From assembly GCA_048938105.1 (NCBI GenBank), contig JBHLMN010000007.1, forward strand, positions 128,001-192,000: a stretch of 64,000 nt of DNA, in the 5' to 3' direction. This stretch comes from Promethearchaeota archaeon. Lineage in GTDB: Archaea; Asgardarchaeota; Heimdallarchaeia; Hodarchaeales; Hodarchaeaceae. Positions 1-64,000 of this stretch are shown piece after piece. The notes under the pieces are model-generated. The model did not search any database. It was not told where the DNA came from and saw only the letters and a program-made list of their open reading frames with translations. Both the position numbers and the translations under genes were made by a program. Numbering within the stretch: position 1 is the stretch's first letter; the number at the start of each line of letters is the position of its first letter.

Positions 1-906
1 GGGTACTGATGAGGTTGTCCAGAAAGTCGCTATCCCATCAAAAATAATATAGAAAAGGAGAATTATTCCAATAGAAGTAATAATAAAGATTGAAATATTA
101 AAGTATTCTTTAAATTGAGAAATAATAGGATTAAATTTTATCAGATAACGAAAATAAATTATTAAATTAACTAAACCCTTTAGAAGGACTGGATATCGTA
201 CCTTTTGGGTCTTTAAATATACAATCGCTAGAATTAATCCACTAACTATTCGAATGGAGAAATCCCAGATGGCTTGCTCTTCTGAATATTCGACAAGATT
301 TAAGAGAAAGGGGGGTATACTATAGATTATGGAAGATATTATTAATATCCAGCCTAGTCTGAACCGTTTCTTTATTAAAGCTTGAATTGTTGCTTTTCTG
401 TATAATAACTCTTCATAAACAGGTATAATTATTATTAATAATAGAATCAATGACAATTGATATTCTATATATCCAATTGCTATTCTTGACATCACAATCT
501 CTGGCCAGACTTTAATAATATCTGCTGTATCTGATATTATGAGTAAAGAGCTACTTAAATTCTCCAATAGGAAACTAATACATCCCACATAAAGTAAAAT
601 TACTATAAAAAGAAAACTTCGTGAGCTTATGTCAGATTGGAGTTCGATCTCATATGTTCTAAGTTTTTTGTTAAATAATAAGACTAAAACGAGAATACTA
701 ATTCCTTTTGCTATAATCATTTTTACAATATGTAAGAATTCATTAGAGTAGGAGAATAAATCACTATTAATCTGCCTGAAGCTTATTATGAAAAATTCTA
801 TTATTATGCTAAGAATAGATTCGATTGAAAGAATTAATAAGACTAATAGAACGGGTAAAAATAAAATTTTATTAATCTTCTTAGCAAATAACATGGGAAT
901 AACCAT
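1..906 (-). CDS. CPBP (Abi/type II CAAX protease) family multi-pass membrane protein, catalytically degenerate; 3' end runs off the window
   Basis: Manually translated open frame from ATG 906 (or 894) to position 1; hydrophobic; contains IIPVYEELLYRK (EExxxR motif). Not in the ORF track because it is truncated. Confidence 0.7.
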   Translation of the reverse strand, partial: MVIPMLFAKKINKILFLPVLLVLLILSIESILSIIIEFFIISFRQINSDLFSYSNEFLHIVKMIIAKGISILVLVLLFNKKLRTYEIELQSDISSRSFLFIVILLYVGCISFLLENLSSSLLIISDTADIIKVWPEIVMSRIAIGYIEYQLSLILLLIIIIPVYEELLYRKATIQALIKKRFRLGWILIISSIIYSIPPFLLNLVEYSEEQAIWDFSIRIVSGLILAIVYLKTQKVRYPVLLKGLVNLIIYFRYLIKFNPIISQFKEYFNISIFIITSIGIILLFYIIFDGIATFWTTSSVP

Positions 907-1108
907 ATTAACAGTAATACTTGAAGTATGTAAGATTATTTATCAGATAAGTTCAGTCTATTTTTTCACCATTCTTCTAAAAGATAATTGATGAAATTTG
1001 TCAGAAAAATAGTTAATTTAACAGAATTTTAATATTTCCCTTTTTGATTAATGAATTGAATTTTCACTCCTGATTGACAAAGTAACTTGTCTCTTTAAAT
1101 CAATACAT

Positions 1109-1134
1109 AAAAAAAGAAAGAGAAATAAAAAAAA
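1109..1134 (-). terminator. Oligo-T archaeal-type terminator of the 632-aa surface protein gene
   Basis: T8 and T7 runs on the minus strand about 20-45 nt after the stop at 1156. Confidence 0.5.
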
Positions 1135-1155
1135 GAGTGAAATGGGAGACTAAAA

Positions 1156-3054
1156 CTACTTTTCTCGGCGTTTAATTATTACTGCAATTGCAGCAAATAT
1201 TAAAAGCGCTGGTACAATGGAGAAACCTGGGGTGATGCCAGCTCCACCATCCTCTTCTCCTTCTCCTTCTGTGTCTTCAGGTAGACTTGATGGATCAGGG
1301 AGTTCCTCAAAATCTTGGTTTCTAAGATATGCAGCCAAGTCGAGACTAAGAGAACCATCGCCAAAATAAGTATAGCCATAATCGTCTGTATAATAAGGGA
1401 ATTCAACGAGAACTAAATCAGCCTCAATATCTAAACCCAAGCCTACTATTAAACCTTCATCAGTATACATCAACCATGCATTAATGTCTACCATTACATC
1501 AGCATAGGGTCTTTGTGAGATTGGAAATGGAAAGTCTTCCCAGTCAGTAGTATTCCATTCAACATTAGCAACGCCTGAAAGGTAAAAAACTTTGTAATCT
1601 TTGTTTGCTCGCATTTCATAAACAAAATCGAATTCATTGATGGTCATACCAATGGCAGCAAGTTCTTCTTCTGCTGAAGAAACAGTAACTGAGGATTCAA
1701 TTATGTCTAAGATTTCCGAAATACTAAGTATGGATGATTGCCACATATCCCAATCAGGGGTTATACCAGGAGCAAATGGTATTATTCCACCTGGTCCTCC
1801 ATCTTCAGGTACATAAAATAGCCAGTCTTTCCAGGGACCTGAACCTCTGTATTTAGATACGGGATTACCTGTGAAACCATTCCACCACATTCCTTCTACA
1901 TCGTTTCCATCATAGACATCAACAGCGGTCTCATAATAACAACCATCGACATCTGTGATTTCAAATTCAAAGATTTCTTCACCGATCATATCGTCAGCTT
2001 CGTCTTCATAATAATCTAGTGGGTCCGTAACATCGCTATTGTTCATGAATCCTGAAACATCGTATGAAAAAGACATATCGTCCATTTCAAGGGTAATTTT
2101 TTCATCCTCATCGATTTCTTCTGGGAGTGGGTTGGCTCTTTTCTCCTTAAAAGTGATATCAACATCCATGGTAAGTTCTTTGCCATTCTTCACTAGACTT
2201 CCTTTAACTTGACCACTTACTCTCTTTAAAATACCTGCATAATCCCCTTTTTCATGCCAAGCTATTTCGAGATCTAGGTCAAGATCTGGTTCAAATCCAA
2301 TAGCTGGAGGAGCGGTTACTTCAGTAGTAGTAGAAGTTTCAGTATGAGTGGTAGAAGTATCAGTAGGAGCAGTAGAACTATCAGTAGGAGTAGTAGTAGT
2401 TTCAGCAGCAGCTAAGTAAGCACCCGAACCAACATGACCCGTGACTTCTACTATGAATTCACCGTCTTCTATATTGACATCGAGGTCAACATTGAGATTC
2501 ATTTTAGCTAATACATCATTGAGATCCTCAAACATCTTCTCATATTCATCCCACTCGTCAGGATCAAGATAGAATGGAAGTCCTGGCTCATAATTAACCT
2601 CAAAATCCTCTTCGTAAAAATCCAGATAATCACTTCCAAAAATTGTCGCATTGGGGAGACTTAGGCCAACTCCTTCAGGAATTATGAGCTTGTTACCGAA
2701 GACCTCAGTGATTTCCGGTGGGGCATTTTCGGGGAATGGAATTTCGATGTCTTCTCCTAGAATAACATAAGAATTAAGGACATAGAACCCTCCGTTATCA
2801 TCTAGAGCCATTACTTTCATGGCTAAAGTGCTGCCTGTTAGATCAACAACGAGGTCTCCTAATGAATATCCCATGGGAAGTTCTATCAGTTCTCCCAGTA
2901 TATCTTCGACAGGAACCTCAAATTTGTTAACATCATAAATGAATGTGTCACCTGCTGTCATAACATCTTCATCTATATCTGCTAACCCTATTGATGGAAC
3001 CAATAATAACAAAAGAATACTTGTCGCTACTAAAAATGGATTTTTTCTTTTCAT
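1156..3054 (-). CDS. Acidic cell-surface (glyco)protein with signal peptide and PGF-CTERM-type sorting signal
   Basis: Signal peptide MKRKNPFLVATSILLLLLVPSIGLA; very D/E-rich; internal Thr-rich linker; C-terminus TPGF + TM helix + KRREK. Confidence 0.85.
   Translation of the reverse strand: MKRKNPFLVATSILLLLLVPSIGLADIDEDVMTAGDTFIYDVNKFEVPVEDILGELIELPMGYSLGDLVVDLTGSTLAMKVMALDDNGGFYVLNSYVILGEDIEIPFPENAPPEITEVFGNKLIIPEGVGLSLPNATIFGSDYLDFYEEDFEVNYEPGLPFYLDPDEWDEYEKMFEDLNDVLAKMNLNVDLDVNIEDGEFIVEVTGHVGSGAYLAAAETTTTPTDSSTAPTDTSTTHTETSTTTEVTAPPAIGFEPDLDLDLEIAWHEKGDYAGILKRVSGQVKGSLVKNGKELTMDVDITFKEKRANPLPEEIDEDEKITLEMDDMSFSYDVSGFMNNSDVTDPLDYYEDEADDMIGEEIFEFEITDVDGCYYETAVDVYDGNDVEGMWWNGFTGNPVSKYRGSGPWKDWLFYVPEDGGPGGIIPFAPGITPDWDMWQSSILSISEILDIIESSVTVSSAEEELAAIGMTINEFDFVYEMRANKDYKVFYLSGVANVEWNTTDWEDFPFPISQRPYADVMVDINAWLMYTDEGLIVGLGLDIEADLVLVEFPYYTDDYGYTYFGDGSLSLDLAAYLRNQDFEELPDPSSLPEDTEGEGEEDGGAGITPGFSIVPALLIFAAIAVIIKRREK
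2321..2401 (-). repeat. Four imperfect 18-21-bp tandem units encoding a Thr/Ser linker (TTTTPTD-SSTAPTD-TSTTHTE-TSTTTE)
   Basis: Plus-strand units each begin tcagta..., e.g. tcagtaggagcagtagaacta / tcagtaggagtagtagtagtt. Confidence 0.7.
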
Positions 3055-3213
3055 TCTAATTTCCTCATTTTTTCAAGAAGTCTTTATATCATAAAGATTC
3101 ATGTAAGATTCCATCTTATGAAAAGATATAAGATTTTCTAAATTATTTATAAAAAAATATTGAATGAAGAATTAAAGTTGTATTAAAGATATTAGTTTCA
3201 AATTCATATCACA

Positions 3214-3879
3214 TTACTGAGATTCTTTATGATTCAATTCAGCCAATTTGACACGAGTCACGAGAAATAGTAACCAGCTAGGTAGCAGTATAATCATGGA
3301 GAAAGCCGAATTAAATCCTAAATCACAAGCAATCAAAATTAAAGCTAATCCTACAAATAAGCTAATGTGTTGGATTAACCTAACATTAGGTTTGAGGTTA
3401 ATTAAATATCTGCTATAGGACATAATTATCAATATTAATCCCATTAATAAGAATATCTTTGTTAAATCTGCATTAAAAAGATTCGGACTTAAAAAATATA
3501 CTAAGAGGATGAATTCTGCAATAAGAATGCTTAAAACACTTCCAAAGCACCCAGAACATATAGAGTAAGACCCAATTTTGAATTCGTGATTAGTTTGAAG
3601 AAAAGGAGCGTGATGACAAAGGTTCACTGTGTAGGAAGGAATCACTCCTGAGAAGTATAGATGCAATTGAAGGAGTCTGGGAATGATTGCCAATCCAGCA
3701 AACATGAACATTCCGATTAGAAATTGTCGAGTAATCCATTCTTCATCTAAAGGACTTGAATAACTATTGTTTAAAACTGTAATTATAATAAAACTAATTA
3801 TCAAAATAATAAAAGGAGTACCAATAGTTAGAGCTTTCTTTATTAAAATACTCAAAGTGAGGCATCCTAAATTTGGCAA
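3214..3879 (-). CDS. DUF2085-like membrane protein
   Basis: Multi-TM; LCHH...ICSGCFG resembles the CHQ...CxRCxG signature of DUF2085. Confidence 0.55.
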   Translation of the reverse strand: MPNLGCLTLSILIKKALTIGTPFIILIISFIIITVLNNSYSSPLDEEWITRQFLIGMFMFAGLAIIPRLLQLHLYFSGVIPSYTVNLCHHAPFLQTNHEFKIGSYSICSGCFGSVLSILIAEFILLVYFLSPNLFNADLTKIFLLMGLILIIMSYSRYLINLKPNVRLIQHISLFVGLALILIACDLGFNSAFSMIILLPSWLLFLVTRVKLAELNHKESQ

Positions 3880-3964
3880 TTAACCTTAGTGATAATGAAA
3901 TTTAAAACTACTTAGAAATTTATGTTATTGAAGTTGATTAAGAATTAACACCTTGGGGAACCTT

Positions 3965-4960
3965 ATGAAAATTATGGTAACTGGTGGAACAGGGTTTATA
4001 GGAAGTCACATTGTGGACGCTCTGGAAAGAAGTTTTCCTCCTTCGAACATTTCATTGATAGTACGGGATTTAACGAAAGCAAACATGAGATCAAAAGCTG
4101 GATTGTCTATTTTTCAAGGAGATATTACTAATCCTAATTCATTAAATTATGCAATGAATGATTTTCATCCTAATGTGATTATTCATGTGGCCGCCCTTGC
4201 AGATGATTGGGCTCCCCTTTCGCGATTAATGGAGGTCAACGCCCAAGGTACTCAAAATGTTATTGATGCAATGGTTCAATCGAATTCAGCGCACTTTATA
4301 ATACACATTTCCTCCTCAGGGGTTTATCCACGAAAAACATCAATTCACTTAACAGAAGATACTCCGTATGGCCCCTATGGTAACTATCACAAATCTAAAG
4401 TTGTTGCTGAAAAGATAGTCAAGGATGCTATCGAAAAGAAACTCATAGATGCGACCATTATACGACCTCCTAATGTAATGGGAATTAGAGATTTTACACA
4501 TATGGCAAAAATGTGTCAAGTGATCAAAAAGGGAAAATTTCCAATGATACGTAATGGACAAGCCCTGCAAACATGGGTTGCCGCCACAGATTTAGCTCGA
4601 GCTGTAATTCTTGTTATAAATCAACAAGATAAAGCGATTGGTCAGATATATAACATAAAATCTTTTGAAATTACGGTAAAAGAATTATATGACCAAATTG
4701 CTACTAAATTAAATGTTTTAGAACCTCCGAAGAATTATCCTTATTTTCTGGCATATATTGTAGGCTTTATCTCTGAGATTATTGGAAAAATTAAACATAA
4801 GCCATCAACTCTCAATCGTTACCGTATTATTAAATTCGGCAAAAACCGTCTTTTTGACGATTCAAAAATCCATTCTGAACTAGGTTACCACCCTGAAACA
4901 TCAGCAGAAGAAACAATCACTGCTACAGTTGAATGGTTACTAAAAGAAGGGATCGTATAA
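3965..4960 (+). CDS. NAD-dependent epimerase/dehydratase (extended SDR, 3-beta-HSD-like)
   Basis: TGGTGFIG, HVAA, YHKSK (YxxxK), IRPPNVMG; ATG 3965 preferred over TTG 3953. Confidence 0.88.
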   Translation: MKIMVTGGTGFIGSHIVDALERSFPPSNISLIVRDLTKANMRSKAGLSIFQGDITNPNSLNYAMNDFHPNVIIHVAALADDWAPLSRLMEVNAQGTQNVIDAMVQSNSAHFIIHISSSGVYPRKTSIHLTEDTPYGPYGNYHKSKVVAEKIVKDAIEKKLIDATIIRPPNVMGIRDFTHMAKMCQVIKKGKFPMIRNGQALQTWVAATDLARAVILVINQQDKAIGQIYNIKSFEITVKELYDQIATKLNVLEPPKNYPYFLAYIVGFISEIIGKIKHKPSTLNRYRIIKFGKNRLFDDSKIHSELGYHPETSAEETITATVEWLLKEGIV

Positions 4961-4983
4961 GAATAAATGCAGGTTGTGAACGT

Positions 4984-5481
4984 ATGGAAGCATTATATAT
5001 CGTTAAAACACTCTGTTATGCCCTAGAGAATCAAATGCATTTTGTGACCCGTGATTTAGACATAAAAGATTTACGCTGGAGACCAGAAATTGGTTCACCA
5101 GCAATAGGGTGGACGGTAGGGCATGTGCTCGTTAATCATGATTTTATTGCAAACCACAGATTTTGTGGTAATCTCATAACTCTCTCTGATGAGTATATTA
5201 CAACTTTTGGAATGGGCTCAAAAGGCGACTTCCCTAAGACATTTACTTTAGAAGATCTATTTGATAAATTTAAGCTTGTGAATGGAAAAATAACAAGAAA
5301 ACTAGATTCTGAAACTAATGATTGGCTTGAGGAATCTTTTGATGACTCTGGTTTTCCCCCAAATTGGCAAAATAAAAATATTGGAAAAGCATTCATTTTA
5401 CATTTCAACCATGAATTCACTCATGCGGGGCAGATCTTAGAAGTTCGACGCATGCGGGGTTGTGAAGCATGGGGATTCTAA
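4984..5481 (+). CDS. DinB/YfiT family metal-binding four-helix protein
   Basis: WRP..IGWTVGHV and HEFTHAGQI His motifs; ATG 4984 avoids overlap with the upstream gene. Confidence 0.8.
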   Translation: MEALYIVKTLCYALENQMHFVTRDLDIKDLRWRPEIGSPAIGWTVGHVLVNHDFIANHRFCGNLITLSDEYITTFGMGSKGDFPKTFTLEDLFDKFKLVNGKITRKLDSETNDWLEESFDDSGFPPNWQNKNIGKAFILHFNHEFTHAGQILEVRRMRGCEAWGF

Positions 5482-5511
5482 AAACTCTGTGAATTACGAA
5501 GAGGAAATATT

Positions 5512-6537
5512 TTGCTTCAAAATATTGAAAGAATTGTAAGAGTAGAATGGATTGCTCAAGAACTTCTACAACGATTTGAAACATCTGGCCCATTAATTGA
5601 AACAATCATTGATATCTTTCCAGATAATGTCCAGATAAAAGAGGAAACCTACAAACCATCTCATTATCTCATTATCCAAGGATCTTTTGATCCTCCAACT
5701 TTATCGCATATAGATCTTATTTCTAAAGCAATTGACCACCGTTTTAAACTCGATCCGTCAGATAAATTTAAAGTTATACTCTTACTTTCTCTTTCTCATG
5801 TAGATAAAAAAATAAATGTCATAAATCGCTCATTGCTAGGTTATCGAGTTGAGATGTTGGAGACATCATTTTCTTATCTTAAACCAAAGATACCTATTTC
5901 AATTGGTTTGTCAAATGTGGCACGATACATTGATTTGATAGATGCAACTCAGCAATTTTCTATTAATGTGAAAAAAATTTCTTTTATCATGGGAATGGAT
6001 GTCTTTAAAAAACTTCTGGATCCTTATTATTACTCAAAGTCTTTAGATCAAGTATTACCCTTGATTTTTAGAGCTGATTATCTAATTGCAGGTAGAGAAG
6101 ACGTTTTCTCAAGAGAAGAATTTAATATATTCCTCAATGAACATTTACATCACCAATTTCATAAAAACATTCATTTCTTATCAATGCCAAAATCCTATAG
6201 ATTTCTTAATGCAACCGCTATTCGAGAAAAATATTCTAAAAAGCAATCTATTCAGGAGACTTATCTTCATTCCACAGTAAAAAAATATCTAGAAAAGAAT
6301 AATATATACTATTTAACTTCTAAACGGATAGCAACAAAAATAGCAATCCAATTAGTTGTACATTTGACATTAACAGCTGGTAAAGATCAATTAACAGCTA
6401 TAAAAATCTTGGAACAGTTGTTACCGGAAATTGAGAGTGATACTTCGCTCCAACAGAAATTAATTTCTGAGTACAAAATAGGAAAAAAGGGGGAAATTAG
6501 AAAAAAATGGATTCAAATAAGCAACCTAATTTCATAA
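5512..6537 (+). CDS. Nicotinamide/nicotinate mononucleotide adenylyltransferase (Pof1-like nucleotidyltransferase)
   Basis: QGSFDPPTLSH (H/TxxH), LLSLSHVDK, IMGMD, NATAIRE (SST-like); adjacent to pncC. Confidence 0.75.
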   Translation: MLQNIERIVRVEWIAQELLQRFETSGPLIETIIDIFPDNVQIKEETYKPSHYLIIQGSFDPPTLSHIDLISKAIDHRFKLDPSDKFKVILLLSLSHVDKKINVINRSLLGYRVEMLETSFSYLKPKIPISIGLSNVARYIDLIDATQQFSINVKKISFIMGMDVFKKLLDPYYYSKSLDQVLPLIFRADYLIAGREDVFSREEFNIFLNEHLHHQFHKNIHFLSMPKSYRFLNATAIREKYSKKQSIQETYLHSTVKKYLEKNNIYYLTSKRIATKIAIQLVVHLTLTAGKDQLTAIKILEQLLPEIESDTSLQQKLISEYKIGKKGEIRKKWIQISNLIS

Positions 6538-7112
6538 GAGAACTCCAAACAATTATTAGCAAACCTAAACAAATAGAAAATACGTACCCAATGTCTTATG
6601 GATTACTTCATCGATATACTAAAGAAATTATTATTCCTATGATGCATCAAAAGGATTTAACAATTGCCACAGTTGAATTAACAACCTGTGGTCTCATTAG
6701 TGATCTCCTAACAGGATCTAGTGGGGCTTCACAGATTTTTATTCTTGGAATGACCCCCTACTCAAATGAGATGAAGATTAAATTAGGAATACCCCGCGAG
6801 GATTTATCATTCAAGGGTTATGGGGTTGCGTCTCCTGAGATCGCTAAACAACTGTCACAGCGAATAAGGGATTATTCAGGAGCAAAAATTGGCTTGGCAG
6901 AGACTGGATTAATAACATCAGCAGAATTAAGGAAAAGAAGAACAAAGAAGGAAGCTGGTGAGGTATATGCAGCTATAACTTTCAACGAGGAAGTGTCAGT
7001 TACAAAATTACAGATCCAAAAAGGTCTGAAACGAAGAGAAATGCGCCAAGAAATAGCTTTCCGTGTTTTACGATTTCTAGAATCTTTTTTGACTCCTTTA
7101 GGAACCGATTAA
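6507..7112 (+). CDS. pncC: CinA C-terminal domain / NMN deamidase
   Basis: LTIATVELTTCGLI, GAS, PYSNEMK, GLAETG, GEVY; overlaps upstream gene by 31 bp. Confidence 0.78.
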   Translation: MDSNKQPNFIRELQTIISKPKQIENTYPMSYGLLHRYTKEIIIPMMHQKDLTIATVELTTCGLISDLLTGSSGASQIFILGMTPYSNEMKIKLGIPREDLSFKGYGVASPEIAKQLSQRIRDYSGAKIGLAETGLITSAELRKRRTKKEAGEVYAAITFNEEVSVTKLQIQKGLKRREMRQEIAFRVLRFLESFLTPLGTD

Positions 7113-8653
7113 TTATTAACTTTATAGATGACATCAAGGAGAGTTCCATCCCGAAATTCAACTGCCGTGCAAATCTCATCTGTGAAATCAGGCTGTAAAG
7201 GAGCCGCCTGACTATAAGCCATATCTCGTAGTTCAGTAATATCTGTTATATCTATCTCTGCTTTTGTCAATTTATCTTTGAGTTTAGTTCTCCTTGGATT
7301 AACAGCTATACCTGCATCGGTTATCACAACATCTATCATTTCTCCAGGTGTTGAGACAGTAGTTACTCGATCTCGGACAATTGGTACCTTTCTAGCAATA
7401 GGACATGTAATAATTGTTAACTGAGCAGCAGCTGCATCAGTATGTCCTCCAATACCATGAAGTAGTAATCCATCTGAATGTGTATTGACATTTACGTTGA
7501 AATCAATATCAATCTCAGTTGCTCCAAGAGCTACTACATCAACAAAGTGTGCAAGTGGACCTCCTGGAGCCCAAATATTGTAAGAATTCTGAGCTGACCA
7601 CTCATAATGACAGGGATTTTCTCGTAAAGATCTAGCAGCAGCAAGATCAAATGACTGTCCATCAAATATCTTCCTCACCAAACCTTCTTCCAGCAGTTTA
7701 ACTGCTGCCTCTGTGGTCCCACCGTGAATAAATGATCCTTGGATTTCTCTTTCAATCATCAATTCGTGTAAGAATCGTGTTGTTCCAAGGGATACTCCTC
7801 CCGCCCCTGCTTGAAAAGATAATCCTTCCTTTATATATCCAGCGGCTTCTGCTACTTTGACTACCCGTTCCGCAATTTCTAGATGACCTTTTGTTACATT
7901 TCTTCCAAGGGAGCCTGCTACAATCTTATTGGGATCTCCAATACGATCTACTGTTACTATATAATCTACTTTATCTCCCTTTATACTCACAGGATAAACA
8001 GGTTCATCGGTTAAGAGATTATCTGTTACAAGAACCACTTTATCTGCGTAAACTGAATCAGTTTCGTTAGCGAACCCGCAAGCACCGTAAGCAGAAGGTC
8101 CTTGACATCCGTTCATGTTACCCATTTCATCCACAGCGGGAGCAGCAATAAAAGAAACGTTAAGATGGAGTTCTCCGCACTCTACAGCGCGTGCTCGTCC
8201 TCCATGCGAACGTAAACTGGTAGGAATGTCTATTTCTCCTATAGAAACAGCTTTACCAATGGGACCATTCATCGATCCAGAAATACAGCCAATTACACCA
8301 GAATGAATGTGTTCAATAAGAGGTTCATGATTAGGAAATAAAGCAGTAGATGCTATAGTTAAATTTTTGTAACCCATTGAAGCGATAGTATCCATAACCT
8401 CACAAATGACAAAATCGCCGTATCTGAGATTGTGAATAAAGCCAATGGTCATACCATCACTAAGATTTACCTTTGAAATGACCTGTTCTAAATCATCGAA
8501 TATTCGTTTAGTTTTACTCGTAGTAATGTGTGAAGGGTACTTACGTCCAACTTTAGATCCTTTAGGTACAGTTGAATATGCTCCTCTGTAAGGTTCATAT
8601 GTTCTATCAAATATCTTTTCTGGTACTTCTCTTCTAACCGCATTTATTACCAT
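7109..8653 (-). CDS. citF: Citrate lyase alpha subunit (citrate CoA-transferase)
   Basis: 514 aa; HNLRYGD, LRSHGGRARA, SFQAGAGG, ALGATEIDIDFNVNV, GGHTDAA, TPGEMIDVVITDAGIAVNPRR, VEFRDG. Confidence 0.92.
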   Translation of the reverse strand: MVINAVRREVPEKIFDRTYEPYRGAYSTVPKGSKVGRKYPSHITTSKTKRIFDDLEQVISKVNLSDGMTIGFIHNLRYGDFVICEVMDTIASMGYKNLTIASTALFPNHEPLIEHIHSGVIGCISGSMNGPIGKAVSIGEIDIPTSLRSHGGRARAVECGELHLNVSFIAAPAVDEMGNMNGCQGPSAYGACGFANETDSVYADKVVLVTDNLLTDEPVYPVSIKGDKVDYIVTVDRIGDPNKIVAGSLGRNVTKGHLEIAERVVKVAEAAGYIKEGLSFQAGAGGVSLGTTRFLHELMIEREIQGSFIHGGTTEAAVKLLEEGLVRKIFDGQSFDLAAARSLRENPCHYEWSAQNSYNIWAPGGPLAHFVDVVALGATEIDIDFNVNVNTHSDGLLLHGIGGHTDAAAAQLTIITCPIARKVPIVRDRVTTVSTPGEMIDVVITDAGIAVNPRRTKLKDKLTKAEIDITDITELRDMAYSQAAPLQPDFTDEICTAVEFRDGTLLDVIYKVNN

Positions 8654-8821
8654 TAGAATCAGCTTTTACCAACTAATTTCCCCTAAAAATCATTTTTAGG
8701 GTGGTTGAAAAATTGAGAAATATCTTTTGTAGGAAGGAAAATACCAATTTAGAAGATTGAGATTTAATAAAAAAGCTTTAAATCATCTTAACTGGAATAT
8801 ACTAGATTTTTGAGGCATTAG

Positions 8822-9601
8822 TTATTGAAAAAAAAGCTGATTAATGATGGTTTGAAGTTTAGGATCTGAAGGTTCCCCTTCCCAAATGATACTTTTATCT
8901 AGACAAACAACTCTTGTAGTGAAATCACGTAGAAAACTCATTCTGTGAGTCACTAAAATTATTGTCAGATTTTGCTTCTGATGAAGCTGCTGAATCAAAT
9001 CCATGATAGCTCGTTCTATTCGGAAATCTAAAGCGGCAGTGGGCTCATCTAATAACATTATTTTAGGATTACTAGCTAATGATCGTGCAATCATTACTTT
9101 TTGTTGTTGACCTCCGCTCAGGTGCCCAATAGGCCGTTTACGGAACTTCCACATATCAACTGAACGAAGGGCATTCTCAATATATGGATCAGTCCTTTTC
9201 ACACGCTTCAAAAATCCAACTTGAGCATATCGTCCCATAGCAACAACATCTTCAACAAGAGCTGGAAAATTACGATCAATGTTGTGAATTTGAGGGACAT
9301 ATCCAATATTAATGCCTTGATGATATTCTTCACATGGCTGCATTAGTGGATCTTTACTATAAAATCGAATAGTTCCATAACTTAGTGGAACGAGATTTAA
9401 TATTGCTTTGAGGAGAGTTGACTTTCCTGATCCATTTGGCCCACAAATTCCAAGTATTTCTCCTTCGTAGACATCGAGATTTATATTAGCCAATGCAACA
9501 ACGTTTTGATAAGCAACAACAGCATTGTTTATACATATTAAAGGAGTCAAACTCCTCTTTACACCAGACATATCAATTTCAGTTTCAGTTGTGGTAGTCA
9601 T
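8822..9601 (-). CDS. znuC: Zn/Mn ABC importer ATP-binding subunit
   Basis: GPNGSGKST, IGYVPQ, LSGGQQQ, LLDEP, VTH. Confidence 0.9.
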   Translation of the reverse strand: MTTTTETEIDMSGVKRSLTPLICINNAVVAYQNVVALANINLDVYEGEILGICGPNGSGKSTLLKAILNLVPLSYGTIRFYSKDPLMQPCEEYHQGINIGYVPQIHNIDRNFPALVEDVVAMGRYAQVGFLKRVKRTDPYIENALRSVDMWKFRKRPIGHLSGGQQQKVMIARSLASNPKIMLLDEPTAALDFRIERAIMDLIQQLHQKQNLTIILVTHRMSFLRDFTTRVVCLDKSIIWEGEPSDPKLQTIINQLFFQ

Positions 9602-9619
9602 ACTCGATCACTTCGAAAG

Positions 9620-10648
9620 TCATCCATGTTCATGAGTGCGTGGAGTCTTTCTAGAGAGCTTCCGTTTATCTATTACCACGTCACCTCTTCGATGGTCGTC
9701 ATGAGCAACATGTGAATGAGGGGTATCTGATTGTAGGCATTCAGGATCTTCACAAGACCCCTCATCAATAATTTCTCCACAATATGGGCATTCTGTTGGC
9801 AAGTGAGCCAAATGAGAGAAACGTCGTTTGGGAGAGATAAAAAATGAAATAAGGAATATTAGTGTAATTAATGTAACAATTGTAGATCCAGAAGGCAGAT
9901 CAAACACTACTGAAAGGTATAATCCTCCAACAGTTGAAAAAACTCCAAAAATCCCAGCTAAAAATAGTAAGCGATTAAATTTGAAAGTAAGTTGGTAAGC
10001 AGCTGCCGCAGGAGTTACAATCATCGCAAAGACTAATATGGCACCAATTGCTTTTAATGAGACTGAAATTGTCATTGAAACTAAAACCAAGAAGATGTAT
10101 GTTAATAATCGAACAGGAATACCAGAGACTCGCGCCGATTCTTCATCAAAAGTCATGAAATATAGCTCCTTTTTAATCACAAAAATCACAATGATGATTA
10201 AAAAGCTAAAAAAGATTAATAGATTGAATGTATTTGGACTAATTATCAGAATGTTACCGAAGAGTATTGAGGGGACATCAGTGCTGTACACTGGCATAAG
10301 ACTAATGAACAGAATAGCTAATGCCATGAAAAAAGAAAATATGACACCAATTATGATTTCATCTTTCATCATTTTCTTTTCATTTACATAACCAATACTA
10401 ATCGAGGATATTATTGAAAAAAGCATGATCACTAATAACGGATCCCAACCTAGTAGAATTGCTAAAGCTGCACCAGCAAACGCAGAATGGGCAATTGCCT
10501 CCCCCAAAAAAACCATTCCTCTTAATAGCACAAATGATCCAATCAATGCACAAATAATTCCAATCAAAATAGCAGCGATGAGTGCTTTTTGCATAAATGG
10601 ATATTGGAGATATTCCCAGAAGGCATTGGGATTAAAGATGATTTCCAT
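9620..10648 (-). CDS. znuB: Zn/Mn ABC importer permease (ABC-3) with Cys/His-rich C-terminal tail
   Basis: GEAIAHSAFAG, ILFGNIL, FDEESAR, IGAILV, TPAAAA, PSG; ATG 10648 is 11 bp after the regulator stop. Confidence 0.9.
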   Translation of the reverse strand: MEIIFNPNAFWEYLQYPFMQKALIAAILIGIICALIGSFVLLRGMVFLGEAIAHSAFAGAALAILLGWDPLLVIMLFSIISSISIGYVNEKKMMKDEIIIGVIFSFFMALAILFISLMPVYSTDVPSILFGNILIISPNTFNLLIFFSFLIIIVIFVIKKELYFMTFDEESARVSGIPVRLLTYIFLVLVSMTISVSLKAIGAILVFAMIVTPAAAAYQLTFKFNRLLFLAGIFGVFSTVGGLYLSVVFDLPSGSTIVTLITLIFLISFFISPKRRFSHLAHLPTECPYCGEIIDEGSCEDPECLQSDTPHSHVAHDDHRRGDVVIDKRKLSRKTPRTHEHG

Positions 10649-10659
10649 GACGAAAGAGT

Positions 10660-11118
10660 TCACTCTGAATATCCCCCTTCTTCTATTTTGCTTTCTGCCG
10701 TGCAAAGGTTTCCTGCTTTGATGGCCTCTTTTAATTCACAATCATCTTGATGAAATTTAGTAATAGCCTCAATAAATTCACAAGAAACAATTGGTGTTAA
10801 TCTTAATGCAACTTTTCTTCTTACTGATGCGGTTAGATCTAATGTCTCTTGAAAATAATTTTCAAGCAAATGCATATGCCAAGTTATATGTAAAGCATGT
10901 TCCTTTCCTATCTCAGTTAATCCTACTAATTTATGGGGTTCCCATGAGATTAGCTTATTTTTTTGTAGTTTTTTGATTAAAGAATGGAGAGTTTGACGAC
11001 TACGATCGAAATGATATTCTTCATTTAATATTTGAAACAAATCTCCAGCACGAATGGGTCTTTCCCAATCATAAAGAAATAAAAGAATAAGTTTTTCCGA
11101 ATCAGAGAGGCCAACCAT
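10660..11118 (-). CDS. DtxR/MntR-like metal-dependent transcriptional regulator (no FeoA domain)
   Basis: wHTH (IKKLQKNKLISW...LTEIGK) followed by HMHLLENYFQETL; first gene of the metal ABC operon. Confidence 0.75.
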   Translation of the reverse strand: MVGLSDSEKLILLFLYDWERPIRAGDLFQILNEEYHFDRSRQTLHSLIKKLQKNKLISWEPHKLVGLTEIGKEHALHITWHMHLLENYFQETLDLTASVRRKVALRLTPIVSCEFIEAITKFHQDDCELKEAIKAGNLCTAESKIEEGGYSE

Positions 11119-11151
11119 GATTCATCAACAAAATAGACTGGTTTTCACTTT

Positions 11152-11171
11152 GACTTTTAAATATGAAAGTC
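11152..11171. promoter_or_regulatory. Imperfect palindrome GACTTTTAAATATGAAAGTC overlapping a TATA-like box; candidate operator
   Basis: 8 of 10 complementary pairs; lies between the divergent regulator operon and znuA. Confidence 0.4.
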
Positions 11172-11301
11172 GTTTGAAGATTTTTTCCATAGGTTGATAA
11201 ATTTTTCCATTACAAAATATTTTTTAAAGAAACTTTAATTTAGTGAAACGATTTATCTTAAATTATTTTCTTACAAATTATAGCATAATTAAGTGGTTTA
11301 A

Positions 11302-12345
11302 ATGCTGAATAAAAGGAACCAGATATTTTTAACAGTTATAACCTTTATATTCCTATTTATTAATGGATTACTAGTAACAAAAGCAGCTAATCCTGATTTT
11401 CAGCAAGATTCTAATTTAAAAGTTGTTGTATCATTATCAATGATTGGTGATTGGGCTCAAAATGTAGCTGGGGATGTATTCACTGTTACCAATATTGTTA
11501 GTGGTCTCGAGAATCCCCACACATATGACCCTAAAGCTTCAGAGGTAGCTACTGTTGCTAGTGCTGATCTTTTTATCAGATTTGGCCTTTCAGGTTTAGA
11601 ACCTTGGGTAGATTCTGTTCTTCAATCAAGTTCTCCAACAAGAATTTTGACTTTAATTAATGTCTCGATTGAAGAATATATGGAATATGACCCTGTAATT
11701 GGTAAAAAGAACCCACACGTTTGGATGAGTCCCATAAACGCAAAAGATATGACATTTAAAATCTATCAGGCATTTGCACAACTTCTACCAGAAAATGATG
11801 CCACTCTTTACAATAATTTTCTTTCCTATCAAAAAGATCTCGATGATTTACTAAACCGAATTGACCAAGCTAAAGAGTCTTTTAATGGTACCAAAGTAGT
11901 AGTTCATCACCCTGCGTTTATTTATTTTTTAGATCTACTTGGTTTGGAACGAATCGGTGCGATTGAAGAGGTTGAAGGTGCTGAGCCTTCAGCAGCTCAC
12001 GTTGCTGATTTGTCAGATAAAATGCTACAAGAAGAATGTAAACTTATTATCAATCAACCTCAATTAGATAAGGAAGATGTTGAAGCGTTAGCACTTGACA
12101 CTGATTCACAAGTTGCTGTATTAACTCCATTACTGGGAGTAGAGGTTGAAGATTCTCTTAAAGCTGAATATGGAGATACAATAGATAATTACATTGAAAT
12201 GTTTGACTATAACCTCTATAAATTAGCACATCCTTATACTCCTTCAATTAAAAACACCCCAGGTTTCGAATCAATCTCATTCTCAAGTTTCCTCTCAATT
12301 TTTATTGTATTGGTGATTTCTCGAAAGAGAAGAAAAAATTCATAA
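11302..12345 (+). CDS. znuA: Zn/Mn ABC substrate-binding protein (ZnuA/TroA family) with PGF-CTERM-type anchor
   Basis: NPHTYDP, NPHVWMSP, HHPAFIYF, GAEPS; signal peptide; TPGF-TM-RKRRK C-terminus. Confidence 0.9.
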   Translation: MLNKRNQIFLTVITFIFLFINGLLVTKAANPDFQQDSNLKVVVSLSMIGDWAQNVAGDVFTVTNIVSGLENPHTYDPKASEVATVASADLFIRFGLSGLEPWVDSVLQSSSPTRILTLINVSIEEYMEYDPVIGKKNPHVWMSPINAKDMTFKIYQAFAQLLPENDATLYNNFLSYQKDLDDLLNRIDQAKESFNGTKVVVHHPAFIYFLDLLGLERIGAIEEVEGAEPSAAHVADLSDKMLQEECKLIINQPQLDKEDVEALALDTDSQVAVLTPLLGVEVEDSLKAEYGDTIDNYIEMFDYNLYKLAHPYTPSIKNTPGFESISFSSFLSIFIVLVISRKRRKNS

Positions 12346-12370
12346 TCAGAATATTGTAAAAAGCATATTA

Positions 12371-13243
12371 ATGGTAGATCATTTACGAAGAATTACAAAG
12401 GATATACATCTAGTTAAGGGGAAAAATAATGGAAAATTTCCATTTTCTCATTCTATTATCTTCAATAATTCAAAAGAAACAATCTTAATTGATACGGGAT
12501 GTGGCATTGAAAATCTCCAAACACTAAAAGAAAAATATAATATTTATCGTATCATCAATTCACATACTCATCCAGATCATTCTGCAGGTAATTGGATATT
12601 TAAAAACAATGTTGAGTCTATTGAGGTTCCTATACAAGGATTTAATACAAGTGGAGATATTCTAGCATTATCTAACCGATTTACTGAACCTGGAGACATT
12701 GCAAAATACTGGAGAGATAATATTCCAAAAATTATGGGAATGAAAGATTGTAAACCGACTCTTAGCTTTGATAGCAAATCAGAATTTGATTTTGGAGACG
12801 TTAAGCTCCTCCCCATTTATACACCAGGACATACCATTGACCATTATTGTTTTTATGAGCCAAATGATCAAATTTTGTTCTCCTTCGATATAGACTTAAC
12901 TTCTTTTGGTCCTTGGTACGGCCACATCGAGTCAGATATCTCACAATTTAAAGAGTCAATTACTCGAATTAAAGAGCTAGAAATTAAAATTCTTATTTCA
13001 TCTCATAAAGGTATCATTACAAAGAATATTTATAAGCAATTGGATGAATTTTATAGAAAGATTGAGGAAAGGACTGTAAAAATACGTGGTTTATTAAAAA
13101 GAGGAGTACTTACAATTGATCAACTTGTAGAAGAAAAGCCAATTTATGGAGAATTTCCCTATGTTGAACCTTTGCTTCGTTATTGGGAAACACAAATGAT
13201 TAAAAAACATTTAGTAGAAATAGAACAGAATATTCGGGGATGA
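12371..13243 (+). CDS. MBL-fold metallo-hydrolase
   Basis: IDTG, SHTHPDH, TPGHT, SSH. Confidence 0.88.
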   Translation: MVDHLRRITKDIHLVKGKNNGKFPFSHSIIFNNSKETILIDTGCGIENLQTLKEKYNIYRIINSHTHPDHSAGNWIFKNNVESIEVPIQGFNTSGDILALSNRFTEPGDIAKYWRDNIPKIMGMKDCKPTLSFDSKSEFDFGDVKLLPIYTPGHTIDHYCFYEPNDQILFSFDIDLTSFGPWYGHIESDISQFKESITRIKELEIKILISSHKGIITKNIYKQLDEFYRKIEERTVKIRGLLKRGVLTIDQLVEEKPIYGEFPYVEPLLRYWETQMIKKHLVEIEQNIRG

Positions 13244-13250
13244 ATAAGTA

Positions 13251-13685
13251 ATGGCTAAACGTTTACGCGTTGCATACCTTGAACGATGTGTGGGATGTTA
13301 CCAATGTGTTTTGGCTTGTGCTAGAGTCAATGAAAAAGTATTAAGCGTGGATCGCACCTCAATAACGGTGAGAACTGTAGGAGGGTATGAAGGAGCATTT
13401 GCCGTAGTTGTTTGTAGAGGCTGCCTTGACCCACCATGCGTTCCTGTTTGTCCTATAGTAGGGGCAATTCGACCTAGAGAACACGGAGGAGGAGTTATTA
13501 TCGATCGAGAAATTTGTGATTCTACAAAGTGTAATCATGAATGTGTGAAAGCATGTCCGATACCAGGAGCGATCCATATTGATCAAGATCTTCACAATGC
13601 GATTGCATGTAGACAATGTAGTATTTGTACAAAATTCTGTCCAACAGGTGTTTTAATAATGGAGGAACCAAAACCTGGATTTTAA
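13251..13685 (+). CDS. Multi-[4Fe-4S] ferredoxin-like subunit (AOR partner)
   Basis: CVGCYQCVLAC, CRGC..PPCVPVCP, C..CVKACP, CRQCSICTKFCP. Confidence 0.9.
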   Translation: MAKRLRVAYLERCVGCYQCVLACARVNEKVLSVDRTSITVRTVGGYEGAFAVVVCRGCLDPPCVPVCPIVGAIRPREHGGGVIIDREICDSTKCNHECVKACPIPGAIHIDQDLHNAIACRQCSICTKFCPTGVLIMEEPKPGF

Positions 13686-13697
13686 GAGGGAAAATAA

Positions 13698-15476
13698 ATG
13701 GATGAGATTCCACAGGACATTCTTGAAATTGATCTTAGCTCACAGAAAGCAAACCGTTACGCAAAACCAGATTTATTCTCCAAATGGATGGGAGGTATCG
13801 GACTTGCAGTAAATTTACTAGAAAAGCACGTACCATCAAATGCAGATCCTTTAGGAAAAGATAATGCAATTATATTCGCCATTGGCCCTTTATCCACATT
13901 TTATCCCATTGCTTCTAAAACAGTTGCCGTTTTCAAAAGCCCACTCACGGGCGATCTAGGTGAATCATACGCAGGTGGCCGTTTATCTCTTGCAATGCGC
14001 TTTGCAGGGTTAGGAGCCATTATTATTAAAGGGCAAGCGGAAAAATCATGTTTTATTACCATTATTGATGAAGAAGTCGAAATTAAACGCGCTGGACCTC
14101 TTGCATACATGTATACTTCGACTCTCGGTAGAGTTTTACGTGAACTGGTTCCAGTAGGTCCAGGAAGACGGTCATCGATTCGAATAGGCCAAGCAAGTGA
14201 AAACCTTGTCAAATATGGGAATGTAATCGTTGATAGTTTTCGTCATTTTGGTAGACTTGGAGTGGGAGCCGTACTTGGCGCCAAGCGATTAAAAGCTATC
14301 ATCATTAGCGGAACCAAAGACATTCCTCTCTCAAACATTGATCGTCGAAGTTATCAAAAAACCTACAAGAATATCTGGAATCAATGTGTTAATACAGACA
14401 GTATGAGAAAATATCATGTTTTGGGTACTCCTCAAAGTGTTTTACCATTAAATGAACTCAATTCTTTACCAACAAAGAATTTCAAGTTTGGACGGTTTGA
14501 AGGAGTAATGGGTATTTCAGGTGAAAAATTTGTAGAAACATATCTTGGTAGACGAGTATCCTGTAATACATGCCCAGTAGGGTGTATTCACATTGCAATT
14601 CTTCGAGAACATTACGGTGTAGATTCTCCAGCTGATTTACACTCACTTGCTGTTCCTTATGATTATGAACCCATGTATGCTCTTGGTTCTAATCTTCAGA
14701 TTAGTGATGGAACAGAATTATTGAAATTGATAGAACAAACTGAACGATTAGGAATAGATGCCATTACGGTTGGAGTGATTTTGGGATGGCTAGCAGAGGC
14801 ATTTGAGAAAGGATTATTAACTGAAAAAGAAACCAAGGGATTGTCCATTAGATTTGGACATGTAAATGACTTTATAGAAGTTATTAAAAGAATAACATAT
14901 CGAAATTCTGAAGATAAAGATCTCTATTGGTATGCTGGAGAGGGATTAAATCAGCTAGTAGAGAAATATGGTGGAAGTGAATTTGCAGTTCGTTTTAACA
15001 ATAACCCACCCGCTGGGTACTCAACTGGTCCTTACAGCATAATTGGCCATGCTATTGGAGCAAGACATTCGCATTTAGATAATGCAGGATATTCGTTCGA
15101 CCAAAAATTTCTTGGGAAGAAGATTTCTCCTACGGACGCAGTTTTAAATCTAGCTAAAGAGGAGGAATGGAGAAATATACTAAATTCATTAATAATTTGT
15201 TTGTTTGCAAGGAATATCTACACTCCCCAACTAGTAAAGGAATGTTTACGGAATCTTGGTACTGATAAAACAGAGAATGAGCTATTAGAATTAGGATTAG
15301 AAATTCAAAAATTAAGGATTAAAACGAAAAAACGATTTGGATTCAGTTATGATACTTTAATCAAAGAAATACCAGACCGTATTTATGAGATGCCAACAGC
15401 TCATGGAAACCTCTCTAAGATCCAGTTAATGGACCTTTTCAACGCTTATGAAGTTCTTCTAACGGAGAGATATTAA
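13698..15476 (+). CDS. aor: Aldehyde:ferredoxin oxidoreductase family (tungstopterin) protein
   Basis: KSPLTG..GESYAGG, GRLGVGAVLGAKRLKAI, SCNTCPVGC, YEP, GIDAI, LIICLF. Confidence 0.92.
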   Translation: MDEIPQDILEIDLSSQKANRYAKPDLFSKWMGGIGLAVNLLEKHVPSNADPLGKDNAIIFAIGPLSTFYPIASKTVAVFKSPLTGDLGESYAGGRLSLAMRFAGLGAIIIKGQAEKSCFITIIDEEVEIKRAGPLAYMYTSTLGRVLRELVPVGPGRRSSIRIGQASENLVKYGNVIVDSFRHFGRLGVGAVLGAKRLKAIIISGTKDIPLSNIDRRSYQKTYKNIWNQCVNTDSMRKYHVLGTPQSVLPLNELNSLPTKNFKFGRFEGVMGISGEKFVETYLGRRVSCNTCPVGCIHIAILREHYGVDSPADLHSLAVPYDYEPMYALGSNLQISDGTELLKLIEQTERLGIDAITVGVILGWLAEAFEKGLLTEKETKGLSIRFGHVNDFIEVIKRITYRNSEDKDLYWYAGEGLNQLVEKYGGSEFAVRFNNNPPAGYSTGPYSIIGHAIGARHSHLDNAGYSFDQKFLGKKISPTDAVLNLAKEEEWRNILNSLIICLFARNIYTPQLVKECLRNLGTDKTENELLELGLEIQKLRIKTKKRFGFSYDTLIKEIPDRIYEMPTAHGNLSKIQLMDLFNAYEVLLTERY

Positions 15477-15533
15477 CATATTCTAAGTGACACTAGTTGA
15501 GAGGATTGAAATAGGAAAAAAGGGGGAGGTGAC

Positions 15534-16361
15534 TTAACTAGTTTGCGCAACCTGTTTAGCTTTTCGATTAATCATCATATTACCAAGCCAGATGAATACA
15601 ATAGAGAAAATAAAAGCAATTATTGGTACTCGAAATAGAATATTATTCGTTGGTTGCAACCAAAGCACGAGTAACATTGCTACAAGACTAGGTAGGAATA
15701 AGTATGCTCCAGTTCTTAATACCCAAAAACCGTTAGTACCATATTTTGGGCGATAGCGTCGGGGTAAACCTCCAAAGGATGCAACATCACCAATAATTTG
15801 ATCAATTTGCATATTAGAAGGTATAGAAGGAAAATAAACGATCAATCTCTTGAATTTCCTTCGAAATATACCGAATGTAATGAGATCAAATACTCCAAGT
15901 AGCAGTGCTAATCCTAGTTCTATTCCTAAAGCTATCATTGGTCCTATGATTGGTGCCAAATATATCAATAATAATACTACAGCAATGATTAGGAAGAAGA
16001 TGACTATTGCTCCTAACGAATCACTACTCGCATCACAATCACCACTTCCAGAACAGTCTACATATCTACAATCACCAGTTTTAGAGGTTTCTTTACGTGA
16101 TCTTCCTTGCATTGATGTACGTTTACGATCAGAAGGATACTTTGATGACCGACCACATTGGTAACCACCACACCAATAGTACCCATGCCAACAGGATTCT
16201 TCTATTAAATAATAAGTTTCACCCTCTCCAAATATCCGCCCTTTCTCACGAGAACAGATCGTGTCACGACTAGCTAATGGGAAAATTTCAGCTTTTACTC
16301 CTTGATTAGTACAGATCTCTCGCAAGGTGTTTTCATCAATACCATTAAATTCAATTTCCAT
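15534..16361 (-). CDS. Hypothetical membrane protein with Cys-rich segment before the first TM helix
   Basis: Long ORF with about 4 TM segments; CWHGYYWCGGYQC...DCRYVDCSGSGDCD. Confidence 0.65.
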   Translation of the reverse strand: MEIEFNGIDENTLREICTNQGVKAEIFPLASRDTICSREKGRIFGEGETYYLIEESCWHGYYWCGGYQCGRSSKYPSDRKRTSMQGRSRKETSKTGDCRYVDCSGSGDCDASSDSLGAIVIFFLIIAVVLLLIYLAPIIGPMIALGIELGLALLLGVFDLITFGIFRRKFKRLIVYFPSIPSNMQIDQIIGDVASFGGLPRRYRPKYGTNGFWVLRTGAYLFLPSLVAMLLVLWLQPTNNILFRVPIIAFIFSIVFIWLGNMMINRKAKQVAQTS

Positions 16362-16382
16362 AATTAATACCCCAATAATGAT

Positions 16383-17411
16383 TCACAAACAGAATCTGTT
16401 TTTAATTATACGAAGTGCTTTGATATCACCAAATAATAATAATTTAGATCCAGGTTCAATTTTATCTTCGCAATCAGGATTAGCGGTTTTATCGATAGCT
16501 AAAATTGAGACGTTGTATAACTCCTCAAGAGTACCAACTTTCACAGGATCAAATTGGGAATTTAAAAGTAATTCCATTAGATGATATTCAATCTCACCCT
16601 TTTTAGATTTCAGAGTCTGAATGATCCCATCATCAAAACTTGTAGCGATAAAGGCTGGAGCAGCAATCGCAGAAGTACTGATTGCTGCATCTATATCAAA
16701 TAAACCAGTGACTTTTGATGCAAAATCTTGATCAAAAGCACGAATCACAGTTCGTAACCGTGGGTTTAATTCCTTCGCTTTTGTAGCAATCTTAAAATTT
16801 ATCATATCATCATTAGTAACAGCTAACAGAGCTCGAGCTTCAGTGACATTGGCCTGTTTTAAAACTTGATTTTCAGTAGCATTTCCGAATATAACTGCTA
16901 CATTGGAACTTTCCTGCATCTGTTCGACGAATTCAGTTCTTTTTCCATTCTCTTGAATAATGACTGCCGTAGGAATTCCATCTTCAATTAATTCAGTCAG
17001 GATACGAGTTCCAACGTTTCCTAATCCCACCAATATAGTATGTTCCTTCATTGTCTTAGCCATCCATATATTCCAAGCATTCAACCGGTATCTGGCAGTA
17101 AAAGCAACCATACCAACCTCTATAATTCCAATTCCAATGATTATTAATCCTAAGAAGGGATAGACAACGTAAACTAGTTTTAGTATTAGTTCTCCATCGT
17201 GGGGAAAGCTAAAAACTTCCATTGATAATAATAGTGAAATAGAAGCAAGAATTGAATCAATGACATCCCCTGTGAATTTTGGATCAAAAGCTGAACTGTA
17301 AAAAAGTTGGAATATCACAGTACCACAAATAATCGTGGTTAATAGAAGCACTAGAACCCCCTTCAGCTTACTAAAAGCCAAAATAAAGCTGCGTAAAAAG
17401 ATTTTAACCAT
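16383..17411 (-). CDS. Two-TM channel-like protein with TrkA-N (RCK) and TrkA-C domains
   Basis: Two TM helices, GLGNVG, GNAT..VLKQANV, TNDDMIN, C-terminal IEPGSKLLLFG. Confidence 0.8.
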   Translation of the reverse strand: MVKIFLRSFILAFSKLKGVLVLLLTTIICGTVIFQLFYSSAFDPKFTGDVIDSILASISLLLSMEVFSFPHDGELILKLVYVVYPFLGLIIIGIGIIEVGMVAFTARYRLNAWNIWMAKTMKEHTILVGLGNVGTRILTELIEDGIPTAVIIQENGKRTEFVEQMQESSNVAVIFGNATENQVLKQANVTEARALLAVTNDDMINFKIATKAKELNPRLRTVIRAFDQDFASKVTGLFDIDAAISTSAIAAPAFIATSFDDGIIQTLKSKKGEIEYHLMELLLNSQFDPVKVGTLEELYNVSILAIDKTANPDCEDKIEPGSKLLLFGDIKALRIIKNRFCL

Positions 17412-17532
17412 TTTTATGGTTCCTTTACCGAATCATCTGAACAACAATTTAAAGCAAAAGTGATTTTATTAGATTTGCTGTAATTGAAAGGAATTTGTAC
17501 ACTCTGATTTAGTATGTTATAAGGGATGAGTC

Positions 17533-18369
17533 ATGCGACGTCTAATTGTTGGTGGCAACTGGAAAATGTCAATTACACATGTAGGAGAAGCGGAACGAAT
17601 TGCAAAAAACATCGCGAATGCTCTAGTTAGCATTACTTCTGTGGAAGTATTCATTGCGCCTTCTTTTAATGCATTATACACCATTGGACTGGCACTCGCG
17701 AAAACAAAAATAAAACTCGCAGGCCAAAATATCCATTTTCAAGACAAAGGGGCTTTTACGGGGGAAACATCGATTCTATCTCTTATAGATGCTGGGTGTG
17801 AATATGTTATTTTGGGGCATAGCGAACGACGACGGATATTTGGGGAAACAAATGAGATAATTAACCTGAAAGTTCTAAAAACGATTGAGAAGGGTCTTAA
17901 ACCAGTCTTATGCATCGGAGAAACAGCAAAAGAACGCGCTGAAGACCGTGTAATGGAGGTTAATCAAAGCCAATTAACTGGTAGTCTTAAGAATATTTCA
18001 GAACAACAACTAAAGAATGTGATCATTGCTTATGAGCCAGTATGGGCAATCAACAATAAATTCTTGAATCCAGATGTTGAAATTAAACCTGCAACTCCCC
18101 AACAGGCAAGTGAAGCCCATACAATTGTTCGTGATTGGATTAGAAATCATTATAGTAATGCTGCAGCAGAAAATACACCCATAATTTATGGAGGATCAAT
18201 GAAAGAATCAAATGCTGCAGAATTATTAGCTATTGAGGATATTGATGGTGGTTTAGTAGGTGGAGCATCTTTATCTGCAGAATCTTTTGTACCTATTATT
18301 AGAATCGCAGAAGATCTCTCTGATACTGAATATGTGTGGGAAGGTTCAACTTTGAAGTTTAAAGATTAA
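17533..18369 (+). CDS. tpiA: Triosephosphate isomerase, bacterial/eukaryotic type
   Basis: GNWKM, GAFTGE, LGHSERR, LCIGE, AYEPVWAI, IYGGS, DGGLVGGASL. Confidence 0.93.
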   Translation: MRRLIVGGNWKMSITHVGEAERIAKNIANALVSITSVEVFIAPSFNALYTIGLALAKTKIKLAGQNIHFQDKGAFTGETSILSLIDAGCEYVILGHSERRRIFGETNEIINLKVLKTIEKGLKPVLCIGETAKERAEDRVMEVNQSQLTGSLKNISEQQLKNVIIAYEPVWAINNKFLNPDVEIKPATPQQASEAHTIVRDWIRNHYSNAAAENTPIIYGGSMKESNAAELLAIEDIDGGLVGGASLSAESFVPIIRIAEDLSDTEYVWEGSTLKFKD

Positions 18370-18558
18370 TACATTCCGAATTTTCTTATACTATAAACAT
18401 TCATGTTAAAGTTAATAGTAATGCAATTCTGACAATCAAAACAATAAGTATTTTACTTCTAAATATGACACTTGTCTTATGTAAATTTTTTATAGTCATG
18501 TATATACTTGCTATTAGCGCGGTTATTTGATATAATTAACCTTCAAGGAGTGTTTATT

Positions 18559-18768
18559 ATGAGTGAAGCAACATATAAGGTCATCCAATTAGTGGGTAGC
18601 AGCCCAAATAGCTGGGAAGAGGCTGTTAAAACCGCTGTTGAAAAAGCTTCTAAAACTCTTCGGGATCTACGGATTGTAACGGTCGATGAACTAGATTGTA
18701 GAGTTGAGGAGGGTAAGATAACAGCATATCGTGCCAGAGTACGTCTTAGTTTCAAAATGGAAGAATAA
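18559..18768 (+). CDS. Dodecin (flavin-binding/storage protein)
   Basis: YKVIQLVGSSPNSWEEAV...AYRARVRLSF; 69 aa from ATG 18559 after an AAGGAG RBS. Confidence 0.9.
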   Translation: MSEATYKVIQLVGSSPNSWEEAVKTAVEKASKTLRDLRIVTVDELDCRVEEGKITAYRARVRLSFKMEE

Positions 18769-18794
18769 AGTCAATATTAACGGTTTTAACACCA

Positions 18795-18815
18795 TTCTCT
18801 TCTTTTTTTCTTTTT
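18795..18815 (+). terminator. Oligo-T terminator after dodecin
   Basis: ttctcttctttttttcttttt about 27 nt after the stop. Confidence 0.5.
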
Positions 18816-18879
18816 AGATTTATTATCCTATTACTTATCAGTAAGTTGCTTACTAAGTATCAAATCATGGAGATTTCTT

Positions 18880-19314
18880 ATGAGTAATAGAAAATACCCA
18901 AAAAGACCTTGGGTTAGTGCTCATGCCATCATTTTCGATCCTAAGAAAAGGATCCTATTAACTAAAAGGGCTGCACCCCCAAAACAGAATTATTGGTTCC
19001 CTCCAGGTGGAGCTATTGATGTGGGAGAAACAGTAGAAGAAGGAGTAAAAAGAGAGATTCTAGAGGAAACTGATATCATTGTTAATAATTTACGATTTAT
19101 TGATTTTATTGATGGTATTACACGCAATACAGAAGGCAAAGTTATTTATCATTTTGTAGTCTTTATGTTCTCCGCTGATTATCTGGAAGGCACAATTAAA
19201 GCCAAAGATGATGCTTTAGAGGTCAAGTGGGTATCAATTCAAGATATTCTATCGGAGAGAGTTTTAGTTCCGAAAGAATTACTATTAATTCTACAAAAAA
19301 TCAATGATCAATAA
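18880..19314 (+). CDS. NUDIX hydrolase (ADP-ribose pyrophosphatase-like)
   Basis: Nudix box GGAIDVGETVEEGVKREILEET. Confidence 0.9.
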   Translation: MSNRKYPKRPWVSAHAIIFDPKKRILLTKRAAPPKQNYWFPPGGAIDVGETVEEGVKREILEETDIIVNNLRFIDFIDGITRNTEGKVIYHFVVFMFSADYLEGTIKAKDDALEVKWVSIQDILSERVLVPKELLLILQKINDQ

Positions 19315-20111
19315 GTGGCAGTGATTATTTTCTTAATTGCAGCCATATAATCCTCTGGTCCATATAATAGTAGATCATTGTGTCCCGCTCCAGGAATAAT
19401 TAATATCTCTTTATTCTCACTTGCAATGTTCTTATGAAGAGCCACTCCTTCTTCTAAAGGAATGATCATGTCATTTTCTCCATGAATAAATAGTGCAGGG
19501 ATCTTTACTTTTCTAATGATAACCAAAGCAGAAGCTTCTTCCTCCTTATCGGGAGGTAATAACGAAGAAGGAACACTTAAGCGCTTTAGTAAGTTATAAG
19601 TATTGGCAAAACCACTTTCAATTATCAAACAAGCGATTTGTTCTTGGTAATAGCTAGCTATCTCGATAGCTGAAGCACTTCCAAGAGATCTCCCCATCAC
19701 TGAAACTGGTCCAACATAGTCCTTTTCAAAGAGATACTTACGAAAACTCTGGTAAATGATATGAGCGTCTTGAATCATACTAGAAAAAGATGGATTGCCA
19801 TCACTCTGCCCATAACCACGATAGTCGACCACGAAAAAGTTTATTCCCATTTGTTGATATGTTGGTCCAATAAAATCATAATCAGTGGCAATCTCACCGT
19901 TTCCGTGAAAGAATAAAATCGTTGGCGAACGTTTGTACTCATTAGTGCGATAAAAACGTCCCACAATATTGATGTCTTGATCAACTGCGAATGAAAGGGA
20001 GAAAGTGTCTTTAGTTTCTCTAGCATTACCCCGATGCTTTCTAGGATAAAAGATTAACCGAATCACATCGGGATGATCCAGAAATGTCAAATCTCTAGTC
20101 TTTTGTTTCAT
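19308..20111 (-). CDS. Alpha/beta hydrolase (ABHD13/17, BEM46-like)
   Basis: FFHGNGE, DYRGYG, GRSLG, HGENDMII, GAGHND. Confidence 0.88.
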   Translation of the reverse strand: MKQKTRDLTFLDHPDVIRLIFYPRKHRGNARETKDTFSLSFAVDQDINIVGRFYRTNEYKRSPTILFFHGNGEIATDYDFIGPTYQQMGINFFVVDYRGYGQSDGNPSFSSMIQDAHIIYQSFRKYLFEKDYVGPVSVMGRSLGSASAIEIASYYQEQIACLIIESGFANTYNLLKRLSVPSSLLPPDKEEEASALVIIRKVKIPALFIHGENDMIIPLEEGVALHKNIASENKEILIIPGAGHNDLLLYGPEDYMAAIKKIITATY

Positions 20112-20140
20112 AATTTATACACCTTTGCAACAAGTTTCAA

Positions 20141-20893
20141 CTAGGTCATTGGTACAAGGATATCGAGAATAATTTTAATAACAACCATTATAGGGACGTA
20201 AACGAAAATAGAAGCAATAAGATCCCAAATATAATGCTCTCCAAGATAAATTACTGAAAAACAGAAAATAGTTGCAAGGGTTAAAAAGAAAAGAATACCT
20301 ATATACCAACCAAGCCAAGGATCGTTTAAAGAGAAAAAGAAACATAAGAGAGCGCCTGCTAACATCATTCCAAAGTGGTTACTCGGTAATCCATTATATA
20401 ATAAACCATTCACATTATCACTTTGCTTAAATTTGAGAAGACGTATTGGCACAACAGGGAGTTCACGGTCAAATTCATTCCACCGAATAGGCACAACTAC
20501 TGGATACAAAAATTGGATAGTCATAGATGTACCCCAAGCTGATAATACCATCACCCCATAACGCCAAGCTTCCTTTCCTTGTAACCCACAAATGAAGATT
20601 TCTATTGCTACTGTAACAGCGAAAACCCAAAACCAAACTTGGATAGCTACGAAATCCAAAACCTTGGTAAGATTCTTATTTGATCTAAGGCGTTTTTGTA
20701 GAAATTGGGTGGGTTTAGGACTCATAAAGACGGCACGACTACGCACTCTATCAGGTGTTTGCCATTTATTAGCACTCAACCAAAAAATTAGCATTACTAT
20801 CATTAAAAGAAGTAAGAATACATTGAAAGGTACTGAAAATGCCTCCTGATAAGCTACGACCACTTCATTCCATATAGCCAAGATTTCACCCAC
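20141..20893 (-). CDS. PAP2-superfamily membrane lipid phosphotransferase/phosphatase (Aur1/IPC-synthase-like)
   Basis: About 6 TM; YPVVVP, GLPSNH and YLGEHYIWD match the PSxH and HxxxD motifs. Confidence 0.7.
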   Translation of the reverse strand: MGEILAIWNEVVVAYQEAFSVPFNVFLLLLMIVMLIFWLSANKWQTPDRVRSRAVFMSPKPTQFLQKRLRSNKNLTKVLDFVAIQVWFWVFAVTVAIEIFICGLQGKEAWRYGVMVLSAWGTSMTIQFLYPVVVPIRWNEFDRELPVVPIRLLKFKQSDNVNGLLYNGLPSNHFGMMLAGALLCFFFSLNDPWLGWYIGILFFLTLATIFCFSVIYLGEHYIWDLIASIFVYVPIMVVIKIILDILVPMT

Positions 20894-21118
20894 TGAAAAT
20901 GTCTAATCTTTGATGTATGGCAAGTGAGAGAAAAATCTATCCAAGTTCTTGTATTTTATGGAAAAAAATCTTTGTTTTTTCCCTGTACATTCTTCCTGTT
21001 TTGATTCGATAGCTAAATTAACCTGATTCTAAGCATCAAAAACGAGTATTATTTTTAGCAATTAATCAAGATTTTCATCTCGAATATTTTTTAAGGAATC
21101 AATGAGAAATATAGATGT

Positions 21119-21766
21119 ATGATCGGATTTCCTAAGAAAATGTATGCTAGCTTATATGTAATATTACTGATTTTCATATCTAACAGTTTTTTAGTTGAAT
21201 CAAGAGCTCAATTTCATATAGAATCTACAGACATCATGACTAAACCACTCATTATACGAATTACGGGCATAAATTGGACTTTAACTTCTCATTCTTCTAA
21301 TAAATACACTTCTGTCGAATTTGTATTGGTATATGAATACGAAAATTATTCTAATGAGAATGTGACCCTAGGTTTTGCAATGATGGGCCCTTATCCTCTT
21401 GAGTCTAAAATTAAACTACAAAACAAATCATTATTCTTTTCAAAACCAAGTGCGATCTGCAGATGCGTTGTAGGTTCAAGAACCTATACTCCTGGTATTC
21501 AAACAAGCAAGGAAAGCTATTCTTCTAACATTAATACTACAGGAATCAATCAACTTCCTATGGGAATATATCGTTTATGGCCCTCTAATCGATCTAATGA
21601 AGTAAATACCTTTGGGGTAGTAATTACTCTCTTAGATGATGGTTCCTTAACTATTGTTTATGAGTATAAAGACAGAGTATTCATAGCCATTGGTTATGCT
21701 TGGATTAATTGTGGACTAGTATGTATTGCTTTTGTTTTAATAAAAAGAAAGTATGATAAAAAATAA
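21119..21766 (+). CDS. Hypothetical exported protein with C-terminal TM anchor
   Basis: Signal peptide, several N-x-S/T sequons, C-terminal hydrophobic helix followed by KRKYDKK. Confidence 0.7.
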   Translation: MIGFPKKMYASLYVILLIFISNSFLVESRAQFHIESTDIMTKPLIIRITGINWTLTSHSSNKYTSVEFVLVYEYENYSNENVTLGFAMMGPYPLESKIKLQNKSLFFSKPSAICRCVVGSRTYTPGIQTSKESYSSNINTTGINQLPMGIYRLWPSNRSNEVNTFGVVITLLDDGSLTIVYEYKDRVFIAIGYAWINCGLVCIAFVLIKRKYDKK

Positions 21767-22005
21767 AATTAACTTAAATTTAACTTTATTTGAAGAATCT
21801 AGTTTAATTTTTTTATAGAAGCTTTTATAGTCTTTTATATTACGTTTCATGGGATGAGGTCTGTGATAATCCAAAATGAACACTCACTATTTCTTAAACG
21901 ATGATCTGGTATGAATTTCGTGCTCGAATACCATATGAAAATAGCGTTATTATGTAAATGACGTGACTTTCCTCCCTTTAAAATGCAATATAAAGATAGA
22001 GACCA

Positions 22006-22437
22006 CTATTTCTTCTTCTTATGATTCTTTAATGTTTTCAAAAACCCAGATGCATCTAGGAATGATTGTGCTTTCTCAAAATCAGCCTCATCAACAGCGA
22101 AGGCAATATCAGCGACTTTTCCTGCAAATCGTAAAATATAAAAGGAAAGTAGACGGATATTTTGATCTTCAAACAGCTGAGCAAAGTGTCCAAAAGAACC
22201 AGGTTCATCTAGGATGGATACAACTAAAATATCTTGTGTAGAAAACGGAATTTCAAGTTCTCTTAACGCTTTTATCGTCTTATCTTCGTGGTCAGTAAAT
22301 AAAACCGCAGTACAGACTCCAAAGGCAGTCGTCCCAGCCATTGAAACAATATCGATGTTATATCTGCCAAAAGCTTTGCCAATCTGCGCGAGAACATGAC
22401 TATTTTCTAGATGAATTACAAACTGTTTCAATCTCAA
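22006..22437 (-). CDS. Tandem ACT domain protein
   Basis: LKQFVIHLEN...NIDI, DEPGSFG...QNI; 143-aa two-ACT architecture. Confidence 0.78.
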   Translation of the reverse strand: MRLKQFVIHLENSHVLAQIGKAFGRYNIDIVSMAGTTAFGVCTAVLFTDHEDKTIKALRELEIPFSTQDILVVSILDEPGSFGHFAQLFEDQNIRLLSFYILRFAGKVADIAFAVDEADFEKAQSFLDASGFLKTLKNHKKKK

Positions 22438-22551
22438 AACCCCTAGTAGAGTAATCTACCCTAAGCTTATTTATAAACTTTCACTTCAATTAAAAGAAAT
22501 TATAACTCAATTTTCTGGGAAGATCACATTTATCCTGCTAACAGTGCTTAT

Positions 22552-23295
22552 CTATAAAACCTGAGTCAGTTCTGTAATATTAGAAATAATTTTGTGGAAA
22601 TTGAACTTTGCACCCATATCTTTTTTCGATTTATCTCTAGGAGAGCAAACCCAAAGGGCCTTAATCCCGAATTGTATCGCTCCCTTGATATCTGCGTCAA
22701 TCTCATCGCCTACATGGATAATGTGCTCCTTACTACGATAAGATAAACCTGATATCGCGGCTGCAAATACTTTAGGACTGGGTTTTCTCCAACCCAAATC
22801 TCCTGAGAATATTATCTGATCAAAATAACTAACAATATCAAATTTTCGAAGGACGTCCCAGCCATTCTTCGCCCATGAATGGTTGGATGCTAATACTAAT
22901 GTATAATCATTCTCTTTCAAATAATCTAGAGTCTTTAACATTCCTGGAAATGAATGAATTAAGGGTAAAGCTGAATCAAAGTAATATTCAATGATCTTTG
23001 TAGCTAATGCCGATAACTCTGAAGATAACTCCATGTATTGGCTTAAGACATCAAATAGGATATCATCGTTACGAAACTCCATCTCAGTCTCCTTATTATG
23101 AACTTTTTGTCGAACAGCACTATAATAATCTGTAATTATGTTATCTAATGTAATTTTAGGTATTTTTTGTTGAAGTTCTGGGAATTCAAGTAGAGCTTTT
23201 TCCATATGAGACCAAACATCAAAGGAACTGCGATCAACATACACGAGAGTGTTAAATAGATCCAATGAAACAATATCAAAATCTTTTTGTGACAT
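22552..23295 (-). CDS. HAD-superfamily hydrolase
   Basis: DLFNTL, ASN, RKPSP, HVGDEIDADI. Confidence 0.88.
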   Translation of the reverse strand: MSQKDFDIVSLDLFNTLVYVDRSSFDVWSHMEKALLEFPELQQKIPKITLDNIITDYYSAVRQKVHNKETEMEFRNDDILFDVLSQYMELSSELSALATKIIEYYFDSALPLIHSFPGMLKTLDYLKENDYTLVLASNHSWAKNGWDVLRKFDIVSYFDQIIFSGDLGWRKPSPKVFAAAISGLSYRSKEHIIHVGDEIDADIKGAIQFGIKALWVCSPRDKSKKDMGAKFNFHKIISNITELTQVL

Positions 23296-23312
23296 CTGTT
23301 CTAGCTTCCAAA

Positions 23313-24968
23313 TTATGCACGAAAATGACGATATTTCATGTATGTTAAAATCTCATAAAAGTATTTTCCACCAAAAACACCTGATGCTTTCAATCCACCT
23401 AAATGGGGGGTATAATCAGTCATGTGAAGGTGATCGGTGTTGATACATACCCCTGGGGCTTGGATTTCGTCGAAGAAAGGCCCCCATATCTCAGGAAGAT
23501 CAGTATACACTGATGTCCGCAATCCATAAGATGTATTGTTAGCTTGATTAATGGCTTCTTTAAAATTGCGAATTTTCATGATTGGTAACACAGGACCAAA
23601 AGTTTCATGGTACCACATCTTACAGGTAAAGTCTACATTTGTTAAGATAGTTGGCTTATAGAACAACCCAGCCTCATCGTGTTCTCCAGCAAAATTCATT
23701 CGATATCCTCCTGTTTCGACATTAGCACCCTTTTGAAGAGCCTCATCAATCATATCGATGATTTGGTACAATGCTCTCGTTCCAATGACAGGAAGATCAG
23801 TTTTACTGTCTGAAGGTAAGCCTACACGGAGTTTGTCAGCTTTTTCACAAAGAAGTGCTATAAAATCTTCAAAAATGGCTTCATGAAGAAAGAGACGTTT
23901 AACAGCTAAGCAAGTTTGACCAGATCCAAAAAATCGACCATGAATAATATGATCAGCAACCTTGTCAAGGTCAACATCCTTCCAGACCAAACTGGCACCA
24001 CTCCCCGCTAGTTCGGGAACAAAATGCATCCCTCGTCTAACAGCTTTGCTCATTAATTCTAACCCAACATCTGAGTCACCATAGTAAACCATAGCATCGA
24101 GAGGAGACTCACTAACCATATAATTAGCAATTGGTTTACCAGGCCCAATAATGGCTTGGAATGCACTCAAAGGAAAATCCATTTCTTCCATCGTATCGCG
24201 TAACACATAAGCAACAGCCATATTTGTTAAAGGTACCCTAGTAGGTGAACGAATTACAGTTGCATTTCCTGCAAAATACGAAGAATAGATGGCTAAAAGA
24301 CCAAGGCCAATAGCTGCATTATAAGGTGGAAATATCCCGACCGCACCAAAAGGATATCGGTGAAGAATGGTCCTCTCTCCTTTCACTGTACATGGGATCT
24401 CTTTAGAACTAATTCGGGATGTACAGAATTCTACTTCGGCTTTACTTTTTAATGCTTTGAAAACTGTGCTTTGGTATTCAAATAGAGGAAGGGGAGTTCC
24501 CTCTGCTATTGCGATAGATTTGAAATCGTCATAATTTTTCCACATATGTTTAGCCATAACTGCAATACTCTCACCACGTTCTTCCAATGTCAATCCTGCT
24601 CCAGATTTAGCTAAATCCCTGTGCATCAAACCTTTTATTCGAGAGGCTTCCTCTGATGCAATTACTGTTTCTTTTACATTACCTATTGTGAATTCAGCAA
24701 ATTGAATGTCTGCTATTTCTGAAGCAGTAGCTTCAGGCCAACCATGTACTTTAATATGGTCTTTAAGTAACCGCATTTCAGGGCTTTTCTCTGGAAGGAT
24801 TCCCGTGAATCGTCGTGCCATTAAGCGTTGGAATGATCCTTGAGATTTTAACACAGAAGCAAAAAGGATATGAGGAGCTTGAATTACTTTCTCCATATTA
24901 GGAAAAGTTCCTGTTGGAAGCCCTTCTGTTACAATTTCACCTTTGAGTAAATTACCAAATGTTCTCAT
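23313..24968 (-). CDS. Aldehyde dehydrogenase family protein (divergent)
   Basis: PFGAVGIFPPYN, AGN, ELAG, SGQTC (catalytic Cys), ETFGPV, ANNTSYGL, GGLKASG. Confidence 0.88.
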   Translation of the reverse strand: MRTFGNLLKGEIVTEGLPTGTFPNMEKVIQAPHILFASVLKSQGSFQRLMARRFTGILPEKSPEMRLLKDHIKVHGWPEATASEIADIQFAEFTIGNVKETVIASEEASRIKGLMHRDLAKSGAGLTLEERGESIAVMAKHMWKNYDDFKSIAIAEGTPLPLFEYQSTVFKALKSKAEVEFCTSRISSKEIPCTVKGERTILHRYPFGAVGIFPPYNAAIGLGLLAIYSSYFAGNATVIRSPTRVPLTNMAVAYVLRDTMEEMDFPLSAFQAIIGPGKPIANYMVSESPLDAMVYYGDSDVGLELMSKAVRRGMHFVPELAGSGASLVWKDVDLDKVADHIIHGRFFGSGQTCLAVKRLFLHEAIFEDFIALLCEKADKLRVGLPSDSKTDLPVIGTRALYQIIDMIDEALQKGANVETGGYRMNFAGEHDEAGLFYKPTILTNVDFTCKMWYHETFGPVLPIMKIRNFKEAINQANNTSYGLRTSVYTDLPEIWGPFFDEIQAPGVCINTDHLHMTDYTPHLGGLKASGVFGGKYFYEILTYMKYRHFRA

Positions 24969-25012
24969 GAATCATCTATCCAACATTGAATTATAAAGAA
25001 AATCCCAATACA

Positions 25013-26569
25013 CTATCTAGAAAATGTTTCTGGTGAAAATTTAAACATTCGTGCGAATTTCATGAGGAGATCCATATCATCAGTGGTGATATTGACTTTA
25101 CCAGCCATCATAGCTTGCATTGCGTCCTGTTTTCCTAACATAATATTCTTCCAAGTCTTAGAGTCTGTTTCAACAGTCATTAGTGCCTGGTCTGTTGTAC
25201 CCTCTTCCACACGACATTGTTGATTCTGAATATATAGTAACCAAGTATCAGCATCAGAAAAGTCGAATTGAATTAAAGCAGTGACACCTTCAGCTCTTTC
25301 AGGACGAAAACCTTTTGGAATTTTCGCCATCATTGTTGAAAAATCAATCTGAACTTCTGGAATTTCCCTTACTTTTCCTCTTTTCTGTTCAACATACACT
25401 TCTCGCTGAATCAGGAACCGCATGATTTCGGAGGTTCCACCACCAATGGTTCCTAAGCGGGCATCGCGATAAAACTTTTCAATACCAGAGTAATCCTTAA
25501 CATATCCCTCTCCTCCCAAGATTTGGATTGCCATATCTGTGACTTTAAGGGCTGCTTCAGTCGCAAACAGTTTAGCCATTGTAGCTTCTTTCGTTGCTGG
25601 TTTTCTTCGTTCTATAATTCTTGCAGCGGTTACAGTCATCAATCTAGCAGCTCGCATAAGCGTCGCCATGTCAGCAATTTTGAATGATATGGCTTCAAAG
25701 CGGGAAATGGGGCGTTCAAATTGAACTCTACTCATAGAGTGCTCAACCGCTATTTCGAAAGGTTTTCTCATACATCCGAGGGACTCCGCTGCAATACCAA
25801 CCCGCTCAGTGTCTAATTCATCCATTAGTATTAAGAATCCTTGGTTCTGCTTTCCTAGTAGGTTTTCAGGAGGGATTTTCATATCTTCAATCTTAAAATG
25901 CGTGTTATGTACTCCACGACGTCCCATTAAATCAAAATCTTTTATGACAGAGAAACCCTCCCATTTTGTTTCAATTATGAATGCAGACATCCCTGACCTA
26001 CTATCTACAGATGGATCTGTAATAGCGAAGGTAACTATTTGATCTGCGATGGATCCATTTGTAATAAACCTTTTTTCACCATTCAATATCCAAACTTGTT
26101 CCTGTTCGTCCCAAATGGCTTTGGTTTCCATACCTGCAGTATCACTACCAACATTAGGTTCAGTAATAGCTAGAGATCCTATTGTCTCTCCTTTTGCCAG
26201 AGGTAATAGGTATTTTTTCTTTTGGTCTTCTGTTCCAAATCGTAAGACAGGAATTGCAGAAAGAGTACAACTTGCACCAAATCCCATAGTAAGAGCTGGG
26301 CTTACAGTCGAGATTTCTTCTCCTGCAATGAGCTGATACATCAAGGATTTCTCCAATCCCCCGTATTTTTGAGGTATCATTATTCCTGTGAAGCCATTCC
26401 TTCCCATTTTACGCATAAGATCGCGCCACATACCTTCTGACATTGGAGCTTCTTTCTCGACCCTCTTAGCAATAGGTACAATTTCTTTCTCTACAAATTC
26501 TCTAGCAACCTCTCGAAATGTAAGTTCATCTTCAGTGTAAAGTAAATCTTCATCATTAATCAAAGTCAT
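25013..26569 (-). CDS. Acyl-CoA dehydrogenase fused to a C-terminal SCP2 lipid-binding domain
   Basis: AITEPNVGSD, LNGEKRFITNG, RVQFERPI, QILGGEG, GGTSEI; C-terminal IQFDF...DAMQAMMAGKV. Confidence 0.92.
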   Translation of the reverse strand: MTLINDEDLLYTEDELTFREVAREFVEKEIVPIAKRVEKEAPMSEGMWRDLMRKMGRNGFTGIMIPQKYGGLEKSLMYQLIAGEEISTVSPALTMGFGASCTLSAIPVLRFGTEDQKKKYLLPLAKGETIGSLAITEPNVGSDTAGMETKAIWDEQEQVWILNGEKRFITNGSIADQIVTFAITDPSVDSRSGMSAFIIETKWEGFSVIKDFDLMGRRGVHNTHFKIEDMKIPPENLLGKQNQGFLILMDELDTERVGIAAESLGCMRKPFEIAVEHSMSRVQFERPISRFEAISFKIADMATLMRAARLMTVTAARIIERRKPATKEATMAKLFATEAALKVTDMAIQILGGEGYVKDYSGIEKFYRDARLGTIGGGTSEIMRFLIQREVYVEQKRGKVREIPEVQIDFSTMMAKIPKGFRPERAEGVTALIQFDFSDADTWLLYIQNQQCRVEEGTTDQALMTVETDSKTWKNIMLGKQDAMQAMMAGKVNITTDDMDLLMKFARMFKFSPETFSR

Positions 26570-26860
26570 TGGAGATCAACTTATAAAAACAAACTAAGGA
26601 CCTATCTTTTTTCTGATAATTTTTCTTTTTGGGTTTGAATAACAACTTTTGAGGTTAATTCTACTTACTTATTATTATAAATTCACTTCTTGTCTTATGT
26701 TTGTGGTTTCTGTATTTTCTTTTTATTCCTTTCCGCTATTTTCCTTTAATTATATCTATTTTTTCGAAAATCTTTCCAACAGACTAATTTATATACAAAA
26801 AATAATTAATTAATATCTTGCTTTAAGTCTCAAATTTTCACGTTTAAGGTGAATATACTT

Positions 26861-28564
26861 ATGGATCAAGAACCTTTTTTTTGGAAAAAAAACTGGGATG
26901 AAGGTGTAAAAGACCTAGATCCACAACTTTGGGAAACAACTTATCCCCAAGCAATTAGAGACACTTTTGAAACATTACCTAATAATTTAGCCCTTGAATA
27001 TCTCGGTGTGGAAATCACCTTTGGAGAATTAGATCGTTATTCAAATCAATTTGCTCACATGTTAATCGAAGAGGGTTTCCAATTAGGAGATAGGATTGGA
27101 ATCAACTTACCTAACATTCCACAATTCGTTATTGCACTCCTAGGAGCATTAAAGGCAGGGTGTGTTGTCACCGGTGTGTCTTTCCTCCTCTCTGAGGATC
27201 AATTATTATATCAATTGAAAGATTCGGAAACTAAAGGGATAGTCACTTTGGACGCAATTTTTGAAAAAAGATTACTAAGTATTGCTCCGCAGCTGCCAAA
27301 TTTACAATTATATGTTTGTACAAGTATAGGGGGATTTTTACCTAAAATAAAACAGGTTTTAGGTAAACTACTTGGAAAGATACCTAAAGGCAAGGTCATC
27401 CCTCTCAGTGGAAAAACTGTTTTAAATTTCATGGACATTTTTAAAACAGAACGTTATTCAACATCTCTACCAGAAAATAAATTATCTCCTGATGACCTCG
27501 CATATGTTCTCTATACAGGAGGAACCACTGGTCCTCCTAAGGGGGCTATGCTCACACATCGTAATATCATGTCAAATATCTTCATGGTAATGAAGTGGTT
27601 GAACTGGGAGAAAGGCAGTGGGAGTGCACTTTCTGGCTTTCCTTTTTTTCATATAGCAGGTTTGTTTTTCTGTGAGAATTGTATATTCCTTGGTTGGCCT
27701 CAACTACTTGTCCCAAATCCTCGTGATACTGACCATATATGTAAATTAATGAAAAAATATCAACCAACGTGTCTAGTTAATGTGCCCTCTCTTTTCCAGA
27801 TGTTGTTAAAAAATCCAAAATTTAAAGAACTAAATCATTCCAAATTAGACACCTGTATTTCAGCTGCCTCACCCTTTCCTGTCGAATCCCAAAAAGAATT
27901 GGAGAGTATTGTAGGAGATGGTAAATTGCTCGAAGTATACGGCATGACCGAGACTTCCCCCTTAACGACAATGAATCCTTACAGAGGTACTAAAAAATTA
28001 GGGTCTATCGGGTTGCCCTTACAGAATACTCATATTATGTTAGTAGATCCATCAACTGGAGAAGAGGTTAAGCTTGGTGAGACAGGAGAAATTTGTGTGA
28101 AAGGCCCCCAAGTGATGAAATGTTACTGGAATAAGCCTGAAGCTACGCAAGAAACCATTGATGAGGATGGCTACATCCATACTGGGGATGTGGCGATCAT
28201 GGATGAGGATGGATACCTACGAATTGTTGATCGTACAAAAGATATGATTATTGTTAGTGGTTTTAAGGTCTTTTCCAGCAAATTAGAAGATACTCTGACT
28301 GAACATCCAGCTATAAATATGATTGCTACTATTGGAGTTCCCAATCCAGACCGCCCAGGTTCTGAACTTGTTAAAGCATATATCACGATCTCTCCAAGCT
28401 ATACATATGATGGAGACAATGATCGTCTAAAAGAGGAGATAATTAAGTGGGTAAAAGGAAAAGTCTCACCTTATGAGGTTCCAAAAATCATAGAGATTCG
28501 TGAAGAATTACCATTAACTACTATTGGTAAAGTGGATAAAAAGCTATTACGCCAAGAAAGATAA
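26861..28564 (+). CDS. fadD: Long-chain fatty acid-CoA ligase
   Basis: YTGGTTGPPKG, YGMTETSP, GEICVKGPQVM, TGD, DRTKDMI, GKVDKK; GTG 26849 is an alternative start. Confidence 0.9.
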   Translation: MDQEPFFWKKNWDEGVKDLDPQLWETTYPQAIRDTFETLPNNLALEYLGVEITFGELDRYSNQFAHMLIEEGFQLGDRIGINLPNIPQFVIALLGALKAGCVVTGVSFLLSEDQLLYQLKDSETKGIVTLDAIFEKRLLSIAPQLPNLQLYVCTSIGGFLPKIKQVLGKLLGKIPKGKVIPLSGKTVLNFMDIFKTERYSTSLPENKLSPDDLAYVLYTGGTTGPPKGAMLTHRNIMSNIFMVMKWLNWEKGSGSALSGFPFFHIAGLFFCENCIFLGWPQLLVPNPRDTDHICKLMKKYQPTCLVNVPSLFQMLLKNPKFKELNHSKLDTCISAASPFPVESQKELESIVGDGKLLEVYGMTETSPLTTMNPYRGTKKLGSIGLPLQNTHIMLVDPSTGEEVKLGETGEICVKGPQVMKCYWNKPEATQETIDEDGYIHTGDVAIMDEDGYLRIVDRTKDMIIVSGFKVFSSKLEDTLTEHPAINMIATIGVPNPDRPGSELVKAYITISPSYTYDGDNDRLKEEIIKWVKGKVSPYEVPKIIEIREELPLTTIGKVDKKLLRQER

Positions 28565-28596
28565 TAACATTCCTTAACTCAATCGAGAATTCCATC

Positions 28597-29256
28597 ATGC
28601 ATATTTTGTATTTATACGGTTTTGCTTCTGGGCCTCAATCAAATAAAGCTCAATTCTTTAAAGAGAAGTTTAATTCACTGGATGTACCCTTTGATATTTT
28701 TGATTATATCCCTAATAGAGAGAGCTTCAGTAACTTAAAGACTTCCAAGTTATTAGAAAATCTCCACTCCTACATCGAGTTAAATTATACTAAAGAAACT
28801 GATATTGTTTTATTTGGATCAAGCTTTGGTGCTTTTTTATCAGTTTGGTATACAAGTAAGCATCCTGAAAGAGTCCAAAATCTTATTTTAATAGCTCCAG
28901 CGTTACGATTTTCTGCACATTTAATCTGTGAAACACATGGAATCAATCCTTCACTCTGGGAAAAACAAGGATTGATAAACGTCTTTCATTATCGATATAA
29001 TGGAGAAATTCCGTTGAAATATACTTTTTATGAAGATCTTGTTGAAAATCCCCTCCCAGATTTTGATAAAGTAGGGATTTCAATTCCTATTCTAATCCTT
29101 CATGGCAAATCAGACAATGTTGTGCCAATAATAGGGAGTAAACAATTTGCAGATAGTAATCGACAAGTCACGCTTCATGAATTAAATGGAGACCACCAGT
29201 TACTAGATCAAAAGGATGCAATGTGGGATTTAGTGAAGGATTTTTTAGGAATATAG
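28597..29256 (+). CDS. YqiA/YcfP-type alpha/beta esterase
   Basis: YLYGFASGPQSNK, GSSFG, HGKSDNVV, GDH. Confidence 0.82.
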   Translation: MHILYLYGFASGPQSNKAQFFKEKFNSLDVPFDIFDYIPNRESFSNLKTSKLLENLHSYIELNYTKETDIVLFGSSFGAFLSVWYTSKHPERVQNLILIAPALRFSAHLICETHGINPSLWEKQGLINVFHYRYNGEIPLKYTFYEDLVENPLPDFDKVGISIPILILHGKSDNVVPIIGSKQFADSNRQVTLHELNGDHQLLDQKDAMWDLVKDFLGI

Positions 29257-29268
29257 TTTTTTCCAAGT

Positions 29269-29646
29269 CTACACAAGGTTATAGATAATCTCTTCCAATT
29301 CTTCTCTTACAGCAGTACTGAGTTTTTGTAGTTCCTTCCCTTGAATTGTTGTCGCGTCATATTTGGGATTAGCCCATCCAACTAGCATGGGCCACACATT
29401 CACACCAGTGTTATGTTCATCTTGCACTTTGAGAAGTGGGGCGAGTAAGAGTTCTATCTCACGGTATGTCTTTTTTGACAATTTAAAATTCAACAATGGG
29501 CAAAAATAACGGTCATTTTGTTTTATCAAAGGGCGTACATCTTGGGAATAGCATAAAACATCCTTTCCGAGTTGAAGAACACAACCCGCCTGAAAATCAT
29601 ATCTTTCTATACGAAAAGGGCACCAACCCGTGCTATATGCCTGCAT
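29269..29646 (-). CDS. Hypothetical four-Cys protein, paralog A
   Basis: Clear paralogy with 29886..30293 (CPFR, GCVLQLGKD, CY, RPLI, CPL, LSxxTYREI); GAGGT RBS. Confidence 0.8.
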   Translation of the reverse strand: MQAYSTGWCPFRIERYDFQAGCVLQLGKDVLCYSQDVRPLIKQNDRYFCPLLNFKLSKKTYREIELLLAPLLKVQDEHNTGVNVWPMLVGWANPKYDATTIQGKELQKLSTAVREELEEIIYNLV

Positions 29647-29737
29647 TAAAGACCTCTGGGGGCAGTAAAACCAAGAAATCTGTGATCAGATCTATTTTAT
29701 ACATTTCTTGAATTCTGTGCTTAGTTGTATCTTCTAC

Positions 29738-29751
29738 ATTTTTTAAACCTT
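29738..29751 (-). promoter_or_regulatory. Promoter-like 14-mer AAGGTTTAAAAAAT upstream of paralog A
   Basis: Identical 14-mer upstream of paralog B (30315-30328); contains a TTTAAAAA TATA box. Confidence 0.55.
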
Positions 29752-29885
29752 ACCAAAGAAAAAACCAGTATTTCCATTAGGGATCTTAATGGATAATTTG
29801 CGCTGCTAAAGATGAATTCAATAGTTCTATTTTCATCCTATTCTTATAATAAAATATCTCATGAACCAAAAGTATCTATATCAGC

Positions 29886-30293
29886 TTAAGTGAGATCAAG
29901 TACAATGTCTTGCAGCTCTTTTCTCACATTTTGGCTTATTTGTTGGATCTCTCTCCCTTTATCTGTGACTGATTCCTTTTTTGGAGTTGTGATCTTGGAA
30001 TTGCGACAAAAAACTGGCCAGAGATTAATGACAGTCTCTTGTTCGTCTTGAACTATTAGAATTGAAGATACAATTTTATCTATTTCTCGATAAGTTTCTC
30101 TAGATAACCTCAATTTTTTTACTAGAGGACAAGTATAATAATATTTCTGTGGTTCTTCTGTCTCATGCCGTATTAAAGGTCTTTGATCTCGGGTGTAACA
30201 GAATTTATCTTTACCTAGTTGAAGAACACATCCTACTTGAAACCCAGGTTTAGCCACCCGAAATGGACAGAATCCTCTCTTTTCGGTTATCAT
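29886..30293 (-). CDS. Hypothetical four-Cys protein, paralog B
   Basis: Paralog of 29269..29646; ATG 30293 lies about 24 nt after the TATA box (leaderless spacing); GTG 30305 is an alternative. Confidence 0.8.
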   Translation of the reverse strand: MITEKRGFCPFRVAKPGFQVGCVLQLGKDKFCYTRDQRPLIRHETEEPQKYYYTCPLVKKLRLSRETYREIDKIVSSILIVQDEQETVINLWPVFCRNSKITTPKKESVTDKGREIQQISQNVRKELQDIVLDLT

Positions 30294-30314
30294 TACCTTC
30301 TTCACATCAATTAT

Positions 30315-30328
30315 ATTTTTTAAACCTT
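30315..30328 (-). promoter_or_regulatory. Promoter-like 14-mer AAGGTTTAAAAAAT upstream of paralog B
   Basis: Identical to 29738-29751. Confidence 0.55.
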
Positions 30329-30493
30329 GGTAATAACCAACGTTTTAGCTGAAATACTACCTCTAATATGTTTTTCAAGTAACAAACTAGCTTAAAATGT
30401 CTTGATTAGAATTCATTTAAATAATTATAATAAATCCTCTTTATTAAAATGCTTTTTTCCTTTCATTCTCGTGCTTTTGAAAGCTGATTACAT

Positions 30494-31231
30494 ATGTATC
30501 TAAATGAGATTTCGGATGAGGCAAGGAGGTGGATGATTTGGTTTCTTTTAAAAGCCAATATAATCATCATTGGCTTATTTATTTTATTAAATGGTATATT
30601 AAATAAAGATGTTCCTCTAGTGCTAATAGCGTTGATACTCCTTCTTATTGGGGGATTTTTAACATATCTAGATATCCAAAATGATCCTTATCAAATGCTT
30701 AGATTATTAAAAATTCAGACCTTCCTTTGGTGGCGTTTACATGGCCCCCTTATTTCTCGTAAATCCTTTTTCTATCACTTTCCTGAAGGAAGTCAGTTAC
30801 AACAACCGCATTTAGTTCGATCCATTTCTGTTCAACAAAAAGACTTGACTCTAGGGGCACGAATGCTTAAAATTGTAAAAATCGTTCAATTATGTCCTGA
30901 ATGTGATGGAAAAAGGAATAAACCAATGACTGTTCAAATAGAATGCTCTCATTGTCAAAATGGAAGACAGATGTACTCATTAGGAGTAATAAGCATTCCA
31001 ATCCCCTGTAATCACTGTTTAGGTGTTGGATGGATCCCTGTACATCCCTGTCCTGTCTGTCGAGGAAAAGGAAGTGTTTGGCGGAAACAAAAAATCCGTG
31101 TTCAAATTCCTCCACACTCATCTGTGGGAACTAAGCTTCGTATACCAGCTCTTGGTAAAATCAATCCAAAAACTCTCCAACAGGGGGATTTGTTTTTGAA
31201 AATCAGAAAAAAGATGTTTAATTTAATCTAA
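30494..31231 (+). CDS. Membrane-anchored DnaJ-like zinc-finger/CTD protein lacking a J domain
   Basis: Two N-terminal TM helices; CPECDG, CSHCQNG, CNHCLGVG, CPVCRGKG; VQIPP...GTKLRIPALG...GDLFL; no HPD. Confidence 0.8.
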   Translation: MYLNEISDEARRWMIWFLLKANIIIIGLFILLNGILNKDVPLVLIALILLLIGGFLTYLDIQNDPYQMLRLLKIQTFLWWRLHGPLISRKSFFYHFPEGSQLQQPHLVRSISVQQKDLTLGARMLKIVKIVQLCPECDGKRNKPMTVQIECSHCQNGRQMYSLGVISIPIPCNHCLGVGWIPVHPCPVCRGKGSVWRKQKIRVQIPPHSSVGTKLRIPALGKINPKTLQQGDLFLKIRKKMFNLI

Positions 31232-31401
31232 AGCTGTCTTGATCATTTCTTTAAAGTACATCTCTATCAAAAGATTATATATAATGTATCCTGTGATTTT
31301 TTAAGAAAAACATATTTTTATTAAATAAGAAGTGTTCATGGATGATTACACTTTTCTAATCATCATTGGTGAACAAAAAAGACAAAAGGAATAACAAAAA
31401 G

Positions 31402-32595
31402 ATGAATAACAGTGAATTAAAGCAAGCTTTAATTAATGAAGCCAAAGAATTAGAATCATACATAATAGAAAAGCGACGCTATATTCACATGTATCCTGAA
31501 ACTTCTTACGAAGAAGTAAAGACAGGGGCATTTATTGAAGATGAACTTCAAAAAATAGGATATGAAACGCAGAAAATAGCTAAGACTGGTGTTTTGGCGA
31601 TTCTTAAAGGATCTAAAGAAGGAAAAATAGTTGCTCTCCGAGCAGATATCGACGCCTTAAATATTACTGAGGAAAATGATGTACCATACTGCAGCAAAAT
31701 TCCAGGGAAAATGCATGCTTGTGGTCATGATGCTCATGTCGCAATGCTTTTAGGAGCAGCTAAAATCTTATTCAAATATAAGGATCATCTACGAGGTACT
31801 TTAAAAATCATATTTCAACCAGCAGAAGAAGGAGGGGCTGGAGGCCAGAAAGTTGTCGAGGAAGGACATTTAAATGATGTTGATGTCATATTCGGAATCC
31901 ATGTGTGGCATGAACTACCATCAGGAGTAATTGGCACAAGAAAAGGACCGATGATGGCTTCTGCTGATGATTTTGTAATAACAATCAAAGGCAAAGGTGG
32001 ACACGCTGCTGCTCCTCACCAAGCTGTTGATCCAACTGCAGTCTTAACTGATATCTACAATGCCCTTCAGAAATTAATCAGCCGTGAAATTGATCCATTT
32101 GCAAATGCTGTGCTTACTGCACCTGTATTTGAAGGGAGTGATGCTTTTAATGTTATCCCTCCTCAAGCAACTCTAAAGGGTACTTTCAGAACCATGGATC
32201 CAGAGGTTCGAGATCATATTATTAAACGAATGAAAGAAATTGTACAAGGTTATAGTAAAGCTTGGCGTTGCGAAGGAAACGTTGATTTAGGTAAGATAGC
32301 GGCTTATCCACCATTAATAAATAACGTCCAAGCTGTTGATGAGCTAAAAGTGATTCTTTTCGACTTGGATACTGTTGTAACAATGGAGCCCACTATGGGA
32401 GGAGAAGACTTTGCTTTCTACCTTGAAAAGACTAAAGGTGCATTCCTAGGATTAGGAATTTATAATGAAGAAAAAGGTATAATCTACCCTCATCATCATC
32501 CAAAATTCGATGTAGACGAGGCGATTCTTTGGAGAGGAACAGCAATCCATTCTCTATTAGGCTTTTATTCATTACTTAGCAGTCCTAATGAGTAA
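31402..32595 (+). CDS. M20D amidohydrolase/carboxypeptidase
   Basis: HMYPE, LRADIDAL, MHACGHDAH, FQPAEE, GKGGHAA, GGEDF, HHHPKF. Confidence 0.93.
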   Translation: MNNSELKQALINEAKELESYIIEKRRYIHMYPETSYEEVKTGAFIEDELQKIGYETQKIAKTGVLAILKGSKEGKIVALRADIDALNITEENDVPYCSKIPGKMHACGHDAHVAMLLGAAKILFKYKDHLRGTLKIIFQPAEEGGAGGQKVVEEGHLNDVDVIFGIHVWHELPSGVIGTRKGPMMASADDFVITIKGKGGHAAAPHQAVDPTAVLTDIYNALQKLISREIDPFANAVLTAPVFEGSDAFNVIPPQATLKGTFRTMDPEVRDHIIKRMKEIVQGYSKAWRCEGNVDLGKIAAYPPLINNVQAVDELKVILFDLDTVVTMEPTMGGEDFAFYLEKTKGAFLGLGIYNEEKGIIYPHHHPKFDVDEAILWRGTAIHSLLGFYSLLSSPNE

Positions 32596-32597
32596 AT

Positions 32598-33458
32598 TCA
32601 CTCTTTTTTCCTAGTTTCCATCCCCCAAAAGAAAATCCAAGAGAAAATTATCGCAAGGATTATAATTAAACTAAAAAAGTTGAAAGCGTTGTTTACATCA
32701 GCACTTGTAACAATACGCTCATCCTCGGTCATTAAAAAGAAGTTTGTAATAAAAAACACCCGAAAATAGGTCGAAAATTCTAGTATGTCTTCTGTGGCAA
32801 ACCCCAAATAGATTGAACTGAAAATAAAGAATGGAATGACAAAAAAAACGAATATTGGAAACCCACTACCCATACCGCTCAATGACCTAAATTTCATAAC
32901 CATAGTATTACCTAAAATGGTGATGGTTAAGGGAACAAGGGATACCACAACTAAGATCAGAAATGCAGATAAAAATTGATCTAAGGTTATAGGTAGATCT
33001 TGTTGCACAGCCAAGAATGCTATTACGCACGCAATCCATGTAAAAATGCTTGTTACTATTAACACAATCAGTGCTGTAACTGTTTTTCCTATAAAAAGCT
33101 CGAATCGTTTTGTAGATGAGAGTAAGATTTCGATAGCTGATTCATGGAGAAATAATTCTTGAATTACGACAATAGAAACAAGAATATTGATTATGTAAGC
33201 AAAAGTAACATAAATTTGCAAAACATATCCAACAAACCATTGGTAGCCATTCTTATGTAAATAGATCTCTAACGTGGCAGTCTCTCCAGCAAAACTAACA
33301 TACAAAAGAGTGGGGACAAAACAAAAAGCTAACAGAAATAATATTCGGTTTGATAGTAAATATCGTGTTGTATCATATTTTAAAACAATAAAACAATTTC
33401 GAATGGAAAACCACGCCTCAAAGAAAAAATTTCTAAGAAATAAAGCTACGTTGACCAT
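32598..33458 (-). CDS. ABC-2 type exporter permease
   Basis: About 6 TM; IEILLSS..RFELFIGK motif; ATG 33458 immediately follows the ATPase stop. Confidence 0.78.
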   Translation of the reverse strand: MVNVALFLRNFFFEAWFSIRNCFIVLKYDTTRYLLSNRILFLLAFCFVPTLLYVSFAGETATLEIYLHKNGYQWFVGYVLQIYVTFAYIINILVSIVVIQELFLHESAIEILLSSTKRFELFIGKTVTALIVLIVTSIFTWIACVIAFLAVQQDLPITLDQFLSAFLILVVVSLVPLTITILGNTMVMKFRSLSGMGSGFPIFVFFVIPFFIFSSIYLGFATEDILEFSTYFRVFFITNFFLMTEDERIVTSADVNNAFNFFSLIIILAIIFSWIFFWGMETRKKE

Positions 33459-33459
33459 A

Positions 33460-34116
33460 TTATTTCCCCTTCTCGATCGGAAAACGTATTTCACGAAAAT
33501 TGGTGAAATGCTCTTTATTGTGAGAAGCTGCAATAACAATTTTACCGTTTTCTACATATTCTTTTAAATATCCTTTCAGTTTCGTCCTCATCTCCAGGTC
33601 TAAGTTATCGTATGGTTCATCGAGAAGTAATATTTTTGGTTCATTTAATAATGCGGAACATAATCCTAATCTTTGACGCATACCTTCACTATAAACACTT
33701 GTATCTATATTACGCCATTTAGTTAGACCAAAATCTTCGAGTATTTCTGTAGCTCGTTTTTTCGGCTCCCTCATTCCCATTAATTTACCTAGATAAAATA
33801 AGAAAGTTAAACCAGATATTCCAGCGTGAAATTTACACTCTTCAGGCATAAAACCAAGTAAGTTCAGCAGAGCTCTACTTCTTCGTCTTGTATTATGACC
33901 GTAAATCAATATTTTTCCTTTAGAAGGCATTAATAATGTAGCTATCATTCGTAAAAGAGTGGATTTTCCAGAGCCATTAGGGCCTAGAAAGAGTACTGAT
34001 TCACCTCCAGAGATTGTTAAAGACAAATCATCGATTACTCTCACTTTAAGACTAGCCTTCCAAATACGGAAAATTTTACTGACATGTTGAACATCAATTT
34101 CAGTCAATATTTTCAT
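33460..34116 (-). CDS. ABC exporter ATP-binding protein
   Basis: GPNGSGKST, YSEGMRQR, LLDEP, ASH. Confidence 0.9.
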   Translation of the reverse strand: MKILTEIDVQHVSKIFRIWKASLKVRVIDDLSLTISGGESVLFLGPNGSGKSTLLRMIATLLMPSKGKILIYGHNTRRRSRALLNLLGFMPEECKFHAGISGLTFLFYLGKLMGMREPKKRATEILEDFGLTKWRNIDTSVYSEGMRQRLGLCSALLNEPKILLLDEPYDNLDLEMRTKLKGYLKEYVENGKIVIAASHNKEHFTNFREIRFPIEKGK

Positions 34117-34242
34117 CCTAAAGCGAGTGATTTTTGATTATCCTCCAAATGCAATAAGCTTTTTGAAGTATTCTCAACTAGTAATAAGTACAATCAGAAT
34201 TAATTAGTTACAATTGTTAAAAGAGAAAGAGTTATTCTTTCA

Positions 34243-35091
34243 ATGGATAAATCAATAATAATGAAATCATATAATAGATTGATAACAATCTCATTAATTT
34301 TTCTCTTTCTTAGCGTTTTTTATCCCCTTCGAGAAACCTCTGCAATACCTGAAACAAATCAACGATTGATACCTTTTATTGGGATGGTAGTTGATTATAA
34401 ACTGAATGTTATTATTGAAGGTATTACTTTTCTTCCTATTCCTGTTACAGCAAATTGGACTGTCACTTGGGAACAATATAATAGATCAACCCCTAGTATC
34501 TTTATCTCTAATCTCACAGTGAAATCTTCTCATATTCTCTCCTTCAGTATTTTGGAACAAGAATCAGGCATCATTGTGGAGAACATTACTTCACGGCAAG
34601 TGTTATATGTCGATTTAGCAAACACAACATTTTTACAACTATTATACGATGTTTATTATTCTCCCACTAAACCTAATTATTCACCTTTTTACATTAACAC
34701 GACTGGAATTAATATTGATGATCATATCAATATTTACAGTTTTATAATGACTGTTGTTACCACTGATCGGATATTAGTACCAGATTTTGGATATAGGGAT
34801 GTCTGGGTTATACAAGTAAATGTAACAGACCTCAGTTATGTTGAACACTTTATTAGCTTGGTTTATGATGATATTTCTGGTGTACTAGTAGGAGGAAGTA
34901 TATATACCCGTTGGTTTTCTGACAATCGCATTTATCGTGTAAAGATTATCTGTCAATATACTAATGCATTAGAAAGGCATCTGATAGTAATTGATACGAA
35001 TAGAATTTTAGTAATCTTAGTAAGCTGTGTACCGATCATCCCTTCACTTGTTAAGATCTCACGAATGAAAGAAATTAAAGGGGGATTATAG
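34243..35091 (+). CDS. Hypothetical exported protein with C-terminal TM segment
   Basis: Signal peptide, many N-x-S/T sequons, YDDISGVLV, C-terminal hydrophobic stretch. Confidence 0.7.
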   Translation: MDKSIIMKSYNRLITISLIFLFLSVFYPLRETSAIPETNQRLIPFIGMVVDYKLNVIIEGITFLPIPVTANWTVTWEQYNRSTPSIFISNLTVKSSHILSFSILEQESGIIVENITSRQVLYVDLANTTFLQLLYDVYYSPTKPNYSPFYINTTGINIDDHINIYSFIMTVVTTDRILVPDFGYRDVWVIQVNVTDLSYVEHFISLVYDDISGVLVGGSIYTRWFSDNRIYRVKIICQYTNALERHLIVIDTNRILVILVSCVPIIPSLVKISRMKEIKGGL

Positions 35092-35110
35092 AACATCAGG
35101 AGGAGATAAA

Positions 35111-35935
35111 TTGCCACAGATCAGTGTTAACGACATCGAGATTTATTATGAAATTCATGGAGAAGGCCAACCACTGGTTTTTATTCATGGAGCTTTCGTT
35201 AGTTCGACAATGTGGAAACCACAAATTGATTTTTTTATTGAAAGATTTCAAGCTGTAATTTATGATATCCGAGGGCATGGGAAAACGGGTCCATCTTCTA
35301 CGAAAAAATACTCCATACAACTTTATGCAGATGATTTATATAATTTACTTAACAAATTAAACATTGATAGGCCAATAATATGTGGACTAAGCCTTGGAGG
35401 TATGATCGCTCAGGTTTTCGCAACAAAATATCCAGAGAACTGTTCTGCCTTGATTTTGGCAGATACAGCGGCTACTATTACCCTCACACGATGGGATTAC
35501 ATCATGCGCTATCTTATTGGCCCTAAATGGTTGATGTTACTTACTTTAAGAATAATGGGAGTTAAGAGATTCATTAGATTTTCATTTTGGTTAGCAAAAT
35601 TCACACGAAGTAAAGAATGGGTTGGAAACGAAGAGATCATAGAATATGAAAAAAGAGAAATGCTAAACTTAGATAAAAAAGAATATCTTAAGATTTTCGG
35701 GTCTTTATATGATTTTAAACTCCAAGAATTATTTAGAATCAAAGTACCTACTCTTGTGTTAAATGGGGAATACGAATCGAAAAGTATTTTTAAACATGCG
35801 GAGAAAATGAGAAGTTTAATTCCTAATTGCGAAGTAGATATTATAAAAGAGGCTGGACATACTTCAAACATGGAGAACTCTGAAGAATATAATAAGAGGA
35901 TTGCTGATTTTTTAAAGAAAAATGATTTCCATTAG
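35111..35935 (+). CDS. Alpha/beta fold hydrolase
   Basis: FIHG, DIRGHG, GLSLGG, AGH; AGGAGG RBS before TTG. Confidence 0.9.
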   Translation: MPQISVNDIEIYYEIHGEGQPLVFIHGAFVSSTMWKPQIDFFIERFQAVIYDIRGHGKTGPSSTKKYSIQLYADDLYNLLNKLNIDRPIICGLSLGGMIAQVFATKYPENCSALILADTAATITLTRWDYIMRYLIGPKWLMLLTLRIMGVKRFIRFSFWLAKFTRSKEWVGNEEIIEYEKREMLNLDKKEYLKIFGSLYDFKLQELFRIKVPTLVLNGEYESKSIFKHAEKMRSLIPNCEVDIIKEAGHTSNMENSEEYNKRIADFLKKNDFH

Positions 35936-35986
35936 ATCGGAGAATGTAAATTCCTTCAATTTCAAAATAAAGGAAAGGTAGAAGCA

Positions 35987-36241
35987 TTAACCCGTAAGTG
36001 TAATAAGGGGAGGATTAGTCGAGAAAGTATCACTAATGGTATTTTTGAAGCTATCAATAGTATGAGTATTACCAGCTTCATCTTGGATCGTAAACTGAGC
36101 TTCTTTCACGAGAATCTCAAATACTTCATAAGCCATAGTAGGATAGAAAGTGTTACCTGTGAAAGTTCCTAAAGAAATAATCTGAGGAGGTTCTTTAAGT
36201 GATTTTCTTTCTAAATAATAACTAGGACTCATTTTTTTCAT
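35987..36241 (-). CDS. Small hypothetical protein
   Basis: Fills an intergenic gap with ordinary composition; start uncertain (36232/36241/36346). Confidence 0.45.
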   Translation of the reverse strand: MKKMSPSYYLERKSLKEPPQIISLGTFTGNTFYPTMAYEVFEILVKEAQFTIQDEAGNTHTIDSFKNTISDTFSTNPPLITLTG

Positions 36242-36438
36242 GCTCCATTTGGTAAGATAATTTAATTCCGCTATCAACAAGTTTAAACAAAAGATATCAT
36301 CATACAAAGAATTCTGGGATATCCAAGTAGCAAAAAAAGATAACATGAGATGTTATCTTGAGAATACAGAGATAACATGTAGAAAAAGGGGTGAAATATA
36401 AAAAAAAAGAGGATTAGACATCAAGATTGTTGAAGATC

Positions 36439-38847
36439 TTAATTGACCATCCGATTATAAAGCATATCAGGTAGAGAGCTTCGCCAGGTTCTCCAAGCAA
36501 TAAGACTAGTCGCCAAAAACACGCAAATACCGATTATAACAAGAATAATAATCCATAATTCTATTGGTACAAGTGCAGGGAGATACAATTCAGGAAGAAT
36601 ATATTCATATGTGGGCTTTAATAAGACGATGCTCAGCGGAACACCAATGAAAAATCCAAAGATGCCATAGATGAGGTTTTCTGTGAAAATGATTTTCAAA
36701 ATTGTTCTATGTTTAGCTCCCATTGCTCTTAATGCCAAGAATTCCATTTCTCTCTCCATCATAGCTAGTGACATGCTAGAAAATGAAAATAAAACAAGTG
36801 TAGCTAAGCCTAGAAAAGCAACAAGCAATAATAACTGCATAAGCATACTTAATAATTCTATTATCGTTTCCTTTGCCTCATTACTATCAACATACACATA
36901 AGGTTTGAATTCTTCTTGAATTAGCTGTTTAATCTGTTCCTTTTCAATATTAGATATGATCTTACTGAATTCAAATGCAAAACCAGTTACATTTTCTGTA
37001 ATCCCAATGTGGTGTACATCTGATACAGAATTCTGAATTCCTTCGATAGTCCAGAAAAAAGCATTCTCTGCTATTTCTCCTGTGATGCCTACTACTTCAA
37101 CAGTTACATTTGACTGCAAATCAAAAGTTAAAGTGATTTCATCCCTTTTTTCTAACTCTAAGTCCTTGGCTAAGTTATTACTTATTAGAATTTTATTTTT
37201 ACTGAGTTCTTTCTCTCCAGTTATTACATTATAGTCTCTTAAAGACGAGTTTTGATGAAAAGCTTGTAATGGAACTCGTTGATTACCAATCCAAACAGTA
37301 GTATACAAGAACCCTTCTACATTAGTGATTCCTGATACATTTCGATGAATCCACTGTTTAATTTCGGTTTCATCAATCGATTTCGGTAATAAAACCTTAG
37401 CGTCATATTTTTCGTACAAAGAATAATTTTGATCTAAAGCATATATATAATCATAAAATAAGCTAGCAGAGATAACTAAAATCACCATGGAAGCCGCAAC
37501 AACCATTGCAGTCGATAGTGATCGTCTCTTATTCATGAAAACTGACCTGAGAGGAATTTTTGAAGCTAAGCCTGTAAAGAATTTTAATGGTCTGAGTATC
37601 TGTTCTAAAAGCGGCTCACGACCAAGTTCACTAGTAGAATATGCAGCTTTTAAGGCTTCATGAGGAGTCAAATGCGTAACTGGGAATGTAGCTAATATAG
37701 AGGATGTTAAAATTAGTATTACTGCTAAAAGGGTGATAGTAATCCAATTTAAAGGATTAGAGGATATTGTAATCATGATTAAACCAAAAACACTAACACC
37801 GACATTTACTAAAGCAAATGTTGTTATTGCTGCTCCCAACCATCCGAAAAGTATCCCGATTAATCCGAGTAGTAAGCCAAAACTGGTATAATGGAAGAGT
37901 ATTGAACGATTTTTCAATCCTAATGCTCCATATAAGCCAATATGCGTCCTTTGAGCCATTATTAATTTACTTAAGGAATTATAGATCGCAATAGATCCAA
38001 CTATCAGAGCAAAAAGACCAAAGACTACTCCTATTTTTTCCATAGCATCAGTTCGAAGCTCTAACCAGCCTCGTTCCATTGATTCATCCCAATAGATTAC
38101 ATTTTGAATTTTATCTTCACCTAAAGCAAAAGAAAGAGCTTGATCCGCTCTTTGATTGGCAGCATGTGACCTTTCCTTAGTTTTAACTAAGATCTCATTA
38201 ATTCCAGTTTGGTTGAATTTATCCTGGAGCATATCAAGAGGCATATAGATTATACATAATTCTCCGAAGGTTATAACATTTGTTTGCTCATCTACCACAA
38301 AGATATATTCAGAATCAGCAACAAATCCTGCTATTGATACATTGACAATAGTATTTCCAAAAAAAATCGATAATTGGTCCTTTAATTCAGCCTGGGCTCC
38401 TAATAAGATGATATTACCAAAATGCTGTTCAATAAATACTTGGTCATCAGATAATTGTTCGCTACCAGCTCTTACTTTTAATTTGTTTATTCTATTTTTT
38501 TCAAAATCGATTCCTATCAAATATGCTTTGTGGAGTTTATCATTCAATTTCACTGTAGAATACTCAAAAATTCGGCCCTCAAGGTCAGTGATTCCTGCAG
38601 CTTGCTTCTCTGATTCAGATAATAGGGATGACACATTATTTTCTGAGATGGATTCTTTCAAACGAATTCTTAGATCAGCATTATTTAGTAGCTTATTTGA
38701 TGCTTCTACTGATGCCATTGCAGAATCTCTTAAATTCATTAGTCCTAAACCCAAGGAAAGTGCGAGGAAAACTGTTAAAATTATCATGATTGAGCGGAAC
38801 TTATTGAATCGAATATCCCGAAAGATCTTCTTGGTAAGAATTTTCAA
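36439..38847 (-). CDS. MacB/FtsX-like ABC permease with duplicated periplasmic+FtsX domains
   Basis: QRTHIGLYGALG and EREMEFLALRAMGA FtsX signatures; 802 aa. Confidence 0.88.
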   Translation of the reverse strand: MKILTKKIFRDIRFNKFRSIMIILTVFLALSLGLGLMNLRDSAMASVEASNKLLNNADLRIRLKESISENNVSSLLSESEKQAAGITDLEGRIFEYSTVKLNDKLHKAYLIGIDFEKNRINKLKVRAGSEQLSDDQVFIEQHFGNIILLGAQAELKDQLSIFFGNTIVNVSIAGFVADSEYIFVVDEQTNVITFGELCIIYMPLDMLQDKFNQTGINEILVKTKERSHAANQRADQALSFALGEDKIQNVIYWDESMERGWLELRTDAMEKIGVVFGLFALIVGSIAIYNSLSKLIMAQRTHIGLYGALGLKNRSILFHYTSFGLLLGLIGILFGWLGAAITTFALVNVGVSVFGLIMITISSNPLNWITITLLAVILILTSSILATFPVTHLTPHEALKAAYSTSELGREPLLEQILRPLKFFTGLASKIPLRSVFMNKRRSLSTAMVVAASMVILVISASLFYDYIYALDQNYSLYEKYDAKVLLPKSIDETEIKQWIHRNVSGITNVEGFLYTTVWIGNQRVPLQAFHQNSSLRDYNVITGEKELSKNKILISNNLAKDLELEKRDEITLTFDLQSNVTVEVVGITGEIAENAFFWTIEGIQNSVSDVHHIGITENVTGFAFEFSKIISNIEKEQIKQLIQEEFKPYVYVDSNEAKETIIELLSMLMQLLLLVAFLGLATLVLFSFSSMSLAMMEREMEFLALRAMGAKHRTILKIIFTENLIYGIFGFFIGVPLSIVLLKPTYEYILPELYLPALVPIELWIIILVIIGICVFLATSLIAWRTWRSSLPDMLYNRMVN

Positions 38848-38866
38848 TAGTTACACACCTTTCTAA

Positions 38867-39559
38867 TTAATGATTATTAACAATTTCAATCTGGCCATCC
38901 CGAAGGTGGAACACACGTTGAGCTTTTTCAGTTAAGCTGATATCATGAGATACAACAAGATAGGTTCCACCAAACTTTTCATTGAGCTGCTTCATTAAAT
39001 CAGCAATTTTCTCTCCCGTGACAAAATCAAGGTTTCCAGTGGGCTCGTCCGCAACAACAATTTCAGGGTTTTTTACCAGTGCTCGGGCAATGGCGACTCG
39101 TTGCTGTTCTCCTCCAGATAATTGACTTGGAAAACGATCTGTTTTATCACCAAGACCCACAGCTTCTAACATATCACAAGCCCGATTTTTAATGTTTTTT
39201 CGATCTCCCTTAAATTCAAGAGCCAATGCAACATTCTCCCAAGCGCGAAGAGAAGGAATGAGGTTGAAGAATTGAAAAATCCATCCAACTCGGTTCCGAC
39301 GATATTCTCCTAACTGTCCAGTTCCCCATTCAGTGATTTCTTCGCCTTTGATCTTAATAGACCCTTTTGTTGGGGAATCAATTCCTCCGATTTGGTTAAG
39401 TAAAGTTGTTTTTCCTGATCCTGATGGTCCAAGTACAACAACAAATTCACCTTCAAATATTCTCATTGAAACCCCACGTAAAGCATGAACTATATAATCA
39501 CCTAATGAAAATTCACGATGTACATCTGATAGAACTACCATAGGTTCTTTTAATGCCAT
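38867..39559 (-). CDS. LolD/MacB-type ABC ATP-binding protein
   Basis: GPSGSGKTT, IFQFFNLI, LSGGEQQRVAIARAL, ADEPTGNLD. Confidence 0.93.
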   Translation of the reverse strand: MALKEPMVVLSDVHREFSLGDYIVHALRGVSMRIFEGEFVVVLGPSGSGKTTLLNQIGGIDSPTKGSIKIKGEEITEWGTGQLGEYRRNRVGWIFQFFNLIPSLRAWENVALALEFKGDRKNIKNRACDMLEAVGLGDKTDRFPSQLSGGEQQRVAIARALVKNPEIVVADEPTGNLDFVTGEKIADLMKQLNEKFGGTYLVVSHDISLTEKAQRVFHLRDGQIEIVNNH

Positions 39560-39777
39560 TATAAGCCACTCTCATTCGTTTTCCAAATTTTGGAATTTCT
39601 ACTTTTTCACTTTTGGAAAACATTTAAAAACTTATAGATTTAAGCAATCATAACTAATGATATTTTAATTATTCACTTATCAATATCTTTAACAATAGAT
39701 TCGCAGTTATATAGCCTTGGGTCTTTCTGGAGGAAAATAATCTGACTGAAAAAACTTCATCCTTAAAAAACATTCAA

Positions 39778-40641
39778 TTGTCTTTGACAGACGTAGTAGA
39801 TTTGTCATTTGTCCAGATATACTTACTTAACATTTTGATTTCTTATTCAACAGGAGCTATTCGATTTACGTTATTAAATCAAATCAATGATGTTTTCTTT
39901 CATGAAAAACCTTTAGCACCATCTACGTTCTATAATAGTTTACGTAGACTTGAGAAAAAAGGGTTTGTTTCTTTTCAAGAGGATGACAAGAGTTCAAAAG
40001 GAAAAAGTGTCCAGGCGACACTCTTAGGTAAAATAGCTATCCAGATGATCACTCAAATGATGATTTTCAACATTTGGGACATAGGAACGATTTTAAAAGA
40101 GATTGTTCCAGAAGTAATTGCAAAAACTGAATTAAAACCAGTTCATTCTTCTCTTCTAATCCATTTTGATGAATTATTAAATGTGGAATTATTTGATGAA
40201 TTCTATTATCCATACTCTGAAGAACTTTATGTCTTAGCTAGTGATGAATATTATGATAGATACTTAAAACGAGGAATAACAGAGGTACACCAATCAAAAT
40301 TCCGAAATAAGAAGATTCGTGAACCTAATAACTTTTTTGATGCTACATTCTTAGTACGTTACCGAAAAACGGATAAATTCGGGATCTCAGAAATTGAAAT
40401 GCTTCAGGAAGCATTAAGGGTTACAAAGCCAAAAGGAAAGTTAATAATCATATCAATTAATGACATTCCTCAATCGAATCACTTTATTCCAGACGCCATT
40501 GGACAATTTGTAATTCAAAATCCATTCTTTTTTTCAATAAATGAACAAGATTTAAGATCGGATTTTAATGAGGTAGGTATTCAAAACCTGAATGTGCATA
40601 ATATCAATGGAATGATAGTTGCATGGGTAAATATTTTGTGA
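39778..40641 (+). CDS. PadR-like winged-helix regulator fused to a methyltransferase-like domain
   Basis: PSTFYNSLRRLEKKGFV...TLLGK wHTH; NNFFDATF and LQEALRVTKPKGKLII. Confidence 0.7.
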   Translation: MSLTDVVDLSFVQIYLLNILISYSTGAIRFTLLNQINDVFFHEKPLAPSTFYNSLRRLEKKGFVSFQEDDKSSKGKSVQATLLGKIAIQMITQMMIFNIWDIGTILKEIVPEVIAKTELKPVHSSLLIHFDELLNVELFDEFYYPYSEELYVLASDEYYDRYLKRGITEVHQSKFRNKKIREPNNFFDATFLVRYRKTDKFGISEIEMLQEALRVTKPKGKLIIISINDIPQSNHFIPDAIGQFVIQNPFFFSINEQDLRSDFNEVGIQNLNVHNINGMIVAWVNIL

Positions 40642-40773
40642 AAAAAAACTGGTGAATGCTCCATCATTGAATGATTAAAGTCCCTTGAATTTTTTTACCT
40701 AATGTCCACTGTCAATAGACATATTCCAACTTGGTAACGCTGTTCAAAGGAAAACAGAGATAGTAGAATTGAT

Positions 40774-41037
40774 TTATTCAACTTTTCCAGCAGCAAGTCG
40801 AATATCGGAGTCTTTTATGGTTTTACGCCCCGAATGACCAGCAATTTCCACTGCATAGCGAGCAATTTCTAGGCCTCTATTAACGATGATTTGATTCAGA
40901 CTTGTAATAGCATCAGCTGAAACCCGAAAAGCTCCCGCATCTCTTATGAGTCTCTCAACACGAGCTCCTGCAAAACTTGCTTCTCCTTTTGCTGGCTTTG
41001 GTGCTGCTTTCTTCGCAGGTGTTTTCTTTTTTGCCAT
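40774..41037 (-). CDS. Archaeal histone (HMf fold) with ~19-aa Lys-rich N-terminal tail
   Basis: RLIRDAGAFRVSADA...IAGHSGRKTIKDSDIRLA aligns with HMfB (RIIKDAGAERVSDDA...LARHAGRKTIKAEDIELA). Confidence 0.95.
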   Translation of the reverse strand: MAKKKTPAKKAAPKPAKGEASFAGARVERLIRDAGAFRVSADAITSLNQIIVNRGLEIARYAVEIAGHSGRKTIKDSDIRLAAGKVE

Positions 41038-41099
41038 TTTAAATCACAATTTCTCACTATATGAAGTCTTGAAAGACTTAAAAATAAAATTAATCACCC

Positions 41100-41107
41100 T
41101 TTATAAA
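41100..41107 (-). promoter_or_regulatory. TATA box (TTTATAAA) of the histone gene with purine-rich BRE-like upstream sequence
   Basis: Minus strand GGATAAATGTTTATAAAGG about 62 nt upstream of the histone ATG. Confidence 0.55.
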
Positions 41108-41236
41108 CATTTATCCAGTATTAGCACGAAAGAAGAATATATTGAAAAATTAGAGTTCTTTCGTATAGATTATATTCTTTTTACAATTTTCCCATAGTAA
41201 TCTTACAAGGATCGATGAATGAAATCTTATTTTCCA

Positions 41237-42505
41237 TTAAAATGGTTCAAACGTAAAAGGGGATTCTTTGGTCTTAAAAAGCTCATTTAGACTATTAAGA
41301 TATGTCTTATTAGTTATTTGAACTAATCCATATTCGTAAAGCTTTTTTAGATCAATAGTTCCCATTACTAGACTAGAAAACCGCGCAATGTCAATGGATA
41401 ATTCTACATTATAATCTTCTCCAACTGGAATCACTTTTGGTCTTCCTTTTTGAAAATGGATTATTAGTTGACTATCGTTTTCAGGTATGAATGAATCAAT
41501 GATGGTTAACTTCAATTTGATACTCTGGTTTCCAAAATTATGATCAGATAATAAATTAAAGAATTTTGAAGAATTAATTACTCTGTACATAATCCCTACT
41601 CCTTGAATGTTACTCTCCTGAAAGATATGAAAGATATTTTCATTACCTCGGCTTCTTGGTTCCATCAAAAAATGATGAAAATAATGATCGTGAGTATTAT
41701 AGCGAATTCGATGAACTTGATCTTGTTGAGTAGCAAGAAATGATAACAAGCCCAAGAAAGCTTGTGGTGATTCATAAATAAATTCCATAATGTGTAGATC
41801 ATGTTGAAGCCAACTCCCACCTTCCACACGTTTCAAACGAAAGGCTAAATAACCTACTAAAATATTATTTTCCCAATAGCCAATAATTTTCATTCTAAGC
41901 AATTGTTTAAAGGCATCACTTTCCTCTTCCCGTAAAATCATACCATGTGTTGTTGTTGCATATCTGTTAAAGCATTCTGAAATGGCTTTTATATCTTTAA
42001 TAGATAAATAGGATATATTTCCTTTTGTGGTTAATCGTAATGCTTTTGGTTCAAAACTGTATTGATTCATCTTATTTCCTAAACCATAACCCATCCTCGC
42101 ATAAAAATCTGGTGCAAATGGATATAAACATGTTAAACAATACCCACGATCGTAATAGTGTTTATGAGCAAATATCATTAGATCTTTAGCAACATGTTCT
42201 TTCTTATGTAGAAGATCAACGCACACTTCCCCTATTCCACCACATTTAACAATATTCTTTGAATATAAGTTCATTTCAAAATCGTATAGAATCATTCCTC
42301 CCAACAATTTGCTATCTTGAAAACATCCATAAAAATTCACTTTAGTATTTTCATCATTAGTTTTAATCCATTCAGCTTTTTTCTCTCTTTTCATATCTTC
42401 CGTAAAATTATCTGGTACTTGTCCAGGATATGCTCCTGCCCAAATATCTAAAAAAAAGTTAAAATCATTGTCAACTAACTTTCTAATTGTTCTTTTTTCT
42501 TTCAT
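41237..42505 (-). CDS. eis: Eis-family acetyltransferase (double GNAT + SCP2-like domain)
   Basis: 422 aa; GGIGEVCVDLLHKKEHV, LYPF..DFYARMGYG, GIMYRVIN, C-terminal SCP2-like region ending in Phe (EPF). Confidence 0.85.
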   Translation of the reverse strand: MKEKRTIRKLVDNDFNFFLDIWAGAYPGQVPDNFTEDMKREKKAEWIKTNDENTKVNFYGCFQDSKLLGGMILYDFEMNLYSKNIVKCGGIGEVCVDLLHKKEHVAKDLMIFAHKHYYDRGYCLTCLYPFAPDFYARMGYGLGNKMNQYSFEPKALRLTTKGNISYLSIKDIKAISECFNRYATTTHGMILREEESDAFKQLLRMKIIGYWENNILVGYLAFRLKRVEGGSWLQHDLHIMEFIYESPQAFLGLLSFLATQQDQVHRIRYNTHDHYFHHFLMEPRSRGNENIFHIFQESNIQGVGIMYRVINSSKFFNLLSDHNFGNQSIKLKLTIIDSFIPENDSQLIIHFQKGRPKVIPVGEDYNVELSIDIARFSSLVMGTIDLKKLYEYGLVQITNKTYLNSLNELFKTKESPFTFEPF

Positions 42506-42522
42506 ATGAATTTTCCAATCCT

Positions 42523-43119
42523 TTAACCTTGTAATGATGAGAATGTCACTCCTTTTTCCGTTATCATGATTATAGGGCTACTTATAGCTGCTGATAGTGT
42601 TATAACAAGTGTTTTTTCTGTCTGCTCCTTCTGGAAATGATGAACGTGTCCAGCTACTAGAATTGCTGGATGATATTGGTCAACAAGCTTTCTTATTTTC
42701 TTATTACCACAATGGGGAATCATTTTTGTATGAAATGGATCACTACACTGGTCTGCTAAACCGAATGCCGGTTCATGAGAAACTAAGACATCAAGATTTT
42801 TTGGAATAGAAACTGGTTCACATTGATAATCAATACCGAAGAATCGTAATCCAGTTAATTCCTTGAGTTTATCTAGATGATTGTTTAACCAGAAGAAATT
42901 TGGTATTCTCTCCAGTTTTTGATGGAGTTTTTCTTTCCCCCAGGTTTCTTTATTTCCTTTTATGCTAAAAAATGGCAAAGGGAATTCAAAATTATTGTGC
43001 GTTGGATATTGGTGATAGTTAAAGATATCTCCACAGCAAATACAAAGGTCAACTGTCTCTGCGATTTGAAATAACCTGGTGAAATCTCCCTCAAAATCAG
43101 TACTAAGAAGAATTTTCAT
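42523..43119 (-). CDS. Calcineurin-like metallophosphoesterase
   Basis: STDFEG, CGDIFN, KGNKE, VSHEP, AGHVH; stop is 17 bp before eis. Confidence 0.8.
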   Translation of the reverse strand: MKILLSTDFEGDFTRLFQIAETVDLCICCGDIFNYHQYPTHNNFEFPLPFFSIKGNKETWGKEKLHQKLERIPNFFWLNNHLDKLKELTGLRFFGIDYQCEPVSIPKNLDVLVSHEPAFGLADQCSDPFHTKMIPHCGNKKIRKLVDQYHPAILVAGHVHHFQKEQTEKTLVITLSAAISSPIIMITEKGVTFSSLQG

Positions 43120-43300
43120 TTTAATGACACATATTCATAAAATAATGTTTGTCTTGGACTTATAGAAGTTTTTTTCTAAAGATTCTCATCTCTTTATATG
43201 AACATCTTAATCGACTGTTTCCGTACTATATTAAAAGAATATCTTCTTTAATTTATCATTAAGACTCTGAGGAATTGCTAGAGGCATTAGATGATAGTTT

Positions 43301-44053
43301 ATGCTAAAGAAAAAAGAAATTGCTTTGTTAAATTCAAATGTTAAAAGCTGTTTTAATTGCAACCTTTCTAGAACCCGAAACAATCCCATTTGTGGAGAAG
43401 GAAACTTAAACGCAAAAATCTTGCTGATAGCACAAGCTCCAGGTATTCAAGAAGATAGCAAAGGAAAGATGTTTGTTGGTCCATCAGGTCAGGTACTAAA
43501 TGAGCTCCTGAAAGGAGCTAATATAAACCGAGAAGATATCTACATGACCAATTTAATAAAATGTATTCTTCCAAAGTATCGGAAACCAAAAGCAAAAGAA
43601 ATTACATCTTGTAGTCAATATCTAGATAGAGAGATTGAAATAATTAAACCACAAATCTTGGTACCTTTAGGATTCCGTGCAATAAGATATATTTTTACTA
43701 AATATTGTCAAGAAATTCCTTCAAAGGAGGAGTATAACACAATCTTTGGAAATCTCTATTTATCTCCCAATAAAAAAATTTTACCTCTTCCTCATCCTGC
43801 AACATTATTACATAATCCATCTAATATAGAGGAAGTAAAATATCATTATTATAAACTTAAAATCGTTTCAAAAGATTGTAAATGGTACAGAGTTTGCCCA
43901 ATAAAACATTTTTATGAACAAGGGAAAATCCCAAGCATCTGGGTCAAACTATATTGCAAAGGGGACTGGTCTAGTTGTGTTAGGTTCCACATGGAAGAAG
44001 AGGGAAAGTATCATTCTGATTATATGCTCCCAGATGGAACATTAATAGAATAA
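43301..44053 (+). CDS. Family-4-type uracil-DNA glycosylase with extra C-terminal Cys-rich domain
   Basis: CFNCNL, AQAPG..ED..G..FVGPSG, TNLIKC, HPA; C-terminal CKWYRVCP...YCKG...CVRF...MLPDG. Confidence 0.85.
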   Translation: MLKKKEIALLNSNVKSCFNCNLSRTRNNPICGEGNLNAKILLIAQAPGIQEDSKGKMFVGPSGQVLNELLKGANINREDIYMTNLIKCILPKYRKPKAKEITSCSQYLDREIEIIKPQILVPLGFRAIRYIFTKYCQEIPSKEEYNTIFGNLYLSPNKKILPLPHPATLLHNPSNIEEVKYHYYKLKIVSKDCKWYRVCPIKHFYEQGKIPSIWVKLYCKGDWSSCVRFHMEEEGKYHSDYMLPDGTLIE

Positions 44054-44134
44054 TTATACAATAGTAAAAATAATGCAAGAGTCCACCTACAAGAAACAAC
44101 TTATAAAAAAAACGATTAAGAGGGATTTTCTTAA

Positions 44135-45115
44135 TTACTCCCATAAATCAGTGCTTAAGTACTTCAAACCACTATCAGGTAGTAAAACGACGATAGTTTT
44201 ATCCCTTAAATCTCCTCTAAGTAATTGAAGTGCTGCAGCAACATTTGCTCCTGAAGAGAAACCAGTAAATATTCCTTCCTCTTTAGCTAACCGACGTGAA
44301 ATTTCAATAGCCTCATCATTGCTTATCTGAAGAAATCCATCTATTTGGACTCCTTTTAGGAACTCTAGATCAACGATTGAATATCCTCCTCCCTGGATTT
44401 TATGGTTTGTATTGCTAATTTTTTTACCAGCTAGGACAGCAGCTGTTTCTGGTTCTACAATATAACATAGTATCTTGGGATTATGTTCCTGTAAAGCCTT
44501 CGATACACCCTTAAAGCTCCCCCCTGTCCCAACGAAGTCGCAGAATGCATCAATTTCCCCATCAGTTTGTTCAAGTATTTCCCTGCCTGTATCTAGATAA
44601 TATGCTCTCCAATTACCATCCAAGATAAATTGATCCGCTCTAAAGGCATTTAATTGTTTTGTTAAGCGCTCTGCCTCTTTTTCAACAAGTTCCAAAGATT
44701 CTCCAGATACCTGTCCCGGTGGTGCGCCAGGTGCTTGATCAACAAGGACTACTTTCGCTCCAAAGGCTCTCATCATTCGTGCTCTTTCTTCTGTATTACC
44801 TTTACTCATTACTGCCACAAAAGGATAACCTTTTATAGCACAAACAATGGATAACCCCGTTCCAGTATTTCCACTGGTGAGTTCGATAACAGTTTGACCT
44901 GGTTTTAATGATCCTAATTTTTCTGCATCTTCAATCATTTGTAAACCAATTCTATCCTTTTTTGAATATCCAGGATTGAAATACTCTAGCTTAGCTAATA
45001 TACGTCCTTTAACGCCAGCATTAGCTACTAATCTTGAGAGGTCTACAAGTGGCGTTTGCCCAATTGTTTCTATAATTGATTTACAAATTCCTTGATTACG
45101 TTTCAAATGCTTCAT
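44135..45115 (-). CDS. PLP-dependent cysteine synthase family protein
   Basis: IGQTPLV, KLEYFNPGYSKKDR, TSGNTG, VGTGGS, HKIQG, GFSSG, PDSGLKYLST. Confidence 0.9.
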   Translation of the reverse strand: MKHLKRNQGICKSIIETIGQTPLVDLSRLVANAGVKGRILAKLEYFNPGYSKKDRIGLQMIEDAEKLGSLKPGQTVIELTSGNTGTGLSIVCAIKGYPFVAVMSKGNTEERARMMRAFGAKVVLVDQAPGAPPGQVSGESLELVEKEAERLTKQLNAFRADQFILDGNWRAYYLDTGREILEQTDGEIDAFCDFVGTGGSFKGVSKALQEHNPKILCYIVEPETAAVLAGKKISNTNHKIQGGGYSIVDLEFLKGVQIDGFLQISNDEAIEISRRLAKEEGIFTGFSSGANVAAALQLLRGDLRDKTIVVLLPDSGLKYLSTDLWE

Positions 45116-45175
45116 CTTAAAATTGTCTTCCTAAAGAATAAGATTGTTATTGATTCTTAATAATATTTTAATTAT

Positions 45176-45772
45176 CTAAGAGAATTGATCAGCAATGCAA
45201 TCATAACAAAGAGTTATTTTTACATTATCTGGTTTCGTAATAATCTCTGCACATTCTGTACAAAAAAGTTTCAAACACTTCGAACATTTCATTATTCCAG
45301 GTACGCTTTTACAGCGTTGGCAATAATAATCGGAAGAGTCACTCCCTAATTTTATTACGAGTGATTCCAAGATTTTTTTTATAGTTTGAGGGTTTTTAAT
45401 TACGCTAGAATTAACCCAAAATCTTTCAGTGAGTTGAGGAAAATCCTTTTCTACCAATTCAGAAGGAAGGAAGTCTTGCAGCGAATTTGTCTCAACAAGA
45501 TCAAGATCAATCCTCCAAGTCGCTTTTGGATAGACAAAAACATATTTTCGACCTTTAATCTTTATTTCTAATAACCCAATTAATCCTGCTTCTTCCAGTG
45601 CGGTTAAATGAAAATCAAGCCCTGCTCTTTGAAGATTAAAATGAGTGATTAAGTCAGTTTTAATTAAGAATTTTTCGTTTGTAATATAGTTAAAGATTTC
45701 TAATCGTTTCTTGTTAGAAATTGCTTTTAATATCGGTTCAAGAGAAGTGTTGGATTTCATTCTTGTACACAT
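45176..45772 (-). CDS. ArsR-type wHTH regulator with C-terminal eight-Cys (B-box-like) zinc finger
   Basis: LKAISNKKRLEI...HLTALEEAGLI; CQRC..CSKC..CTEC..CYDC. Confidence 0.78.
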   Translation of the reverse strand: MCTRMKSNTSLEPILKAISNKKRLEIFNYITNEKFLIKTDLITHFNLQRAGLDFHLTALEEAGLIGLLEIKIKGRKYVFVYPKATWRIDLDLVETNSLQDFLPSELVEKDFPQLTERFWVNSSVIKNPQTIKKILESLVIKLGSDSSDYYCQRCKSVPGIMKCSKCLKLFCTECAEIITKPDNVKITLCYDCIADQFS

Positions 45773-45977
45773 TTATATAAAACTTTTAGTCTTAGTAATT
45801 CAACGATAAGTAACTTAAAATCATATTTTTATTAATCATTGGTTTGGGTAAAAATAATTTTACGTTAAGTTGTTCACATTGGTTAACTTTTTTTTAACTG
45901 TTCCAATAATAAGCTTAAAATACTTTTTACTGTCAAAACTTAAATGTCCTAATTTTAAAACTTAAACAGTGAGAATA

Positions 45978-46673
45978 ATGAGTGAACTAATTGTTGAAAT
46001 TGATTCTCTTTCTAAGGATTATCAAAGTGGTGAGATCACTGTCCGTGCTCTAAGTGGTGTGGATTTAAAGATTAAAAAGGGGGAATTTATAGTAATTCTT
46101 GGGCCTAGTGGTTCTGGAAAAACCACGCTACTTAATTTAATCGGCGGAATTGATGTACATACTAGCGGATCAATTAGAGTCAATGCTAGAGAAATAACGA
46201 AGTTAAAGGAAAAAGAACTTACTGAATTTCGTAAAGAAGATGTTGGTTTTATATTTCAATTCTACAATTTAATTCCAACACTCACCGCAGTTGAGAACGT
46301 CGAATTAGCTGCTCGACTGAAATTCTCACGACGTTTGGCTTTTAAGAAATCCTTACAGATGTTAAAAACCGTTGAGATGGAGGACAAAGCCCATAAATTT
46401 CCTTCACAACTTTCAGGAGGAGAACAGCAACGGGTTGCCATTGCACGAGCTCTTGTTAAAGAACCAAAGATAGTTTTAGCAGATGAGCCCACTGGAAATC
46501 TTGATACAAAAACAGGAGAGAAAATATTAACTGAAATGTTAAAAATTTGTAAAGAGAAAGGTACGACGTTCTTGATAGTTACACATAACGTTTCAATTTC
46601 AAAACTCGCAGATTATATTATATATTTGAAAGACGGTCAAATTTTCGGTACCTCAAAAGGTCAGTCTGAATAA
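45978..46673 (+). CDS. LolD/MacB-type ABC ATP-binding protein
   Basis: GPSGSGKTT, IFQFYNLI, LSGGEQQRVAIARAL, ADEPTGNLD. Confidence 0.93.
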   Translation: MSELIVEIDSLSKDYQSGEITVRALSGVDLKIKKGEFIVILGPSGSGKTTLLNLIGGIDVHTSGSIRVNAREITKLKEKELTEFRKEDVGFIFQFYNLIPTLTAVENVELAARLKFSRRLAFKKSLQMLKTVEMEDKAHKFPSQLSGGEQQRVAIARALVKEPKIVLADEPTGNLDTKTGEKILTEMLKICKEKGTTFLIVTHNVSISKLADYIIYLKDGQIFGTSKGQSE

Positions 46674-46685
46674 GGAGGGTCAATT

Positions 46686-49109
46686 GTGTTATTCTTAAGG
46701 AAAATTGTACGAGATCTTTGGAAAAATAAGGCTCGATCCTTACCTATCATCGTTCTAATAGCAGTTAGTCAAACTGCCAGTATCCTCTACATTGAAGCAG
46801 GGGTATTAATGGATGTCAGCTGGCATAAATATTTCCAAGAAGGAAATGTAGGAGATGTTTGGGTAGATACAGTTCCCATATCCCCAGCTATTTTTAATGA
46901 ATCAGTTATTTCTCAATGGGAAAACTCATATTCAATCACAGCAATTCAACCACGTTTATATTTTAAAGGTCATATTTTAGTACAAAATGAGAAGGTGCCA
47001 GTTGAAGTTGTCTCTTTTCCTTTAAACAATTCAGAATCAATCAACAACATCATAACAAAAGATGGAACATATTTTACAAATTATTTCGAGACCAAGAATG
47101 GAGTATATATTGAGCAATCGTATTTAGAACTACATGACCTTGAGGAAACAAAAGAAATTCCGCTTACAATTGATTTTGGAGCTGGATCAAGAGATTTAAA
47201 TCTTACATTATTAGGAGGAGCCTTTAGTCCAGAATATCCAATGAAAGCAGGTGAGGGAGGATCTCAAACACAGTTTGAATTTTCAGCAACCTTTGCTCAA
47301 TACTTGACAATGAGCATTTTTCTAAGGACGGACTATCTACAAGAAGAATTATTTCAAGGCCAAGAAATCTATAACCAAATCTGTATTTCCATTACTGACA
47401 AAAGTGAAGTAAATTCTTTTATTCATTATCTAGAGACAGACAAATCACCTCTAAATATATACACTATTGATGTGAGGAAATATCCCGCGTTAATCGAAGA
47501 TATGGCCTTTCTCATGATTTGGGTTGGATTTGGAGTGGCCTTTTTCTTTCTCCTAATTTCCATGTTTTTAACTTATACGGTGGTCAATCGATTTATTGAT
47601 GAGCAAAAACCTCAGATTGGAGTTATGAAATCATTAGGATACTCTAACAGGTATATTTTGACAAGGAATTTGTTATATGGAATTATTTTAGGTTTTATAG
47701 GTTCTATTCTTGGGATTCTTATTGGAGGATGTATTGGAATAATTTTTGGAGATTTTGCACTAAGATCTTGGCTCTCGATACCCTATATTGTGATTGTTTT
47801 ACCAATCAAAGAGTCCTTCCTAATGTTGAACATGACACTAATAATTTCAACATTTTCATGTTATATCTCTGCTCGTCGAATCCTACGAATTTCACCTCGG
47901 GCTGCTATCCAACCAGTCATTCATGAAAGAAATATTACTACCTTTATTATAGAAGATATTTTTAAGAAAATATTACGATTTCGTCTATCTATACCCGCTA
48001 AATATTCCATTCGCAATGTTTTCATTAATCCCAAAAGAACTCTAACAACAATTTTCTCATTACTCATGGCTGTTGCTCTTGTTGGAGGAATTTTAACGAT
48101 AGTTGCGAGTGTTTTCGAAGGGGGTTCTCTAATGTTTGAATCAGAAAATTGGGATGCTCAAATCACTCTTACATATGCTCAAGAATTTGCAGAAGTTGAA
48201 TCCGACATTTTAACTCAATTTCCTAATCCTGAATCAATCACTCTAGAACCTATGTTAATTCATATAGCTTGGATAAAAGATCTCACTGACAATTCTTGGA
48301 CAAAAATCACATTTACTGCATTAGTTCCCAATCCTAGCTTAAAAATCTTTAACACAATCCCTACGGGATTTTCAAGCGAAACTTCGGCAATAGTTTCGCC
48401 AGACCTTGCTAAACAACTAAAACTTGAAGTTGGAAATAGCTATACATTACGTGGGATAAATGGAACCCAAGAGGAAGTTATTATCCAAAAAATTCTTGCA
48501 GAACATCATGTTTCAAGTTTCTATATCCCTATTTCTTTAGGAAATTATCTATCATTTGGAAATAACACAAATGAGATGGTAAATGGGGTTCTTCTCGCGG
48601 GCCTGTCATCTGAGGATGAAATTAAACCATTGACTAGAAATTATTCTGTAATCTTAAAATCTGATCTAATAGAACAAACAGAATCTTGGCATATGACAAT
48701 GAGTTCAATTCTATTTGTTATACTATTCCTAGTATTAATTATTGCTGGGATGATTATCTATGCGATTATGTCTATTAGTATTGCAGAACGTAAGGATGAT
48801 CTCACCATAATGCGATCAGTAGGTACCCAGAATCAGAATATTTACCTTTGGGGATTACTTGAAGTCATAATTTACTCACTATTGGCAAGTGTAGGATATT
48901 TCATTGGATTCTTCATATCAGTTTGGTATATGGACATTCTTCAACAACTTATGCAACAACCGCAAGGAGTATTCAACCTATCATTTACTCACTATCTCTT
49001 GTCTTTGGGCTTTGGATTTGTTGCAGCAACATTAGGCCAATTCTTCGCATTACGTTATGTCCTAAAACAAAGAATAGCTACAGTTACAAAAGAAAAGATG
49101 TTTGGCTAG
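46686..49109 (+). CDS. MacB/FtsX-like ABC permease with duplicated domains
   Basis: EQKPQIGVMKSLGY and ERKDDLTIMRSVG; 807 aa; GGAGG RBS. Confidence 0.88.
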   Translation: MLFLRKIVRDLWKNKARSLPIIVLIAVSQTASILYIEAGVLMDVSWHKYFQEGNVGDVWVDTVPISPAIFNESVISQWENSYSITAIQPRLYFKGHILVQNEKVPVEVVSFPLNNSESINNIITKDGTYFTNYFETKNGVYIEQSYLELHDLEETKEIPLTIDFGAGSRDLNLTLLGGAFSPEYPMKAGEGGSQTQFEFSATFAQYLTMSIFLRTDYLQEELFQGQEIYNQICISITDKSEVNSFIHYLETDKSPLNIYTIDVRKYPALIEDMAFLMIWVGFGVAFFFLLISMFLTYTVVNRFIDEQKPQIGVMKSLGYSNRYILTRNLLYGIILGFIGSILGILIGGCIGIIFGDFALRSWLSIPYIVIVLPIKESFLMLNMTLIISTFSCYISARRILRISPRAAIQPVIHERNITTFIIEDIFKKILRFRLSIPAKYSIRNVFINPKRTLTTIFSLLMAVALVGGILTIVASVFEGGSLMFESENWDAQITLTYAQEFAEVESDILTQFPNPESITLEPMLIHIAWIKDLTDNSWTKITFTALVPNPSLKIFNTIPTGFSSETSAIVSPDLAKQLKLEVGNSYTLRGINGTQEEVIIQKILAEHHVSSFYIPISLGNYLSFGNNTNEMVNGVLLAGLSSEDEIKPLTRNYSVILKSDLIEQTESWHMTMSSILFVILFLVLIIAGMIIYAIMSISIAERKDDLTIMRSVGTQNQNIYLWGLLEVIIYSLLASVGYFIGFFISVWYMDILQQLMQQPQGVFNLSFTHYLLSLGFGFVAATLGQFFALRYVLKQRIATVTKEKMFG

Positions 49110-49294
49110 AAGGTATCATAACTGTAGATTCAACGTTATCAGAGAATCCAGATTGAATCGGTAATACCATGCTTCCCTTTTAAGAATTTTATCAGATTTA
49201 TTGATTATTCAAACAACCTAGGTGTTAACAAACACCCCTCATTGTGTGATTATCTACTCAAATTATCTTTTATGAAAAATATACTGAAGAATAG

Positions 49295-49855
49295 GTGGTG
49301 ATTGAAATTATTTTTCCGAATCAAACTCCAGCTATTTTTCTTCCTGAATTTATGGTTCTAATACTCTGTGAAATTGCCCTTTTCTGGTTTTTTATGCCTA
49401 AACAATCCCTTAGACAGATATCTCCTATGATCGTGGCAATTAATCTCATCAAGGTAGGAGCTTTCAGTTTAATTACGCCAGTTTTTCATCCATATTCCTT
49501 TTATTATAATCCATTAATTGAGATCACTATTTTGATCGTTATTGGAACAATTTTTTCCACAATAGTCTATGAACGTGAACAGGTTGAGCTTTCCCGTAAT
49601 CAAGCAAGTTCTATCGCCTTTCGTGTTACAAGTCTTTCTACTTTTAGTTACATTAGTCTGAAATATTATGATTTTCAACCTTCCTACATCTTATTAGATT
49701 CATCAGGGTGGAGATTACCTGAATCAATGGCATCAATACAACAACCATTCTTAGTACCTAATATTTTATTGCTTATCGGACTCGTTATTGGGTTATTAAT
49801 GATCTTTTTCCGTTACAATAAAAAGAATTTAACAACTTCCTCCTCTATTCCTTAA
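49295..49855 (+). CDS. Hypothetical membrane protein
   Basis: 186-aa ORF with about 5 hydrophobic segments. Confidence 0.6.
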   Translation: MVIEIIFPNQTPAIFLPEFMVLILCEIALFWFFMPKQSLRQISPMIVAINLIKVGAFSLITPVFHPYSFYYNPLIEITILIVIGTIFSTIVYEREQVELSRNQASSIAFRVTSLSTFSYISLKYYDFQPSYILLDSSGWRLPESMASIQQPFLVPNILLLIGLVIGLLMIFFRYNKKNLTTSSSIP

Positions 49856-50098
49856 GTGTACTCTATTGCAGTTAGTTTAACGATTCTTGATCCCCTTAAA
49901 GACATTCTTAATATCTTTGGCTATCATCTTTCTTTTACTTTTTTCAATAAGGAATTTTTCCCCTGTTTGTAAACATGATGGAAACACGTGTTTATCGGGA
50001 AAAAAGAAATTTACGACCAATGTCAGGTATATTCAAATATTATCTTCGTTCTTCTATCTATCTTCTATCATACACGGGTAATAATAGATTTTTTCTCT

Positions 50099-51343
50099 CT
50101 ATATTAGTAAAAGTACAAGCCAGTAAGCTCCACACAGAATAAGAAGAAGAAATGATAGAATTAGGATTGTAAACCCGTATTTAGCGAAGAATCCTGGAGA
50201 ATATAGTTCTGGTAGACCGAAATGTTTTAATGGCTTATTTTCATCAAAAATCATTTCAATATTACGTTTTTTCAGGTCTTCGAAAAATAGATCAGGGGCA
50301 CCAGCAGGTAGAGCTTCTGGGGGGAGAACTCCAGTTCCAGTTATTTTTCCTTCTGCATAAAGGTGGGCTGCAATAGCTGCAGGGTAACCTGTAAGTTTGC
50401 CCATGGTGATACTTGGTGTACAATAAACCCAATGGACTGGACTATCCTTATAGGTTCCATGAATATCTACACGTACTGAAGACGCAGCAACTCCCCCAGT
50501 CGCAAAGAGCTTCTCTGTCGCATGAATAACTCTTGCCCAAAATTTTTGGCGAGATTTACCTTGGATCAGATGGAGTTGCTTAAACGACTCTAAAAACTTA
50601 TTATTCCAATCAGGTGTTAATCCCCCCTTGAGTGTGCACTCTGTAACATTAGGTAAAAATCTGGGAATTGTAACTGGTTCTGGATGACCACAATCAAAGA
50701 CACTCACTGTTTTTAGAGGTAGTGGAAAATCTATTTTGATATTTCCTTTCCCAGCAGGCGCGTCTATAAATTTTCCATCTTGATAGGATGGGAAACTCCC
50801 AGTTACAGCATAATAAACGTGGAGGATAACTGCAAATCCCTCGGAATCTGCAGCCCCTCCCGCCCATGCTATATTCAGTTTTACAGGACCACGATCTAGT
50901 TTGTTATATGCCTTTAACGCCATGAGGTTAGACAAACCAGGAGTCCAACCATATCCAAGAAAAATAGGAACATTGGCCTCCTTAGCAGCAGCATCCATTT
51001 CAAGGACTTCTTGGGTTGGATCAGGATCATCACAAATATCTACAAGCGGAATCTTAGCTTCAATTGCTGCACGAGCGATTTTTGGGCCGAAAAAATAAAA
51101 AGGGCCAATTGCAGAACATGCGATTTCATAGTGCTTCATTAAATTAACCATTTCGTCATGATTGGTAGCATCAACCTTAATAAACTCTAAGCGTGAATCA
51201 TTCAGCTGAGACATTATTCTCTTGGCCTTTTTTTCATTAATATCAGCAATAGCTATTTTAGTCCATATTGTACCAAATTTAACAGCATCTTTGACAATGT
51301 AACTACCCATATCCCCAGCTCCACCTAGAATTAGTAATTTCAT
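50099..51343 (-). CDS. Saccharopine dehydrogenase-like NAD(P) oxidoreductase with C-terminal TM helix
   Basis: ILGGAGDMG, IGPF, VDICDD, GWTPGLSN, GHPE, GVLPPE; hydrophobic C-terminus; ATG 51343 preferred. Confidence 0.85.
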   Translation of the reverse strand: MKLLILGGAGDMGSYIVKDAVKFGTIWTKIAIADINEKKAKRIMSQLNDSRLEFIKVDATNHDEMVNLMKHYEIACSAIGPFYFFGPKIARAAIEAKIPLVDICDDPDPTQEVLEMDAAAKEANVPIFLGYGWTPGLSNLMALKAYNKLDRGPVKLNIAWAGGAADSEGFAVILHVYYAVTGSFPSYQDGKFIDAPAGKGNIKIDFPLPLKTVSVFDCGHPEPVTIPRFLPNVTECTLKGGLTPDWNNKFLESFKQLHLIQGKSRQKFWARVIHATEKLFATGGVAASSVRVDIHGTYKDSPVHWVYCTPSITMGKLTGYPAAIAAHLYAEGKITGTGVLPPEALPAGAPDLFFEDLKKRNIEMIFDENKPLKHFGLPELYSPGFFAKYGFTILILSFLLLILCGAYWLVLLLI

Positions 51344-51473
51344 GATTGTCACCACAAAAATACGAATTAGAATATTCATATAACCAGTTAAATTAAACAT
51401 TTTGTTCTCATAGTATTTATTCTTTTAATATAGTTAATGACAGTAAATTGCGCTAGAAAAACCTGGTGTTCTC

Positions 51474-52340
51474 ATGAAACTCAAAGGAATAGAAAAATGG
51501 AATGAAAAACTTCCAACGTACCAGGGTAGACGTATTTTATTAATACCTGCTCTATTTATCATTTTATTGATTTTGGGTTCTTCATTTACAATCTTACTAT
51601 ATATTTCACCAAGTTTTTTCCCAGAAAGTGATCTTCTTTATCTTCTTGAACCATTTTTACCTTTTATCGGGCCACTTATTCAAATAAGTATTGGATTATT
51701 TTTAGTTTCTAAGGTTTGGAGTAAGAGGAACACATTACTTGAACAATCACGAGAGTACGCCTATCAAAGAGGTTTCACACTTGGAATCTTTGGAATTCCA
51801 CTTATAATTACGACAGCAATACACAATTACATTCCAACTGAAGTGCTCCTACTTTGGCAACCTCTAAATCCGACAACATCCGTGCTATATTCTTCTCTTT
51901 TAACTGTGGTTCCAGGTTGGTCTGCGTATGAACTTATCATACGGATTGTACTTGGTCTTATCTTTCTCATGCTAGGGGTTCTTACAATACTGCGGGCCTT
52001 TTTCACTTTTGGTATTGATTACATGGCAGTGGTTTATTTATACTATCCTGAAGAGTCTGAATTGCAAAACCACCAAATATACTCTGTATTACGTCATCCA
52101 ACATACTTTGGTGTCATTCTCACAGCATTCGGAAGTTGTTGTATGAAATTCTCGGTATATTCTATTTTTTCCTTCATTCTAGTAGTGGTTGGTATGCTTT
52201 TTCATATCAACTTTGTTGAGGAGAAAGAACTCCTAGAACGGTTTGGTGACTCTTATCGCAATTATCGCAAACAGACTCCAGCTCTACTCATCAAACCAAA
52301 CCAAATAGGTTTGTTTCTCAAGTTTATTTTCAATAGGTAA
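51474..52340 (+). CDS. ICMT/PEMT-family membrane methyltransferase
   Basis: IYSVLRHPTYFG, EEKELLERFGDSYRNY...TP. Confidence 0.82.
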   Translation: MKLKGIEKWNEKLPTYQGRRILLIPALFIILLILGSSFTILLYISPSFFPESDLLYLLEPFLPFIGPLIQISIGLFLVSKVWSKRNTLLEQSREYAYQRGFTLGIFGIPLIITTAIHNYIPTEVLLLWQPLNPTTSVLYSSLLTVVPGWSAYELIIRIVLGLIFLMLGVLTILRAFFTFGIDYMAVVYLYYPEESELQNHQIYSVLRHPTYFGVILTAFGSCCMKFSVYSIFSFILVVVGMLFHINFVEEKELLERFGDSYRNYRKQTPALLIKPNQIGLFLKFIFNR

Positions 52341-52590
52341 TAATTATCAGAATATTAAATTATATTAATTATAAGTGATTTTTCCTTGATTAAGTCTCTA
52401 AAGATTGAAGGACTGCTTTAATATACTCTTATAGCTTTCCTTCTTGTTCTTCTGGATCGATAGTTGTTTTCATTTTCAAAAAAGAATATTCGTTCTTTAT
52501 GTGAGTAAAAATCTTCTTCTCTTTCATAGCATTATAGTATCATTAAGGTTAGCCATACTTCCAAAGTTAAACTCTTGAAGGTTGCATGGT

Positions 52591-53460
52591 TTATGATTTA
52601 TTGAACCATGGAAGTTTTGGTTTGATAAGATAGAAAAGTCCAAACCAAGCCAAAATTGCCAAAATGGGAAAGATAATAAGCCCTTCAGGCTGAACCATTG
52701 GATCTCCGCTCAGTACCATTACTATAGCCATTGCTACAACAGCTGAAGACAAAGTAACGAAAAACCCATAAAAAGCTAACATGATTGGGTAAGCTTGCTT
52801 AGGTCTCGTCCCTAATAGATATAATCCAATAAATCCGAGAGGAAGCGTAATTCCTAAATCAAAGTAACGTATCACCCAAAATACATTGGGAGATTCCTGA
52901 TAAGAACCAGTAGATGTGTCTCCCGTCAAAACTACTTCAATGATTTCTTGAAACCACATCAAAGAGAATATCAGAAGAAAAATGACCATTAATATGATAT
53001 ATATCCTAAGGTTTTTGACATTAAAGTCAGGCGCATCATCTTCAGTAAACATTGACAGACTACCAATCAAGAGGATGAGGCCACCAATTATGAGTACTAA
53101 AAAGACCCAAAAGAATGTTTCAACATTCCCAGGATACATTGTCCACTCCTGTCCAATACCATATGCTAATCCTGTATATAGAAAAATGTACACTCCTACT
53201 AGTATCAAAAAGTATTTTGAACTCCCTTTTTTTTGGAGATGAAGTATTCCCCCAATGAAACAAAGTGGCGCTAAAAGTAGCAAATTAATTAGATCTTGCC
53301 CTTGGGTTTGATAAATTGCTGATTGTGATGTCCTATGTTCAATCAGCTCTAGTCCTAAAGGCCCCATGAGCGCTAAGAAGACCAGTGCGCCAGTACAAAT
53401 GAGTGCAGTTATACTTATTACATATCTTTCAAAAATATCTTGTTTTGTTTCAACACTCAT
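52591..53460 (-). CDS. Conserved hypothetical multi-pass membrane protein
   Basis: About 8 TM; QTQGQD and FDLGITLP conserved-looking motifs. Confidence 0.72.
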   Translation of the reverse strand: MSVETKQDIFERYVISITALICTGALVFLALMGPLGLELIEHRTSQSAIYQTQGQDLINLLLLAPLCFIGGILHLQKKGSSKYFLILVGVYIFLYTGLAYGIGQEWTMYPGNVETFFWVFLVLIIGGLILLIGSLSMFTEDDAPDFNVKNLRIYIILMVIFLLIFSLMWFQEIIEVVLTGDTSTGSYQESPNVFWVIRYFDLGITLPLGFIGLYLLGTRPKQAYPIMLAFYGFFVTLSSAVVAMAIVMVLSGDPMVQPEGLIIFPILAILAWFGLFYLIKPKLPWFNKS

Positions 53461-53502
53461 TGTTTATTCCTCATTATGAGCTTCAAAGTGAAATTCTATT
53501 TA

Positions 53503-54714
53503 TTATTTTAACTCTAACGTTTTCTCTAAAGTAGAAAAGTTTCTAAGGCCTGTCTTTCGCACTGTAACGGTATCCTCAATACGAATCCCCCATTTACCGG
53601 GGTAATAGACACCTGGTTCAACAGTAACAACATCTCCTTCCGTTAATACACATTTTCTCATCAAACTCAAATAGGGCATTTCACCAATGGTTAATCCAAC
53701 TCCGTGTCCTAGACCATGAATGAACCCTTCTTCCATAGCCATGCCAGGATGCTCCATGTAATATAGGAGAGTTTTATGATTCCTTGCTTGAAGAGTTTCA
53801 CAAACACTCCTGGAAATCACCTGACCATCAGCACCTGCAGTGATTTGGTCAAGAGCAGTTTGTTGAGCCACAGCAACATCTTCAAACATAGTTTTAACTT
53901 CTTCAGAAGCGTTTCCAATGACAAAAGTTCGAGTAGTATCAAAACAATATCCAGTTGAGACATCCTGTGGAAAAATATCAAAAACTATTGGAACTCCAGT
54001 TTTGATTTTCCTTTCAGCTGTTCCATGATTATGGGGATCTGCTCCATCGGGCCCTGGGGCAAAGATTGTATCAGACACTGCTACAAGATTTTCTTCAGCA
54101 AGATTTCGATTAATGAAAGCTTTGACATCTACAACTGTTAATGAGGTATTTCCAGATTGAACTGTGTCCCCAGAAACAGAACAATTCCTAAGCATTTCAA
54201 GGGTTTTACACACAACTGTTTCAGTTCTCTCAGCTACTCCCGCAATTAAATCTAGTTCATGAGAACTCTTCGTTCGACGAACTCGTTCTAAAAATTCAGG
54301 TTCCGCGAGTACTTCGTATCCGTGTTGCTCTAAACGACGTGAAACATCGATAGCTTGACCTGCTTCTACCATTCCACTTAGAATGATTCTTTTTTGAGCG
54401 CCCAATTCTTTGAGTACTTTTGTAAATACTCTAATACGAGCTTCCTCAACTCCATGTTCTTTAATTAACTGAGGATAATTATATTGAGAATAAGGCGTGA
54501 TATTTTTTACTAGTCCTTTTTTCGCACTCCCAACATCGAGATCACCTACTATCAGTACGGCTTCCTGACCTGTTTTCTTAATATATACTCCTCCCCGTGG
54601 AATGTTACAACCACAGACATAAGCAAGGGAAGGATTACCAGAAGTACTCTCCCCAATAATGAGGATAGCTTCAACATCAATATTATCCAATTCAGTGTCT
54701 AAATCATCAATCAT
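53503..54714 (-). CDS. M24 Xaa-Pro peptidase
   Basis: PHN, FDIFP, DTTRT, HGLGHGVGL, TVEPGVY, GIRIED. Confidence 0.92.
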   Translation of the reverse strand: MIDDLDTELDNIDVEAILIIGESTSGNPSLAYVCGCNIPRGGVYIKKTGQEAVLIVGDLDVGSAKKGLVKNITPYSQYNYPQLIKEHGVEEARIRVFTKVLKELGAQKRIILSGMVEAGQAIDVSRRLEQHGYEVLAEPEFLERVRRTKSSHELDLIAGVAERTETVVCKTLEMLRNCSVSGDTVQSGNTSLTVVDVKAFINRNLAEENLVAVSDTIFAPGPDGADPHNHGTAERKIKTGVPIVFDIFPQDVSTGYCFDTTRTFVIGNASEEVKTMFEDVAVAQQTALDQITAGADGQVISRSVCETLQARNHKTLLYYMEHPGMAMEEGFIHGLGHGVGLTIGEMPYLSLMRKCVLTEGDVVTVEPGVYYPGKWGIRIEDTVTVRKTGLRNFSTLEKTLELK

Positions 54715-54859
54715 TGCTAATCCAATTCCATTATTTCATATTTAGTGTTCTTTTAAGCCCACAATATGACAGCATAAAAATCTCACTTAGTAAATTATTA
54801 GAAAAAATAGATTTATACCTCTTACATTAGAACCAGTCATTTTAATTGGAAATATTCTT

Positions 54860-55405
54860 CTACAAACTCTTCTTCATGATATACGACATCTCGGTCTTTC
54901 CAATGACCGAGAAGTCGTATTTATCATAAATCGACTTAAATCCCGTATGAGGAATCACTTCAGGATCGTCTAACTTTTCGTCTAGAGTTGGAATTGCATA
55001 AAGAGTCTCAATTCCATGTGCCTGACACTGTTCTATCACAAGGGGTAATATTGATTTTATCAATCCTCTTTGACGAAATCCTTGTTTAATGAAATAACAT
55101 GAAATTATTTTGACATTATCAGACTCTTTTGGTTTTATTATGGATGTTAATGCATTAGAACATTTGGGTTCAACACATTGACACCATCCAACGGGTTGAT
55201 CATTGTAATAATAGATGTAACCATCAGAACATGTCTTGATAAAATCACTACGCCATTGTTTTGAATCTTCTACATTAATGTTTTCCCAATCAATATCTTC
55301 ACGTATAAAGCAGGTACATTGATATGCTTCCCATTTATCATTGACAAATAAACTCTGAAAATCAGTCATTGTAGACTCTGTTAATGGTTTTATATAATCA
55401 CTCAT
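54860..55405 (-). CDS. GNAT family N-acetyltransferase
   Basis: CTC, PVGWCQ, ISCYFIKQGFRQRGL, HTG..SIY. Confidence 0.8.
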   Translation of the reverse strand: MSDYIKPLTESTMTDFQSLFVNDKWEAYQCTCFIREDIDWENINVEDSKQWRSDFIKTCSDGYIYYYNDQPVGWCQCVEPKCSNALTSIIKPKESDNVKIISCYFIKQGFRQRGLIKSILPLVIEQCQAHGIETLYAIPTLDEKLDDPEVIPHTGFKSIYDKYDFSVIGKTEMSYIMKKSL

Positions 55406-55581
55406 CTTAAAAACACCTACAATAGTGATTTTTTGATAATAGGTTCATAATCTTAATCAATTCTCACATGAAATGTTAAATTTCATGTCTATCAAAACTA
55501 AATTCTATCCTTGATATGATTTATTACAGTGCCAAAATTTAAAATAGTTCTATAAAAGGTAAAACTTCTACTTTAGAAATG

Positions 55582-55623
55582 AAAAAAAGGAGGAAAACAC
55601 CCTTTCAATAGGGAAAGGATGTT
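55582..55623 (-). terminator. Hairpin plus oligo-T terminator after the repeat surface protein
   Basis: Minus strand AACATCCTTTC-cctatt-GAAAGGGTGTT (11-bp stem with one G-U) then ttcctccttttttt. Confidence 0.65.
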
Positions 55624-55635
55624 ATTTTAGCTCAT

Positions 55636-58635
55636 TTAACGTCTTCTTCGCAAAAAAACAAGAATTAATAACATGGTTGAACCTACTATTAAATAAGAAA
55701 ACCCTGGTGATACATTAGGCTGTTCACTAGTCGTTGTTGAGGTGGATTCTGGCTCTGTCGTAGTAGGTTTCGTAGTTGTAGGTGGAATTGTAGTTGTAGG
55801 TCCGCTGGATTCAGGCTCAGGTATCTCAACTGTGAACCAAATAACAATAGATTTACCAGTATTACCCATAAGATCGCTGGCATAGAGAACAATCCTATGT
55901 GAACCTTCTGATAATGACTCTAACAAAGTGTTCCCTGTGATAGTCACATTAATGGATCTATCGAGAGAGTACCCGATCCAGGAAGTGGGTTCGTCGATTG
56001 TGAAATTAAGCCATATGTCAGTCATGTTATATGTTGTACTATTGGTCGGATTGGTTAAGATTATACTTGGAGCAAGAGTGTCCACTGTGAACCAAACAGT
56101 GCTAGATTCACCAGTATTACCCACAAGATCAGTTGCATAGAGAACAACCCTATGTGAACCTTCTGATAATGACCCTAACAAAGTGTTCTCTATGATAGTC
56201 CCATTAGCAGATCCATCAAGAGAGTACCCAATCCATGATGTAGGTTCATTAATTGAGAAATTTAACCAGATGTTACTTTCTGCATAAGAACTATTGGTTG
56301 GACTGATGATGACAATTTCTGGTGAAATTGGGTCAAAAAATTGGCCCCAAGTTCGGAATTCAAAGTCGAAATCTAGAAGTGGCGAACTGCTAACACCACG
56401 ATAATAATTAGATCCTGAATATCCACGCCAAAAATATCGATTATCGACATTGGGAGATGGGCTATCACTCCAAACATAGATGAAATAGGATTGACCTGGA
56501 ATCAGGGAGAGCGATGAAGGTACTAAAATAGGAACCCAACCTGTGACACTATCTGCTTCTAACACAGTGGTTTGCCATAGGGTATTTTGGCCATCAGTGA
56601 TGTTAACCAGCACATTCCCAGGATTTCCATTTTTCTGCAGATAGAGATCAATTTGAGTAAGATTAGCATACAAGGGAACAAATTCTTGCCACTGAATAAC
56701 TGTCTCCTCAAACCAATAACCGTAGTTTAATCCATCTTGTGCCTGATCTAGATATACACTTCTATCACAGACCAAACTTACTGTTCTAAATGTGAAATCA
56801 AAATCTGGAGCTGAAGTAATACTACTAATACCTCGTGTATAATTAGAGTTAAGATGTCCATCCCAAAAATAGCGATTACTTGCAGATGCGGAATCTGTAT
56901 CACTCCCTACGTAAATATAATAGGACTGATCTGGAATCAAAGGGATTGTTAAATTTGTTGGAATAATTACCCATCCGCCAGTAATATCAGCTTCTGATAG
57001 AAGAGTCTGCCATATAGTTTTTTGACCATCGGTAATATTTACTAACATGTTTCCAGGATTTCCCGATTTTTGGATGTTGAGATCTATCTGAGTTAGAGTA
57101 GGATAAAAGGGTTTAAACTCTTGCCATCGAATAACTGTGTCATCAAACCAATATCCATAATCCTCTTCTTCTTGTACTTGATCTAAGAATAAACTAATAT
57201 CACTTGATTGAGTCCATACCCGAAAAGCATAATCATAGGTCGGCCAACCTGATTGGACATTGGTGTCACCAAAGGTATAACTGGAAGTTATATGACCCAT
57301 CCAAGCATAATAATGTGTTCCTGGAACGTGAGGATCCACACTACGGACATAAATGTAATATGAATTACCTGGAATTAAGGGAAGGGTTGATGGGAAAGAA
57401 ATACTTACCCAACCTCCAGGCGCGGGAATCTCTGCTTCTAAGATAGTGGTATTCCAGATGGTAGCTTGACCATCTGTGATATTGACTAGAACATCCCCAG
57501 GGTCACCTGTCCTCTGGATATTAAGATCAAGTTGAGTTAATGTTGAAAATACTGGTTTAAATTCTTGCCATGCATTCCATGAATCACTAAAAACAAACCC
57601 ATAATTCACATCTTCCTGTGCTTGATCAAGGTAGGTAGCTGGATCACTGGGAATACTCCATGTTCTAAATGCAAAATCGAACGTTGGCCAACCAGCTGCT
57701 ACGCTATTTGTCCCACGATAATAATTTGAATTAGTGCTACCGTCCCAGAAATATTTATCCGTTGTGGTACTATTAGTATCACTATTTACATAAATAAAAT
57801 AGGATCGTTCTGGAATCAGAGGGAGTGCAGGATTTATTGATATATTTAACCAACCCCAAGGAAGTACAATATCTGCTTCCAACACAGTAGTGTGCCACAA
57901 AGTCCTTTCTCCATCTGAAATGTTAACTAATAAATTCCCTGGATTCCCATTTTTAACAATATAGAGATCTAAACGTGTCAAAGTTGAATATAATGGTTTG
58001 AATTCTTGCCAGCGGAATCCGTTAGCGTCAAACAAAAACCCATATGTATGTGAATTCTGGATTTGATCTAAATAGATTTCTCTGTCATTTGAGAGACTCC
58101 ATGTTACAAATGTGAAATCAAAATCTGGAGCTGAAGTAATACTACTAATACCTCGTGTATAATTAGAGTTAAGATGTCCATCCCAAACATAGCGATTACT
58201 TGGTGAAGTGGAATCTATATCACTCCTTACGTAGATGTAATATGACTGCTCTGGGATCAAGGGAAGAGCTGATTCCAGTGAGATATTCACCCATATGGCT
58301 CCACTGGCAATATCTGCTTCTAAAACAGTAGTATTCCAAAGACTTTTGAGGCCATCAGTAATATTGACGAGGATATTTCCAGGATTACCATTCTTATCAA
58401 CATTTAGATCTAGGCGAGTTAAAGTAGAATAAAGTGGTCTGAACTCTTGCCAGCGAATTGCTGTGTCATCAAACCAATAGCCGTAGTTCTCTTCCCCCTG
58501 CGTTTGGTCTAGATCTTCACCAATCTCATATGCACCTAGTGTTTGAATTGCAGATAAACCAGATAAAATTAATGAGAACATTACTAAAATCATAAAATTT
58601 GATTTTTTTTGTCTTTTGTTAAAGAATTTTAGCAT
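55636..58635 (-). CDS. 999-aa surface protein: signal peptide, 5 x ~146-aa repeats, 2 Ig-like domains, Thr/Pro linker, PGF-CTERM-type anchor
   Basis: Repeats LDQxQ...YG...WQEFxP...LTxxDL...GNPG..LVNI.DG...LIP..SY.IYV.S...Y.W.G...Y..G...DF.F..W; two WLNF.I.EPTSWIGYSLD units; SPGF-TM-RRRR. Confidence 0.9.
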   Translation of the reverse strand: MLKFFNKRQKKSNFMILVMFSLILSGLSAIQTLGAYEIGEDLDQTQGEENYGYWFDDTAIRWQEFRPLYSTLTRLDLNVDKNGNPGNILVNITDGLKSLWNTTVLEADIASGAIWVNISLESALPLIPEQSYYIYVRSDIDSTSPSNRYVWDGHLNSNYTRGISSITSAPDFDFTFVTWSLSNDREIYLDQIQNSHTYGFLFDANGFRWQEFKPLYSTLTRLDLYIVKNGNPGNLLVNISDGERTLWHTTVLEADIVLPWGWLNISINPALPLIPERSYFIYVNSDTNSTTTDKYFWDGSTNSNYYRGTNSVAAGWPTFDFAFRTWSIPSDPATYLDQAQEDVNYGFVFSDSWNAWQEFKPVFSTLTQLDLNIQRTGDPGDVLVNITDGQATIWNTTILEAEIPAPGGWVSISFPSTLPLIPGNSYYIYVRSVDPHVPGTHYYAWMGHITSSYTFGDTNVQSGWPTYDYAFRVWTQSSDISLFLDQVQEEEDYGYWFDDTVIRWQEFKPFYPTLTQIDLNIQKSGNPGNMLVNITDGQKTIWQTLLSEADITGGWVIIPTNLTIPLIPDQSYYIYVGSDTDSASASNRYFWDGHLNSNYTRGISSITSAPDFDFTFRTVSLVCDRSVYLDQAQDGLNYGYWFEETVIQWQEFVPLYANLTQIDLYLQKNGNPGNVLVNITDGQNTLWQTTVLEADSVTGWVPILVPSSLSLIPGQSYFIYVWSDSPSPNVDNRYFWRGYSGSNYYRGVSSSPLLDFDFEFRTWGQFFDPISPEIVIISPTNSSYAESNIWLNFSINEPTSWIGYSLDGSANGTIIENTLLGSLSEGSHRVVLYATDLVGNTGESSTVWFTVDTLAPSIILTNPTNSTTYNMTDIWLNFTIDEPTSWIGYSLDRSINVTITGNTLLESLSEGSHRIVLYASDLMGNTGKSIVIWFTVEIPEPESSGPTTTIPPTTTKPTTTEPESTSTTTSEQPNVSPGFSYLIVGSTMLLILVFLRRRR
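55830..56335 (-). repeat. Two tandem Ig-like domain repeats (~85 aa), similar at the DNA level
   Basis: catagagaacaa(t/c)cctatgtgaaccttctgataatgac occurs near 55881 and 56136; boundaries approximate. Confidence 0.8.
56340..58512 (-). repeat. Five intragenic tandem repeats of 435-444 bp
   Basis: LDQ unit starts at about 58512, 58071, 57630, 57186 and 56751. Confidence 0.9.
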
Positions 58636-58831
58636 ATTTATTATAATCTCCTTTCAAATAAAGTGTCGGGTTTGGACTTCTCTTTCTCGATGTTTAAAAA
58701 ATTTACCAAATGAAGAATTTTCCATTATTTGAAAAATCATGGAATCCCAACACTAAAGAGTTTGGATTGATCTTTAGTAGTAAAGATAGTGCTACGAGAA
58801 AGTGAAAAAATAAGTGTTATGGGGAAAATTT

Positions 58832-59872
58832 ATGCCAATTAAAACCAATATTACTAAAATGTTGGGGATTAAACATCCTATTATTGCAGCACCAATGGCT
58901 CCTTTCCATACCACTGAGTTAACTATTGCTGTTTCTGAAGCGGGGGGATTAGGCGTACTCTCTCAAATTGGCCTCCTAGACGAAGACAGAAATCCTGTTG
59001 ATGAAATGAAAAAGAATATGCTATATATTGTTGATCATACAGACAAGCCATTTGGATTTAATGTTCGAACTTCTAGATTAGAACCCTTTGCATCTGCTTT
59101 ATGCTCAGAAATCCCTAAATTTATTCTAGAGAATCAAAGAATTAGAGAGCAGTGTGTATATGCTTTAACAAGCGCAGGATCAGCAAAACCACTTCCAAGT
59201 TCTAGATCTTTTCAGGAGTTGAAAAAGAATTCTCAGATTCAGCATTTTCATGTTGCACCAGCCTTATGGTTAGCTGAAAAATGTGTGGCTGCTGGAGTAG
59301 ACGGATTAGTAGTTACAGGTAATGAGGGGGGTGGACACCAATCATATGAAAAAGTGAGTACCTTGGTGCTTCTTCAGCAAGTACAGCAACAATTTCCAGA
59401 CATACCACGAATTGCTTGTGGTGGATTTGCTTCAGGTGAGGGATTAGCTGCTGCTCTATCACTTGGGGCAGGTGCAATAGCGATGGGATCCCGATTTATT
59501 GCTTCCAGAGAATGTGAATTTCATGATACATATAAAAGCGTTATTCCACCTGCTAAAGCTCAAGACACCATACTGGTTACAGGAATATTAGGGCCTATTC
59601 GTCTCTGGAAGAATAAATATAGTCTTCATCACGATTTGGTCGCTAATCGAGAAGAAAAATTGGTTAAAGAATCAAGAATGGCCACTGAAGAACTTGCATC
59701 AGCTGCAAGGGCATATGACTTGGCTTATCAGGGGAATGTAGAGGATGGAGCTGTTCTTCTAGGCCAATCGATCGGTCTGATAAATAGGATTGAAAGAGTG
59801 TCAGATATAATTGAAAGAATAGTGAAAGACGCTGAAAAAGCTATCAAAAAGGCAAAAAGTTATTTTAACTGA
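58832..59872 (+). CDS. Nitronate monooxygenase / FabK-like FMN oxidoreductase
   Basis: PIIAAPM, VSEAGGLG, KPFGFN, GNEGGGH, ACGG, LGAGAIAMGSRF, GQSIGLI. Confidence 0.9.
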   Translation: MPIKTNITKMLGIKHPIIAAPMAPFHTTELTIAVSEAGGLGVLSQIGLLDEDRNPVDEMKKNMLYIVDHTDKPFGFNVRTSRLEPFASALCSEIPKFILENQRIREQCVYALTSAGSAKPLPSSRSFQELKKNSQIQHFHVAPALWLAEKCVAAGVDGLVVTGNEGGGHQSYEKVSTLVLLQQVQQQFPDIPRIACGGFASGEGLAAALSLGAGAIAMGSRFIASRECEFHDTYKSVIPPAKAQDTILVTGILGPIRLWKNKYSLHHDLVANREEKLVKESRMATEELASAARAYDLAYQGNVEDGAVLLGQSIGLINRIERVSDIIERIVKDAEKAIKKAKSYFN

Positions 59873-59985
59873 AATAACCGTATCCCTTTTTAGAATTATT
59901 AAAACCATGAGAAATTAGATCACTCATCAACCATCAAATCCATTTTTTTATACCTCTTACTAAAGAACTTCCAGCTATTGGTCTT

Positions 59986-61950
59986 TCAAGTATTTTGAAA
60001 AAGAACCTGGTGAAAAAAGGCTGCTTCTCTTGTCAATGCATCAATATTATTTTCCTTTTTCCTAAAACCATGAGCCTCTCCTTCATATTCAATGTACTCA
60101 TTAAGGATTCCTTTTTCTTTAAGAATCTCTGCCACCTCACGAGATACTTCAGGTACGACAACTTTATCATCTTTACCTTGAAATAAAATCATCGGTGATT
60201 TTAATCTATCTAAGTGATTAATTGGTGAACGTTCTTTGTAGATTTGTTCACCCTCAGGATCGGACAGAGGTTTTCCCATTAACCAATCAATGTATCTTGA
60301 TTCAAATTTATGAATTAGTTTAGTTAGAGTGATTAAATTCCCAATTCCATAATAACTCGCTCCTACTTGAAATGTATCTGGGAATAATGTTAATACACGT
60401 TGTACTGCATATCCTCCTGCGCTTCCTCCTGTGATAGCTACTTTTTGAGTAACAATTCCTTGTTGCAGTAGGTAATCAACGGCATCTTTAATGTCTTGAG
60501 CATCGATGACACCCCATGTTCCTTTTAATGCGTCTCTATACTGTCTTCCATAAGATGTACTTCCTCGATAATCAAGATCAATGATAGCATATCCTTGATT
60601 AGTCCAAAACTGCTTTGTTAATGTATACCCTCTCTTTGCTCTTGCGGTAGGCCCTCCATGAACCATAACGATTAATGGTGGTTTGTCTCCTTCAGGGGCA
60701 ATATAATTCTTATTTTTTGGCAAATATAATAGACCATAGGCTCTCTTTCCATCGGAAGTTGGATATTCAAGATGTTGAGGTATAGAGATGTCCTGTTCTG
60801 AAAGAGGATTTGTGAAACATGATTTAATAATGTCATAAGTCATTGATTGAAGATCAAGCTTAACAAGAGTAGAAGGTTTATTGAAACTATTACCAAAAAA
60901 TACAATTTCATGTTCCGAATAAGCCTGAATTCCATAATAGTCATCAAAAGGTGACTGGAGTGTTTCTAAAACCCTTGTTATAGGGTCGATTAAGGCAAGA
61001 AAGCTTTGCCCTTTCTTTTCATAATTTGCTACAATTCGTCCACTACTAGGCAAAAAATCCCAGCTCATGAATCGAAAAACCCACATTGGTAATCCAAACT
61101 CTGCAAGTTCCTGTGTGATCGCTCTTATTTCACCATCATCATACTGGTAGAGATTCCACCAATTTTTCGGGCTTTCTTCTGGTTGACCCTCTTCGTCCAT
61201 GACAAAGAAGACACTCCCGCTACGGTTGAATCGAATTGCACCGACAGAAATCCCATTTCCCCCTATAATAATTTTCTCAGACCCTGGTACAATAGACTTG
61301 TCCTTAAAATCAGCCAGTACGAGTTCTGTGGAGTTCCATGGCATATTAGGATGATTAAATTGTATCCAAGCAATTTGCCTCCCATCTGGAGAGATTATAG
61401 GATCAAAATAGAAGTCTTTTCCTTCCACTATAACTGTAGGCTCTTGAATAACATTTTTAGTAATATCAAGGTAAGCAATATAGTTTTCATTCTCTTTTTC
61501 TACGAATTCTTTCTCATAAACAAAGATAAGCACATTCTCATCTGGGGTTAAAACTGGGGCTGCATATTTCCCTAAAGAGCCATCCTCATTTTTCTCGGGG
61601 GTTAATGGGACTGGTGATTCGTTTATTCCAATTTTTTTTTGATAGAGACGCTGATCATTGAAATTAACATAGAAGACATTCCTTTCACCTACCTCCCAAC
61701 ACATGCCACCATATTCATGAACACGAGTTCGGACATTTGCATCTGTAGGTAAGACATCAAAAACACCCCCCTTATCGTTTTGACAAACGAGGGCGACTCT
61801 ACCATTCTCTGCAGGACGCAATTCAGACCAATAGATATTATCATTAACAATTTTAATATCATTGAAAGATATTGTATCTTCAAAAACCTGTTCGGGTGTT
61901 ATATTGGAAATCCATTCATGATAAGGTTTCATCTGTTTATTTTTTACCAT
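59986..61950 (-). CDS. S9 family peptidase (prolyl oligopeptidase/acylaminoacyl-peptidase-like)
   Basis: RTRVHEYGG, VHGGPT, DYRGSTSYG, GGSAGG, QGKDDKVV, EAHGF. Confidence 0.93.
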   Translation of the reverse strand: MVKNKQMKPYHEWISNITPEQVFEDTISFNDIKIVNDNIYWSELRPAENGRVALVCQNDKGGVFDVLPTDANVRTRVHEYGGMCWEVGERNVFYVNFNDQRLYQKKIGINESPVPLTPEKNEDGSLGKYAAPVLTPDENVLIFVYEKEFVEKENENYIAYLDITKNVIQEPTVIVEGKDFYFDPIISPDGRQIAWIQFNHPNMPWNSTELVLADFKDKSIVPGSEKIIIGGNGISVGAIRFNRSGSVFFVMDEEGQPEESPKNWWNLYQYDDGEIRAITQELAEFGLPMWVFRFMSWDFLPSSGRIVANYEKKGQSFLALIDPITRVLETLQSPFDDYYGIQAYSEHEIVFFGNSFNKPSTLVKLDLQSMTYDIIKSCFTNPLSEQDISIPQHLEYPTSDGKRAYGLLYLPKNKNYIAPEGDKPPLIVMVHGGPTARAKRGYTLTKQFWTNQGYAIIDLDYRGSTSYGRQYRDALKGTWGVIDAQDIKDAVDYLLQQGIVTQKVAITGGSAGGYAVQRVLTLFPDTFQVGASYYGIGNLITLTKLIHKFESRYIDWLMGKPLSDPEGEQIYKERSPINHLDRLKSPMILFQGKDDKVVVPEVSREVAEILKEKGILNEYIEYEGEAHGFRKKENNIDALTREAAFFHQVLFQNT

Positions 61951-62089
61951 CTTAAGCACCACGTAAGGAAGTCTTGTAGAATGTATGTTAATTCATGAAG
62001 CTTTTTACATGATTTTAATTGAAATTGGTTATTAATATATTAGACATATTTAGAATTATAATCCTAGAGCTGAAAAATCTGGATCCTCT

Positions 62090-62260
62090 TTAGTAGCTAA
62101 AATGTTGTTCATCTAATTTTTGACACACATTATCAACTTTCACACGAGTATGGCTAACAGGAACAACTATATGACCATGTTCTGCTAATCCAATGGTAAG
62201 AGCTTCTCCTATTCCACTAGATCCACCGAATATAACTATAACATTCTCATTGGTTTTCAA
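62090..62260 (-). pseudogene. Truncated short-chain dehydrogenase (N-terminal Rossmann fragment only)
   Basis: GGAGG RBS then TTG 62260; VIVIFGGSSGIGEALTIGLAEHG; stop after 56 aa with no room for the remainder. Confidence 0.65.
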
Positions 62261-62626
62261 ATACAATCCTCCAATAAATTGTGCTTCAAAACACAAAATA
62301 GATGATAAGATTTTTCTTCATTGATATTGAATCCTTTGCTGTGATAATTTCCATCTTCTTTGCTTTATTCAACCATTCTTCTATTTCTTCTCTAATAAAG
62401 GGCCAAGATTCGCTCAATATGAAAACCTTTATGAATTCTAGATTAATGTTTCACTTTCTACTTCTCAATTAGCTATAATTTCACATGTTAATCTGTTCCA
62501 GATCAAAATATAGATAAAATATGCCAAATGATATGGGAGCTCTATAAAAATAATAAACATAATCTTCGCTTAGAAATATTCCTCTCGGAAATCCAAAAAT
62601 AAATATCCTATTTATGTGATAAAATT

Positions 62627-64000
62627 ATGAGATCAGCCAATTCTGACGAAGCTACATCTTCTAAAGATTTTATTCGAAAAATGATTTCAGAAGATGTTAA
62701 AAACAATAAAAATAATGGCCGAGTCCATACTCGATTCCCTCCTGAACCCAATGGTTGGTTACACATTGGTCATGCGAAATCAATTCATCTCAATTTTAGT
62801 ATTGCAAGTGAATTCAATGGATTATGCAATTTACGGTTTGATGACACGGATCCTGCTAAAGAAAGCATGGAATATGTAGAGGCAATTAAAAAAGATATTC
62901 AGTGGCTCGGGTTCGATTGGGAAGATAGACTCTATTTTGCATCGGATTATTTTGAACAATTATATCAATTTGCTATAGAATTAATTAAAACTGGAAAGGC
63001 TTATGTTTGTGATTTAAGTGTAGAAGAAATTAAAGCTCAAAGGGGAACATCAGATGAGCCAGGGAAAGAAAGTCCATATCGTAACCGATCAGTAAAAGAA
63101 AATCTTGATCTATTTGAAAAGATGCGTAAGGGGGAGTTTAAGGATGGTTCCCGCGTATTGAGGGCAAAAATAGACATGAAATCTCCTAATATGTTAATGC
63201 GTGACCCAATAATGTACCGAATAAAGAGGGAACCGCATTATAGAACAGGGGACAAGTGGGTCATATATCCCAGTTATGATTATACTCATGGTCAATCAGA
63301 CGCCATCGAAGGAATTACTCATTCAATCTGCTCATTAGAATTTGAAACACATAGACCTCTATATAATTGGTATAGGGACCAACTCCTTTCTTTAAACATG
63401 CTTAAATACTGTCCAGAACAAATTGAATTTTCACGACTAAACTTAACATTTACGGTTATGAGTAAACGACGTTTATTAGAATTAGTTGAAAATAGGCAAG
63501 TATCAGGATGGGATGATCCTCGAATGCCCACACTTGCGGGTTTACGTAGACGTGGTTTTCCTCCAGAAGCAATCAGAAATTTTTTAGCTAAAGTCGGAAT
63601 ATCAAAAAGAGAGAATTACATAGATGTAGGCCTTTTAGAAGCCTGCGTCCGTGAAGAAATGGATAAAAAATGCGATCGTGTAATGGCTGTACTGCATCCC
63701 TTAAAGATTGTGATTCAGAATTATCCAGAGGATAAGGTTGAAGAACTAGATGCCCCTAATCATCCCAAAAATCCAGATAGAGGTTCACGGAAAATACCAT
63801 TTTCACGAGTACTATACATTGAACATGGCGATTTTCTTGAAGAACCTCCAAAGAAATTCTATCGACTTGCGCCTGGAAGAGAGGTTCGACTTCGATATGC
63901 ATATTATATAAAATGTATTAATGTAATTAAAGATGAAAAATCGGGGGAGATAATAGAATTGCATGCAACATTTGATCCTGAAACCAAAGGAGGATTTGCT
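62627..64000 (+). CDS. glnS: Glutamine--tRNA ligase, bacterial type (3' end beyond the window)
   Basis: Manual translation: [99 protein letters not shown]; 458 open codons to the edge. Confidence 0.95.

Follow-up and report, generated by a model that had tools for sequence, protein, structure and literature searches.

A Hodarchaeales nucleosomal histone with a eukaryote-like, lysine-rich N-terminal tail

The window analyzed here is a 64,000-nucleotide stretch of DNA from a Hodarchaeales archaeon, in which a histone gene lies beside a gene for an Eis-type GNAT acetyltransferase (Table 1). The initial annotation had placed an open reading frame at exactly the positions of the histone gene, which holds for the minus strand with the stop codon included. 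The product consists of MAKKKTPAKKAAPKPAKGEAS followed by a 66-residue histone fold. On the far side of the Eis-type gene, 17 bp further upstream, is a metallophosphoesterase gene. An 83-aa open reading frame on the plus strand (40946–41197), overlapping the tail-coding segment, was rejected as a shadow of the opposite strand of the histone gene.

Table 1. Features of the tailed histone locus, in window positions.
Feature	Positions	Strand	Details
T-rich run TGTTTTCCTTT	40746..40756	minus	18–28 nt after the stop codon; read directly
Tailed histone, complete CDS	40774..41037	minus	87 aa, 9.2 kDa, pI 10.4; stop codon TAA at 40776–40774
Histone fold, codons 22–87	40777..40974	minus	α1 24–33, α2 41–69, α3 76–85
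N-terminal tail MAKKKTPAKKAAPKPAKGEAS, codons 1–21	40975..41037	minus	7 Lys, net charge +6, predicted disordered
Shine-Dalgarno-like GTGAT	41043..41047	minus	5 nt before the ATG; overlaps the in-frame TGA at 41046–41044
Archaeal TATA box TTTATAAAG	41099..41107	minus	preceded by an A-rich BRE-like stretch; from an alignment of 8 orthologous loci
Eis-type GNAT acetyltransferase	41237..42505	minus	422 aa; immediate upstream neighbor, 199 bp from the histone gene

Residues 24–82 of the product match the Pfam family PF00808 (CBFD_NFYB_HMF) with an E-value of 2.5e-11 and 44 bits, against a curated cut-off of 21.4. The closest solved structures are the HHoB chains 9QV5, 9QV6 and 9QV7, determined by cryo-EM (E 8e-22, aligned over residues 20–85); HMfB (E 1.6e-11), HMfA and HPhA rank after them, all at about 1e-11. 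In an AlphaFold2 model built on 56 relatives, the three helices are predicted at pLDDT of about 90, and residues 6–18 of the tail fall below 50. The canonical HMf fold noted earlier is present with all of its named elements, namely the AGA loop (A34-G35-A36), R38-V39, H68, R71-K72-T73 and D78. Every DNA-contact residue of HMfB is kept, with R29 and R38 corresponding to R10 and R19 of HMfB, and R71-K72-T73 and D78 to its loop-2 RKTxxxxD motif. In the 56-sequence alignment R38, R71, T73 and D78 are invariant, as is G35, and 90% or more of the sequences have K72.

The tail, taken as the 21 aa preceding F22, has the Lys/Ala/Pro character with seven lysines that had been ascribed to it. All seven (33% of the tail) lie within the first 19 residues, the tail pI is 10.4, and the short motifs TPAK (residues 6–9), PAKK (7–10) and KAAP (10–13) are all found. 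Such a start is rare in the 5.85-Mb genome (35% G+C), where only 2 of 7,436 ATG-initiated open reading frames of at least 60 aa have at least 7 Lys and at least 15 Lys, Ala and Pro combined among their first 21 residues. The DNA encoding the tail is 44% G+C, so that its Ala and Pro codons do not result from AT drift. The composition of the tail is not a matter of chance.

A tail of this kind could be an artefact of annotation if the protein in fact started downstream without it, or if the open reading frame were unexpressed. The earlier observation that no alternative ATG precedes the fold is correct and can be widened, as there is no ATG, GTG or TTG at codons 2–62. The next such in-frame codon after the initial ATG is a GTG at codon 63, inside helix α2, and the earliest near-cognate codon is an ATA at position 31, which falls within α1. 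In the other direction, an in-frame TGA lies three codons upstream of the ATG, and the open frame of the orthologs reaches only 2–7 codons beyond it; the tail is in frame across all of the orthologs despite many indels. The signals expected before a translated gene are conserved as well. The sequence TTTATAAAG, which begins 70 nt upstream of the ATG within the 200-bp upstream spacer, is invariant in the eight orthologous loci, and the usual archaeal distance from TATA box to start site would place the transcription start near 41077, with a 5′ UTR of about 40 nt. The Shine-Dalgarno-like element reads GTGAT in six of the eight orthologs and GGGAT or GGGAA in the remaining two, and five nucleotides after it (T/C)TAAAATG is conserved at the start codon in the eight loci. 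This element is complementary to the 3′ end of archaeal 16S rRNA (..GAUCACCUCC). Downstream of the gene, the T-rich run TGTTTTCCTTT is a plausible archaeal oligo-T terminator. Because the only start codon before codon 63 is combined with an upstream stop and a conserved TATA box and Shine-Dalgarno-like element, the tail must be translated. Equivalent N-terminal peptides have moreover been observed in relatives (Cho et al., 2026). The downstream start that the initial annotation had named as evidence against its own reading did not occur, and the view of the tail as an artefact is close to refuted. The gene is thus confirmed to be genuine and to encode an archaeal nucleosomal histone whose N-terminal tail is Lys-rich and eukaryote-like.

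Tails are common among the relatives of this protein. A search of 5.8 billion proteins provided 104 relatives, from sources named Hodarchaeota/Hodarchaeales, Heimdallarchaeota or "Promethearchaeota," and the 102 single-domain ones were counted for tails, defined as a stretch of 10 aa or more preceding the conserved Phe. Tails were present in 67 of the 102, with a median length of 24 aa and a median Lys content of 33%. Arg is essentially absent from these tails, one subfamily excepted. Fifty of the 67 tailed relatives start with M-[A/P]-K-K-K, past which no sequence is conserved, and tail length ranges from 10 to about 36 aa. Absence of the tail from close orthologs had likewise been raised as a possible outcome, and the result was the opposite: full-length tailed orthologs occur in 13 further species of the same genus, at 63–87% identity by the search's own figures. 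On a maximum-likelihood tree built from 62 columns of the fold, the tail label needs about six changes, two of them forced by supported branches, and it is strongly clustered when compared with shuffles, at a resolution too poor for the question of a single origin. One row of that tree that looks tailed (P0089) has a mis-called start. Within the genome itself, the gene described here is the single long-tailed copy among about nine histone genes. The others are five untailed histones of 67 aa, of which two lie in tandem, one histone whose tail is short (MTKKPKRKAG), one doublet histone and one divergent copy. This complement resembles that of Hodarchaeales LC3, with its eight untailed and two tailed histones.

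Histones of this type have been known for some years. Eukaryote-like tails were reported on Heimdall LC_3 histones, where they were modeled as passing via the DNA minor grooves, with access to DNA in cis or in trans (Henneman et al., 2018, PMC6136690), and long disordered cationic tails were later found to be frequent on Asgard nucleosomal histones (Schwab et al., 2024, PMC11390915). Work on a cultured Lokiarchaeum (HLoB) and a cultured member of the Hodarchaeales (HMpB) has defined untailed A-type and tailed B-type families, the latter having a disordered tail of 16–32 aa with more than 30% Lys and a pI of about 10.5 (Cho et al., 2026, bioRxiv 10.64898/2026.07.02.735847, preprint). By mass spectrometry, the tailed forms lose Met1 and bear Lys methylation and acetylation on the tail; these marks, measured in two Asgard lineages, are site-specific and enriched relative to the unmodified peptide (Cho et al., 2026). 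In the same study, tail acetylation was written by the GNAT LoHAT2, predicted to engage Lys3, and erased by the sirtuin LoSIR2b in vitro. The present protein, with values of 21 aa, 33% and 10.4 and a fold of the HMpB/HHoB type, is therefore a B-type histone of the described kind, and the initial comparison with tailed histones reported from Heimdallarchaeia is borne out by its match to HMpB/HLoB and LC_3 HA. Publications on the family as such date back to 2018, and its experimental characterization to 2025–2026.

The initial annotation also considered the histone to be competent for hypernucleosome formation, a claim that stands only in part: by sequence mapping the dimer–dimer contacts are kept, and most of the stacking contacts would be lost. 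The tetramer interface residues I65, H68, D78 and L81 correspond to L46, H49, D59 and L62 of HMfB (an offset of 19 in the alignment) and are all suited to tetramer formation, the first criterion of Henneman et al. (2018), and the small residue of the stacking loop, the second criterion, is kept as G35 (HMfB G16). For the third criterion, gyre stacking, the HMfB pairs are K30-E61, E34-R65 and R48-D14 (Henneman et al., 2018), which in the alignment map here to Q49-R80, N53-G84 and G67-D33, so that by sequence at most one polar pair is left and two or three of the pairs are lost. In HHoB, K29, E32 and D36 were replaced by Ala in the "mut2" variant (Ranawat et al., 2025, bioRxiv 10.1101/2025.05.24.653377). 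Taken as stacking residues on the basis of that variant, they correspond to S46, Q49 and N53, and together with G67 and G84 these stacking positions are all uncharged. The contrast extends to the relatives, although tailed and untailed groups are related by descent and the counts are not independent events: position 46 (HHoB K29) is A, S or G in 60 of the 67 tailed forms vs. R or K in 31 of the 35 untailed ones, and position 67 (HMfB R48) is R in 12 of 67 tailed forms vs. R or K in 34 of 35 untailed ones. Conversely, Y44, E47 and H51 of HHoB, which stabilize an "open" nucleosome (Ranawat et al., 2025), are kept as Y61, E64 and H68. Since the basic stacking residues are lost (R or K to S, A or G at 46, and R to G or N at 67) and this triad is kept, the tailed histones would seem to favor assemblies that are open or stacked only loosely.

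The neighboring gene raises the question of how the tail might be modified. Its product has the three-domain Eis architecture (GNAT, GNAT-like and SCP2), with Acetyltransf_9 (PF13527), Acetyltransf_17 (PF17668) and SCP2_2 (PF13530), and shows distant similarity to 2I00, 3N7Z and 3SXN, structures of the Eis family; its C-terminal Phe, F422, is invariant in 13 Eis orthologs. Of 23 genomes in the order, 15 were found to carry the ortholog, in a single copy, and all of them belong to the genus of the window. Among the 12 genus genomes in which both genes were found, they are adjacent and co-directional in seven, as they are on one further metagenome contig; both genes are present and unlinked in four, all of one subclade. 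One genome with the Eis ortholog (G020) is uninformative on linkage, its contigs being too short. Two further Hodarchaeales contigs carry the genes adjacent and convergent, bringing the adjacency to seven of 12 genomes and three metagenome contigs, in two orientations. In two genomes (G001 and G016) the Eis ortholog is present and a long-tailed histone was not found with the 87-aa histone as query. The outer flanking genes differ among several of the adjacent loci. The pairing is confined to part of one genus, and outside the Hodarchaeales a histone gene is adjacent at none of the 69 loci with an Eis relative (from bacteria, plus a small number from other archaea). The nearest relatives outside the order are bacterial (Chloroflexota, Bacillota, WOR-3 and others, plus a few other archaea) at 38–45% identity, which indicates that the enzyme family is not histone-specific. 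A complex prediction for the Eis-like enzyme with the histone gave a score of 0.00, which is no answer and counts neither way.

A precedent for an Eis enzyme acting on a DNA-packaging protein comes from M. tuberculosis, where acetylation of the HU protein MtHU by Eis weakens its binding to DNA (Ghosh et al., 2016, as cited in PMC6135046); no link between Eis-type enzymes and archaeal histones was found in the literature. We consider it possible, though clearly less likely than not, that the Eis-type GNAT writes acetyl marks on the tail. That the tailed histone and its adjacent enzyme form a dedicated substrate–writer cassette in one Hodarchaeales lineage is a similarly tentative proposal. If true, the cassette would parallel the Eis/HU pair of mycobacteria, and the enzyme would become the second known writer of histone-tail marks next to LoHAT2, the small Lokiarchaeum GNAT, to which it is not related.

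Overall, the best explanation of the locus, and one we hold to be fairly probable, is a B-type tailed nucleosomal histone that combines a DNA-wrapping fold with a modifiable tail and probably forms looser assemblies. The protein would dimerize via its fold and wrap about 30 bp per dimer, like its untailed paralogs. Removal of Met1 is expected where Ala or Pro follows, as Ala does here, after which two tails of charge +6 could exit the particle beside the DNA and add electrostatic contacts in cis or in trans. Lys3–5, 9–10, 14 and 17 would be offered to deacetylases and to enzymes that acetylate or methylate lysine, by which the charge of the tail might be tuned, with the adjacent Eis-type GNAT as the best candidate for the acetyl writer. 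The histone would probably form open or less compact assemblies in preference to hypernucleosomes with tight stacking; alternatively, it may mix into the hypernucleosomes of the approximately six untailed paralogs in the genome. That the tail is modifiable is plausible by homology to the marks on HMpB and HLoB.2, a precedent that comes from another subfamily (HMpB.1) and from a non-orthologous Loki histone. The genome encodes four SIR2-family and three HDAC-family genes. A SET-domain methyltransferase was not found in it with PF00856, a result that is no evidence against lysine methyltransferases generally.

Other functions can be proposed for the tail. It may be a polycation with a purely architectural role, clamping or bridging DNA to increase compaction in the manner of the H1 C-terminal domain or the Lys/Ala/Pro tail of mycobacterial HupB, with no regulated modification. 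Its net charge, the lack of conserved sequence beyond M[AP]KKK and the wide variation in length are what a charge-only function predicts, the modeled reach of LC_3 tails to DNA agrees with it, and the detected modifications had little effect on hypernucleosome stacking in molecular dynamics simulations (Cho et al., 2026). However, the site-specific methylation and acetylation in two Asgard lineages, with a writer and an eraser active in vitro, argue against a tail that only contributes charge, as does the linked acetyltransferase gene. The near-invariant M[AP]KKK, shared with Loki HLoB despite unrelated folds, likewise suggests recognition by an enzyme over charge alone, and we regard the architectural proposal as unlikely. 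Another function was suggested by the match of TPAK to the S/T-P-x-K phosphorylation motif of linker histones: proline-directed phosphorylation of T6 would regulate the tail, as CDKs do H1. TPAK is indeed present, yet S/T-P-x-K occurs in only 4 of the 67 tails, below the 6.1 ± 2.2 expected from shuffled tails, and is absent from the nearest orthologs (P0002 and P0005), the closest sequences reading TAKK, or KAAP without any Thr. No phosphorylation was detected on Asgard histones, or indeed on any archaeal histone in that study (Cho et al., 2026), and the protein has a histone fold rather than the winged helix of H1. The best reading of TPAK is as a side effect of a composition rich in T, P, A and K. 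Phosphorylation of T6 is disfavored, and we would be surprised to see it.

A further proposal makes the tail secondary and the fold primary, with the tailed variant acting as a boundary or "capstone" histone that limits or opens the hypernucleosomes of its untailed paralogs. In keeping with this, most tailed forms lack a basic stacking residue at 46 and at 67, 41 of the 67 tailed relatives have Asn at the position of HMfB H49 (H49N, at the tetramer interface), and tailed histones show a tendency toward weakened interfaces (Henneman et al., 2018). The 87-aa histone, by contrast, keeps His at this position (H68) along with D78, I65 and L81, and its tetramerization should therefore be intact, which leaves a capstone role improbable.

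Tailed histones of the Asgard archaea are the best current candidates for precursors of the modifiable histone tails of eukaryotes, and the present gene adds a clean, well-delimited member to the B-type family of the Hodarchaeales. Three points go beyond the literature that we found. The two basic stacking residues are mostly lost and the "open" triad is kept in tailed forms, which would tie tails to open chromatin in a testable manner. A tailed histone of Lokiarchaeum that is not an ortholog has exactly the same first ten residues, which hints at a common recognition or processing signal, and the linked Eis-type acetyltransferase is a concrete candidate for a writer. The stacking contrast, the shared ten residues and the Eis linkage leave the class of the protein unchanged.

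Among known systems, HMpB.1 and HMpB.2 of Ca. Margulisarchaeum peptidiphilum HC1 (Hodarchaeales; Cho et al., 2026) belong to the same order and the same fold subfamily. They share with the 87-aa histone the fold signatures ..AGAFRVS.. and ..YAVEIA..S.R.T, a disordered Lys-rich tail of about 20–30 aa with a pI near 10.5, and occurrence in a single or few copies beside several untailed paralogs. HMpB.1 differs in its MSRKKK start, an Arg-rich base of the tail (KKRRTSRSR) and Asn at the H49 position, in contrast to the MAKKK start, the neutral or acidic hinge GEAS and the retained His68 of the present protein; its fold is about 55% identical, and HMpB.1-like relatives (P0093–P0103) are 52–57% identical over the aligned part. 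[quoted passage not shown] By sequence, the combination of a MAKKK start, His at the tetramer interface and no Arg cluster marks a subfamily differing from the two experimentally studied forms. HHoB of Hodarchaeales LC3 (9QV5, 9QV6 and 9QV7; bioRxiv 10.1101/2025.05.24.653377) has identical DNA-binding and tetramer residues and the same triad but, unlike the 87-aa histone, is untailed.

More distant systems resemble the protein mainly in the tail. HLoB.2 of Ca. Lokiarchaeum ossiferum B35 (Cho et al., 2026) has an identical MAKKKTPAKK start and a tail of similar length and composition, on a fold of the Loki-type subfamily that is only about 27% identical (BLASTP E 0.19), and it is not an ortholog. 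Its peptide AKKKTPAKK, equal to residues 2–10 here, was seen without Met1 and methylated at the last Lys, and K9ac peptides of HLoB.2 were deacetylated by LoSIR2b in vitro (Cho et al., 2026). A Lokiarchaeum origin of the window, which this shared peptide might suggest, was rejected, as the fold is of Hodarchaeales type and the neighboring genomes bear the names Hodarchaeota or Heimdallarchaeota. The occurrence of M-A-K-K-K in tailed Asgard histones that are not orthologous suggests a common signal for processing or recognition. The tails of the eukaryotic core histones H4 and H2B and the Lys-Ala-Pro tails of H1 and HupB are likewise disordered, Lys-rich polycationic extensions on DNA-packaging proteins, with no alignable sequence homology to MAKKKTPAKKAAPKPAKGEAS. 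The tail is 21 aa long here vs. 32–64 aa in eukaryotic histones (Cho et al., 2026), and those of H1 and HupB are C-terminal, on folds unrelated to the histone fold. Acetylation of such extensions lowers the affinity for DNA, with Eis as the enzyme in the case of MtHU (Ghosh et al., 2016).

The immediate upstream neighbour of the tailed histone gene encodes an Eis-type three-domain GNAT acetyltransferase. The two genes are paired, in two orientations, in 7 of 12 genomes of the genus (those in which both were found) and on three metagenome contigs. Beyond Hodarchaeales, the closest relatives of the acetyltransferase are bacterial (38–45% identity), which suggests that its gene was acquired by horizontal transfer.

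Next upstream, separated from the Eis gene by 17 bp, is a calcineurin-like metallophosphoesterase gene, a layout repeated in four other genomes of the genus (G003, G009, G011, and G014). In a fifth, G012, the metallophosphoesterase gene is convergent, and it is missing at the remaining Eis-histone loci; its linkage is therefore less tight than that of the Eis-histone pair. The ORF convergent to the histone has no Pfam match and is conserved at the equivalent position in both G003 (91% identity) and G011 (74%). GCA_011364965.1, a genome further removed, has the tailed histone in one neighbourhood with a 207-aa HTH_5 protein and the same FtsX/ABC transporter pair.

Features near the tailed histone gene and elsewhere in its genome, G000 (C6, C9, C11, and C14, contigs of G000; these features lie outside the window)
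Feature	Location	Strand	Remark
ORF, 287 aa	window 39778-40641	+	convergent to tailed histone
Eis-type GNAT acetyltransferase, 422 aa	window 41237-42505	-	
Metallophosphoesterase, 198 aa	window 42523-43119	-	
Tandem untailed histone genes, 67 aa each	C6:161250-162084		~630 bp apart
Divergent histone-fold gene	C9:79397-79585		no ATG start ahead of fold
HDAC-family (PF00850) gene	C9:82562-83419		~3 kb from divergent histone-fold gene
GTPase, 436 aa	C11, offset 89124	+	GHVDHGKST motif
Doublet histone, 142 aa	C14:223646-224074		two fused folds

Some of the other histone-fold genes of G000 are listed in the table; the doublet is kept throughout the genus. The HDAC-family gene near the divergent fold is one of three in the genome.

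Among 7,436 ATG-initiated ORFs of at least 60 aa in G000, just one besides the tailed histone has a comparable Lys/Ala/Pro N-terminus (MPAKKKRRPAKKKAPPKKKKT). It encodes the GTPase, which resembles aIF2-gamma. The Lys-rich extension at the N-terminus of this putative subunit of an archaeal initiation factor is reminiscent of the K-boxes in eukaryotic eIF2.

The histone tail itself (window 40975-41037) has a counterpart in HLoB.2, a tailed histone of Ca. Lokiarchaeum ossiferum (Cho et al., 2026, preprint). Residues 1–10 (MAKKKTPAKK) are the same in both proteins, although HLoB.2 is non-orthologous and its fold is only ~27% identical. An M[AP]KKK start occurs in 50 of 67 tailed relatives. These observations suggest that tailed histones share an N-terminal recognition or processing signal.

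What the first reader, a model, noticed from the sequence alone, without database searches (positions are those of the whole stretch)
40774..43119. Candidate archaeal histone-tail modification locus: metallophosphoesterase -> Eis acetyltransferase -> tailed histone
Seen: three co-oriented genes. The phosphoesterase and Eis are 17 bp apart; the histone follows 199 bp later with its own TATA box. Eis keeps the catalytic Tyr region (FYARMGYG) and the C-terminal Phe. Known: M. tuberculosis Eis acetylates aminoglycosides and also protein lysines, including the nucleoid protein HupB, which has a PAKK/KAAK-rich tail; calcineurin-like folds include Ser/Thr phosphatases. Inference: Eis could acetylate the PAKK-type tail and the phosphoesterase could act on the TPAK Thr, giving a writer/eraser/substrate cluster I am not aware of being described in archaea. 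Caveats: adjacency may be chance, Eis homologs often act on small amines, and the phosphoesterase motifs are atypical (DFE, GNK).
Basis: partly seen in the sequence, partly recalled or inferred. Interest (0 to 1): 0.82.

Follow-up and report, generated by a model that had tools for sequence, protein, structure and literature searches.

The report
Eis acetyltransferase gene beside tailed histone
In an archaeon closely related to eukaryotes, the gene for a histone with a lysine-rich tail sits next to an Eis-type acetyltransferase gene, and this pairing persists across related genomes despite rearrangements, so the enzyme is a good but untested candidate for modifying the tail; the phosphatase part of the idea is not supported.

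Summary
Three minus-strand genes lie at the stated coordinates: a 198-aa metallophosphoesterase (MPE), a 422-aa Eis-family acetyltransferase 17 bp downstream, and an 87-aa tailed histone 199 bp further on.

The histone is an HMpB-type Hodarchaeales histone. It has its own TATA box, conserved in seven genomes, so it is a separate transcription unit.

Eis and the tailed histone are neighbours in four arrangements: co-oriented, one gene apart, and two convergent. The Eis proteins involved are only 45-50% identical and the flanking genes differ.

Where Eis is unlinked, other GNATs lie within 1.5 kb of the long-tailed histone. These are a 293-aa FR47-like GNAT in five genomes and a 150-aa GNAT in one. 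In total, 13 of 14 genomes and 6 of 9 distinct contexts are positive. The genome baseline is 3.4%, and 0 of 21 other histone genes have a GNAT that close.

This supports functional coupling but does not prove acetylation.

The MPE recurs beside Eis. However, it resembles phosphodiesterases, and the proposed target, Thr6, is not conserved.

A July 2026 preprint already reports Asgard histone-tail writers (LoHAT2) and erasers (SIR2), but not Eis or this linkage.

The parts
42523..43119 (-). Metallophosphoesterase, 198 aa, from a small family found only in Hodarchaeales. Putative metal ligands are D8, E10 (His in more distant members), D31, N56, H115, H158 and H160. GNK replaces the usual GNH in every member.
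   Evidence: AF2 model has pLDDT 91. Nearest folds are Dbr1, aq_1956, MPPED2 and GpdQ, TM about 0.6.
41237..42505 (-). Eis-family acetyltransferase, 422 aa, with GNAT, GNAT and SCP2-like domains. It starts 17 bp after the MPE stop codon, so the two are probably co-transcribed.
   Evidence: Pfam domains. A profile of 109 homologs hits all solved Eis-type structures. AF2 model has pLDDT 93, with TM 0.76-0.88 to Eis structures. Y135 and the C-terminal F422 are invariant in 109 homologs.
41100..41107 (-). TATA box TTTATAAA of the histone gene, preceded by a purine-rich BRE-like stretch, 63 nt upstream of the ATG.
   Evidence: The element (A)AATGTTTATAAAG is conserved in G000, G003, G008, G009, G011, G014 and G018, including cases where the spacer to Eis is only 88 bp.
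41043..41047 (-). GTGAT, a Shine-Dalgarno-like element 5 nt upstream of the histone ATG.
   Evidence: Read from the sequence. Conserved as (T/A)G(T/G)GA in the alignment. Its role as a ribosome-binding site is inferred.
40774..41037 (-). HMpB-type tailed nucleosomal histone, 87 aa. The N-terminal tail is residues 1-21 (codons 40975-41037) and has 7 Lys and 3 Pro.
   Evidence: Orthologous tails are aligned. Reference sequences HMpB.1/2 come from the preprint's Table S2.

Best explanation
The locus has two transcription units. The first is an MPE-Eis pair separated by 17 bp. The second is a strongly promoted gene for the only long-tailed histone of this Hodarchaeales genome.

The Eis-family enzyme is most likely functionally coupled to that histone. 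The proposed mechanism is transfer of acetyl groups from acetyl-CoA to epsilon-amino groups of the Lys-rich tail, and possibly to the N-terminal amine. This would weaken tail-DNA contacts, as mycobacterial Eis does to the Lys-rich nucleoid protein MtHU.

The MPE is an accessory partner of Eis with a phosphodiesterase-like active site and an unknown substrate. It is not a tail Thr phosphatase.

What is shown: gene identities, folds, catalytic-residue conservation, the separate promoter, and recurrent non-random adjacency. What is inferred: the substrate and the effect on chromatin.
For: 1. Eis membership is solid.

2. All 14 genomes of the genus that carry a long-tailed histone were found by a histone-centred search. 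In 13 of them a GNAT gene lies within 1.5 kb of that histone:
- Eis immediately upstream in 6 genomes.
- Eis one gene away in G018.
- A 293-aa FR47-like GNAT as divergent neighbour in 5 genomes.
- A 150-aa GNAT 1.4 kb away in G020.

3. Histone-centred sampling of metagenome contigs added more arrangements:
- Two convergent histone/Eis arrangements with Eis about 45-50% identical.
- A locus where a divergently oriented MPE (one gene between) lies upstream of Eis, which is co-oriented with the histone.

4. In these contexts none of the six other window neighbours is retained; L140 has only a 39%-identical CysK-like match.

5. Baseline: 3.4% of the genome lies within 1.5 kb of a GNAT hit.

6. Controls: 0 of 21 other histone genes in G000, G009 and G002 have a GNAT within 1.5 kb.

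7. On the Eis tree, histone-linked genes fall in two separate well-supported lineages.

8. Precedent: Eis acetylates MtHU and decompacts DNA (Ghosh 2016, as cited in PMC6135046). There is a solved Eis structure with a Lys peptide, 6b0u.

9. The preprint shows that Asgard tails can be acetylated and deacetylated. This genome has 4 SIR2 and 3 HDAC-type genes.

10. In Loki-B35, the locus tag next to tailed histone HLoB.3 is a listed candidate HAT.
Against: - There is no biochemical or expression evidence.
- The histone has its own conserved promoter, so co-transcription with Eis is not required.
- Eis and the tailed histone are unlinked in G002, G004, G017, G019 and G020, although both genes are present.
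- G010 and G013 have the tailed histone but no Eis ortholog was found. G001 and G016 have Eis but no long-tailed histone.
- Orthogroup members at 41-46% identity occur in MAGs labelled Bathyarchaeota, Theionarchaea, Chloroflexia and Krumholzibacteria, so the family is not histone-specific.
- In cultured Hodarchaeales and Loki, tail lysines were mostly methylated and acetylation was barely detected.
- Three contexts have no GNAT within 5-6 kb.
- All positive genomes belong to one GTDB genus, the genomes are related rather than independent, and the enrichment test was designed after seeing the data.
Confidence: 0.42

Rival explanations
1. There is no functional link. The adjacency is a remnant of ancestral gene order within one genus. 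Eis, with the MPE, acts on small amines such as polyamines or aminoglycoside-like compounds, or on many proteins non-specifically.
For: - The wider block ABC transporter, orf287, histone, Eis, MPE, (UDG, CysK), ArsR-like is roughly syntenic in the close clade.
- In G010 the same block lacks MPE and Eis, so these two behave as an indel between the ArsR-like gene and the histone.
- The genes are unlinked in at least five genomes that have both.
- The Eis orthogroup is present in bacteria that have no histones.
- Characterised Eis homologs acetylate aminoglycosides (structure titles).
- The genome has about 61 GNAT loci, so some neighbour pairs are expected by chance.
Against: - The adjacency survives inversion and complete turnover of flanking genes in lineages with 45-50% Eis identity.
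- Three different GNAT families occupy the neighbourhood of the same histone.
- 0 of 21 other histone genes have a GNAT within 1.5 kb.
Confidence: 0.33
2. The coupling is functional but indirect. Eis modifies another polycation that competes with or cooperates with the tail on DNA, for example spermidine or another chromatin protein. The genes are kept together because both tune DNA compaction.
For: - Eis enzymes accept many polyamine-like substrates (my own knowledge, plus the ligand complexes listed).
- Tail acetylation was rare in native Asgard histones.
- The adjacency signal does not identify the substrate.
Against: - No polyamine-metabolism genes are in the conserved neighbourhood.
- Unrelated small GNATs also sit beside the same histone, which fits a shared protein substrate better.
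Confidence: 0.15
3. One reading: a writer/eraser/substrate cluster in which Eis acetylates the tail and the MPE dephosphorylates pThr6 in the TPAK motif.
For: - MPE and Eis are 17 bp apart.
- They recur together in co-oriented, divergent and convergent arrangements.
- All seven metal-ligand positions are present.
Against: - Thr6 occurs in only 2 of 14 orthologous tails, and the TP dipeptide in only 1.
- The motifs are DFE/DFH, GDIF and GNK, not the PPP signatures.
- The nearest folds are phosphodiesterases.
- No phosphorylation was detected on Asgard histones.
- The MPE is on other contigs in 7 of 13 genomes that have both genes.
Confidence: 0.05

Closest known systems
Mycobacterium tuberculosis Eis acting on the nucleoid protein MtHU (HupB)
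   Same: - Same three-domain Eis fold, with the conserved catalytic Tyr and the C-terminal Phe carboxylate.
- The proposed substrate is again an abundant DNA-packaging protein with a Lys/Ala/Pro-rich extension.
- Acetylation of MtHU lowers its DNA binding (Ghosh 2016, via PMC6135046).
   Different: - Only about 15-18% sequence identity to solved Eis proteins.
- The host is an Asgard archaeon.
- The candidate substrate is a true histone-fold protein with an N-terminal tail, not HU with a C-terminal tail.
- The link here is genomic adjacency; no activity has been measured.
LoHAT2 / SIR2 histone-tail writer and erasers of Lokiarchaeum ossiferum (bioRxiv 10.64898/2026.07.02.735847)
   Same: A GNAT-superfamily enzyme is proposed to acetylate the Lys-rich tail of an Asgard tailed histone (HLoB/HMpB class). 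SIR2 and HDAC erasers are also encoded in this genome.
   Different: - LoHAT2 is a roughly 180-aa RimJ/RimL-type GNAT (PF13302), not an Eis.
- It was picked by an AlphaFold screen, not by gene linkage.
- The paper does not mention Eis or synteny.
HMpB.1 tailed histone of Ca. Margulisarchaeum peptidiphilum HC1
   Same: Same histone class: a canonical archaeal fold with the GAFRVSA and SGRKT motifs, and a 16-32 aa tail with more than 30% Lys.
   Different: The tail sequence differs: a PAKK type here, against an RRTSRSR-containing type in HC1. The nearest HMpB.1-like contig that was sampled has no GNAT within 5 kb.
Small metallophosphodiesterases (Dbr1 catalytic domain, MPPED2, GpdQ, Rv0805, MJ0936/YfcE)
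   Same: Same calcineurin-like fold and a complete set of dimetal ligands.
   Different: - TM only about 0.5-0.65 and 12-16% identity.
- GNK is invariant where GNH is usual.
- His10 is replaced by Glu in the close clade.
- The family was seen only in Hodarchaeales (45 proteins).

Membership tests
Eis family (GNAT-GNAT-SCP2 acetyltransferases) | Three-domain architecture: N-terminal GNAT, central GNAT and C-terminal SCP2-like domain | tested here: met
   PF13527 (87.9 bits), PF17668 (40.6 bits) and PF13530 (50.7 bits), in that order.
Eis family (GNAT-GNAT-SCP2 acetyltransferases) | Fold matches solved Eis structures over the whole length | tested here: met
   AF2 model with pLDDT 93.3. Foldseek TM 0.76-0.88 to 3n7z, 2i00, 2ozg, 6rft, 3sxn, 4jd6 and 3ryo. 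The sequence profile hits the same entries, E down to 6e-27.
Eis family (GNAT-GNAT-SCP2 acetyltransferases) | Catalytic Tyr in the N-terminal GNAT, and a free C-terminal Phe carboxylate that reaches the active site | tested here: met
   Y135 (in FYARMGYG) and the terminal F422 are invariant in 109 homologs. Y135 aligns with the YYRRKGW Tyr of 2i00. Equivalence to Mtb Tyr126 and Phe402 rests on my own knowledge.
Eis family (GNAT-GNAT-SCP2 acetyltransferases) | Hexameric assembly and multi-site N-acetylation of polyamine-like or Lys substrates | not testable with these tools
   Needs purified protein. No oligomer model was run.
HMpB/HLoB-type tailed nucleosomal histone | Canonical archaeal histone fold | tested here: met
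   PF00808, E 2.5e-11. NF043032 archaeal histone, 85.9 bits.
HMpB/HLoB-type tailed nucleosomal histone | Disordered N-terminal tail of about 16-32 aa with more than 30% Lys (criterion in the preprint's Suppl. Fig. 3 legend) | tested here: met
   The tail is 21 aa with 7 Lys (33%). It is the only long-tailed histone among about 10 histone genes in this genome.
PPP-type Ser/Thr protein phosphatase | Signature motifs GDxHG, GDxVDRG and GNHE | tested here: not met
   The motifs here are DFEGD (DFH in distant members), GDIFN and GNKE. GNK is invariant in 43 sequences. No PPP enzyme is among the 50 Foldseek hits listed.
Calcineurin-like metallophosphoesterase superfamily | Beta-sandwich fold with a conserved set of Asp/His/Asn dimetal ligands | tested here: met
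   PF00149 above its cut-off. D8, D31, N56, H115, H158 and H160 are invariant, and position 10 is His or Glu. The fold matches Dbr1, MPPED2, GpdQ and Mre11.
Single writer-substrate operon | Enzyme and substrate genes transcribed from one promoter | tested here: not met
   The histone has its own conserved TATA box and SD-like element. Convergent Eis/histone arrangements also exist. No RNA data were available.

The most novel reading that the evidence does not exclude
In Hodarchaeales, the archaea closest to eukaryotes, the long-tailed histone gene is kept beside a changing set of dedicated GNAT writers: Eis in most lineages, and an FR47-like or a small GNAT in others. On this reading, histone-tail acetylation is a selected, genomically encoded module that predates eukaryotes. 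Eis would be a writer class not used by eukaryotes, and the Hodarchaeales-specific GNK-type metallophosphoesterase would be a new accessory or eraser activity.
Probability: 0.22. Interest if true: 0.85.

Novelty: new variant of a known kind. Interest (0 to 1): 0.62.

Why it matters
Histone-tail modification is a hallmark of eukaryotic chromatin. Its origin is only now being traced into Asgard archaea.

A writer candidate identified by conserved gene linkage would be independent of the AlphaFold screen used so far. It also lies in the order thought to be closest to eukaryotes. That gives a concrete enzyme-substrate pair to test.

It would also extend a parallel with mycobacteria, where Eis acetylates the Lys-rich nucleoid protein HU. 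This would suggest convergent use of one enzyme family to loosen very different DNA-packaging proteins.

If the link is not functional, the locus is simply a known histone type next to an ordinary GNAT.

Tried and rejected
- Complex prediction of Eis with tail residues 1-30: no verdict, score 0.01 against a mark of 0.32. This is neither for nor against binding.
- The look-up of sequencing runs: no RNA holder listed, only sediment and mangrove DNA runs. Co-transcription could not be tested, and read laying was not used.
- The sigma-70 promoter and terminator scan does not apply to archaea and found no more than chance.
- Overall charge and pI of the Eis orthologs vary from 5.4 to 8.6 with no pattern related to linkage. 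Not informative.
- The locus scans with the histone alignment used patterns so specific that they recovered only this genus.
- The two other Hodarchaeales genera held (G021, G022) showed only tailless or short-tailed histones. The test could therefore not be extended beyond the genus, apart from one HMpB.1-like contig.
- The preprint's supplementary table is truncated. I could not see whether any Eis-like protein was among its 63 candidate writers.
- I considered Vps29-like or YfcE-like assignments for the MPE. The matches are weak (TIGR00040 at 22 bits against a cut-off of 56; Vps29 TM about 0.45).
- I first read the conservation as simple inherited synteny (notes). I revised this.
Full report
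**Observation**

The window is G000:C42:128001-192000 of a 5.85-Mb MAG. Source names of close homologs place it in Hodarchaeales/Heimdallarchaeia. Its GTDB genus includes B3_Heim and the closed genome CP070695.

Three ORFs lie on the minus strand:
- 43119..42523, 198 aa.
- 42505..41237, 422 aa.
- 41037..40774, 87 aa.

Pfam gives Metallophos (29.2 bits), Acetyltransf_9 + Acetyltransf_17 + SCP2_2, and CBFD_NFYB_HMF. NCBIfam gives archaeal histone at 85.9 bits.

**The histone**

The genome has about ten histone genes. Only this one has a long Lys-rich tail (21 residues, 7 Lys). One has a short tail and one is a doublet.

It belongs to the HMpB class described in bioRxiv 10.64898/2026.07.02.735847. 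[quoted passage not shown] - carry mainly lysine methylation;
- show acetylation only rarely;
- show no detectable phosphorylation.

A TATA element, TTTATAAA (41107..41100), lies 63 nt upstream of the ATG, with an SD-like GTGAT. The element is conserved in seven genomes, even where the spacer to Eis is only 88 bp. The histone is therefore its own transcription unit.

**The acetyltransferase**

- A profile of 109 homologs hits every solved Eis-type structure.
- The AF2 model (pLDDT 93) superposes on these at TM 0.76-0.88.
- Y135 and the terminal F422 are invariant.

Membership in the Eis family is therefore met on every feature I could test.

The orthogroup is not confined to Asgard. Members at 41-46% identity carry Bathyarchaeota, Theionarchaea, Chloroflexia and Krumholzibacteria labels and form outgroup clades. 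The genome has two further Eis-like paralogs at about 23% identity, neither of them on a histone-bearing contig.

**The phosphoesterase**

- Only 45 relatives were found, all at least 50% identical. Nearly all are labelled as Hodarchaeales or Heimdall-type Asgard MAGs.
- All dimetal ligands are kept.
- GNK replaces GNH in every member.
- Position 10 is His in distant members and Glu in the close clade.
- The AF2 model (pLDDT 91) is closest to phosphodiesterases: Dbr1, aq_1956, MPPED2, GpdQ and Rv0805, at TM about 0.5-0.65. It is not close to PPP phosphatases.
- Thr6 is present in 2 of 14 orthologous tails, and the TP dipeptide in 1.

The pThr-eraser idea is therefore not supported.

**Linkage within the genus**

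A histone-centred search of all 21 genomes of the genus found long-tailed histones in 14.

| Context | Genomes |
|---|---|
| Eis directly upstream, co-oriented | G000, G003, G008, G009, G011, G014 |
| Eis, a zinc-ribbon membrane protein, then the histone | G018 |
| 293-aa FR47-like GNAT as divergent immediate neighbour; the Eis ortholog is elsewhere or was not found | G002, G004, G013, G017, G019 |
| 150-aa GNAT 1.4 kb downstream of the histone | G020 |
| No GNAT within 6 kb: an ArsR-like gene directly precedes the histone in an otherwise similar block | G010 |

The G010 arrangement means that MPE and Eis behave as a two-gene indel.

**Linkage in other contigs**

Four tailed histones were chosen only by tail and contig length:
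- Two are convergent with a 422-aa Eis, 138 bp and 500 bp away, with entirely different flanks. Their Eis proteins are at most 51% identical to any in my set.
- Two have no annotated GNAT within 5 kb.

The metagenome scan added three kinds of locus:
- Eis followed by the histone, 375 bp apart.
- A divergently oriented MPE, one gene, then Eis co-oriented with the histone.
- Further examples of the two main types.

On the Eis tree, the histone-linked genes fall in two separate supported lineages. The sister lineages are unlinked.

**Is the adjacency chance?**

- GNAT-domain hits form about 61 loci in G000. 3.4% of the genome lies within 1.5 kb of one.
- None of 21 other histone genes in G000, G009 and G002 has a GNAT within 1.5 kb. 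Two have one at 2.5-2.9 kb.
- The long-tailed histone has a GNAT within 1.5 kb in 13 of 14 genomes and in 6 of 9 distinct arrangements.
- Even if all Eis arrangements count as one inherited event, 3 of 6 is about 8e-4 under the baseline.

Two cautions apply. The test was designed after seeing the data. The genomes are also related, so I treat it as strong suggestion rather than proof.

An outside hint comes from Loki-B35. The tailed histone HLoB.3 is locus tag 03971, and tag 03972 is listed as a candidate HAT.

**MPE-Eis linkage**

| Arrangement | Where |
|---|---|
| Co-oriented, short gap | 5 of 6 close genomes |
| Convergent, 33 bp apart | L074 |
| Convergent, one gene between | G012 and L076 |
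| Divergent, one gene between | L140 |

Of the 13 genomes that have both genes, the MPE is on another contig in 7. A functional tie to Eis is plausible, but its chemistry is unknown.

**Counter-evidence**

- The genes are unlinked in several genomes.
- G010 and G013 have the tail without an Eis ortholog being found. G001 and G016 have Eis without a long tail.
- The Eis family is wider than the histone-bearing organisms.
- Native tail acetylation is rare.

**Comparison with what is known**

The closest functional precedent is mycobacterial Eis acetylating MtHU (Ghosh 2016, via PMC6135046).

The closest archaeal precedent is LoHAT2/SIR2 in the 2026 preprint. LoHAT2 is a RimJ/L-type GNAT, and the paper mentions neither Eis nor synteny. 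Literature searches found no report of an Eis-histone link in archaea.

My analysis adds the convergent arrangements, the alternative GNAT neighbours and the controls.

**Verdict**

This is a real, non-random gene association and a good candidate writer-substrate pair, but it is unproven. The phosphatase part of the model is rejected as stated.

Noticed in passing
L079:4605-5486 (minus) with the histone at L079:6001-6279 (plus); own-genome ortholog at G000:C11:112795-113655: A 293-aa FR47-like GNAT is the divergent immediate neighbour of the long-tailed histone in five genomes where Eis is unlinked or was not found. A Pirin gene sits on the other side of the histone. In the window's own genome this GNAT lies elsewhere.
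   Followed up: partly
G000:C27:209139-209669 (minus) and 211939-212163 (plus) = L122: The genome's short-tailed histone (tail MTKKPKRKAG) has a 176-aa GNAT as its nearest upstream ORF, across a 2.27-kb stretch with no ORF of 70 aa or more. In G014 the GNAT's ortholog sits 0.75 kb upstream of an Arg/Lys-tailed histone variant (L058). The content of the 2.27-kb gap was not examined.
   Followed up: partly
window 45176-45772 (minus): A 198-aa protein combines an ArsR-type wHTH with a B-box-like zinc finger. It is the conserved upstream neighbour of the MPE-Eis-histone block in G009, G011 and G014. An ArsR-type HTH_5 protein (207 aa) directly precedes the tailed histone in G010. It may be a regulator of the histone or of the block.
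   Followed up: partly
G000:C9:82562-83419 and C9:79397-79585: An HDAC-type deacetylase gene lies about 3 kb from a divergent histone variant. In addition, SIR2 genes at C14:142112 and C53:134361 each lie within about 1.2 kb of a GNAT hit.
   Followed up: no
window 42523-43119, residue 10: The motif-I metal ligand His is replaced by Glu in this MPE and its closest relatives (20 of 43 sequences). These include all the Eis-adjacent copies of the close clade. More distant members keep His.
   Followed up: partly
window 39778-40641 (plus): A 287-aa ORF has no Pfam or NCBIfam match. It is conserved (73-91% identity) next to the histone in G003 and G011, and absent from the same position in G008, G009 and G014.
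   Followed up: no
G000:C14:223640-224092: A doublet (tandem-fused) histone of about 150 aa. Counterparts were seen in 14 of the 21 genomes of the genus.
   Followed up: no
(source names): NCBI organism names for members of this single GTDB genus vary: Heimdallarchaeota, Hodarchaeota, Thorarchaeota, Hermodarchaeota and Promethearchaeota. For example, a protein labelled Thorarchaeota is identical to the Eis of G001. Taxon labels on hits should therefore not be read as evidence of wide distribution.
   Followed up: partly

Follow-up and report, generated by a model that had tools for sequence, protein, structure and literature searches.

A gene for a bacterial-type glutaminyl-tRNA synthetase (GlnRS), glnS, lies at the end of the 64-kb window analysed here (the whole stretch G000:C42:128001-192000), which is part of the 269,382-base contig C42 of a Hodarchaeales genome (G000; 5.85 Mb, 65 contigs, 99% complete). 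We consider it highly probable that this gene encodes a resident enzyme imported from bacteria, which has its own pair of G73/A37 tRNA-Gln and would work in parallel with the GluRS/GatDE route of the host. Sequence analysis established the identity of the gene, its residence on the chromosome and its tree position, as well as the existence of two tRNA-Gln sets and how these co-occur with the enzyme.

According to reviews up to 2022 no archaeon has GlnRS, an absence that has been explained by the mismatch of A73 tRNA-Gln with the bacterial and eukaryotic GlnRS (PMC9499178, PMC8762117). GlnRS is mentioned in passing among the neighbours of the cox genes (coxABC) in Hodarchaeales in a preprint (bioRxiv 10.1101/2024.07.04.601786). 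This neighbourhood does not hold in G000, with no cox gene found among the genes annotated around glnS (over some 5.6 kb on its upstream and 12.7 kb on its downstream side) and no PF00115 (COX1) match found anywhere in the 99%-complete genome. No paper turned up in a literature search for 'archaeal GlnRS'. The presence of glnS is already known from the NCBI annotation and from that one preprint mention; it is not the presence of the gene but the system-level arrangement, i.e. GlnRS and linked G73 tRNAs beside GluRS/GatDE, that appears to be new.

The glnS gene and its product

The glnS ORF starts at window position 62627 on the forward strand and leaves the window after 458 codons (Table 1), and it was missed by the ORF track, as the preliminary description of this DNA had remarked, only because the window end cuts the gene. 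On the contig the gene is intact and encodes 572 aa (G000:C42:190627-192345, corresponding to L024:5627-7345), its stop codon being located 345 bases past the window end at G000:C42:192345 (L024:7345). Upstream of the ATG only 8 codons are open before a stop codon is met, which makes a longer N-terminus impossible, and the eukaryote-type GlnRS domains PF04558 and PF04557 were not found in the protein; the short N-terminus devoid of a eukaryotic appended domain that had been read from the sequence is thus borne out. The glnS promoter is presumed to lie within the divergent intergenic region that separates the gene from an S9 prolyl-oligopeptidase-family gene. In G000 and G003 the latter gene has glnS on one side and a nitronate monooxygenase gene on the other, while it is not there in the closed G009 or in G011.

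In order to assign the protein, it was compared with family models, domains and solved structures. It scored 723.3 bits with TIGR00440 (glnS, NCBIfam; cut-off 425.8), while the 370.3 bits obtained with TIGR00463 (gltX_arch) remain below the cut-off of 401.75. PF00749, PF03950 and PF20974 were each matched end to end with no further domain in the Pfam search, which corresponds to a catalytic domain of the class I E/Q type and two beta-barrel anticodon-binding domains. The closest solved structure is Pseudomonas aeruginosa GlnRS (5BNZ, E 1e-208), followed by Escherichia coli GlnRS (1e-201), with weaker matches to eukaryotic GlnRS (about 1e-140) and GluRS (1e-80 or weaker). The HIGH, MSKR (as VMSKR) and THSICSLEF motifs named in the preliminary description were all located by alignment. 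R36, which is found 10 codons upstream of HIGH, Y217, C235 and Q265 align with R30, Y211, C229 and Q255 of the E. coli enzyme, which we take to be glutamine-site residues. As expected from the earlier remark that a Cys stands where GluRS has Arg, almost every GlnRS-type row of a 230-row alignment has Cys in the C229 column, and six out of six Asgard GluRS have Arg there. The window gene is assigned on these grounds as an intact bacterial-type class I GlnRS.

When compared to bacterial GlnRS (E. coli GlnS, 1GTR/1QTQ/1O0B; P. aeruginosa, 5BNZ; TIGR00440), the protein is of similar length (572 vs 553-564 aa) and displays the same three Pfam domains, HIGH, VMSKR and the R30/Y211/C229/Q255 equivalents; it differs in having an archaeal host, where it coexists with an archaeal GluRS and GatDE. 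Eukaryotic GlnRS (human QARS1, yeast Gln4) has the catalytic core and the glutamine-site Cys in common with the window GlnRS but bears the N-terminal PF04558 and forms a separate clade (see below).

The best-scoring NCBIfam model for the window protein is NF011291 (838 bits), a model of the GlnRS/YqeY fusion of the Deinococcus radiodurans type (2HZ7), and this is the source of the NCBI product name even though the GlnRS part alone is matched (positions 2-565 of 769). Neither PF02637 (GatB_Yqey) nor PF04558 was found in the window protein by Pfam search. Unlike the D. radiodurans-type fusion, it thus lacks a C-terminal GatB/YqeY domain, which P0127, a true fusion, does have. The YqeY-fusion name is misleading for the window protein, the 572-aa protein being the one that was checked under that name and in which the YqeY domain is absent. 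NCBI attaches the same name ('glutamine--tRNA ligase/YqeY domain fusion protein') to archaeal proteins of 555-593 aa, e.g. P0005-P0007 and P0023. Other GlnRS homologues (P0057, P0058, P0066-P0068, P0086, P0103, P0104 and P0107; 692-708 aa, 66-68% identity to the window protein) bear a C-terminal PF01588 domain (tRNA_bind, EMAP-like). In the close homologue P0004 (832 aa) the catalytic and first anticodon-binding domains each occur in two stretches, which may be due to an internal duplication of part of the protein or to misassembly of its 6.5-kb contig.

Table 1. Positions of glnS, its motifs, neighbouring features and the tRNA-Gln genes (window coordinates unless a contig is named)
Feature	Position	Strand	Basis or remark
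glnS, first 458 of 572 codons	62627..64000	+	ORF; TIGR00440; PF00749, PF03950, PF20974; 5bnz match
HIGH motif, residues 46-49	62762..62773	+	alignment to E. coli GlnRS chains, column counts
THSICSLEF, residues 231-239, including C235	63317..63343	+	alignment, column counts
VMSKR, residues 277-281, KMSKS-type loop	63455..63469	+	alignment, column counts
Divergent intergenic region, 664 bases, S9 peptidase gene to glnS	61963..62626	.	ORFs; annotated neighbours
S9 prolyl-oligopeptidase-family gene	59986-61962	-	
Archaeal histone-fold gene	40792-40968	-	PF00808, 44 bits
Linked tRNA-Gln(CUG), no intron	C42:192451..192380	-	35 bases past glnS stop; Rfam tRNA, 63 bits
Linked tRNA-Gln(UUG), 34-base D-loop insert	~C42:192609..192503 = L024:7503-7609	-	ARAGORN mis-reads insert
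Canonical tRNA-Gln(UUG), T-loop intron	G000:C18:49692-49795	-	
Canonical tRNA-Gln(CUG), intron at 37/38	G000:C11:135862-135968	+	

Residence on an archaeal chromosome and origin of glnS

An assembly or binning artefact, by which a piece of bacterial DNA would have been fused to an archaeal genome or placed in the same bin, is scarcely credible as an explanation, although the MAG has a contamination estimate of 7.25% and the protein is 62-67% identical to GlnRS of sediment bacteria. The gene is found mid-contig, at 190.6 kb of 269 kb, and the same contig bears the archaeal histone that the preliminary description had pointed out; the similar AT-richness reported there holds as well, GC being about 0.35 in all 65 contigs. 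The GC3 of glnS (0.255) is close to the values of the host GluRS (0.222) and gatE (0.231) and does not resemble the bacterial homologues, for which the median gene GC is 0.53, and archaeal-type tRNA-Gln genes stand directly 3' of glnS. Above all, the order nitronate monooxygenase-(S9 peptidase)-glnS-two tRNA-Gln-histidine kinase-radical SAM recurs in G009, G011 and G003, and G009 is the closed 4.94-Mb chromosome of a congener (4,943,496 bases, CP070695.1). In agreement with this, the closest GlnRS (70-90% identity) carry the NCBI names Hodarchaeales, Hodarchaeota, Heimdallarchaeota and Promethearchaeota. One Logan contig, from the probable source run, covers window positions 60731-64000, the 62.0-62.7 kb stretch included, with zero differences; Logan contigs of other runs are short fragments, none of which bridges the junction upstream of glnS. 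Since a single run gives a contig that spans this junction, the case against a chimera rests on the conserved gene order. As far as sequence can tell, the gene order kept in the closed chromosome refutes the artefact, no chimeric join was found upstream of 62627, and glnS is to be regarded as resident on a true Hodarchaeales (Heimdallarchaeia, Asgard) chromosome. The earlier reading of a bacterial-type GlnRS on an archaeal chromosome is thus upheld by the TIGR00440 score, the gene order in the closed relative and the tree position described below. Altogether, 11 histone-fold matches were observed in G000, including the one within the window.

In order to place the protein among its homologues, trees were inferred with FastTree (230 rows) and IQ-TREE (87 rows x 557 columns, LG+C20+F+G4 PMSF), both being rooted on six Asgard GluRS. 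A eukaryote-type and a bacterial-type GlnRS clade were recovered in both. In the IQ-TREE tree GlnRS and GluRS are split with 100/100 support, and the window protein falls within the bacterial-type GlnRS (87/80), not with archaeal GluRS, as the preliminary identification implied. The eukaryote-type GlnRS form a separate clade (100/97) whose members bear PF04558, one of them being a plant protein. Among the cluster representatives, a gammaproteobacterial sequence was also identified. All Asgard GlnRS make up a single clade (96/99), which is nested with 80/95 support in a short-branched group of sediment bacteria (Planctomycetota, Desulfobacterota, Nitrospirota, Cloacimonadota and others; 62-67% identity to the window protein), a position to be read with the reservation that the nearest bacterial rows were picked by similarity to the window protein, which could draw the Asgard clade towards them.

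Alternative topologies were compared by AU tests with the LG+G4 model, for which 47 rows were used. A joint clade of Asgard and eukaryotic GlnRS costs 46.4 lnL and is rejected (p-AU 0.0011), while forcing an all-bacterial clade with the Asgard sequences outside costs 33.7 lnL and is not rejected (p-AU 0.117). Judged by these topologies, the window GlnRS, which is 44-51% identical to eukaryotic GlnRS, clearly does not represent the stem lineage of eukaryotic GlnRS. With the joint clade rejected, the suggestion that this might be a lineage informative on the origin of GlnRS is not supported, and the Hodarchaeales GlnRS would have no bearing on how eukaryotic GlnRS arose.

Most likely, glnS was taken from bacteria long ago by an ancestor of three Heimdallarchaeia families and subsequently adopted the base composition of its host. 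We infer this direction of transfer, from bacteria to Heimdallarchaeia, from the tree, and the p-AU of 0.117 for a tree with the Asgard sequences outside bacteria means that it is not formally settled. That same tree (delta lnL 33.7) would suit an ancestral Asgard GlnRS that originated in the Heimdall lineage, or went through it at an early stage, and from which the bacterial (or eukaryotic) GlnRS descends. We regard this as quite improbable, given that in the best trees the Asgard clade is nested by several nodes within the bacteria, with short branches between the Asgard GlnRS and those of sediment bacteria, that the clade with eukaryotes is rejected and that the window protein is without the eukaryotic N-terminal PF04558. 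The distribution of the enzyme also argues against an ancestral status: GlnRS was detected in 33 of the 250 Asgard genomes sampled, all 33 belonging to three families of the class Heimdallarchaeia in which it is patchy, and it was not found in the other 26 of the 29 families of this sample. Among 40 relatives it is above the cut-off in 24, including the closed genomes G009, G015, G027 and G037. Within the window genus 12 of 20 genomes have GlnRS; it was not found in the remaining 8, which include MAGs that are 94% and 90% complete, and the enzyme thus looks dispensable.

In contrast to the short form found in the window, the GlnRS of the other Heimdallarchaeia families (f3 and f4), known as database entries, are N-extended ('chimeric') proteins of about 650 aa. 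They are sister to the window GlnRS (97/95 and 100/96) inside the Asgard clade. Their approximately 80 extra N-terminal residues resemble the N-domain of archaeal GluRS, the extension being 36% identical to the GluRS of G000 (E 2e-14). This archaeal-GluRS-like N-terminal helical domain is absent from the window GlnRS, whose alignment with L015 begins no earlier than residue 90 of L015. Like G000, the f3 and f4 families belong to the same archaeal class and retain GatE.

GluRS/GatDE and the two tRNA-Gln sets

G000 has kept its archaeal GluRS (479 bits) as well as gatE and gatD, two intact genes that lie side by side, while gatB was not found in this genome, and GatE is above the cut-off in 37 of 40 relatives. 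Since GluRS, GatD and GatE are all intact, the predicted direct glutaminylation route is an addition to GluRS and GatDE and not their replacement. The preliminary description had proposed an acquisition of direct glutaminylation, probably from bacteria; the tree favours the import, whereas the new route would supplement the old one rather than supplant it. In the f4 relatives G024, G026, G028, G030 and G036 two gatE loci are present (about 640 and about 430 bits), of which the second matches in two pieces.

No tRNA gene was found within the 64-kb window. Just past its end, 35-265 bases beyond the glnS stop codon and on the opposite strand, lies a pair of tRNA-Gln genes (CUG and UUG), and a second, canonical pair is encoded elsewhere in the genome (Table 1). 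Both linked tRNA-Gln have A1:U72, G2:C71, C3:G70, G10 and A37 and the discriminator G73. The canonical pair has an identical acceptor stem but carries A73 and G37, and inspection of the tRNA-Gln identity elements, which the preliminary description had thought worthwhile, thus sets a G73/A37 pair apart from an A73/G37 pair. The acceptor stem common to both sets suggests that the linked pair consists of duplicated host archaeal tRNAs and was not imported. Like the tRNA of a bacterial GlnRS system, the linked tRNAs display G73, A37, G10, G2:C71 and a weak 1:72 pair. A tRNA-Gln with bacterial elements (G73, anticodon, A37, G10, weak 1:72 pair) is in this way available to the enzyme, while the 3:70 pair differs (C:G). 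G73 and A37 are identity elements of E. coli GlnRS. The A1:U72 and C3:G70 pairs are unlike those of E. coli tRNA-Gln, which are U1:A72 and G3:C70.

The discriminator of tRNA-Gln is G73 in bacteria and A73 in archaea, and GatDE recognises A1:U72 and the D-loop (PMC9499178). The linked tRNA copies of Hodarchaeales, where GlnRS is resident in the archaeal order held closest to eukaryotes, carry exactly the change that the A73-mismatch explanation predicts to be necessary. This makes the old mismatch hypothesis easy to test at the bench, where two enzymes and four tRNAs would suffice.

The arrangement of glnS with a G73 tRNA pair is kept in G003, G008, G009, G011, G014, G018 and G019; in the closed G015 the G73 pair is present but 117 kb away from glnS. 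A full-length G73 tRNA-Gln(CUG) was observed in 11 of the 12 genomes of the genus with GlnRS and in none of the 8 without (0/8), counts that are descriptive as the genomes are related and non-independent and many are incomplete. Intron-bearing A73 tRNA-Gln occur in congeners both with and without GlnRS. In families f3 and f4 the tRNA-Gln(CUG) genes found carry A73 and A37, whereas the linked tRNA-Gln(CUG) of G000 carries G73; as the present comparison stands, G73 is a feature of the short-form Hodarchaeales GlnRS lineage.

The 34-base D-loop insert of the linked tRNA-Gln(UUG) is present in G000 and G003, while the counterparts in G008, G009, G011, G014 and G015 are 72 nt long and intron-free. 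The insert has the appearance of an intron that was acquired recently at a non-canonical site, and in the centroid fold of this tRNA CACA is paired with UGUG around the insert. ARAGORN finds only 35 tRNAs in G000, and it mis-parses intron-bearing tRNA-Gln genes, which it reports as 'tRNA-Pyl(cta)' in the case of C11 and as 'tRNA-Ser(act)' in that of C42.

Proposed division between two glutamine routes

The host probably obtains Gln-tRNA in two ways that run in parallel, each with a tRNA set of its own. GlnRS would directly glutaminylate the linked G73/A37 pair, and GluRS together with GatDE would serve the canonical A73/G37 pair. We infer both the activity of the enzyme and the tRNA set that each enzyme charges; no RNA run was found to contain the glnS locus. 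Some overlap between the routes is conceivable, as the linked G73 tRNAs keep A1:U72 and GluRS/GatDE might also use them, and GlnRS might also charge the A73 set.

A stricter version, in which Hodarchaeales run two mutually insulated glutamine systems, GlnRS with the host-derived G73/A37 tRNAs on the one hand and ND-GluRS/GatDE with the A73/G37 tRNAs on the other, while the sister families fused an N-domain instead, is a tentative proposal that we hold to be possible but, on balance, somewhat doubtful. If true, the insulation of the two systems would naturally overcome the tRNA incompatibility proposed to bar GlnRS from archaea, and the sister Heimdall families would have solved that incompatibility differently, by fusing an archaeal GluRS N-domain to GlnRS.

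Two PylRS/tRNA-Pyl pairs that are distinguished by G73 vs A73 have been described in the halophilic archaeon HMET1 (PMC9499178). Like HMET1, G000 would represent one archaeon with two enzyme/tRNA systems for one amino acid that differ in the discriminator base; unlike in G000, the enzyme family there is a different one, and orthogonality was tested in HMET1 while for G000 it is a prediction.

GlnRS could also be simply redundant, charging all four tRNA-Gln or the canonical ones only, with G73 and A37 reflecting drift in spare copies. Such redundancy would suit the sister Heimdall families, which have GlnRS alongside an A73 tRNA-Gln(CUG), and the apparent dispensability of the enzyme in the 8 of 20 congeners, near-complete MAGs among them, where it was not found. 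We nevertheless consider it unlikely, as drift does not fit with G73 and A37 being fixed in both isoacceptors of every GlnRS-linked pair examined (about 10 genomes), nor with a G73 pair that was never found without GlnRS and that has conservedly remained linked to the stop codon of glnS. The enzyme itself also speaks against plain redundancy: at the columns of D235 and L136, which in E. coli GlnRS we take to contact the acceptor stem, most Hod sequences differ from the close bacteria. Of 10 Hod sequences, 9 have T or S at the D235 column, where 75 of the 80 close bacteria have D or N; at the L136 column S is found in 6 of the 10, vs L in 76 of the 80 bacteria. These changes would fit an adaptation to the archaeal acceptor stem, and the window GlnRS, unlike the E. 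coli enzyme, has Thr (T241) at the D235 column and Ser (S142) at the L136 column.
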